Origin: Salpingoeca rosetta
Taxonomy: Eukaryota; Protista; Choanoflagellata
Reading direction: 5' to 3'
DNA: 64,000 nt
NCBI GenBank assembly: GCA_033442325.1
Contig: JAWQFM010000004.1
Location: 1,170,693 to 1,234,692 of the forward strand
The notes under the pieces were generated by a model. It saw only the letters and a list, made by a program, of their open reading frames with translations. It was not told the origin of the DNA and did not search any database. Of the stretch, positions 1 to 64,000 are shown piece after piece. Position numbers and translations under genes: made by a program. The stretch's first letter is position 1. Each line of letters opens with the position of its first letter.

Positions 1-1
1 T

Positions 2-673
2 ATGCAGCACTTCGGCATGGACCATTGGAAGGCTGCCAAGCACCTTCTTCGCTACATCAAGGGCACCTTGTCCTACATCATCAAGTACGCCGCCACTGGC
101 GACACCAGCCACGGCAGCGCTGCCGACGGCGTGCTCTCAGCGTACTCGGATGCGTCCTTTGCCTCCGACGTTGACACGCGACGTTCCCGCACGGGCTTCG
201 TCGTCTTCTGTTCCACGGGCCCCGTGTCCTGGAACTCCAAGCTGCAGGCCACCGTGGCCACAGCCTCCGCCGACGCGGAGTACATGGCTCTCGCAGCCAC
301 CGCACAGGAACTCATGTTCCTTCGCCAACTCCAGGAGGAGCTCACCGGCGCCGTCCTGTGCGAGCCCACGCTCGTCCACACGGACAACCAGCCGGCGCAG
401 CGCGTTGCCGAACACGCCGCCTCACGCATGCGGCACATCCTCGTCAAGTACCACTACATCCGCGAGTGCGTTGACACCAAGAGGATTGTGCTGAGCTACC
501 TCGCCACGGAGCACATGATCGCAGATCTCCTCACGAAGATCCTCCCTCGGCCCAAGACGGCTCAGTTCTGCACGATGCTGTTCGACCAGCGTCCTCTGCC
601 AGGCTGCCAGCCACGGGCCCGTCCTCATTCGGGCCGGTCGCCACGTCCTTCGACTCCGCGTCAGGACCTCTGA
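2..673 (+). CDS. Copia pol C-terminus (RT end + RNase H), family A, 5'-partial
   Basis: HWKAAKHLLRYIKGT...YSDASFASDVDTRRSRTG...SWNSKLQATVA...ADLLTK. Confidence 0.93.
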   Translation: MQHFGMDHWKAAKHLLRYIKGTLSYIIKYAATGDTSHGSAADGVLSAYSDASFASDVDTRRSRTGFVVFCSTGPVSWNSKLQATVATASADAEYMALAATAQELMFLRQLQEELTGAVLCEPTLVHTDNQPAQRVAEHAASRMRHILVKYHYIRECVDTKRIVLSYLATEHMIADLLTKILPRPKTAQFCTMLFDQRPLPGCQPRARPHSGRSPRPSTPRQDL

Positions 674-896
674 GCGGCCGCGCACCACAGGACACGCCTT
701 CACTCGGGCCAGCCTTCCACAACAGGCTGCGCACCACAGGCACCAACCATTTTCTTAAACGTGTTTCACAACACACGTCCTTACTCATATCTCACCTACA
801 TCTGCCCATGCCATTCCTACATGCATGACATCATCCACATGCTCATCACGTTTTCAGAACATCAACGCAGCAGAGAGGTAGGTCAATGCGGGGGAG

Positions 897-1335
897 TGTT
901 GACAGGCAAGTCCTGTCTGCTGAGTCATCATTGACCTCCCTTCTTCACGACACCACAAATTTGCATTCACCTCTCTTGTGTTCTGGAATGTTCACGTGAT
1001 TTCCCTCCAACCTGTTGCACGTGCAGTGTTTACCTTGTGTGGTTGCTCGATGTTACATGCTCTTGCATAACACACCACATAACCACACAACTCTCAACAA
1101 ACACTGCCACGTCACCACTTTGCGTTGTCGACAATTCTTGTCTTCTGCTCTGTTTCTTTCTGTTGGAGTGTTCATTCATCCTACATCCTTGTTTGCTTCA
1201 CAACTCAAGTAAACACACACAACTTCCTCTTGCCAAGACAATCTCTCACACAACACACAGCACACACAGCACACACAGCACCCACACACACACACAAGTC
1301 TCCAACAACAGCACCACCACCATGAACTTACAACA
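897..1335 (+). repeat. 3' LTR of family A copy 1 (439 bp, TGTTG...CAACA)
   Basis: Terminal inverted repeat TGTTG/CAACA and an upstream PPT. It matches 4368-4797 and 9596-10027 apart from about 5 substitutions and repeat indels. Confidence 0.95.
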
Positions 1336-4300
1336 TCAACGCCGGCCAAGGATGGGCCCGGCTCAAGGACCACTACGCTTCGCAGGACCGCCTCCGCATC
1401 GCAGAGCTCAAGGAGGCGCAGCTTCACGTTCCCTGCGGCAACCTCGCCCGCTTCTTCGAGCGACACATGGAGCTGCAGCAGCAGTTGCAGGACGCAGGCG
1501 TGCGCCAGGACAACGAGGACCTCTTCACCATCGTCTGGAAGCAGCTGCCACGCTGGACAGCCCCGCTCACGCTTCCCTACTTTGCCAGTGGCCGCTTTCC
1601 CTCCCTCCTCGAGCTCAGCATCAGGCTGCAGCAGTTGGAGCAGCAGATGCGTGGTTCACGCACACAGCCGCAGGCAGGCGGCTTCATGGCAAGCGCACCG
1701 CCACGCAGAGGTGGAAGACGCGGCTTCTCCAACAACAGCAACAACCACGGACGCCAGGGACGCAACAACGGCGGCGGTAACGGCAACGGCAACGGCAAGG
1801 GGCGCCGCTTCCGTGGCAACTGTCACTACTGTGGCAAGTATGGACACCGTGCAGCAGAGTGTCGCAAGAAGCAACGCGACAACGGAGCAACAGGCTTCAC
1901 TGCACAGGCACAGCATCAACATGGTCAAGACGCAGCAACCTTCGTCGCTGCCACAGCTACTACACCCACGCAGCTGCATGACCCACTCACGTGGCTTGCA
2001 GACACGGGTGCTTCACACCACCTCACCTTCGTCAAGGACGCCTTCGTGGAGCTGTCACCGCACCTGCAACAGCACCATCCACGCCACATCACTGCGTTTG
2101 GCGGCACACGTGTGCCCGTGCGCGGTGTTGGCTCTGTGCTGTTGCATGCACGCACGACGAGCGGAGCTACGATGCAGATTGTGCTACAGGAGTGCCTCTA
2201 CGTGCCCGAGGGCCACGCCAACCTCATCGCCCTCGGTCGTCTGACTAGGGACAGCAGCGGCAGGCCAACGGGCCACTCGCAGCGTGATGGCGCTGATGGG
2301 CACTACGTGCGCTTCAGCCACGGAGCCGAGGTCAAGCTGAAGGAGCGCAGCAGCCTCCGATGCTGGCCCATTGTTGCTGTTGGTCCATCCACGGCACACG
2401 GACTCACCACCGATGCCTGCAAGCAACCACAGCAACACGCAGCAGCTCCTGCAGCCCAGAGCAAGGTGCAGACACCATCGATGCATGAGGTGCTTGGCCA
2501 CCGCAACGACAACGACGTGCAGCAGTACTGCAAGCTGATGGGCATCGACGATCGCAACGCCATCAGCAGCAAGCAGTGTACAACGTGCGCAGTGACCAAG
2601 AGCACTCGTCACAGCGTCAGCAAGCACGCGGAACGCACACAGGTGCCCGGCGAGCGCATCCACGCCGACATCNNNNNNNNNNNNNNNNNNNNNNNNNNNN
2701 NNNNNNNNNNNNNNNNNNNNNNNNNNNNNNNNNNNNNNNNNNNNNNNNNNNNNNNNNNNNNNNNNNNNNNNNAAGCTCCTGCATGCAGTCCATCTCAACG
2801 CCAAGAAGGACGCAGTTGCCGCGTTCCAGTCTTTCCTGCGCGAGACCAAGCTCCCCATCTCACCCACAACAACAGCACTCCAGACGGATTCCGATGCCAT
2901 CTTCCTCGGAGCTGACTTCCAGGCCATCGTCAAGAAGCACCTGAAGCAGCACCAGCAGTCCCCGCCGTACACCCAGGCGCAGAACGGCATCGTCGAGCGA
3001 CAGGTGCGCACCCTCTCCAACAACAGCACCACCACCATGAACTTACAACACTTGACGCATCGTACTGGAGCCTCGCCTGCAACCACGCCCTCCACATCCT
3101 CAACAACATGCCTCGCCCTTCCCTCCACGGCAAGACACCGCTACAAATTGTCACGGGCTCGCTGCCCAAGCACGTGCCACAGCTGCACGTCTTCGGGCAG
3201 CCGGCCGTCGTCCACATCAGCACACAGCGCGGACGCCTGCAGCCCAAGGGTCGTCGAGGCATCTACGTCGGCTACAACAGCAGCAGCAACAGCCACCTCG
3301 TCTACTTCGCAGACACAAACACCGTTGTGTCCTCCATCCACGTCCGCTTCCTTCCCTTCTCCAAGGCCGATGATGTCGTGGATGAGGGGGAGGAGCAAGT
3401 GCAGACATCCACAACATCGTCCATGCTCCAGCTTCCCAGTGCACGTGACAGCAGCAACAGCACCACTGACGGTGAGCCACCAACGGTTCACATCGACGAG
3501 GAGCAGGACGAGGATGTCGAGACAGACTTCCTGCTCACGGACTTTGACACCAACAGCAGCAGCGACACCAACGACGCCAACTACGACCCCGACACAACAG
3601 ATGCAAGCGACACCGAGGCAGGCGCGTTCACAGCAAGCAGCAGCGACCACACCAGCCTCACGGAGCCTGCAAGCATCAAGCAGGCACTTAAGAGCCAGCA
3701 ACGCAAGCAGTGGACTCAGGCATGCTTGGAGGAGATCGGAGCGATGGAGCGCAACGGCGTCATCAAGCTCATCCCACGCAGCGCCGTGCCACGGCAGCAC
3801 ACGCCTCTCAAGTCGCGCTTCATCTTCAAGGTGAAGCGTGACGCTGAGGGCGCGCCGACGCGCTTCAAGGCACGCTGGGTCGCCAAGGGCTTCAGCCAGC
3901 GACCGGGCATCGACTTCCACCAGACCTACGCCCCAACACCAACAGCCAAGACCATCCTCACTGTGCTCGCCGTCTCCCTGCAACGACAGCACCAGCTGCA
4001 CCAGCTCGACTTCAAGTCGGCTTACCTGCAGGCTGATCTCAAGGAGGAGCTGTACATGGAGCTGCCGCCGCACTTCACCGACATCGGCGACGGCGCTCAA
4101 CGCTACGCGGGCAAGGTGTGCCGGCTGCTCAAGCCGCTCTACGGTCTCAAGCAAGCTGGCCGTGCATGGGCCAAGAAGCTGCACACCTTAATCAAGACCA
4201 ACGGATGGGCGCAAAGCAACGTCGACGCTTGCCTCTTCACCAAGCTCCACGACGACGGACAGCGCACATGGATCATCACGTACGTCGACGACCTCATCAT

Positions 4301-4367
4301 CAGCGGCAGCAGCGAGCGCCACATCCGTGCCTGCAAGCAGCAGATCAAGGAGAGCTTCGAGGCTGAG
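1336..4367 (+). pseudogene. Disrupted gag-PR-IN-RT part of the family B polyprotein
   Basis: ORFs 1467-2915 and 3108-4373. The frame is broken by a 37-bp LTR-A fragment at 3014-3050 and by the A insertion at 4368. Assembly gap at 2673-2772. Confidence 0.85.
3014..3050 (+). repeat. 37-bp 3'-terminal fragment of the family A LTR embedded in family B integrase
   Basis: TCTCCAACAACAGCACCACCACCATGAACTTACAACA is identical to the last 37 nt of LTR-A. Confidence 0.9.
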
Positions 4368-4797
4368 TGTTGACAGGCAAGTCCTGTCTGCTGAGTCATC
4401 ATTGACCTCCCTTCTTCACGACACCACAAATTTGCATTCACCTCTCTTGTGTTCTGGAATGTTCACGTGATTTCCCTCCAACCTGTTGCACGTGCAGTGT
4501 TTAGCTTGTGTGGTTGCTCGATGTTACATGTTCTTGCATAACACACCACATAACCACACAACTCTCAACAAACACTGCCACGTCACCACTTTGCGTTGTG
4601 GACAATTCTTGTCTTCTGCCCTGTTTCTTTCTGTTGGAGTGTTCATTCATCCTACATCCTTGTTTGCTTCACAACTCAAGTAAACACACACAACTTCCTC
4701 TTGCCAAGACAATCTCCCACACAACACACAGCACACTCTGCACACACACACACACACAAGTCTCCAACAACAGCACCACCACCATGAACTTACAACA
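4368..4797 (+). repeat. 5' LTR of family A copy 2 (430 bp)
   Basis: TGTTG...CAACA. By eye it is identical to the 3' LTR except for one CA unit. Confidence 0.96.
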
Positions 4798-4812
4798 GAT
4801 TATGAGACCCAG
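4798..4812 (+). promoter_or_regulatory. Primer-binding site complementary to an internal tRNA-Met anticodon arm (half-tRNA priming)
   Basis: GATTATGAGACCCAG directly follows the LTR. Its reverse complement CTGGGTCTCATAATC contains the CTCATAA anticodon loop. Confidence 0.7.
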
Positions 4813-7800
4813 TTCAATTAGCGCAGACGGCATCAAGGTCTTCGCTGGCGCTGAGCAGGATGCCAACCTCTTCTTCATCACCGTCGAGGCCAAGCTCATC
4901 GCCGCTGGCATCGACGCTGGCATCATCGCCGAGGGTGGTGCTGACCACCAAGGAGACGGGCAGGCTCCAGCAGCTGCCTCATCGCCGAGCCCAAGCACCC
5001 ACGGTGCTTCGGGTCCCCGCACTCGCTCCCGCGCTCAACGCGGCCCTCGCCGCACTGGCGCCCGCCACGACGTGGCGGACCATGATGACGACGATGACGA
5101 GGGCGATGGCGACGACCACGGCGCTCAGCCATCTTCCTCCTCTTCCTCTCTCCATTCTTCGGCCACTCCGAGCGGAGGAGCGCAGGTGGCGTCCCGAGCC
5201 TCTGGCCTGCTGGATCCCCGTGATCCACAGGTTGACGCAGCCATCTTCGCGTTCCTCCTTGGCGTCCTGACGGGACACCCGCTGCGGCTGGCCATCACCG
5301 ACAACCGTGGCCGCTCCGGTGTGCTTGCGCTGCGCCGCCTCCGCGAGCGCTACATCCGCAGCGGCAAGGACCACGTGAGTCGCCTCAGGCAGCAGCTCTC
5401 TTCGACCACCTGGTTGCCCACGGACACCGTCGACACGTTCATGTCCCGCATCACGGACATCAACTCGCAGCTCCTCGCTGCCGGCGTGTCCATCCCGGAG
5501 GACGACCTGCGCACCCTCGTCCGCAACGAACTCCCCGCAGAGTTTGATGTGGCGATGCGGTTCATGGAGCGCGAGGACCCGCCGCCATCGCTGTCCAAGA
5601 TGACGGCGGACCTCATCCAGGAAGAGCGCCGCCTGCATCGTCCAAAGAAGCGCACGCCCGTGCTCGCCATCGGCGGGCCAAGCCCCGGCTCCTTCGCTGC
5701 ATCGCCGATGCACGCTGGCACGTCGCCCTCCGACACGAGCGGTGGACCATGCTGTCCACCTGCAGAGCGCGTGACTTGCGCGTTCTGCAACTTCCGCGGC
5801 CACTGCGCGCAGCAGTGCCGCAAGCTGCAGGCGGCCAAGCGCTACCACGTCATCGACTTGCGGCAGATCCTGGCTACGCTTCGCAACCACGGCAACGGCA
5901 ACGGCAAGCGGCCAGGATCCTCTCGCCCACAGCACGGACGAGCAGCTCTATTCAAGAAGGCGGCCGTCGTCAGCCACGGCCCTCAGCGCGTGGAGACCTT
6001 CGCCATCCACCACGATGCCCTCATGCTGCAGCCCGAGGGCGAGGAGGAGGNNNNNNNNNNNNNNNNNNNNNNNNNNNNNNNNNNNNNNNNNNNNNNNNNN
6101 NNNNNNNNNNNNNNNNNNNNNNNNNNNNNNNNNNNNNNNNNNNNNNNNNNNNNNNNNNNNNNNNNNNNNNNNNNNNNNNNNNNNNNNNNNNNNNNNNNNN
6201 NNNNNNNNNNNNNNNNNNNNNNNNNNNNNNNNNNNNNNNNNNNNNNNNNNNNNNNNNNNNNNNNNNNNNNNNNNNNNNNNNNNNNNNNNNNNNNNNNNNN
6301 NNNNNNNNNNNNNNNNNNNNNNNNNNNNNNNNNNNNNNNNNNNNNNNNNNNNNNNNNNNNNNNNNNNNNNNNNNNNNNNNNNNNNNNNNNNNNNNNNNNN
6401 NNNNNNNNNNNNNNNNNNNNNNNNNNNNNNNNNNNNNNNNNNNNNNNNNNNNNNNNNNNNNNNNNNNNNNNNNNNNNNNNNNNNNNNNNNNNNNNNNNNN
6501 NNNNNNNNNNNNNNNNNNNNNNNNNNNNNNNNNNNNNNNNNNNNNNNNNNNNNNNNNNNNNNNNNNNNNNNNNNNNNNNNNNNNNNNNNNNNNNNNNNNN
6601 NNNNNNNCAAGCACATCGTCACCTGTGGACCATGTGCGCTTGGCAAGAGCACGCGCGCCTCCATCACGAAGCAGTTGCTCCACGCAGCGCTGGGCCATGC
6701 CAGCTGCTCTACGCCGACATCGCCGGTCCGCTGGAGGAGACGTCGCTGCGAGGTGCACGCTACGCGCTGACCTTCATCGACGACTGCACGCGTTTCGCCT
6801 GGACGTTCCTCATCCGGCACAAGAACGACGTCGGCGCGGCCCTGGAGCAGCTGCGCAAGGACCGCCACGTCGTCAACGCACTCCGAGGCGCCACGCTGCA
6901 GACGGACAGCGACGCCGTCTTCAAGAGCCAGGACTTCACCGACCTGTGCCTGGCCTTCGACATCAAGCAGCGCTTCTCGCCACCGCACTCGCAGGCCAAG
7001 AACGGATCCGCAGAGCGCACTTTCCGCACCCTCTTCGAGACGGCGCGTACGATGCTGTTTGCTGCGGACCTGGACAAGCCGTTCTGGGGCTTCGCCGTGC
7101 AGCACGCCACGCTGCTGCACAACATCGCGCCACGCAGGAGCCTCAAGGACAAGTCACCCTTCGAGGCCCTGACTGGGCACGCCTTCGACGTCAGCCTGCT
7201 GCGCGTCTTCGGCTCGCCGGCCTACGTGCATGTGGAGAAGAGCAGCACGCGGCACAAGCTTGACCCACGCTCACGCGTTGGCGTCTACGTCGGCTTCGCC
7301 GAGGAGGACCAGGCCCACGTCGTCTGGATGCCGGACACGCGACGCGTTGTCCACACCATCCACGCTCGCTTCGGCGCCATCAAGAACAAGGACGCCGCCT
7401 CCTCTCAGCAGCAGCAAGAGCAGGACGACAGCGGTGCCTCTGCTTCGCATGCCAACAAGACCGCTCAGCGTTCAACCGAGGACAGTGCCACTGGCGCTCC
7501 CACTGCACCACGTGCGGGGGAGCCGCAGCTCCAGCCACGCGCCCTTGGCGGCTCCGTCTGGGATCAGCTGCTGTTGTCCGAGACCCTCGGCGACAAGGAC
7601 ACCTCTGGTGGCTCAACCACCACGTGTCACGTTGCCACCAGCGCTGCTGGTACGGGGGAGAAGACATCAGCAGTGGGTGGTCATCTACCAGACATCGCTG
7701 CTGGCAGTGTTGCCACGTCAGCTGAGCCAGCCACCGTCAAGGAGGCGCTTGCCTCGCCAGACTCCGAGGAGTGGCGCCAAGCCATCCTGGACGAGTTTGC

Positions 7801-9373
7801 GGCAATGCAGGCCAATGACGTCTACGACGTCGTGCCTCGCGCTGACCTTCCCAAGGGCCACAAGCTGCTCCGCAGCATGGTCATCTTTCGGAGGAAGCGC
7901 GATGACCAGGGCAAGGTGATCAAGTACAAGGCGCGCTGGGTTGCCAAGGGCTACTCCCAGGTCCACGGTGTCAACTACACGGACACCTTTGCCCCGACGG
8001 CTACCATCGCAGCCATCCGCACCATGCTCGCCATGGCCGTCGCGCGTGGCATGGACATCCAGCAGATGGACGTCAACACGGCGTTCCTCAACGCGCCCGT
8101 GGATCACGAGATCTACGTCCAGCCACCGGCCGTCGACGGCATCTTCTCGCCGAATACGGTGCTGCGCCTCAAGCGTGGGCTGTATGGGCTGAAGCAGAGC
8201 CCGCGCCTGTGGAACCACACGCTGGACGCCTGGATGCGCGAGCAGGACTTCGTCGCCACAGCCACGGACGCCTGCATCTACCGCCGCACCTGCAAGGGTG
8301 GCAAGGTGATGTGGGTTGCCGTCTACGTGGACGACCTGCTCATCTTCGCCGACAGCGACAGCGACATGGCCGCGTTCAAGAACTCCATCTCCAAGCGCTT
8401 CAAGATGAAGGACCTGGGCAGCCCAGACATTTGTCTCGGCATCAAGGTGCAGCACGACCGCAAGGCCAGGACCGTCACCATGAGCCAGGAGCACTACCTG
8501 CGCAGCGTGCTGGAGACCTTCGGCATGGCTGACTGCAAGCCTGTCGGCACGCCGCTCTGCACGGGCTACGTCGACAAGCCAGCCGACAAGGAGGAGCCAC
8601 TCCCGGATGTGCCGTTCCGCGAGCTGCTTGGCTCCCTCCTCTATGCTGCGACGATGACGCGCCCAGACATCTCGGCGGCTGTCTCCATCCTCTCTCGCCG
8701 TATGCAGCACTTCGGCATGGACCATTGGAAGGCTGCCAAGCACCTTCTTCGCTACATCAAGGGCACCTTGTCCTACACCATCAAGTACGCCGCCACTGGC
8801 GACACCAGCAACGGCAGCACTGCCGACGGCGTGCTCTCAGCGTACTCGGATGCGTCGTTCGCCTCCGACGTTGACACGCGACGTTCCCGCACGGGCTTCG
8901 TCGTCTTCTGTTCCACGGGCCCCGTGTCCTGGAACTCCAAACTGCAGGCCACCGTGGCCACAGCCTCCGCCGACGCGGAGTACATGGCTCTCGCAGCCAC
9001 CGCACAGGAACTCATGTTCCTTCGCCAACTCCAGGAGGAGCTCACCGGCGCCGCCCTGTGCGAGCCCACGCTCGTCCACACGGACAACCAGCCGGCGCAG
9101 CGCGTTGCCGAACACGCCGCCTCGCGTATGCGGCACATCCTCGTCAAGTACCACTACATCCGCGAGTGCGTCGACACCAAGAGGATTGTGCTGAGCTACC
9201 TCGCCACGGAGCACATGATCGCAGATCTCCTCACGAAGATCCTCCCTCGGCCCAAGACGGCTCAGTTCTGCACGATGCTGTTCGACCAGCGTCCTCTGCC
9301 AGGCTGCCAGCCACGGGCCCGTCCTCATTCGGGCCGGTCGCCACGTCCTTCGACTCCGCGTCAGGACCTCTGA
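4802..9373 (+). CDS. Copia Gag-Pol polyprotein, family A (Gag, CCHC knuckle, [protease presumably in the gap], integrase, RT, RNase H)
   Basis: CAFCNFRGHCAQQC; integrase FIDDCTRF / QTDSD / NGSAER; RT KARWVAKGYSQ, YGLKQSPR, YVDDLL; RNase H. Gap at 6051-6607 and an apparent 1-nt frameshift near 6670 beside it. Confidence 0.93.
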   Translation: MRPSSISADGIKVFAGAEQDANLFFITVEAKLIAAGIDAGIIAEGGADHQGDGQAPAAASSPSPSTHGASGPRTRSRAQRGPRRTGARHDVADHDDDDDEGDGDDHGAQPSSSSSSLHSSATPSGGAQVASRASGLLDPRDPQVDAAIFAFLLGVLTGHPLRLAITDNRGRSGVLALRRLRERYIRSGKDHVSRLRQQLSSTTWLPTDTVDTFMSRITDINSQLLAAGVSIPEDDLRTLVRNELPAEFDVAMRFMEREDPPPSLSKMTADLIQEERRLHRPKKRTPVLAIGGPSPGSFAASPMHAGTSPSDTSGGPCCPPAERVTCAFCNFRGHCAQQCRKLQAAKRYHVIDLRQILATLRNHGNGNGKRPGSSRPQHGRAALFKKAAVVSHGPQRVETFAIHHDALMLQPEGEEEXXXXXXXXXXXXXXXXXXXXXXXXXXXXXXXXXXXXXXXXXXXXXXXXXXXXXXXXXXXXXXXXXXXXXXXXXXXXXXXXXXXXXXXXXXXXXXXXXXXXXXXXXXXXXXXXXXXXXXXXXXXXXXXXXXXXXXXXXXXXXXXXXXXXXXXXXXXXXXXXXXXXXXXXXXXXXXXXXXXXXXXXXXQAHRHLWTMCAWQEHARLHHEAVAPRSAGPCQLLYADIAGPLEETSLRGARYALTFIDDCTRFAWTFLIRHKNDVGAALEQLRKDRHVVNALRGATLQTDSDAVFKSQDFTDLCLAFDIKQRFSPPHSQAKNGSAERTFRTLFETARTMLFAADLDKPFWGFAVQHATLLHNIAPRRSLKDKSPFEALTGHAFDVSLLRVFGSPAYVHVEKSSTRHKLDPRSRVGVYVGFAEEDQAHVVWMPDTRRVVHTIHARFGAIKNKDAASSQQQQEQDDSGASASHANKTAQRSTEDSATGAPTAPRAGEPQLQPRALGGSVWDQLLLSETLGDKDTSGGSTTTCHVATSAAGTGEKTSAVGGHLPDIAAGSVATSAEPATVKEALASPDSEEWRQAILDEFAAMQANDVYDVVPRADLPKGHKLLRSMVIFRRKRDDQGKVIKYKARWVAKGYSQVHGVNYTDTFAPTATIAAIRTMLAMAVARGMDIQQMDVNTAFLNAPVDHEIYVQPPAVDGIFSPNTVLRLKRGLYGLKQSPRLWNHTLDAWMREQDFVATATDACIYRRTCKGGKVMWVAVYVDDLLIFADSDSDMAAFKNSISKRFKMKDLGSPDICLGIKVQHDRKARTVTMSQEHYLRSVLETFGMADCKPVGTPLCTGYVDKPADKEEPLPDVPFRELLGSLLYAATMTRPDISAAVSILSRRMQHFGMDHWKAAKHLLRYIKGTLSYTIKYAATGDTSNGSTADGVLSAYSDASFASDVDTRRSRTGFVVFCSTGPVSWNSKLQATVATASADAEYMALAATAQELMFLRQLQEELTGAALCEPTLVHTDNQPAQRVAEHAASRMRHILVKYHYIRECVDTKRIVLSYLATEHMIADLLTKILPRPKTAQFCTMLFDQRPLPGCQPRARPHSGRSPRPSTPRQDL

Positions 9374-9595
9374 GCGGCCGCGCACCACAGGACACGCCTT
9401 CACTCGGGCCAGCCTTCCACAACAGGCTGCGCACCACAGGCACCAACCATTTTCTTAAACGTGTTCCACAACACACGTCCTTACTCACATCTCACCTACA
9501 TCTGCCCATGCCATTCCTACATGCATGACATCATCCACATGCTCATCACGTTTCAGAACATCAACGCAGCAGAGAGGTAGGTCAATGCGGGGGAG

Positions 9596-10027
9596 TGTTG
9601 ACAGGCAAGTCCTGTCTGCTGAGTCATCATTGACCTCCCTTCTTCACGACACCACAAATTTGCATTCACCTCTCTTGTGTTCTGGAATGTTCACGTGATT
9701 TCCCTCCAACCTGTTGCACGTGCAGTGTTTAGCTTGTGTGGTTGCTCGATGTTACATGTTCTTGCATAACACACCACATAACCACACAACTCTCAACAAA
9801 CACTGCCACGTCACCACTTTGCGTTGTGGACAATTCTTGTCTTCTGCCCTGTTTCTTTCTGTTGGAGTGTTCATTCATCCTACATCCTTGTTTGCTTCAC
9901 AACTCAAGTAAACACACACAACTTCCTCTTGCCAAGACAATCTCCCACACAACACACAGCACACTCTGCACACACACACACACACACAAGTCTCCAACAA
10001 CAGCACCACCACCATGAACTTACAACA
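9596..10027 (+). repeat. 3' LTR of family A copy 2 (432 bp)
   Basis: Follows PPT GCGGGGGAG and ends CAACA before TSD CTGAG. Confidence 0.96.
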
Positions 10028-10920
10028 CTGAGGACCTGGGCCCGCTCACCTGGTACCTGGGCCTTCACCTGACGTCACCAGCTGACGGGGTGTTGCACAT
10101 TGCGCAGACACAGGCCATCAACGACATCATCAACGACTACAACCTGGCAGCGGCAGCCAGCGTGTCCACGCCCATGCGTGTTGGCATCGACGCCTCCAGC
10201 ATCAGCGAGCAGCCCGACCGACGCCTGCCTTTCCGCAACCTCGTCGGCTCGCTCCTGTACCTGGCCAACCGCACGAGACCAGACGTCAGCTTCGCGTGCG
10301 GGCTGCTCTGCCGTTACATGGACCGTTACACGACGGTCCACTGGCAGGCAGCCAAGCACGTCGTGCGGTACCTGAAGGCGACGAGCGAGCACGGCCTCCT
10401 CTTCAAGCGACGCAGCGGCACGCGCAAGGACCAGCCGCTGGACCTTGTGTGCTACAGCGATGCCAGCTTCGGCACAGACCAGCTGACGGGCCGCTCCACG
10501 ACGGGCTTTACCTGCTACATCAACGGCTGTCTTGTGTCTTGGAGCAGCCGGCTGCAACCCACGGTTGCGCTGAGCACCGCCGAGGCCGAGTACATGGCCA
10601 TCTCCGCTGCAGCGCAGGACGTTGTCTTCCTGCGGCAGCTGCTCATGGACCTCGACGAGCCCGAGGCTGGAGCCACCAAGATGCTGACAGATAACCAGGC
10701 GGCCATCGCCATCGGCAACGACCACGTCACCAAGCCGCGCACGAAGCACATCCCGGGTACGCCACCACTTCGTGCGGAGCTCATCGCCGACGGAACCATT
10801 GTGCTGCAGCACTGTCCCGGGCACGCAGATGGTTGCCGACGCGCTGACCAAGGCACTGGACAAGCACACCTTTCGAGCAGCACCTGCCACGACTGGTGGG
10901 AACCTCGGCGGCTGAGACGG
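10028..10920 (+). pseudogene. Family B RT C-terminus + RNase H, with frameshifts near 10750-10890
   Basis: LVGSLLYLANRTRPD, YSDASFG, SWSSRLQPTVALSTAEAEY, TDNQAA, RTKHI. The downstream motifs VRHHFVR and ADALTK lie in shifted frames. Confidence 0.85.
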
Positions 10921-10946
10921 AGCAGAGGAAGGCAGTTGAGGGGGAG

Positions 10947-11494
10947 TGTTGAGAGTCAGTGAGTTTCTGTTTTGTGTTGAGTCCTTCCTAATTTGCCTTC
11001 TCATGTGGTTTTGTCTTGTTTGCCAACAACACCTGCTTTGTGGTTTTTCCGTTGGCAAACATTCCTTCCTCTCTGCTGGCATGCATGTGTGCCAACTGCC
11101 TCTCCTCTCCTCCTTCCCCTGCACACGTGAGTTGTGTGCCATGTGTGCCGTGTGCATGCTCGTCATGCTTGGTAAATGCCATGTGTGCGTGTCATGCAGT
11201 GTTGTGAACTGTTGTCTGTTGTGTATGCTTGCCTGCAAGCATTCATGCCATGCCTAGCATTGCTCTGCGCGCATGTATGCATGCTGGTCGTTGTTTAGAT
11301 TGTTTGTGTTCGTGCACACTCTGCCCATGTCGCCTTGGCCGTTGCTGACTGTGTGTGCACTTGTCTAGTGTTTGTTTGAGCGTGCTGCCCGAGTTGATTT
11401 GGCAGCAGCTTGTTGTGCTTGTTCATTCTCCTTGTGTTCTTGTTTGTTGCGTTTGCCTACAGTAAACACACACACCACCTGTCGTGTTTCTACA
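10947..11494 (+). repeat. 3' LTR of family B (about 548 bp, TGTTGA...TCTACA)
   Basis: Starts TG directly after PPT GAGGGGGAG and ends CA where antisense family B integrase sequence begins. No second copy is in the window to confirm the end. Confidence 0.8.
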
Positions 11495-12650
11495 GGCTGT
11501 AGCGCTTGCCCGTGGGTGAGTCCGCGGTCCAGTCGACAATGTCGGCGTGGATGCGCTCGCCGGGCACCTGTGTGCGCTCCGCGTGCTTGCTGACGCTGTG
11601 ACGAGTGCTCTTGGTCACTGCGCACGTTGTACACTGCTTGCTGCTGATGGCGTTGCGATCGTCGATGCCCATCAGCTTGCAGTACTGCTGCACGTCGTTG
11701 TCGTTGCGGTGGCCAAGCACCTCATGCATCGATGGTGTCTGCACCTTGCTCTGGGCTGCAGGAGCTGCTGCGGGTTGCTGTGGTTGTTTGCAGCCATCGG
11801 CGGTGAGACCGTGTGCCGTGGATGGACCAACAGCAACAATGGGCCAGCATCGGAGGCTACTGCGCTCCTTCAGCTTGACCTCGGCTCCGTGGCTGAAGCG
11901 CACGTAGTGCCCATCAGCGCCATCACGCTGCGAGTGGCCCGTTGGCCTGCCGCTGCTGTCCCTGGTCAGACGACCGAGGGCGATGAGGTTGGCCTGGCCC
12001 TCGGGCACGTAGAGGCACTCCTGTAGCACAATCTGCATCGTAGCTCCGCTCGTCGTGCGTGCATGCAACAGCACAGAGCCAACACCGCGCACGGGCACAC
12101 GTGTGCCGCCAAACGCAGTGATGTGGCGTGGATGGTGCTGTTGCAGGTGCGGTGACAGCTCCACGAAGGCGTCCTTGACGAAGGTGAGGTGGTGTGAAGC
12201 ACCCGTGTCTGCAAGCCACGTGAGTGGGTCATGCAGCTGCGTGGGTGTAGCTGTGGTAGCGACGAAGGTTGCTGCGTCTTGACCATGTTGATGCTGTGCC
12301 TGTGCAGTGAAGCCTGTTGCTCCGTTGTCGCGTTGCTTCTTGCGACACTCTGCTGCACGGTGTCCATACTTGCCACAGTAGTGACAGTTGCCACGGAAGC
12401 GGCGCCCCTTGCCGTTGCCGTTGCCGTTACCGCCGCCGTTGTTGCGTCCCTGGCGTCCGTGGTTGTTGCTGTTGTTGGAGAAGCCGCGTCTTCCACCTCT
12501 GCGTGGCGGTGCGCTTGCCATGAAGCCGCCTGCCTGCGGCTGTGTGCGTGAACCACGCATCTGCTGCTCCAACTGCTGCAGCCTGATGCTGAGCTCGAGG
12601 AGGGAGGGAAAGCGGCCACTGGCAAAGTAGGGAAGCGTGAGCGGGGCTGT
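11495..12650 (-). mobile_element. Family B copy 2, antisense gag-PR-pre-integrase fragment, 5'-truncated
   Basis: Reverse complement of about 1557-2672 and beyond with few differences (ORF 11490-12572). Homology stops abruptly at 12650 with no LTR. Confidence 0.93.
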
Positions 12651-12832
12651 GAAGTCCTCACCACAGCGTCCACTTTCAGTTCCGTGTTATTGCCCCCGCT
12701 GCGTGATAATTTTCGTTGTTTTGACCACCATGTGAAGCAATTAATCAATGCTTGTTTACTACAGGTGTCTTCTGTGTTTCAATTCAAGCATTGCCACACC
12801 GTGCATGCACACACAAACATCAATCACATCCA

Positions 12833-17546
<4,714 letters not shown>

Positions 17547-17720
17547 GTTGTTGTTTGTTGTGATCGTTGGCGTTGACTTGCTGAAAATCGGGTATATTTT
17601 ACGTCAATTATCCACAATGCGGTGTTTTGCAAGGAGGGACAAGCAAGCAAGAAAGAAAAAACCGCGCGGAAAACAAATACACATACACACACACACACAC
17701 CCCCCCCACACACACACCAG

Positions 17721-17833
<113 letters not shown>

Positions 17834-17844
17834 CACACATGTCC

Positions 17845-19503
17845 TCAGCGAAAGCGGTCCTTGCCGAGTGGCTGTGGTGTATCGCGCAGGGACGAGGCGC
17901 GCTGCTGCTGGCGGTATCGTCGTTGGCGGCCGTGTTCATGTGGGCCTCCAACAGGCTCACCGTGGTGTCCAGATCCACGCGAGTCCACGCTGGAAGAGCG
18001 CGCACTGCGTGACGCAGGGGACGGTTGTAGCTCTCGCCGGTGTGGCAGGCGTTGAGGCGACGGCGTGTGCTGCTGCTGCTGCTGCTGCTGTCGACGGCGT
18101 CGTGGCTCGTGCATTGCGCCCCTAACATCATCAGCGGCAGCAGCATCGTTGGCGCCAACAGCGGACAGGATCGAGTCCATGACGTACTCCTGGGGCACAG
18201 TTGCGGGGCGCACCGCCTGCCTCCTCCCGCCGCGGACCACCGGATTCGTTGGTCTGCGTCGCCGCCGCTTCTGTCGCTTGCGGCGCTTCGGCCGCGACGC
18301 AGATGAGGCGGGCATTGCTGCGTCGCCATCGTCGGCTTCGCCGGTGCCCTGCGCCTTCTCCGCTTTCTTCGCATCGTCCTCCATTGCCGAAAGAATGGAC
18401 GACATGAGGCGTGGCGGCGGCACTGCCTCAGCGCGCGCCACCAACACCCCGCGCAGGGCAACGGGCGCTCCTGAAGGGGACGGAGGCCTTGGGGACGGCA
18501 CAATTGACGGGAGCCGGGGCGCAGGTGGCGGGGACAGGGCAGCCTCTGCTGCCGTGGACAGATCGGAGGAGGATGAAGACGGCGCGCGTGAGCACGAAAG
18601 CGCACACGAGGGGAGTGAGGGCGATGACGGCTGGTAGAAGGACACGAATGCTTGTCGCCCAAGCCTGTCATCATCGTCATCATAGTCACCATCACCGTCA
18701 TAATCATGACCGCCACCACCGCCACCGCCATCATCATCATCATCATCATCACTGCCATCGTCAAAGTCATCATCAGCGACAGCACTTCCATGGTCACTTC
18801 CAAAATCACCACAAGCAGCACGATCATCGTGATCAGCATAGGTTGATCCAGTCACCCCAGACAGCGACGTCAGCGTGGCGGTTGCAGTTCCTGCACGGCT
18901 GGGCAGCTGCTGCGTGTTGGCTGCGTGCAGTGCTCCCTCGTAGTGCTGGGGCGGGCCGGCAAAGTGCAACTCATCGCGCGGGACGCGGCCGACCGAGAAG
19001 CGCGCACGGAACGGTTCTCCATCATCCTCATCGCCCGTGCTGTCTTCGTCGCTGTCACCCCCATCATGGCCATGGAAGTCAAAGCGGCCATGGGGGGACC
19101 AAGCAGCGCCATCATCGCCGTCCGCCCCAGCTGCGAGCTTCTTCGCGCTCTTCTGGCGGGCAGACAGTGTCTGTGGTTGAGGTGGTAGCTGTAGCTGCTC
19201 CTCTTCGCCTTCTTCGTCGCTGTCGTTGGCTTGCGCGCGAACGCGGAACACTTCGCACTGATGCCCGCATCGCCCATCAGGGCACCTGTGGTGCTTGGAG
19301 AACCACTCGTACATGTGGTGGGCGTGGCCGCCGTGGCCGCACCAGCACCACACCAGCAGCGACGTCACAGGCAGGCGGCAGATGGCGCACACAACTGAAG
19401 CAAACGCACAAAGAATGACACGTGACATGTGCACGAGGGAGATGTGAGCGGCAAGCATGCGTGGAATGTACACACGTGTGCAAGTGGGGGGGGGGGTGCT
19501 TGC

Positions 19504-19566
<63 letters not shown>

Positions 19567-20157
19567 TGCATGCGTGTGTGTGAATGTGTGTGTGTGTGCT
19601 TGTGTGTGTGAATGTGCATGCGTGTGTGTGAATGTGTGTGTGTGTGCTTGTGTGTGTGAATGTGCATGTGTGTGAATGTGTATGCATGTGTGTGAATGTG
19701 TGACTGTACCTGGTTTGTTGCAGGAGCGGCAGGGTTTGCCTGGTGGGATGGATTCGTTGCAGCGCCCGCAGACGGACTGATAGACAATGTCGCGCTGGTG
19801 GTCATTCGTGATGCTCCTCAGCCCGCACGCACGCAGCACTTGCGCCCTGTCAACCATGAACAGCAACAGGCGAGAGAGTGAGTGCGTGCGAGGTGTGAGT
19901 ATGTGTGTGCGAGAGCGTGTGAGTGTGTGCAACTGTGTATGTCTGCGTACAATTTTGTATCTCTGTGCGCGTGTGTGTGGGTGGAAGGAATGGCAGCAGT
20001 GACCTGTAACGCACCGCCTGAACCACATGTTGAATCTGGCGAGGATGTCGACGTATGCGGAAAACCACTCCTCCAGCACGTGAGCCGGCACAACGTCCCG
20101 CGCAATTGGCCCAATCGCAAGCACCATCGTGCACGCCCTGGCATGCAAAGCAAAAGC

Positions 20158-20189
<32 letters not shown>

Positions 20190-23100
20190 CGTCGTCTCGT
20201 TTAGTCTTGCATCAGACAGAACACGCCAGGCAACGCCAAAACAGCAGTGTGTGCAATGTTGCTCAAGTGATGTGTCGTGCTGCTGCTGCTGTTGTTGTTG
20301 TTGTTGGATGCATTGTGCTTGGTGTGGAAGTGCGCAGCGACTGACATGATGACGTTTCCGGTTTCGACGTAGTACTCCATGGTCTCGTAGAGGAGGTGTG
20401 TCAGGTCTGGCGACTCGAGGTGGATGGCGTGCAAATGGATGGCGTCCTGCTGGTCGTCGCCGCCGACGTCGCTGGCAACACCTGCAGCAGCAGGAACGGC
20501 CGAAGGTGATGCGCACGGGAGGATGAGTAAGGATATGGAGAGGGAGGAGGAAAGACAACAGTAGGCGCGCAATCAACACAAGAACGTATGGAAGGATAAC
20601 CATGCATACACAACCAGACAAATTGACAACGAGATAAACGAGGCAACCAAATCAGTTAAATTTCCTCGCCACGACAAGCAATGCACAAGAGCTGCAAGAC
20701 CGCAATCCATGCTATGCTCTGTGGTTGCGAGGTGGTCTGGCTCACCTGCATCTGCATCCTGCAGCGGCACTTCCGGCGCGACGTCGGTGACAATCTGTTG
20801 CTGGAGGGAGACGAGCGGCTCACGCTGAGCGGGCGGAGCACCGCCGTCCTCTGGGAACGGAAGGGTGGCCGTGTCCATGCCAATGTCGAACCGCGAAGAA
20901 GCACCTTTCTTCCGCCAGTTTCTGCTCAACCACGCACCACACATCATCACACAGCACACGGCACGCAGCACATGCACAAAGTGAGAGGAGACATTCAGGA
21001 ACGGAATACCTGTACGCAGACACGTCAGTGTGCCGAGGCGGACACACGCAATCACAAGCACAAGCGCAATCACAATCGCAAGCACAAACACAAAAACAGG
21101 AGCAGGAGTGCATACTTCATGGGTGTTTTTTTCTTATCCTTCTCGTCCTTCTTCTCGTCCTTCTTCGTATGCTTCTTCGTATGCTGCTGCTGCTGATGAT
21201 GATGATGTTCTTCCTTGCGCTCGTGTTTGTCAGCTGCGGTCGCGTTGCCTGCCCGAACCCCATCGCGATCACCAGTCCCGCTTTCATCGCCATCATCATC
21301 GTCGTCATCGTCGTCGATGTCGTCGATGTCGTCGTAATCGCATATGCGAAGAAGCCGCGCAGCGCCACCATTGTCATCACCACCATTATCAGCATCAGCA
21401 TCAGCGCGCTCCAACGCGGCTGCCATGTCGTCATCTTCAACACCGTCGTGGTGGACGTACACGCCGTCCTGCACGCGTACGGTGCCCGTGTACCCACTCT
21501 TCGGCGTTGGCGAGGGCAGCCGTTTGTTCAGCTCCCGCTCCTCCCAGGCCTTGCGTGCAGCTTCGCGCTCGTTGTGGCGCCTCTTCGCCTCCACCCTCCG
21601 CCAGTACTGGCGGTCTCTCTTCCGCTCAATCGCGCGCCTGTACTCCATGTACCGCATGCGCTCGGGACCAGACAGCTGCCACCACTGCTTCCGCGGCGGC
21701 GCAGGCTTCTCCTCCGGTGACGTCGACGGCCCCTCGTGCTGCAGGAACGAACAGCACATCAGCCACGTCTGCTCGCAGGATGGTCGGGCCATGTGCAAGA
21801 GAGTGAGTGTGTGAGTGAGTCAGGGAGTATTTGGATGAGTGAGGGGTTGAGCCATTGTGGCCAAGTGAGTGAGCAAGTGAGGCAGTGAGCGGGTGAGTGA
21901 GCAAGCGAGTCAGCAAGTAAGTGGGTGAGTGGGTGACCGGTTCGCATGGTTTCACGAGAATTCCCAAAGACCACCCGAACACAGAGCAGCAGGCGTTCCC
22001 CTGCCGTTGCAAGAGCAGTGTCACCTGCGCCTCGTCGTACACGCCGGCTGTGCGGGCGACGACGGCGTTGTGCATGCAGACGGCGGCGGTGTTGCGCCCG
22101 GAGATGGCGTAATTCTCCAGCAGATACCGCACAAGCGCCGTCTCCTCGTCAACCATGTCAAACCTGCAGCGGCACAACCGGAGATGGTGTGTGTGTGTGT
22201 GTTTAAGTGTGTGTGTGTGTGTGTCTGGCTCTCTTCTTCTTCACGAGCACATTGGTGCGGTCACCATCGCAAGCACAATCTCACTTGACGAAGCGAGCCT
22301 GTGATTTCCGGGAGCCGAGGACCACCGTCTGTTGTTGCTCTTCATCATCTTCATCATCGTGTTGCTGTTCACCCTCTCCATCATCATCATCATCATCATC
22401 ATCAGCCACTTCTTCCTCGTCTTCTGATGGCGACAGTGATCGAGGGTTGCTGATGGGGGCGATGGCGGTTGTCATACGTGGATGGTGGTGTTGTGGTGGT
22501 GAGAAAGCGGCAAAGCACAAGGAGGCAGAATGGGAGGTATGGACAGGTGGACATGCCAGCACAGGCAAATGTGAGCGCCATTACACTGCGTGGTCTGCCA
22601 CTCACTAGAATTCAAATGCCTCTCGCGGAGAGTACACGACACCGCGTGCCCTGCAACACCAGCAATGGCGACGCAACACGTTGCATGTGAGCAGGTGCAA
22701 TTGTGCAACCAAGCAAAAAACGCAAGCACAGCCGAGAAAAGGCGTGCACACGCATCATACGCGCATCACACACACACATCACACACGCGGCACACGCAGC
22801 ACACACGCAGCACACACGCAGCACACGCAGCACACACGCAGCACACATGCATGCAGCAGCGCGAGTCATTGCGCGTGTGTATGCACGCACGCACATGGTT
22901 TCCAGCCTGTTGTGGACTTTGTACGAGGCGGGGATCACCTCAACACAGAGCTTGTCCTTGAGCGTCTTGGCGTGGGACGGCCCACGGCGCTGCAGTCGCA
23001 CGAATGAACATACGTGATGACATCGGGGCGGTGCGGGCACGAAGCAGTGGAGAAGAGGGTGCACAATTAAAAGCCAAGCACACCAATAAAGGAACAAGGT

Positions 23101-23581
23101 AGTGGGCACACGAGCTAAAATAAGGTAAACAACAATGGGAGCCAACCACATCGAAAGATGCAGACACGCACACATACACACACATACGTACATGCACACG
23201 CACATACACATGCACACACACACACGCACGCACACACGCACATACGCACCTTGACGGTGATGCTTGCGCTGAAGAGGAAGACGTTACGCGGGCAGTGGGG
23301 AAGAAAGCACATGTGTTTGTAGTCCCTCGGGGCATTCGCGGACATGCCACCAAAGGTGACGAGCGGAACACCGGACCGCAGCGACCATAGCACGAGCTGG
23401 TGCTTCTCCGCCACGCACAGGCTGTGACACACAACGCAGACGCAGGGAGGGACGCAGTGCAGTGGACAGGAGAGAAGTGAGCACGCCATGATGGAGCCGC
23501 GAACACGTGTGTGTCTGTGAGTGTGTTTGTGTGTTTGTTTGCTTGTTTGTGTGTGTCTGTGTGTGTGTCTGAGAGAGAGAG

Positions 23582-23623
<42 letters not shown>

Positions 23624-26501
23624 GCAAGGTTTGATTCAAGTTTGGCGCGGGGAGGGCAGTGGACATAGCAAGGCAAACCTGATGAATGTTGAGGGTGTTT
23701 GCCAGGCAACTTGCAACACCTGTGCATGCACGCGAATAGGGACCGAATGAATGAGTGGGTACTCTTTCATCAACGACGAAGCAAGCCAGAGGGCAGAGTG
23801 TAACACACATATACATACACGTATGCACACACATGCCATGCGAGAACCATGAGCACGGACGTTTGTTGGCTCTGAGACGCGGGCGACGACGGGAGAGGGT
23901 TCGTTTGGGCGCCCGATTTTCCTATCAAAGGAGCGGCGGTGACGGTGGTGGTGACAGTGGTGGTGAGCAGTTGATGCACAGACAGATGGGGATTGGACGG
24001 ACGATCACATCGACATACAAACAATGCATAGACACCCAACAAAAACAAGCAAACAAAGACACAGAGACAAATATACACGCACATGCACACACACACACAC
24101 AAAGACACCTGCACACACAAATATAGACATAACAAAACTACTTGCACACGTGCAACGCACCAGACGACGATGCGTTTCGCTGCGCAGGCTGCGAGGTGGC
24201 CGCTGTCGGGGGCCCAGGCCAGGGACTGCACCTTCTCTGCCACAGCAGCAGGCTCGAGGTTGGTGCTGGTCAGGTTACCTTGCAGCGTGTGCACCGTCAC
24301 GCCGCCTTTGTCTGTGCCAACAGCCACGTGCGCCCCTCTTGCACTGATGGCCATCTGAAGTTTGTGTTGTGGACGGGAATGAGGTGATGGGGGAGATAAT
24401 AGACGGGGGAGATTAGAAACGTGATCGTGATGGCGCATCAACACGACACAACACACATACGCAAGTAGAGTTCGAGCAAGCGCACTAACACTGGACAAAC
24501 GCACGCACTCGGTCGTTGTGGGGGGGGGTAACAAGCGGCACACACACACATTCACATACACACACATTCACATAAACATTCACACACACACACACACACA
24601 CGCAAACACACACACACACACGCAAACACACACACACACACACACGCAAACACACGCAAACACACACGCAAACACACACATGCACACACACACACACGCA
24701 AACACACATGCACACAATTAAGAGGCTCACAGTTGTAATGTCGGTCTTGCTGCCAATGACGCGCATGCATGCGGTGCCCTGCCAAAGCTTGACCTCACCG
24801 CAGCGGGAGGCGGAGATAAACTCGTCGCCCTTGCCCGGTATGTGCCCGACGGCTGTGATCATCGACGCGTGCGGCCGTCGGAACGATGTCACAGACTGGT
24901 GGTGGTTCGCAGTGGCATGGGGAAGTTGTGATGGGTGATGCAATTGATGAGGAGGAGGATGCAATTGATGATGGTGATGGTGGTGGTGAGTGGTGATTGT
25001 GAACGAGGGGAAATGGGGCAAGGGGCGGACACGAATTAAGCCGCATGCGTTGACCAAGCGTGACGTGCAGGTGATGGCGCGTTGGCAAGAGCACGGTGGT
25101 GGGCACATTTGTTGTGGCTGACCAGGGAATCGGGGCGGTTGGGGTCTTCCTTCAGCCGGTAAAGCTTCTGCCTTGCACTCATCACAACCGACAGCTCATC
25201 TGGCACAGCAGCATATTAACATGAGGACAGTGGCGCGCGTAACCGGGGTTGACAGATAAAACCACAGACACACAACAAGCACAGAAATGGACAGAAGTAC
25301 AGTTGAACACACACACACACACACACACACACACCAACAAGCATACATACGCACACACAGATGGGAAGGTAAACACCAGCTCACATACTACAGCCCCTCA
25401 CACACGCACACACACACGCGCGCGCGTGCGTGCATCTCCTCCAAGCGTACCGGAAACAAGGCAGGTGATGCCCGAGACGTATGCCCTGGGGAGCGTGGCT
25501 GGAAGGTTGTAGTGCTTGACATGACGCTGCTGATCCTCCCACGTGAACACGTGCAACCCTGAAGCGGTGATGCGTGTGATGTGGAGAATACAAGTGAGTT
25601 CACACAAGCAACAGAGGCATAGCACACAGACACACACACATACACACACACACACAACAAGCGCGCACACACACACACAACAAGCGCGCACGCAAACACA
25701 CACACACACACACACACACAAGCAAGTGGTGTGAGGCTGCGTACGTTTGTGATCGACGACGACAACAGCAGCCTTGCCCGGAACAGCAGCAATGTGCACG
25801 GGTGCGCTTCCAACATCGATGGCCTGGTTTGGCAGGAGTTGAGTGACAATCTCTGGTGGCGGGGTTGGCAGACGCGGCGGAGGTGGAGGTGGTGGAGGCG
25901 GTGGCGGGGGAGGCGGTGGCGGAGGAGGTGGAGGTGGCGGTGCTCGCTTGTCCACCAGGACAACACCCCCTGGCATGTCCAGCGTGGATGTTCGCAGCCC
26001 GCCCGAGGACGGTAAGTAGTCATCCACAACAATCGCTGTGGAGGAAGCAGAAGACGGCAATGGGGATGGAGCTGAGCCCACAGCTGCTGCTGTTGTGGTG
26101 GTCGGTGTCATTGTTGACGACAGCTGATGATGTGACGGTCGCACCGATGATGGTGTCGCTGGAGATGGGCGGTCTTCTGCAGGGACAGTGGTTGGTGCGC
26201 TGCTGTGTGTGGTTGTGGGCGTGCGTGTCGCCGTCGTCGCACCCGTTGTTGTTGTTGCTGATGATGAAGTGGATGGAGGGGTGGTTGTGGCGCCCGTGTG
26301 TGGTGTTGCTGCGGTCGTCGACGGCGCCAGTCTTGGTGGGACACCCATCCTCGTGGCTCTCGCTGTGCCCGTGTCTGTGGTGGCACCGGCATCATCGCTC
26401 ACACGCCTGCTTCCACCACCACCACGGCCACCACGACCAGTGTCACGGCTGTCACCGCCACTCCCGCCAGCAGCACGGCCACTTCGTTTGCGGCGACTCA
26501 T
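17845..26501 (-). CDS. WDR24: GATOR2 subunit WDR24/SEA2-like (WD40 + solenoid + Zn-finger/RING), multi-exon, with low-complexity extensions
   Basis: WD40-like exons; [21 protein letters not shown]; [25 protein letters not shown]; [26 protein letters not shown]...[10 protein letters not shown]. Start and stop are approximate. Confidence 0.8.
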
Positions 26502-26942
26502 ATCTCTTTGTGTGTCGCGCTGTCGTGAATGCACGCAAACGAGTTTGTCTTGTTTTTGTGCAGGGTCAGACCGGTCACCTGATTTGGGAAATTTGATCTA
26601 AATTATCCACCATTTTTCCAGCCAAAGTGAAGCCAAGGGGGAAGAGGACGCTTCGAGCCACAAGCACCCAGCCACAAGCAGCCAGCCAGCCACCTTCTCT
26701 CCAACTCCAACCCCAGCTCCTGCTCCTGCTCTCAACCTGTCCCCACCCACCCCCCTCTACAACTGTCATCGATTGCGCCATCTTGCTCCATCTCGGACCC
26801 ACCCCCTTATCTGCACACGAAAGCGCCCTTCGATCCGTCGTCTTTGTGTGTGTGTGTGTGAGTGTGTGAGTGTGTGAGTGTGTGGCTTGGTAGAGTTCCA
26901 ACGCACCAGAACCAACCAAACGGAGGCAACGAACAGCCAGCC

Positions 26943-33427
<6,485 letters not shown>

Positions 33428-33779
33428 GACGTCGTCGCTCTGTTGGCGTTTGCGTTGTTTCTCATGTCGTTCGCGTGTTTGTTGGCTTCCGTTCCTGATG
33501 CCCACATGTGCTGTGGTTTGCCTTCTTTGTTCCTAAATCAAGTGTCACGCCAAAGTCACGTTTTCCTGCTTGGGTGTCACGTTCTTCCTCCCCTCTCTTC
33601 CTACATTTTGATTGCCGCCTTAAAGTGCCCCCCACAGAGTCAGCTGTGCTTGTTGTCATCGCTGTGTTGTTGAAGGTGAGGTGAGGTTGTAGTTGTGGCC
33701 TCCTTCACACGTTGTGTGTGCGTGTGTGTGCGTGCGTCTATGTGTTTAATCAACCAGAGAACGATCCAACATCGCAAGT

Positions 33780-33844
<65 letters not shown>

Positions 33845-33963
33845 AGCTGAAGTGACGAGGGAAGTGCCTCACAAGCAGACGGACAGTCAGACAGTCAGAC
33901 AAACACAACACACAACGCACACAGCAACAACACCAACACAATAACTCAACACGAACAACAGTG

Positions 33964-39285
<5,322 letters not shown>

Positions 39286-39587
39286 GATGTCAAACTTCCA
39301 GCAGACCAGCAAGCAGACCAGCAAGCAAGCAAGTAAGGCAAGCCACTGCCTTCTTCTCTTCCTCCCCTTCAGCCTTTTTGTTTGTGTTTGTGACTGATTT
39401 CAGTGTGTGCAGGCAAAACCATAAGCAGCTCTGACACATCAACATCAACAACAAGCAAGCATTTGGCCCACACACCCTTTCACTCGCTGACACACACAAC
39501 CTCCTCATTTCCTCCTCCACCCATCCATCCGTCCGTCCGTCCATCCGTCCGTCCGTCCGTCCATCCATCGTTTGTGTCGACAACGCG

Positions 39588-40337
39588 ATGGCGTACCATC
39601 ACCAACAACAGCAAGAGCTCAAGCCATGCGTGGATGCGAGCTGGTTTGTGGAAAGCGTGCCTGAGCGCTTCATGTGCCCCATCTGCCATGACGTGATGGT
39701 GCAGCCAACACAAGGGCCGTGCCAGCACGAGTTTGGCCACCAGTGCATCCGTGCGTGGATCAAAGATCACCCTTGCTGTCCTGTTTGCCGGGACCCGCTG
39801 ACCACCTCCATGCTCACGCCCGCACGGCTCATGCGCGAGCTGGTGGAGGAGCTGCCGCTCCGCTGCAAGTTCCACAACCACGGCTGCCAGGCGCGCATCA
39901 CCTTGGCTTCGGCGGACGCCCACCTGCGAGACCAGTGCACCGTCATCGAGTGCACCATGCCAGAGTGCCCTGAAATCGTGCTGCGCGAGCACCTCGCGGA
40001 CCACCTGAAAGTCTGTCCGCACAACCCGGGGGCGCACGCCGCACGTATGAAGACGCTGGAGCAGCAGCAGCAGAACATGCGGGTGGTGCTGTTTGAGAAC
40101 CTGCGCTCGGGCGTCGTGGATCCGCTCGTATCCGTGCACAAGCGCCTGGTGCAGAGCCAGGTGCGCATCCGTACCTTTGAGCAGACGCTTGACGAGATCT
40201 CCATCCCTCGCGATGACGACGTGGCGCGGTCGAAGCGGAAGGAGCTGCTCCGTGTCCTGGGCCAAACCGAGGCCGCCATCGACACGCTCGCCAAGTCCAT
40301 CAGCTCCTTCAAGGCGCACTGCCCCAGCAACGCTTGA
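39588..40337 (+). CDS. Intronless RING + TRAF/SINA-type Zn finger protein with BAG-like C-terminus (249 aa)
   Basis: CPIC..CQHEFGHQC..W..CPVC RING; CKFHNHGC..H..QC and CTMPEC..H..VC Zn fingers; C-terminal LDEISIPRDDDVARSKRKELL. Confidence 0.85.
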   Translation: MAYHHQQQQELKPCVDASWFVESVPERFMCPICHDVMVQPTQGPCQHEFGHQCIRAWIKDHPCCPVCRDPLTTSMLTPARLMRELVEELPLRCKFHNHGCQARITLASADAHLRDQCTVIECTMPECPEIVLREHLADHLKVCPHNPGAHAARMKTLEQQQQNMRVVLFENLRSGVVDPLVSVHKRLVQSQVRIRTFEQTLDEISIPRDDDVARSKRKELLRVLGQTEAAIDTLAKSISSFKAHCPSNA

Positions 40338-40413
40338 TATCCGGTGTAATGTAACTTGAAGGCCGTACAGAACAGGAGGGTGCAAGAAATCCCTTCCTTT
40401 ATTTGACTCGTAC

Positions 40414-40463
<50 letters not shown>

Positions 40464-40891
40464 ATGCGTGTGTGTGTGTGTGTGCGTGTGTGTGTGCCTG
40501 CGTCTCATGGACACCGCTTGCGTGCGATGTTGTGATGTGATGTGTTTCACTTGCCCTTGTTGTGCTGTTGTTGTGGTGGGAAACGGACGGCTGGCATTGA
40601 AGTGCAGACATATGTTACCGCGGCTGTGTGTGTGTGTGTGTGTGTGTGGTCTGTTATTCTTAATCAACTACATATCTGAATGAACGATTGCCCATATGGC
40701 AGTGCGCACCATGTGCAAAGACAAATAGCATTCGAAGAGGCGAGAGAGGGTGAACGAGAAGGGAGGAGAAAGAAAGACAGCGAAGAGAAGAACGAGAAAT
40801 GGGGGGAGTGTTAAGAAAAGACAACGTGTGTGGATCTGTTCGATGATACCAGCGATAGCTGTGGTGGTGGCCGTGTTGAAGACACAAGCGC

Positions 40892-45289
<4,398 letters not shown>

Positions 45290-45673
45290 CTTCGTTGTAG
45301 AAAATCAACCGCCACACCCACCACTATTCTGGCGCCAAGGTTTGAATTGCGCGTTGGTGACCAGTGGGTTGTTTATTGTGTGCGCGGGCGCAACCTCCTC
45401 CTCCTCCTCCTCCTCCTCCATCACCACCACCTCCTCTCTCCCTCTCTCTCTCTTCTCTCTCTCTTCTCTCTCTCTGCTCTCTCTCTTCTCTCACTCTGTC
45501 TCCTGGGGGCCTAATTGATCAGCGTAACAACAACGTCATTGACACAAATCACACCACGCACAAACGCACACAAAAACAATCAAACACACCACACATTTGA
45601 AACACACGACACACACGAAACACACGACACAAACAACACAAGCGACACAAGCGACAGACGACCACCACGGCGC

Positions 45674-47006
45674 CTATGCGTCTGCTCTGTGCTCGTCCAG
45701 GAGGCGGAGCGCCACGTCCAGGCCAACCTTGAGGTCTTGCTCCAACTGCGTCAGCTCGGCGTCACTGAACCGCCGATTCAACACCTGCCGCTTCCACACT
45801 GCAAACGCCGCGTTCGCCTTTGGCCGGCACTCCGTCAGCAGCCGTCGCACAAGTGGTTTGGCTGCGTTGGGCCGCAGCGCAAGCGCATGGTGCACGGGCA
45901 TGCGCTTTGCCCGCACCTGTTTCTTCTCGCCCGTCACGGCCACGGCCACGCTGCACACGTCCCGCAGCTGCGCCTGGTCCGCCTCGCTCATGTGCTCCGC
46001 AATCGACGGCTCCCGGTCAATAAACCGCAGGTCCCGCTGCAGCGTGCTCTTGAACGTCTCATATGCGCGCGTGAGCAGCACCACCCCTGGCGCGCGGTCG
46101 CCAAAGCGCAGCAGGCCAAACAGCGCCGCCTCAAACGACAGCACGTAGGCGAGATACGGCCCCTGCGGCTCGCCCTTCAGCAGCGACGACGCAAACACGT
46201 GCAGGTCCTGCTCCCGTGTTGTTCGCGGCCGCGCGCGGTACGGCGGGTCCTTGTTTGGAAGGTGCAGCAGCTTCGTCGCGTCCAGGCACACGTGGTACAT
46301 GTACTGGGTGCACATGTGGTTGAGGATGAGCTGCTGCTGGAGCGACTCGAGTTCCCCCAGCAGCGAGGGCAGGTCCAGGCGTGCATCCGCGTGCTCGCCA
46401 CCGCCACCACCCTCCTCCCCGTCCAGATCCTCCAGCGTCACGGCCATCGCCGCCCGGAACGTCACCTCCCACGATGTGAGCGAGGCCGACCGCGGCGTGA
46501 GCAGGTCAAACGCAGACGCGTGCGCGCCGAGTGCAGCAACAGCGGCGGGCCGGAACCGGGCATGTGCACGCACGCGCTTGCGGGTGAGAATCTCATACAC
46601 GAGGAGAGAGAAGGCATAAGCCTGCGCCTGTGAGCTGGCGTTGTCTGGTTTGGCGTCGCACTCTGGCGGCAAGTAGAGCAAGCGGTCGCTTGATGTCTCG
46701 CGCGTCACGCCAGACAGGCGCCGGCTAAAGTCTGCACAGTGTGAACAGAGGATGGAGATGGAGTCGCGGGGGTTGAGACGCGGGAGAGGGGGGTTGTGAG
46801 AACGAGCATGGCGAAGCAGTAACAGGATGACACTGCAAAAGGAAAGGCGTGTGTGTGTGGCTGACGGGCAAGCAGGGAGGCCAACAGGCAGCCGTAAACG
46901 CTCAAAGACCAGACGGGACAGACACAATTACGTTCAAACACACACATGACGCGCGCACACACACACACACATGACGCACACACACATGACGTACGCATGC
47001 ACACAT

Positions 47007-47043
<37 letters not shown>

Positions 47044-49085
47044 ACGCACCGAAATCGAAGAGCATCCCCTTGAGCTTGTTGCCTGAGGAGGGCATGAAGC
47101 GAATGTGCTTGTGGTAAATGCACGGCAGGCGCATTGCCTTGTCCTCACACCACTGCAGCGCCTGGCCCACATCAAGCATCGCCGTGTACAGCTGCTCCTG
47201 GGCCGTGGTGGCGTTGGTGAGCGCGTCGCGGAACGGCGTGTACGACGGCACGGCCGCAATGTATGCAAAGCGGCCCGCCACCCGGTCCACAAAGTAGTAG
47301 CGCGCCACGCGCCGGTGCCTGTTGGCGACGAGCAGGTCAAGGTCCTTCAGGGCGCGCTTGGCAACGCGCGACGTCAGGTTTGGGCTGATGGGGCACTCCA
47401 CCAGCACGACCAGGGCGTGCTTGGCAAGTGCAATGCTCCCATCCGCCTTCTCCTGCCTCCATGACCCCCTGAACACACGCGCAAACCGCTCGTCTGCCAG
47501 GTTTGGCTGCGCCGTGGTCTCGTCCACCTCGTAAGCAATCCCCCCACCCGCCGCACTGCTGCTGCCGCCAGTCCTCTTCGCCGCTCCTGCGCTTAACGAC
47601 GACGACGACGACGACGACAATGACGACGCAGCACCGGCCAGCTTGGCGCGCTTGGCAGGCTGCTCGTCGGAGCCCGACACAAGGAGGTGGTCCTCCAGGG
47701 ACTGCTTGTCCTCAGGCACATCATCGCACGGGTTGCCCGATTTCTCAAGCAGCGGGCTGCCTTCCTGGAAACAGTACCACTTGCCAGACTGCACAGTTTG
47801 CACGTACTCACGCGGCAGGCACCGCCACTTGTTGCACGAGTCGCACTGAATCCAGTCGACGACCTCGTGCTCTGACAGCTCGCTGTGCGATATCTTCTTG
47901 TACGCCCTGGTCTCGCGGGCCTGGTCATACTCCACAAACACGTCGTGCAGCCGCAGCAGCAGCCGCTGGTACATGTGGTTGTTGTGGAACTCCTGCTTGT
48001 TGTCGTGCGGCACAAAGTGCTTCTTGGGCAGCTCTGCCAGCAGGATCACGCCAAGGCCCTGGTGCGGCGACGTGATGTGGGCCGCCTGTCGCAGAAACGA
48101 GCAGATGAGGCAGTTGGCCGAGTACAGCATGATGCCACCGAGCTTCTTGCGCTTGTACATCTCCGAGAACCCGATGCTGATGCGAATAACGTCTTCATCG
48201 TCGTCCTTAACGGCGAGCGGTTTCATGTCGTCCACTTCTTCCTCCTTCTTCACCAGCGCCTTTGCAGCGTCCGCCCCATAGTCTTCTTCGTCTTCTTCTT
48301 CTTCCTTCTTGGGCCTCGCCTTCAGGATGGGCTTCATCTTCACATCCGTGCGCCCCTCCTCCTCCTCCTCCTCCTCCTCCTCCTCCTCCTCCTCCTCCTC
48401 TTTCTTCATCTTCATCTTCATCTTGGGGTTCGGTTCCTCCTTGACTTCAGACTTCACTCCCCTCTTCACCCTATCCAACATCCCCTCATCATCCTCCTCT
48501 TCCTTCAACTCCTCCTCCTCCTCCTTGATCTCCTTCTTCACAATCGCGCCACCACCACTGCCCCCGCTGCCGTTGGCTGCGCCCGGTCTGCGCTTTGGCT
48601 TGAGCGCCTTCACCTTGAGTTCGCTCACCTGCACATCAGACAGGTCCTGCTCCAAACTCCGCCGCTCCACCAGCTTATCGTGCAGAAACACGCGCAGGTC
48701 AATGCCGTGCGGGTGCTGGCGGGAGGGCGGGCGCGTCTGCAGTGTGCGGTACATGATGGCCACGTATTTGCGCAGGGAGTAGTCCATCTCAATGTCGTCT
48801 GCCAGCACACCGTCCTTCACTTTGCGCTGGTAGTGCTGCCGGTTCCCGTCGAGGTCCTCCTGCCAGATGCGGAAGTCGTCCGGCACACTCGTCATGTCGA
48901 GCTCGGGCCTGCAGCGGGGGATGGGTGCGCATGGATGAGAGGGAGAGAGAGAGAGAGCTTGTGCGTGTGTGTGTGTGTGTGTCTGTGCGTGTCTGTGTGT
49001 GTCTGTGTGTGTGTGTGTGTGTGTGCGTGTGTCTGTGCGTGTGTCTGTGTGTGTGTCTGTATGTGTGTGTCTGTATGTGTGTGTC

Positions 49086-49117
<32 letters not shown>

Positions 49118-50913
49118 GTGAAGCTCGACACAGGTGAAGTACACGTGTACAACATTTGCCCCGCCCCCCTTTTTCCTGCCTCAAGAAAACTGACTGCATG
49201 TAACCGTAGGAGTCTTCCTTCTTGACGAGGTCGCTGATGAGGATGGTGGTGCCGCTGGTCTGGTTCTCGTGCATCCAGCGCCCCACAAACAGCTGGTTGA
49301 TCACCTTCGTTCGCTCCATGATGCGCTGCAGTACAGAGTCAAACTCCTGCTGGTTCTCTGCTCCCAGAACCCAGAGGGGAGGAAGCAAACATGACATATG
49401 GAGGTGAGTAGGTCGTGATGGTGGTGATAATGATGATGATGAGGCGGGATCATGACAGAGCACAGACACAATACTGCATTGCATTTGATTCCTACACCCA
49501 CGCGTTCTCGCGCACACGCACACGCAGACACGCACGCACACACACACACGCACACACACACACACCTGCAGACACACACACACACGCAGAGACACACACC
49601 TGCGTCGGCGTGTCCGCCTGACCCGATGTTGAGCTTGGTTGTTTCGCACATGATGTCGTCTTCGCCAGTGGGGCCGCGACGAGAGAGAACACCAATACAG
49701 ACGCTGTTGTGCTGTATGGAGCGGGTCAGCACGACAGCGTGGTGTCCAATGCGCATGGAGCCCGTCTTGAAGCCATACCCGAACCGCCCACTGCGATGGG
49801 TGTCGCTCACGTCCTGCAGGCACAGGGGCACAAGCACATGTGACCCGTGAGGTTCGTTGGAGAGGAGAGAGGAAGAGAAGATTGGGCACGCCAATCGCAG
49901 TGGCACGCGAACGCACACTCGAGCGCACACAAAACAACCCGCAAACAAAATGCATGCACAAACACAAATACACACACGCACACATACACACGCACGCACG
50001 CACGCCGCTCACACGCACACGCACACGCACACGCACACGCACACGCACACGCACACGCACACGCACACGCACACGCACACGCACACGCACACGCACACGC
50101 ACACGCACACGCACACGCACACGCACACGCACACGCACACGCACACGCACAAGCACATACCTGTTTGCGGCCCAGCTGCATCATGGTATCAATCTCTTCC
50201 TTTGACATGCCCACGCCGTCATCCCTGAGCTCAATGAGCGTCTCGCCGCCCATGGTCTTTGGCCGGATGCGGACATTGCGCGCATCTGCGTCGCTCGAGT
50301 TGTGAATCAGCTCTGCAAAGGCGCCAAAGATCCACTCGTGTCGCGCGTAGGCTTCCTTGAGCAGGAACGTGGGTGGCAGCGAGAGGCGGCCCTGCACGTG
50401 CAGGCCCTTTGGGCTGTCGACTGGGGTGCTGGTTGGCGTTGACGATGTGGAGGAGCTTGTGCGCTGCCGGTGGTGGCGGTCGTGGAGTTTGAGTCGCAGG
50501 TGGCTGGTGTCTGCGCGTTGCAGTGGGGCGCCGTCGCGGTAGTAGATGCGGAAGCGGCCCATTTGCTTCGGCGTGGCCACAAAGTATATGCTCGGGTTCT
50601 GTGTGTCTGACAGGATTTCACCCGCCTTTTCGTTCCCCCTGTGATTGAGGCACTTCCACAGCCTGAGCACCTTTCCTTGGCGATCCTCGTCCTCAAAGGA
50701 CACGTCCAGCGGCTGCGTGCCTTCGAGGGCCTGGCTGACTGTGTGAATGCGAGGAGAAACGCCACCGCCCGCGCGCTTCACCTTCAGCAGGAGCACGCCC
50801 TGTGTTGGCCAACCAGGCGGCAGGATGCTTCGGTCCATCTTGCACTCGCTGATGAAGGCTGGCCCGGTGGGTTCGTCTTGAAACAGCTTGAAGGTGATGG
50901 TGTCCCCGCTCAT
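45674..50913 (-). CDS. MORC-family GHKL ATPase with S5 and CW Zn finger, fused to a C-terminal pseudokinase and a helical domain, multi-exon
   Basis: [84 protein letters not shown]; kinase-like subdomains at about 47500-46340. Inferred exons: 50913-50161, 49814-~49600, ~49360-49197, 48909-47050, 46731-45674. Confidence 0.9.
50011..50150 (+). repeat. (CACGCA)n hexamer microsatellite in MORC intron 1
   Basis: Tandem CACGCA run seen directly. Confidence 0.9.
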
Positions 50914-51325
50914 GGTTGGTAGTTGGCGGTTGGTTGCATGCAGAGAGAGGGAGGGTAGTCGTTGCTGTCGAAAGCGACTGCTGGACTGCTGGCTTGCGAC
51001 GTCGACTAGCCAATGGAGCAACGAGCACTTTGCCTCTTTGCAGGCGCTGAACACAAGCAGAGAGGGGGACGGAATGCCAGCTCCCCTCTTTCCTTGGCCA
51101 AAATCAAACGGTGTACGCGTGCACCCACGATGATGTCCGCAAGCGAGCACAACAACAGCCAAAGCAGCCAACAACAGCCAAAGCAAGGCGAGTGACGCAG
51201 GCGTGGTGGTCTTCTTCGTCGTGTTGTTTGTGGTGTGGTGGCGGCGCCTCAAACAAAATAAAAAATTGTGTGAATGTGTGCCGCCAAATTCAAATTGTTG
51301 TTTGCTTGCTCGTTGTTCAAGTTGT

Positions 51326-51356
51326 GGAGTTGTTGTTGTTCTTGTTGTTGTTGTTC

Positions 51357-51439
<83 letters not shown>
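51326..51439 (+). repeat. (TTG)n trinucleotide repeat upstream of the MORC gene
   Basis: Seen directly. Confidence 0.9.
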
Positions 51440-51989
51440 CGTGGTGGTGGCGACGGTGGGTGGTGGCGATTGCGGCAGAAGGGTGAAGGCATGAGGCCGT
51501 GATGATGTTTATTACGTAGATTGTTGTGCTGTTGGTGTGCGAGTTATTTATTAAAGTTGGTGAGGTCAGGTACATGACATTCAGTTGTCATGTTGGCGGA
51601 GTTCGTTCTTTGTTACATTTTGTTGATGGTCTTTCGTTCGGTTGTTGTTCCTCGTCGCTATCGCCGTCATCATCATCATGGACATCACCATACACGCCCT
51701 TGCTCCCAGTCTTTCCCTTCGTCCTTTTTTCTTTCTTCTTCTTCGTAGCTTCGTCTTTCTTTCTTTCCTTCTTCTCCCCCCCCCCTTTTTCCTTTCCTTC
51801 TTGGCTCTGTTGACAGTGCGACAACCTGCTGCCCCTTGCTGAAGCTTTCGTTGTTGATCCCGCCTTCACGCGTTCGCGTGCGTACAACGATGAAAGCGCA
51901 GGACCAAAAGCCGCATCAGTCGCACGAGTGAAAAGGGGAGTTGTGATGAGGTGCTGTGAGTTTGATTGTTTCAATCCTAAAATGCACAG

Positions 51990-52021
<32 letters not shown>

Positions 52022-52249
52022 CGCACGCATACACACACGCACACACAGACATACAGACTACAACCGGAACAAAGCGACGAGAGCGAAAAGCAACACGCAC
52101 GCACTGGTGTGTAACAAAGGGCAAAAGAGGCACAGATGTGACATGGTGTGAAGCGGACAACACAATTCAACAGCACATCACGGCACGAAGAGCACGCCGT
52201 GTAGTTGTCTTGGTAGTTGCTGGAGAGAAAGGGGTAGGCAAAGGCCCAG

Positions 52250-54665
<2,416 letters not shown>

Positions 54666-54786
54666 CGTGCCGGTCACTACTGTTTATGGTGTTATTTATT
54701 GACGATTGAGCCGGCCCGATTGAGCCCCCGATTGAGCAACGACGCGCAAGATCCACTTCCACGACGAACGACACACAACCCACAAG

Positions 54787-55036
54787 ATGAAGGCGACGCA
54801 GGCGCAGCGAGCGGCACAGGCAGCGGCCAACGCAACGCGGCCGTTCAGGCGCAGGAACCTGGCGGTTGGCGCTGTGTTGTTTGGCTTTGTGGGCTCCGTG
54901 TACGCATACACAATCCTCTCCGTCAAGCAAGAGGACTTCTCTGACGTGCAGCCCGTGCTTCCCACCCACGGCCAGAAGGTGTGTGTGTGTGTGTTTGCAA
55001 GCTTGGGTCGGCGTCTTTGCTGTTGCTGTCGCTGCA

Positions 55037-55113
<77 letters not shown>

Positions 55114-55221
55114 GTGTGCGCACCTGCGTGTCTTTTGCTGGCGTCCTTCCCTTCCTTCTTCCTTCCTGCCTTCCTACCTTGACGTCCTCAATTTTTCCTG
55201 ACTTGTGTGCAGTCGAGGTGA
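54787..55221 (+). CDS. COA3: Cytochrome c oxidase assembly factor 3 (CCDC56), 2 exons
   Basis: RPFRRRNLAVGAVLFGFVGSVYAYTILSVKQEDFSD matches the COA3 TM and QEDF motif. Confidence 0.85.
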
Positions 55222-55654
55222 ACTAAGGAAGGACCATATCCTGCCCTACCCTCCAGCCCAAGCCTAACGTAACAGAAACTCTCCCCCACGACATGCCTGC
55301 GCGATGACGACACTGTTGCAGTGCACCTGTCTCCACCTTTTGTGTTTTGCGTCTCTGCATGTCGCGGCGCGAGCAAGTGCTTGATGTCACACTACACCTT
55401 TGCTTGTTTGTGTTTGTGTTGACGCGCATCCTTGTCATCGCACAATGCCACGCACTTCAGTACACGTTTCCCACCCCGCAAATGCTACTTGCGAGCATCA
55501 GATTGAGAGAATGGGAGAGAGAGTGTGTGTGCGTGTGCGTGTGCGTGTGGGGTAGCGGTCACACGAGGCATGCACACACACACACACACGCACATCCCAC
55601 CTTGAAACTACATGGTCCATTGAAGTCTGTTCGCTGTGGCTTTTCAAGTGACGT

Positions 55655-57365
55655 TTATTTGAGCGAGGCAAGACGCGCCAACAAGTCCTGCTCGTCCTTT
55701 GTTGCCTGGTCCACTTTTGTTGTTTTTGCGGGCATCGACGCCGACGGCACAGAGCTCATCTGCAGTTCAGCACATGCGTGTGTGCGTATGAGTGTGTGTG
55801 AATGTGCGTATGAGTGTGTGTGTGTGTATGAGCGTGTGGGAATGTGAGTGTGCGTTAACGTGTTTACATGGTGAGCAGCAAGGTGCACATGCACATGCCG
55901 TGTGAGTGAAGGACGCATGCAGGTGCATGCAGGCGACGCTAGACAAGCCTATGAGCGTCTGTGCAAACGCGCAAAGACGTACCGCGCTGGACACGTCGAG
56001 GCCAACTTCATCAAGCACCTGGTTGACCAGGCCCTCCGTCTCATCCTCCATATCGGAGTCGTCAAACGCCGCATCCAACGCATCTTCCACTGATGGGAGC
56101 ACGGTGCAAGAGGCAAAGAGCAAGGAACATTGTCAAAACGACGCAGCGCAGTGCCATATGTGAGCCAACACGCACAGCAAACGCACTCCTTGCTAAAATT
56201 TGGGGACACACTTCCTTCCACACACCAACAGAGACACAGACACATACAGGCACACACACACACACAGACAGACAGACAGACAGACACACACACACACACA
56301 CACACAGACACAGACACACACAGACACACACAGGCACACGCACACACACACACTCACTGATTTCCTGGCCCATCTCCATCTTTGTGGTCTGCTCTTCAAA
56401 CTGTCCCATGATCTTGGCAATCTCTTGCGGGCTCACGTGCGCATTCATCGCTTGCATCGTCTACACCAAGGCACAAGCAGCAGCAGCAGCCATGTGTAAG
56501 AAGCGACGTGATGGTGGCACGCAGGCATGAAGCGAACGAAGTGAGGGCGAGCAGACAGAAGGCGCATGCACCAGCATACCTTTGCTGCTGTTCCCATTGA
56601 CTTGGCCATGGTTGCTGTCGCTTGCATCGTCTGGTCATGCACGATCAGCAACAGCCAGCCAAGGCAAACGAAAGCATGTATGTGTGCGTGTGTGCGTGTG
56701 TACATGTGTACATGTGTATTTGTGCGTGCGTGTGTGCGTGTGTGTGCGCGTGTGATGTGGGTTGGGATGAGTTGTGAGTGCAACAGCAACAATCGAACAT
56801 AAACAACACCAGTGTATGTATAGGCACTCAAACACAGACAGACACAGACAGACAGACACACACACACGCACCGATGCTTGCGATCTGACGGATGCCAAGT
56901 TGCCCTTGGCTTGGTACTGTCGTGTTCTTGACTTTCTCAGCTGCACCAGCTGTTTCGCAAGCGCCTTTGCTGTCTGTTTGGTTCGCAGCAGGACAAAAAC
57001 AGATTGCCATGGTTAGTACTGGACACCCGAAGGCAGGCAATAAGGCAGGCAGGCAGAGAGGCAGGCAGGTAGGTAGATGCACGCGTGCACAAACGCCCCC
57101 CGCACACACACATAGACCCCCGCACACACACATAGACACACACACACACATAGACACAGACACATGCGCGCATGCACACGGTTTGCATCAACTACATCTG
57201 CCTCACGTATTCGTCGCCCTTCTTGGCGGCCGCCTTGATTTGTTGTTGCAGCTTCTGTTCCTCGCGGTCGAGGCGCGCGATTTCTCGCTGCAGCTCGCGC
57301 TCCCCTTGCCGCAGCTCGCGCTGGTGCGATCGCAGCTGCTTCTTCGGGTCTCCTCCTCGTGGCAT
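55655..57365 (-). CDS. CHMP2B: ESCRT-III subunit CHMP2B/Vps2-like, multi-exon
   Basis: [57 protein letters not shown]-terminal MIM1 [13 protein letters not shown]. Start is approximate. Confidence 0.85.
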
Positions 57366-57636
57366 GATGATAACGTGTCGATGAATGAACGTGAGGACCA
57401 AGGAGATGTGGCAGGTGTCGAGAGTGGTGCGCTGCTGTGGTTTGTTTGCGTTGTTTGTGTGTCGCTCGATGATTCATCAGCAGCCGAAATTTACTGGAAG
57501 GTACACGTTAATTCTCCACAACCACACGACTGAAAAGACGAAGCTCAACTCGCTCGCTCGCTCGTTGCCCACACGCCCTAGCCAACACTCACCTTCACTC
57601 ACCTTCACTCACCTTCACACACACACAACAACAAGC

Positions 57637-57801
57637 ATGCAGAACTGGCAGCGCCTGGAGTCGTGGCGGTATGCGTCGAACATCAACAAGTCGGCGAACA
57701 TGAAGCGGATGCTTCCTGGTTTCCTGATTGGCACGGGCATGTTTGTGGTTGCCGTTGGTCTGGAGGCCATTGCCAACAGCAAGAAGAAGAGCTCCCACTG
57801 A
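57637..57801 (+). CDS. NDUFB3: Complex I accessory subunit NDUFB3/B12 (54 aa)
   Basis: WQRLESWRY...LPGFLIGTGMFVVAVGLE matches the B12 pattern W.R.EAWRY...GF..G...FV..V..E. Confidence 0.8.
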   Translation: MQNWQRLESWRYASNINKSANMKRMLPGFLIGTGMFVVAVGLEAIANSKKKSSH

Positions 57802-58503
57802 GGACACCAAGCAGCCAGTGCGTGTGTGTATGATGTGTGTGTGTGTATGATGTGTGTGTGTGTGTGATGTGTGTGTGTGTGTGGTGGTTGAAGAAGAGGA
57901 AGGAGGAGGAGGTTAATGAACAGCTGAACCTTGTATGTGTTGTTGTGTGTGCGTTCTGTGTTTGTGTGCTTGTTGGTGTGCACGGATACGGAGCATGAGA
58001 AGTGAAAGTGACACCACTTGGTACTTGGTGGTTTCCTTGCGGGCTTATCACCCACGTGCGCGTGTTGCCGAGTGCTTGTTCACGTCCTCTTCGTTGAGGG
58101 CTCTGCAGTTGTGCACCATGTGTTTGTTTTTGGTGTTGTCTTTGTTCAACTCAACGGCTTGTTCCATCTGTTGCTGAGCGTTTCTGTTTTGGTTGTGTTT
58201 ATTGTACTCTATGGACAACCGACATGCAAGCGGCTTTGTTTGTACACTCCGCTTGTGCTTGGTTTGTGTGCCCCAGTCTTCCTCTGTCATGCGGCGTGGC
58301 GTTGGCTTCACACCGCTGCCAGCAGCAGCACACAGAAGTAAACACACACAGCCTCATGCTCAGCCTCAACAGCCAACCTTACATGTCATAACGCGACACA
58401 AGAGGGGAAGGGGGCTGGTCACAAGGGAAAGGGTAGAGGCGTCATCAGAGAACAGAAGAACAGGACCACCCACTCTTCATCCTCTACATGCGCAACACCA
58501 CGA

Positions 58504-59991
58504 TTACATTTCAATGCCGTACGCCTCAAACCCGCGCGTGACAATGTTGAGTTGCACGTGCACCGTCCCCATGGTCTTGGTCTTCAGCTTGAACCGATCA
58601 ACCTGCGTGTGAACTGCACCGAACAAAGTGTGTGTGTGTGTGTGTGTTGCGGAGAGGGGGGAGGGGAGGGTTTGAGCGTTGATGTGTGTGTGTGTGTTGC
58701 GGAGAGGGGGGGGGGAGGGGAGGGTTTGAGCGTTGATGTGTGTGTGTGTGTGTGACGTGTGACGATGTATGAAAAAAGGGGGCGCAAGTGGTTTGTGAGA
58801 TGATGACAGGAACGCACACAGCGTGGTTAACAAGAGCAGTGTTCAGGGCCATCTCCTTGTGGTCACGAACCAGCATCGTCAGACTTCAACTGCAAACTTC
58901 CCCCAACAAGTGACTCTGCATTGGAGGGCGTGTTCGTGCGTGTGCATGCGTGTGCATGCGTGTGTGTGTGTGTGTGGTGAGGTGGGTGGGAGTATGTTAC
59001 TCAAAAGAGGTATTGCTGTCACGTGATACAAACAAGCAAGCATACGCGACACGCACACAATGCACACAATGCACACACACACACACAATGCACACAATGC
59101 ACACACACACACACACACACGCACAGACAGTACACGTACGATAGAAAGACTCGATGCCTGATGTACTTGGTTGACAACACGCGCATTCAAGGGTGTGACT
59201 GCCCGGTGACATGGGTATGTGACAAACGCCGTATCCATCTGCATGGCAGCATGGCCACGCGCAGCATGCGTGACACGAGTGAGCAGGTTTCAAGGTGAGA
59301 GGGAAGAACAGGGATGACCGCACAGACAAGACAGACGAAAGGACAGACAGAAAGAGAGACGGACGAACAGACAGAAAGAGAGACAGACGGACAGACAAAG
59401 AAACAGAGATAGAGAGAGACAGAGAGACACAGACACAGACAGACACACACACACGCACACACACACACAGACAGACACATGCACACGTACAAAGTTCGTT
59501 GCGGCCGAAGTCGTCTTGGTGGTACACCTTAAACCCGAGCTTGGGCCATCCTTGCATGCTTTGTACTGCAAAGTGCATGTCTGCACACACGCACACGGAG
59601 GCGATGGTGGCAACCAGAAAGGCGGGCGCAAGAGGGGCAGGAACGCGAAAGTGTGGGGTTCAGCAACAGCAGCAGATGAAACACAGCGAGAGAGAAAGAG
59701 AGAGAGAGAGAGAGTGTGTGTGTGTAAGACAGTCACACACAGTCACACAGAGACACGCACACACACAAACACACAGACAGATAGACAAACAGATACACCC
59801 AACTGACCTAGAGGGTGTGCCCATGTCACGTCGTGGTCTGGGGCGGGTGCGTCCACGTGTGTTCTGCCATCACCAGCGCCGCGCAAGAGCCGCCACCCAG
59901 CGCCATGAATGGCCTCCCACGTGCAGAACAGCGATCGCTGTGGAAACCCGCTCGCCCCTCGCACCTGCCCAAACACAAACACCTCCGCCAT
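58504..59991 (-). CDS. B9D2: Ciliary transition-zone B9 domain protein 2, 5 exons
   Basis: MAEVFVFGQVRGASGF..SLFCTW..WAHPLDMHF..QGWPKL..QDDFGRNEL.GYG..HIPMSPGSH..DRFKLKT..GTVHVQL..RGFEAYGIE. Confidence 0.93.
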
Positions 59992-59995
59992 TCCC

Positions 59996-60064
<69 letters not shown>

Positions 60065-60110
60065 TGAGCGTGTGGGAGGAAGGACAACAACAAACACAAA
60101 TCCACAAGCA

Positions 60111-60123
60111 GTTGCTTCGAAAC
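60111..60123 (-). promoter_or_regulatory. Candidate RFX X-box about 120 bp upstream of B9D2
   Basis: Minus-strand GTTTCG-A-AGCAAC is an imperfect palindrome with a perfect RGYAAC half-site, in front of a ciliary gene. Confidence 0.45.
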
Positions 60124-60217
60124 GGTTTTTCGCCACACAAGAAGAAGAAAGCAAGAAAGCAGGAAGAACAAGAAGCACGAACAGCAGCAGCAACAACACT
60201 GCACGAACACCAACACC

Positions 60218-62916
<2,699 letters not shown>

Positions 62917-63205
62917 CGCGCGTTTGCGCGCGTGTGTATGTTGTATGTGTGTGTGTGTCAGCGCGTCTCTGTACGTCTTCGAGTTTGTATACGTCTGTGT
63001 GCATTGTATGTACAACAAGACGCCGACAACACTGCATATTGTGCGTCTTCCTCTCATTTCACAAGCGCCGCTTCTGCACGCTCTTGCTTTGCTTGCTTGC
63101 TTTAATGGGTTTCATTTTTTTTGTTGTTCTTCGCTTTCTAGTTGACGCTTGCATAAACGACCACATTCAAGCGTATCTGTACGCACACGCACACCATGAA
63201 GTGAT

Positions 63206-63260
<55 letters not shown>

Positions 63261-63302
63261 CACACGCACACACACACACACACACACGCACACACGCACA
63301 CA

Positions 63303-63860
63303 TCAGAGGTCGTCTGGGAGGTCCTCCATGTCCATATCCGAGAACAGCGCCCGGTCAACATCAAGATCGCCTGCAAACAAAGCAACATGAGCATGTACAT
63401 GTGCGCGCGCGGGTGAGTGTTTGAGTGTGTGTGTGTGTGTGCATGTGAGTGTTTCTGCAGCTGAGCCGGGAAACGCTGGCACATCCGTGTGTGTCATAGG
63501 AACGGCCACTGCCAACAGGCACTACGCTTGCAACACAGGCAACAGCCATGGCGGACCTTCTTCCATGAACGATGAGTCTGAGGTCTGCATCTTCGTGTCT
63601 GTGAGGAACAGCTGCTTTCCTGCACGCGGGCACCATTCAGCGTGAGTGAGTGAGAGCAAGAATAGGTAGTGTGCAGCAAACACACGGTAGTTACACGCGA
63701 CACAGACGGGCACACACCACACAAATAACCTGTGAGCTTTGAAGATGATGCCTTTGCCTTTGCTGGGGCGCCCTTCTTCTTGGCCATTTCCTCCTGGAAT
63801 TGTGTCAGCCACGCCATAAACGACTCCTTTGTCACCGCCGTGCCGGCCGTCAGCCGCTCC
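63303..63860 (-). CDS. RWDD1: RWD domain protein 1 / Gir2 (DFRP2), 3' exons only; the gene continues beyond the window
   Basis: GTAVTKESFMAWLTQFQEEM...KLTGKQLFLTD...DVDRALF.D matches the DFRP_C motif. Confidence 0.85.
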
Positions 63861-64000
63861 TGAAAGAAACAACAAAAGGCAACGGCAACAGAAAACATGG
63901 TTTCAGCACAAACCTCACATTGAGCATGCCACGCCGAATGCAGTTGTTCAGAAGATCAGTGCGCTTGCATGTGCATGTGCACATGCACAGACACAGACAC

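Follow-up and report, generated by a model that had tools for sequence, protein, structure and literature searches.

A transcribed single-exon gene beside a spliced neighbour

The window studied here, a stretch of 64,000 nucleotides from the choanoflagellate Salpingoeca rosetta, carries on its forward strand a gene for a small protein composed of a RING domain, two TRAF-type zinc fingers and a helical tail (Table 1). The open reading frame lies where an initial annotation of the letters had placed it, and the C-terminal peptide quoted there is found in its translation. RING-type Pfam scores above threshold, matches to TRAF5 and TRAF6 and the existence of full-length relatives together place the frame beyond chance. 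In three stranded RNA-seq runs, the transcript (39548-40699) is covered by reads on one strand only, at a depth of 5-49 and with zero splice joints. Its ends are approximate because reads were not placed within the repeats at 39511-39578 and 40404-40506.

The upstream neighbour, on the minus strand, has two GT..AG introns in the RNA-seq data (38478/38788 and 38984/39165), and the LisH motif of its first exon scores 27.0 bits, slightly below the cut-off of 27.3. Taken together, the reading frame, the unspliced RNA-seq coverage and the introns of the neighbour indicate that the RING gene is genuine and expressed and that it lacks introns, with spliced genes on either side. The earlier description of an intronless gene among intron-bearing ones was correct in this respect. 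Since transcripts of opposite strand flank the short region between the two divergent reading frames, we presume that this region is a candidate bidirectional promoter.

On the other side, a convergent minus-strand transcript begins near 40700 and abuts the 3' end of the RING gene. At 41006, loose read ends suggest splicing of this transcript into a more distant exon, and the open reading frame at 40660-40887 on the same side has zero Pfam matches. Besides the microsatellite in the 3' UTR, further long (GT)n/(CA)n microsatellites lie near the gene at 38619-38777 and 41174-41273.

Table 1. Features of the RING gene and its surroundings in the window, with the two BAG genes found elsewhere in the genome
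Feature	Position	Strand	Remarks
Divergent neighbour gene	38396-39324	minus	First exon with ARMC9-type LisH motif
Short intergenic region, 263 bp (ORF end to ORF start)	39325..39587		Common to the divergent gene pair; holds the 5' UTR
Unspliced mRNA, approximate extent	about 39548..40699	+	Stranded RNA-seq, three runs
Complete CDS	39588..40337	+	ATG start, 249 aa + stop, intron-free
RING domain, residues 30-67	39675..39788	+	C-x2-C-x11-C-x-H-x2-G-x2-C-x10-C-x2-C
TRAF-type CCHC zinc finger 1 (C93, C100, H112, C117)	39864..39938	+	Aligned with TRAF5/TRAF6 ZnF1
TRAF-type CCHC zinc finger 2 (C122, C127, H139, C143)	39951..40016	+	TRAF5/TRAF6 alignment
Tail helix 1, residues about 147-177	40026..40118	+	Heptad-patterned, invariant Asn171 at core position
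BAG1-like helix 2 - loop (IPxxD) - helix 3, residues 178-236	40119..40295	+	Invariant L201, D202, D210, R217
(GT)n microsatellite	40404..40506	+	In 3' UTR; RNA coverage on both sides
WW+BAG gene, BAG3-like	G000:C1:2496537-2499725		Intron inside BAG domain
IQ+BAG gene PTSG_07063	G000:C12:971932-975147		Related sequences in transcriptome sets of choanoflagellates (EukProt)

A TRAF-like RING and zinc-finger module in the N-terminal half

The claim of a RING followed by TRAF-type zinc fingers was supported by Pfam, by solved structures and by Foldseek. Residues 24-87 score above the respective Pfam cut-offs for U-box (37.6 vs 21.4 bits), zf-C3HC4 (31.5 vs 21), zf-RING_2 (30.0 vs 27.3) and zf-C3HC4_2 (28.5 vs 27), with U-box as the best-scoring model for the domain. 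Residues 86-145 have weak Pfam matches to Sina_ZnF and zf-TRAF, the latter reaching 15 bits at residues 118-145, under its cut-off of 27. The closest solved structures cover the RING and the fingers together: the RING-ZnF module of TRAF5 (7l3l_A, E 1.8e-12, residues 12-142), then that of TRAF6 (5vo0_A, E 2.9e-11) and next LNX2, within an overall range of E 1.8e-12 to 3.9e-8. With the full-length model as query, Foldseek recognised only the TRAF6-like N-terminus (TRAF6, E 2.9e-5).

Seven of the eight cross-brace zinc ligands of the RING are present. Ligand 5, opposite the fifth Cys of TRAF6, is Gly50, and the alignment has Gly at this position in all seven family members that possess the region. 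A C3H-G-C3 'RING-G' pattern with the same spacing has been tabulated as a rarity in plants (PMC5240574). Among the CCHC ligands of the two fingers, six of eight are invariant in the family alignment. C93, C100 and C117 of finger 1 never vary and His112 is lost in one member only (P0006), and in finger 2 Cys143 is displaced in P0006 and P0009. Pfam detects no MATH (TRAF-C) domain, and the chain stops at residue 249 after the helical tail; the protein is thus TRAF-like in its N-terminal half only.

A choanoflagellate family with an old, intron-free architecture

Eight sequence clusters make up the family. Those with a named source all come from choanoflagellates, namely Barroeca monosierra, Choanoeca flexa and Salpingoeca infusionum, and the others were drawn from environmental or Logan assemblies. 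Full-length relatives share 28-49% identity, and orthologues of 236-249 aa align over their entire length. A word search returned two relatives, and an exhaustive HMM search with the tail profile recovered five true members besides the query, the remaining matches being TPR repeat proteins. A word search with the eight-sequence profile added zero members, and a scan of metagenome loci with one family alignment yielded nothing but unrelated RING proteins. The S. rosetta genome (55.4 Mb, 68 contigs) has one copy of the gene.

One family member departs from the common layout. In P0005, a Choanoeca flexa transcript of 201 aa, the second half of the RING is missing, so that CQHPY runs directly into the first TRAF finger; both fingers and the tail are kept. 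An isoform without a RING, a paralogue or an artefact of assembly could each account for this sequence.

The lack of introns had been taken in the initial annotation as a sign of retroposition or recent shuffling. We reject a recent origin by either route, as the orthologues in at least three other named choanoflagellates are equally intron-free. Three additional contigs, of which two or more are clearly genomic, also carry uninterrupted orthologue reading frames, and on two of the three the adjacent genes are split into exon-sized pieces. From this shared intron-free form, in at least three other named choanoflagellates and on the three further contigs, it follows that the RING-ZnF-tail architecture and its lack of introns are old within choanoflagellates.

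Predicted fold of the tail

The C-terminus is helical, as had been noted from the letters: residues 146-249 are predicted to form helices with pLDDT of about 90-93. AlphaFold builds the tail from two of them, 147-203 and 211-243 (57 and about 34 residues), the second folded back, and gives the same hairpin at similar confidence with an alignment of three or of eight sequences. A heptad pattern runs unbroken from residue 154 to 204. By sequence, a stutter together with a Pro-rich junction (residues 178-182) closes the first tail helix, where AlphaFold models helices 1 and 2 as continuous. Seven of the eight members have a Pro-rich stutter at residues 172-182, and it could represent the absent turn between helices 1 and 2.

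These features bring in a reading of the tail that has nothing to do with BAG, namely an antiparallel coiled-coil hairpin that di- or trimerises the RING-ZnF module as in TRAF and TRIM ligases and perhaps binds some other partner. Its likeness to BAG1 would then be chance or a convergent helix-loop-helix motif. The predicted pairing of a 57-residue helix with one of 34 residues folded against it (pLDDT 93) is what such a hairpin should look like, and an invariant Asn171 in the core of heptads 154-204 is typical of register-setting coiled coils. Pure three-dimensional alignment with VIA-align found generic hairpins only (CHMP4B, FadA, Get1 and prefoldin, Z 8-9), with BAG absent from the best 50 matches, and the ESM Atlas structure matches to the deposited model were all coiled-coil hairpins. 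The domain order is also that of the TRAF plan, in which RING and TRAF zinc fingers are followed by a coiled coil. Counter to this, the tail shows no similarity to the TRAF coiled coils, and its profile matches no solved TRAF or TRIM coiled coil in the PDB at E <= 10. Furthermore, conservation in the tail peaks in the signature of helix 2, loop and helix 3 (LD, IPxxD, R..RK), which contains charged residues that never vary, and BAG1 is the one natural protein matched consistently by profile, half-profile, Foldseek and Atlas. We consider the coiled-coil hairpin a serious contender, if one that we would sooner doubt than accept.

The three-helix BAG fold that the initial annotation had in mind fared unevenly. 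The AlphaFold model has two helices and looks generic to VIA-align, whereas a shape search of the ESM Atlas listed the UBL+BAG (BAG1) cluster first (TM 0.67, 76 residues, rmsd 1.6 A). An RNF41-type tail was also considered and dropped: the best value in an ESM-Atlas feature search (zf-TRAF and USP8_interact clusters) was 0.77, under the noise level.

Sequence resemblance of the tail to BAG1

An HMM of the eight tails was compared with all 177,635 PDB sequences, and its four best matches were human and mouse BAG1 (E 1.1e-5 to 1.6e-4). Over 59 residues the two align without a gap, profile positions 36-94 being paired with 1hx1_B 49-107, which are BAG helices 2-3. A non-colinear second segment contributes about 8 bits to the whole-sequence E-value of 1e-5. 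Domain by domain, the E-values for BAG1 fall at 0.001-0.005, or at 0.001-0.013 across the four matches, marginal figures that favour a coiled coil unrelated to BAG and that are comparable to those of unrelated helical proteins (mtRF1 0.005, LINE-1 ORF1p 0.009, a designed TPR 5e-4). When two non-overlapping half-families were searched separately against the PDB, BAG1 came second in both lists, with its register unchanged (E 0.025 and 0.0095). First place went to different, unrelated proteins: LINE-1 ORF1p in one case and a designed TPR-like protein in the other. The sole other BAG protein in the PDB profile searches was BAG5, at noise level with one half-family (E 0.51). Foldseek with the tail-only model placed BAG1 in its first row at a non-significant E of 0.23, and about a third of its best 50 matches were BAG1 together with Arabidopsis BAG1/BAG4 chains.

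The Pfam BAG model, named beforehand as a check on the C-terminus, stayed below its cut-off in every member. Against the 23.4 bits required for PF02179, the best score was 18.5 bits (P0006, full length); the tail of P0006 alone gave E 5.6e-4, in the register of the BAG1 match. Of the eight full tails, one matched. Sub-threshold BAG matches came from two members in all, P0006 and the query, and six of eight were without any BAG match. The full tail of the query had no Pfam BAG match, and a 78-aa fragment of it reached 13.4 bits (E 0.11), again in the BAG1 register. A six-frame Pfam BAG scan of the S. rosetta genome did not list the RING-gene locus.

Other searches for BAG relatives were likewise negative. 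A three-tail HMM run against 1.8 billion sequences returned family members and spurious TPR proteins and no BAG protein, as is to be expected, since 20-29 bits cannot reach significance in a collection of that size. Against the WW-BAG and IQ-BAG loci of the same genome the tail HMM scored 2.6 bits or less, the WW-BAG gene being searched as separate frames with its exons unjoined, and hhalign gave a probability of 0.9% for the tail family against the IQ-BAG family. A calibration helps in reading these values. A four-sequence profile of the IQ-BAG domain, which is Pfam-positive, scores no more than about 20 bits (E 0.003-0.004) when compared with the solved BAG4 and BAG5 and misses BAG1. Scores as low as those of the tail against BAG1 are therefore normal between true BAG subtypes, and the negative result of tail against IQ-BAG is less telling because the IQ-BAG profile itself misses BAG1; with profiles of this depth, BAG subtypes do not detect one another.

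Looking across these searches, the BAG-like character claimed for the tail survives weakly and for the BAG1 type only, through the profile, the half-families and the Atlas; set against it are the Pfam scores below cut-off and the predicted two-helix fold. We regard the BAG reading of the tail as plausible but unproven. The part of residues 146-249 that forms helices 2-3 and their connecting loop is most likely a divergent BAG1-type BAG domain.

A different suggestion arises from the three-tail profile, which picks up proteins with many TPR repeats (E 1e-10 to 1e-4), and from the designed TPR-like proteins among the PDB matches: the loop and last helix might be a degenerate single TPR-like unit. 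These matches, however, span only profile positions of about 62-98, and several of the E-values owe their size to many summed repeats. The Gly needed for the TPR turn is not conserved, and AlphaFold gives one continuous helix of 34 residues here. Pfam TPR_12 matches one of eight tails at E 0.035, and IF140/IFT172-TPR is marginal on two at E 0.023, all far below threshold. We consider a TPR-like unit highly improbable.

Hsp70-contact positions in the tail

We take Glu212, Asp222, Arg237, Lys238 and Gln245 of BAG1 to be the residues that contact Hsc70 in the 1HX1 complex. With tail profile position p corresponding to protein residue p+142, the invariant D202 and R217, two of the six invariant residues of the tail, fall on Asp222 and Arg237, and K/R218 falls on Lys238. 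The equivalent of Glu212 is not kept (V/H/Q/G/A), with an invariant Arg193 adjoining that position, and neither is that of Gln245 (G/K/D/A). Of these five contact positions, the family thus keeps two or three. For the Asp and Arg contacts pointed out in the initial annotation, equivalents of Asp222 and Arg237 are present, but the set is incomplete, with those of Glu212 and Gln245 missing.

The incomplete set could mean that the tail does derive from a BAG1 domain but has lost Hsp70 binding and now serves another partner or acts only as a scaffold. Such a 'mock BAG' would draw on the same BAG1 homology as an Hsp70-docking domain, and would explain the loss of the Glu212 and Gln245 equivalents and the Arg next to the Glu212 position. 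It has a reported precedent in the 'mock' BAG domain of BAG6, which is reported not to bind Hsp70 (Mock et al. 2015, cited in PMC4753570); BAG homology alone is accordingly no proof of Hsp70 binding. Retention of the Asp222 and Arg237/Lys238 equivalents would be unexpected were the Hsp70 face free of selection, and we judge this explanation improbable.

BAG architectures are in any case varied. The 'brand new BAG' of BAG2 is a dimeric four-helix bundle (PMC4753570), and this variety makes the argument from a two-helix fold against BAG less sharp. BAG2 and BAG6 are precedents for BAG-type modules without a monomeric three-helix bundle in the former case and without Hsp70 binding in the latter. 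Sequence similarity of the S. rosetta tail to the BAG2 or BAG6 domain was not detected.

BAG and Hsp70 genes of the genome

The only Pfam-positive BAG genes in the S. rosetta genome are one that combines BAG with WW and one that combines it with an IQ motif (Table 1). We detected no UBL+BAG gene there. This agrees with a published report that BAG-1-like matches in choanoflagellates carry the ubiquitin-like domain only (PMC7766421).

Two cytosolic Hsp70 genes lie 1.5 Mb apart on one contig (G000:C2). Both are intron-free and end in IDEVD, and their products are identical at 628 of 644 residues; intron-free genes are thus not unique to the locus of the RING gene. A BiP gene on another contig (G000:C12) ends in HDEL and has an N-terminal intron. 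Complex prediction for the tail with the nucleotide-binding domain of the S. rosetta cytosolic Hsp70 (L003:2176-3324:-) gave 0.60, compared with 0.54 for a control in which the tail was kept and an unrelated protein took the place of that domain, a difference too small to weigh on either side of the binding question.

Interpretation

The locus is best explained as a transcribed gene, specific to choanoflagellates and with a single exon, that encodes a small soluble ubiquitin ligase. The tail may be a functional Hsp70-docking domain of BAG1 type attached to a RING E3, a reading to which we give a little less than an even chance. By homology, residues 24-145, with the TRAF6/LNX-like RING and the two TRAF-type fingers, would recruit E2~ubiquitin. 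For docking, the tail would use a conserved face formed by Asp202 and Arg217/Lys218 and bind cytosolic Hsp70 at its nucleotide-binding domain, which would place the RING beside Hsp70-bound clients or beside Hsp70 itself. Release of the client and its ubiquitination could in this way be coupled within one chain. Oligomerisation is a further probable role of the first tail helix. More tentatively, and with the balance of our judgement tilted against it, choanoflagellates might possess in this protein a one-chain ligase and Hsp70 nucleotide-exchange factor, with a BAG1-type BAG domain on a TRAF-like RING where animal BAG1 has its ubiquitin-like domain; in this lineage it may replace the missing UBL-BAG form of BAG1.

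The combination relates to known kinds of protein, the RING-TRAF-ZnF ligases and possibly the BAG co-chaperones. BAG1 (UBL plus long BAG; 1HX1, 1I6Z, 5AQF) has in common with the S. rosetta tail the 59-residue ungapped helix 2 - loop - helix 3, the same LD...P......R..RK spacing and a hairpin of similar length and shape. It differs in having a ubiquitin-like domain in front, where the S. rosetta protein has its RING-ZnF module, and the tail differs from BAG1 in the lack of Glu212 and Gln245 equivalents, in a first helix predicted to be continuous with the second and in its sub-threshold Pfam BAG scores. TRAF6, TRAF5 and LNX2 resemble the S. rosetta protein in a RING directly followed by TRAF-type CCHC fingers and then a helical region. 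In contrast to them, it has no MATH/TRAF-C or PDZ domain, and its RING ligand 5 is Gly.

The likeness to CHIP/STUB1 (TPR, coiled coil and U-box) is one of idea: a chaperone-docking module and an E2-recruiting fold of RING/U-box type in one chain. The N-terminal module of the S. rosetta protein even has U-box as its best Pfam match. The TPR domain of CHIP binds the C-terminal EEVD tail of Hsp70 and Hsp90, and CHIP is no nucleotide-exchange factor. Whereas CHIP docks on EEVD through its TPR domain, the S. rosetta tail is proposed to dock on the nucleotide-binding domain through a BAG-like hairpin, and the two docking modules are unrelated in sequence.

In animals, the steps of chaperone-linked degradation fall to different proteins: Hsp70 is connected to the proteasome by BAG1, and ubiquitin is attached by CHIP or other ligases. 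We found no described RING+BAG fusion in the searchable literature. If the Hsp70-docking reading is true, the S. rosetta protein would tie the chaperone directly to ubiquitination, and it would bear on the published puzzle of choanoflagellate BAG-1-like matches with a ubiquitin-like domain alone (PMC7766421). If the tail is merely a coiled coil, the protein is one more lineage-specific TRAF-like RING ligase.

The genome of S. rosetta is editable. The organism is also reported to be transfectable (PMC6333174), and given the small size of the protein the claim is directly testable.

A last observation concerns the profiling of this family. Residues 204-240 (window 40197-40307), with the pattern IPRDD..R..RK.LL..LG..E.A...L..A, mimic the TPR consensus. 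This mimicry pulls in multi-repeat TPR proteins at E 1e-10 in the search of 1.8 billion proteins, and calls for caution when the family is profiled.

Follow-up and report, generated by a model that had tools for sequence, protein, structure and literature searches.

The window analysed here is a stretch of 64,000 nucleotides from Salpingoeca rosetta. Its minus strand, to which all coordinates below refer, carries a gene of five exons between positions 45674 and 50913. As read from the sequence and its spliced translation, the gene has 4047 coding nucleotides and encodes 1348 amino acids with a single terminal stop. The coding region (45674..50913) runs from an ATG at 50913, which aligns with the start codon of the orthologue, to a TAG at 45676-45674, and is supported by the sequence, by the junctions of orthologues and by RNA. 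All introns are of the GT..AG type, and comparison with cDNA or intronless orthologues shows no gap at any of the four junctions. The locus is an expressed single gene for a MORC3-like GHKL-S5-CW ATPase, a pseudokinase and a conserved helical domain of about 210 amino acids.

Exon 1 (50161..50913, aa 1-251) holds an N-terminal domain, a linker and the first GHKL motifs within a segment of 15 residues, with a HATPase_c_3 match of 9.5e-11 at aa 196-250. Intron 1 contains a repeat at 50010-50151. Exon 2 (49600..49813, aa 252-323) carries the GHKL motif GRFGYGFK, corresponds to HATPase_c_3 profile positions 68-99 and is continuous over the junction with P0001, the orthologue from the choanoflagellate Microstomoeca roanoka. 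The GHKL module ends in exon 3 (49195..49357, aa 323-377), which has the donor GTCAGT at 49194 and whose terminal bases are joined to 48908 in X17 raw RNA reads. Exon 4 (47050..48908, aa 377-997), supported by Pfam and RNA contigs, encodes the S5 domain, the CW finger, a linker and the kinase N-lobe up to the residues DF. Intron 4 (46732..47049, GT..AG) contains a (GT)n microsatellite and splits the codon of Asp997, and the remainder of the protein is encoded by exon 5 (45674..46731; sequence and RNA).

RNA reads were aligned over 45600-48950; upstream of this region the direct read evidence is the exon 3/4 junction (49195|48908), which appears in 8 raw reads as a loose end and also at contig ends. 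Exons 4 and 5 are covered by stranded raw reads, with a depth of zero at 46832-46943 in intron 4. RNA contigs cover exon 4 at 47050-48275 and 48436/48481-48908. Contigs from two studies (X4 record 1 and X5 record 8) join 47050 to 46731 exactly, and therefore the CW exon and the tail lie on one transcript. The original prediction had placed an intron at 47049-46732 and a single transcript over the CW exon and the kinase-like tail, and both agree with these contigs.

Pfam was run on the separate exon translations. HATPase_c_3 was found on exon 1 with a further match on exon 2, and Morc6_S5 (4.1e-14) and zf-CW (4.8e-9) both scored above cut-off, in accordance with the GHKL, S5 and intact CW domains originally read from the sequence. 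The GHKL motifs ExxxN, DxGxG and GxxGxG are all present. The S5 domain (47924..48778, aa 421-705) is matched by Pfam in two stretches, best at aa 601-704, and includes an acidic low-complexity insert (48239..48628, aa 471-600) that is mostly missing in orthologues. Both tryptophans of the CW-type zinc finger (47720..47854, aa 729-773) are kept, W729 in WIQC and W738 in KWR, and the finger of P0001 aligns to the CW finger of MORC3. A basic patch, PAKRAKL (47639..47659, aa 794-800), may be a nuclear localisation signal; P0001 carries KRSKL at the matching position. The MORC module of P0001 matches MORC3 structures at 1e-34, followed by MORC4 and MORC2. In a search of the 55.4-Mb genome this gene gave the only Morc6_S5 match, and its tail is single-copy.

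The GHKL-S5-CW order is the same as in MORC3, and also in MORC4 and MORC2, with ELIHN in the window protein for ELIDN in MORC3. Compared with animal MORC3, the window protein has the acidic S5 insert and an additional N-terminal domain of about 135 amino acids (50509..50913, aa 1-135). The latter is of no recognised kind, is 48% identical to that of P0001, and was not detected in other clades. Against solved structures its sole match was a DNA ligase at chance level (E 0.25); a SPOC-like fold was considered and rejected, as the PDB search gave no SPOC match. Characterised MORCs (MORC2/3, plant MORCs) have a coiled coil after the CW finger, which serves constitutive dimerisation, whereas the window protein continues into a pseudokinase and a helical domain. 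With its ATPase motifs and CW finger intact, the protein has probably retained its function as an ATP-driven DNA or chromatin clamp that reads histone tails.

The pseudokinase is encoded in two parts: 47050..47500 (aa 847-997) covers subdomains I-VII, and 46310..46731 (aa 997-1137) covers the activation segment, the PPE motif (aa 1018-1020) and subdomains IX and XI (Arg1114). The kinase-like stretch lies in the open frame of the CW finger (ORF 46934-49144). No kinase model of Pfam matched the window exon translations at E<=1, so of the models initially expected only the three MORC-type ones were found. Nor does any single sequence of the window clade reach the Pfam kinase threshold, orthologue P0004 scoring 29.6 bits where 31.7 are required. 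When searched against PDB, window exon 5 alone gave B-Raf as best match (E 0.056), and the N-lobe piece alone gave no kinase. A profile of the window pieces with P0001 matched 13 PDB sequences, all of them kinases, the best being ULK3 (3.2e-6). With P0004 added, 449 PDB sequences were matched at E<=1, and the best 60 of the 449 are all kinases; this two-orthologue profile reached ULK3 at 2.2e-10 and Aurora A at about 1e-7. The similarity to kinases thus exceeds chance at the profile level, as judged from sequence comparison, but not for a single sequence against Pfam.

Further comparisons were made with Pfam-positive kinases linked to MORC modules. Aligned to these by hhalign, the window tail is collinear with them (E 2.3e-5); the match to one of them alone, P0005, was weak, at E 0.036 and a probability of 1.4%. 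Neither the window protein nor its clade was matched by an HMM of these Pfam-positive kinases. ESM Atlas features scored 0.93 against kinase clusters for window exon 5 and 0.99 for residues 700-990 of P0001. An AlphaFold model was made for P0001 residues 700-1000, so that it shows the orthologue rather than the window protein itself; its core pLDDT is 62-90, and Foldseek with this model gave at least 500 PDB matches, the top 50 all kinases (E from 7.6e-7, TM 0.45-0.6). The input alignment of the model included true kinases, and its fold is therefore not independent evidence; an earlier model of the whole tail with a 4-row alignment had a pLDDT of 37.

TKL and TK kinases make up most of the best Foldseek matches, with SIRK1, IRAK4 and RAF in the lead, and Mps1 and ULK3 also occur; the leading match is B-Raf for the single sequence, and ULK3 and Aurora A for the profile. 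Subdomains I to XI are collinear, from strand 1 (RFARVFRG) to Arg1114 in canonical order. The kinase motifs originally quoted are all present, and fall on the expected subdomains in alignments to ULK3 and to Pfam-positive kinases. That the frame continues from the MORC module into a kinase fold, as had been proposed, is upheld by the profile matches to kinases only and by the shared open frame.

The same alignments agree with the proposed loss of the Gly loop, of the VAIK Lys, of the HRD Asp (LPC) and of the DFG Gly (DFD). The Gly loop GxGxxG is replaced by ADERFA, which brings an acidic residue into the former loop, compared with GSGRFA in the environmental protein L010. The VAIK Lys had correctly been called absent; its position is now refined to Glu881 of LVECP, which aligns to the VAIK Lys of ULK3. 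This charge reversal is common to all three orthologues, and the P0001 model places the corresponding IIIE on strand 3. The HRD motif has become Leu971-Pro972-Cys973 and the catalytic Asn is His978, the region reading VPC..H in P0001 and VPV..T in P0004. At DFG the Asp is kept (Asp995) and the Gly replaced, giving DFD (Asp995-Phe996-Asp997) in the window and DFE in P0001; in P0004, with CFE, the Asp is lost as well. Also kept are the acidic residue of helix C (Asp899) and the Glu of APE (Glu1020). With a dead catalytic site common to the three orthologues, the kinase-fold domain is by its sequence a pseudokinase.

The protein continues past the kinase fold into the conserved domain of about 210 amino acids (45677..46309, aa 1138-1348), which is predicted to be helical and is kept in P0001, P0004 and P0003/P0006. 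It gave no match in Pfam, PDB or ESM Atlas. A KEN-like nuclease, suggested for the tail by ESM Atlas rows with PF06479, was not supported by PF06479 searches: the model was absent on exon 5 at E<=1 and on the tails of four orthologues at E<=5. It also gave no match genome-wide, though the controls of that search gave none either.

The same architecture was found in Microstomoeca roanoka (P0001, a transcript) and in two environmental sequences, with identical domain order in one open reading frame in each case. The window tail aligns unbroken to P0001 711-1173 (201 bits), and identity between the two proteins is 57% in the GHKL domain, 35% in the pseudokinase and 37% in the C-terminal domain. 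A search for homologous proteins with the exon 4 tail found none, and with P0001 690-1180 it found P0001 itself only. A metagenome scan with alignment A3 matched 139 stretches, among which no relative was confirmed.

Additionally, a sister set of MORC-CW-kinase proteins from environmental eukaryotes (P0005, L003-L008, L010) has Pkinase matches of 1e-19 to 4e-35. They and P0008 have the order GHKL, S5, CW and kinase as in the window protein, except that CW was not detected in L010, and they share the signature ELxHNSSDA with the window, by which the L loci were retrieved. Their kinases pass Pfam whereas that of the window does not, and they are without the N- and C-terminal domains of the window clade. 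The kinase of L010, with GSGRFAHV, VAIK, HKD, DFG and APE, is apparently catalytically intact to judge by these motifs; HGS/HGA and DHG/DQG occur in the P0005 group. The environmental loci lie on intron-poor eukaryotic contigs and adjoin tetraspanin and HOOK genes, and the set is known only through automatic annotations such as 'serine/threonine protein kinase'. A lineage-specific MORC, as first suggested, is thus contradicted both by the second choanoflagellate with its environmental counterparts and by the related set in intron-poor eukaryotes. The literature search found no paper on a MORC-kinase fusion, nor on a GHKL chromatin ATPase joined to a pseudokinase, in line with the initial statement that no such fusion has been characterised. 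By sequence relationship, the gene belongs to a wider family of MORC-kinase fusions that we have not found described.

It could be objected that a MORC gene and a separate neighbouring kinase-like gene have been wrongly joined. The contigs do break at an acidic GAG-rich repeat (48276-48435), so that none of the listed contigs covers the gene from end to end. However, the CW finger shares one unbroken exon and frame with the N-lobe of the kinase, one contig in each of the two studies extends from 48275 across the splice past 45600, and no cap or polyA sites were seen in the RNA data between 47700 and 47500. As two environmental ORFs and the transcript from Microstomoeca also keep the domain order in one reading frame, we regard an artefact of the gene model as scarcely credible. 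Neutral drift of a decaying kinase relic without present function would account for the lost catalytic residues and for the pseudokinase being the least conserved ordered part. We consider such decay highly improbable, because the frame has stayed open over 500 amino acids in four sequences from different organisms, with collinear alignment and conserved hydrophobic core motifs. Furthermore, the tail is transcribed at the level of the rest of the gene, and the conserved domain downstream would go if the tail decayed.

The domain might instead still be an enzyme, either with displaced catalytic residues or with another chemistry; WNK uses a displaced lysine, and SelO is a kinase fold that performs AMPylation. 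Asp995, Asp899 and Glu1020 are kept, both the window and the Microstomoeca protein have a Lys within a few residues before strand 3 (IALAK, TLKD), and the two share a Cys in place of the HRD Asp and a His in place of the Asn, so that Cys973 and His978 would be the candidates. Against this, the latter two residues are Val and Thr in P0004, whose DFG has also become CFE, which leaves no alternative catalytic set clade-wide, the Gly loop is gone, and an acidic residue stands for the ATP-anchoring Lys in all three orthologues. An active enzyme therefore appears quite unlikely.

The reading we prefer, and consider probable as a whole, is that of a MORC-pseudokinase gene of older fusion origin in which the domain has been kept as a protein-protein module. 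The kinase module would derive from an older MORC-CW-kinase fusion, of which recognisable, once apparently active, versions survive elsewhere; the two MORC-kinase clades may thus share a common origin. Some kinases are activated by dimerisation, and in the ancestral form nucleotide-driven dimerisation of two MORC heads may have paired two kinase domains. In the choanoflagellate clade phosphotransfer would then have been lost, with Glu for Lys, Cys for Asp and an acidic residue in the Gly loop. The pseudokinase may have been retained, together with the C-terminal domain, as a platform for dimerisation, regulation or docking of effectors.

Pseudokinases are used as scaffolds or dimerisation modules in KSR, HER3 and RNase L. 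By analogy, these have a catalytically depleted but conserved kinase fold fused to other domains, as has the window protein, though its pseudokinase bears no specific sequence relation to them and its partner module is a GHKL chromatin ATPase, unlike those of scaffold pseudokinases. In RNase L and IRE1 a helical domain likewise directly follows the kinase fold; there it is the KEN domain PF06479, which the C-terminal domain of the window does not match. Ligand-driven dimerisation activates PKR, IRE1 and RNase L. As a speculation to which we give rather little probability, MORC-kinase fusions could form an unrecognised, ancient signalling family of eukaryotes in which head dimerisation by ATP and DNA similarly activates the kinase. 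The pseudokinase clade would then couple the switch through the C-terminal domain to a non-kinase effector, and choanoflagellates would possess a sensor and effector at chromatin that is directed against transposons or viruses.

In animals, plants and apicomplexans, MORC proteins act as silencers of transposons and genes, and there is continuing debate on how the ATPase clamp acts on the steps that follow. A natural protein in which this clamp is joined to a kinase fold gives direct access to that question, and it is available in two forms, one apparently active in some environmental eukaryotes and one dead in choanoflagellates. The locus is also a well-supported addition to the pseudokinases that single-sequence Pfam searches overlook.

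The gene is read on the minus strand from 50913 to 45674 as five exons (50913-50161, 49813-49600, 49357-49195, 48908-47050 and 46731-45674) with GT..AG introns, all taken from the sequence. Translation of the spliced exons (4047 nt) gives 1348 amino acids with one stop, which is terminal. Every exon junction is matched without a gap by a cDNA-derived orthologue and by an intronless environmental orthologue, and in the alignment the start codon is in register with the start of the orthologue. Microsatellites of the types (GT)n, (GTGC)n and (CA)n make up most of the intron sequence, for example at 50010-50151 (intron 1), 48960-49140 and 46980-47045. Copia elements occur elsewhere in the window, and the analysis gave no link between them and this gene.

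Transcription was evaluated over 45600-48950 using RNA runs from the same organism. In each of two studies one contig (X4 record 1, X5 record 8) spans 48275 to 47050, rejoins without a gap at 46731 and extends past 45600, so that a single RNA carries the CW finger (47854-47720), the kinase N-lobe and the tail. The intron proposed in the original prediction (47049-46732) is removed exactly in both contigs, and the single transcript it implied, from the CW exon to the tail, is borne out by both studies. In two stranded RNA runs the raw reads over exons 4 and 5 all come from one strand, and depth drops to 0 at 46832-46943. A depth spike and apparent 'variants' at 46944-47055 fall inside the microsatellite of intron 4 and were read as reads from other loci, with mimics at 46972-46976. 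At the exon 3/4 junction eight reads have a loose end at 48908 corresponding to the end of exon 3, and the contigs also stop at 48908. No single listed contig covers the whole gene, because the contigs break at a GAG-rich acidic repeat (48276-48435).

Searching the exon translations with Pfam gave HATPase_c_3 (9.5e-11), Morc6_S5 (4.1e-14) and zf-CW (4.8e-9), each passing its curated cut-off. The ATP-binding motifs are all present, as are both tryptophans expected in the CW finger. When compared with known structures, the MORC module of P0001, the Microstomoeca roanoka orthologue, is nearest to MORC3 (1e-34), followed by MORC4 and MORC2. In a six-frame search of the 55.4-Mb genome containing the window, where the count is a lower bound, this gene is the sole match to Morc6_S5. 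HATPase_c_3 has three further matches in the same genome (G000:C3:54499-54852, C11:451903-452259 and C1:2436780-2436905), which could be MutL-type proteins.

An acidic, Glu/Lys-rich low-complexity insert lies within the S5 domain (48239-48628, aa 471-600), and the RNA contigs break there; this insert belongs to the window protein and is mostly missing from the orthologues. The N-terminal domain (50509-50913, aa 1-135) is 48% identical to that of the Microstomoeca orthologue, gave no meaningful match in Pfam or PDB, including a PDB profile search, and was not found in other MORC-kinase clades. Between the CW finger and the kinase-like domain there is a basic patch, PAKRAKL (47639-47659, aa 794-800), with KRSKL at the same place in the orthologue, which is a possible nuclear localisation signal.

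On its own, the window sequence gives a kinase signal close to the detection limit. No kinase model of Pfam matched it at E<=1, and the N-lobe piece alone had no match in PDB. Exon 5 alone matched B-Raf (E 0.056) along the stretch that holds APE and subdomain IX, and its ESM Atlas features group with kinase C-lobe clusters (0.93). The decisive step was the finding of relatives, through which the kinase homology became detectable. P0001, a choanoflagellate protein of 1180 aa with the identical architecture, came from an exhaustive HMMER search in which exon 5 was the query. The spliced tail aligns with residues 711-1173 of P0001 unbroken through the exon 4/5 junction (201 bits). Another candidate relative of exon 5, P0002 (1987 aa, with an nSTAND NTPase and many ankyrin repeats), reached 1e-10 via eight short stretches and was taken for a repeat or composition artefact.

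A profile built from the window pieces and P0001 had 13 matches in PDB, every one a protein kinase, the best being ULK3 (3.2e-6) from strand 2 to helix F. Adding a third orthologue from a JGI environmental sample (P0004) brought ULK3 to 2.2e-10 and Aurora A to about 1e-7, and with this profile 449 sequences were found at E<=1, the best 60 of which are all kinases. The ESM Atlas features of P0001 700-990 fall exclusively in kinase clusters (0.99). AlphaFold, run on P0001 700-1000 with an alignment of nine rows, gave a core pLDDT of 62-90, with strands and helices following one another as expected. Foldseek with this model returned at least 500 PDB matches; the best 50 are all kinases, among them SIRK1 (7.6e-7), IRAK4, RAF, Mps1, EphA2 and ULK3. 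The model is consistent rather than independent evidence, since true kinases were among the nine aligned rows and it was the orthologue that was modelled. The region thus scores as a kinase fold by profile, and models as one in the orthologue with a kinase-containing alignment. As to the kind of kinase, Foldseek and the single-sequence match to B-Raf favour TKL-like kinases, and the profile favours ULK3 and Aurora.

Residues were assigned using alignments to ULK3 together with a multiple alignment with MORC-linked kinases. The Gly loop reads ADERFA, where an apparently active relative has GSGRFA. The VAIK Lys is replaced by Glu881 of LVECP, the helix C Glu by Asp899, HRD by Leu971-Pro972-Cys973 and the catalytic Asn by His978. 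DFG has become Asp995-Phe996-Asp997, intron 4 splitting the codon of Asp997; APE corresponds to Pro-Pro-Glu1020 and the subdomain XI Arg to Arg1114. The loss of the catalytic hallmarks put forward in the original prediction therefore holds in these alignments for the Gly loop, the VAIK Lys, HRD and the DFG Gly. Glu at the VAIK Lys position and loss of the HRD Asp are common to all three orthologues, and P0004 has lost the DFG Asp too. Judged by these residues the tail domain is a pseudokinase, and it is unlikely to bind ATP, since acidic residues occupy both strand 3 and the former Gly loop.

Beyond the kinase fold lie 210 residues that the original prediction missed (aa 1138-1348, 46309-45677). 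They form a C-terminal domain that is conserved in P0001, P0004 and the partial environmental protein P0006/P0003, and for which searches of Pfam, PDB and the ESM Atlas gave no match. A KEN-nuclease identity, to which some rows of the ESM Atlas pointed, gained no support from the searches. Against P0001 the window protein is 57% identical in GHKL, 57-60% in S5 and 50% in CW; in the pseudokinase the figure falls to 35% and in the C-terminal domain to 37%. By these values the tail changes more quickly but is clearly constrained.

Using the MORC half of P0001 as query, only three proteins were found at E<=1e-20, all three bearing a kinase. One environmental protein outside the window clade, P0005, has Pkinase (1.4e-19) as well as zf-CW, S5 and GHKL in Pfam. 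When metagenomes were scanned with the common ELxHNSSDA region, eight loci with long intronless ORFs were added; Pfam, run on four of them, found GHKL-S5 ahead of a kinase (Pkinase 1e-19 to 4e-35) in every case and zf-CW in three. Genes for tetraspanin and HOOK neighbour the environmental MORC-kinases, whose contigs are eukaryotic and mutually syntenic. On loci L004 and L008 the order is HhH-GPD glycosylase, PLP enzyme, tetraspanin (L004 only) and MORC-kinase, then HOOK (L004) or a FAD-binding enzyme (L008), and this conserved, intron-poor neighbourhood points to small-genome eukaryotes as the hosts.

Locus L010, on the environmental contig Ga0105051_10050585, carries a MORC-S5-kinase ORF (563-3337) that is open at the contig end and in which a CW finger was not detected. 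Its kinase (PK_Tyr_Ser-Thr 2.3e-36 in Pfam) retains GSGRFAHV, VAIK, HKD, DFG and APE and looks active because all catalytic motifs are kept; no other MORC-kinase in this analysis appears active. In the P0005 group the motifs read HGS/HGA and DHG/DQG, and its kinases look degenerate in a different way. A shared origin of the window-clade and environmental fusions is likely, not proven, because hhalign aligns the two sets of kinases (E 2.3e-5) but a plain HMM of the environmental MORC kinases does not find the window protein. The search of other organisms shows that the original view of a lineage-specific MORC was too narrow, the same architecture being present in Microstomoeca roanoka and related MORC-kinases in environmental sequences.

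Full-text literature searches for MORC with pseudokinase or choanoflagellate, or for zf-CW with protein kinase, turned up no account of a fusion of this kind. Neither a 2008 survey of MORC architectures (PMC2292703) nor a 2026 preprint on related GHL ATPases contains a MORC-kinase fusion, and in databases automatic annotation assigns the architecture to environmental proteins without remark.

The central observation of a MORC fused to a pseudokinase is confirmed. The gene is expressed, and in its MORC3-like product the ATPase and CW motifs are intact, the kinase fold is dead and a conserved C-terminal domain follows. It is a MORC with a kinase-derived tail and a member of an undescribed MORC-kinase family. 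The pseudokinase and the C-terminal domain would replace the coiled-coil tail of other MORCs and may act in interaction, dimerisation or regulation; in the ancestral fusion, dimerisation of the MORC head may have been coupled to kinase activation.
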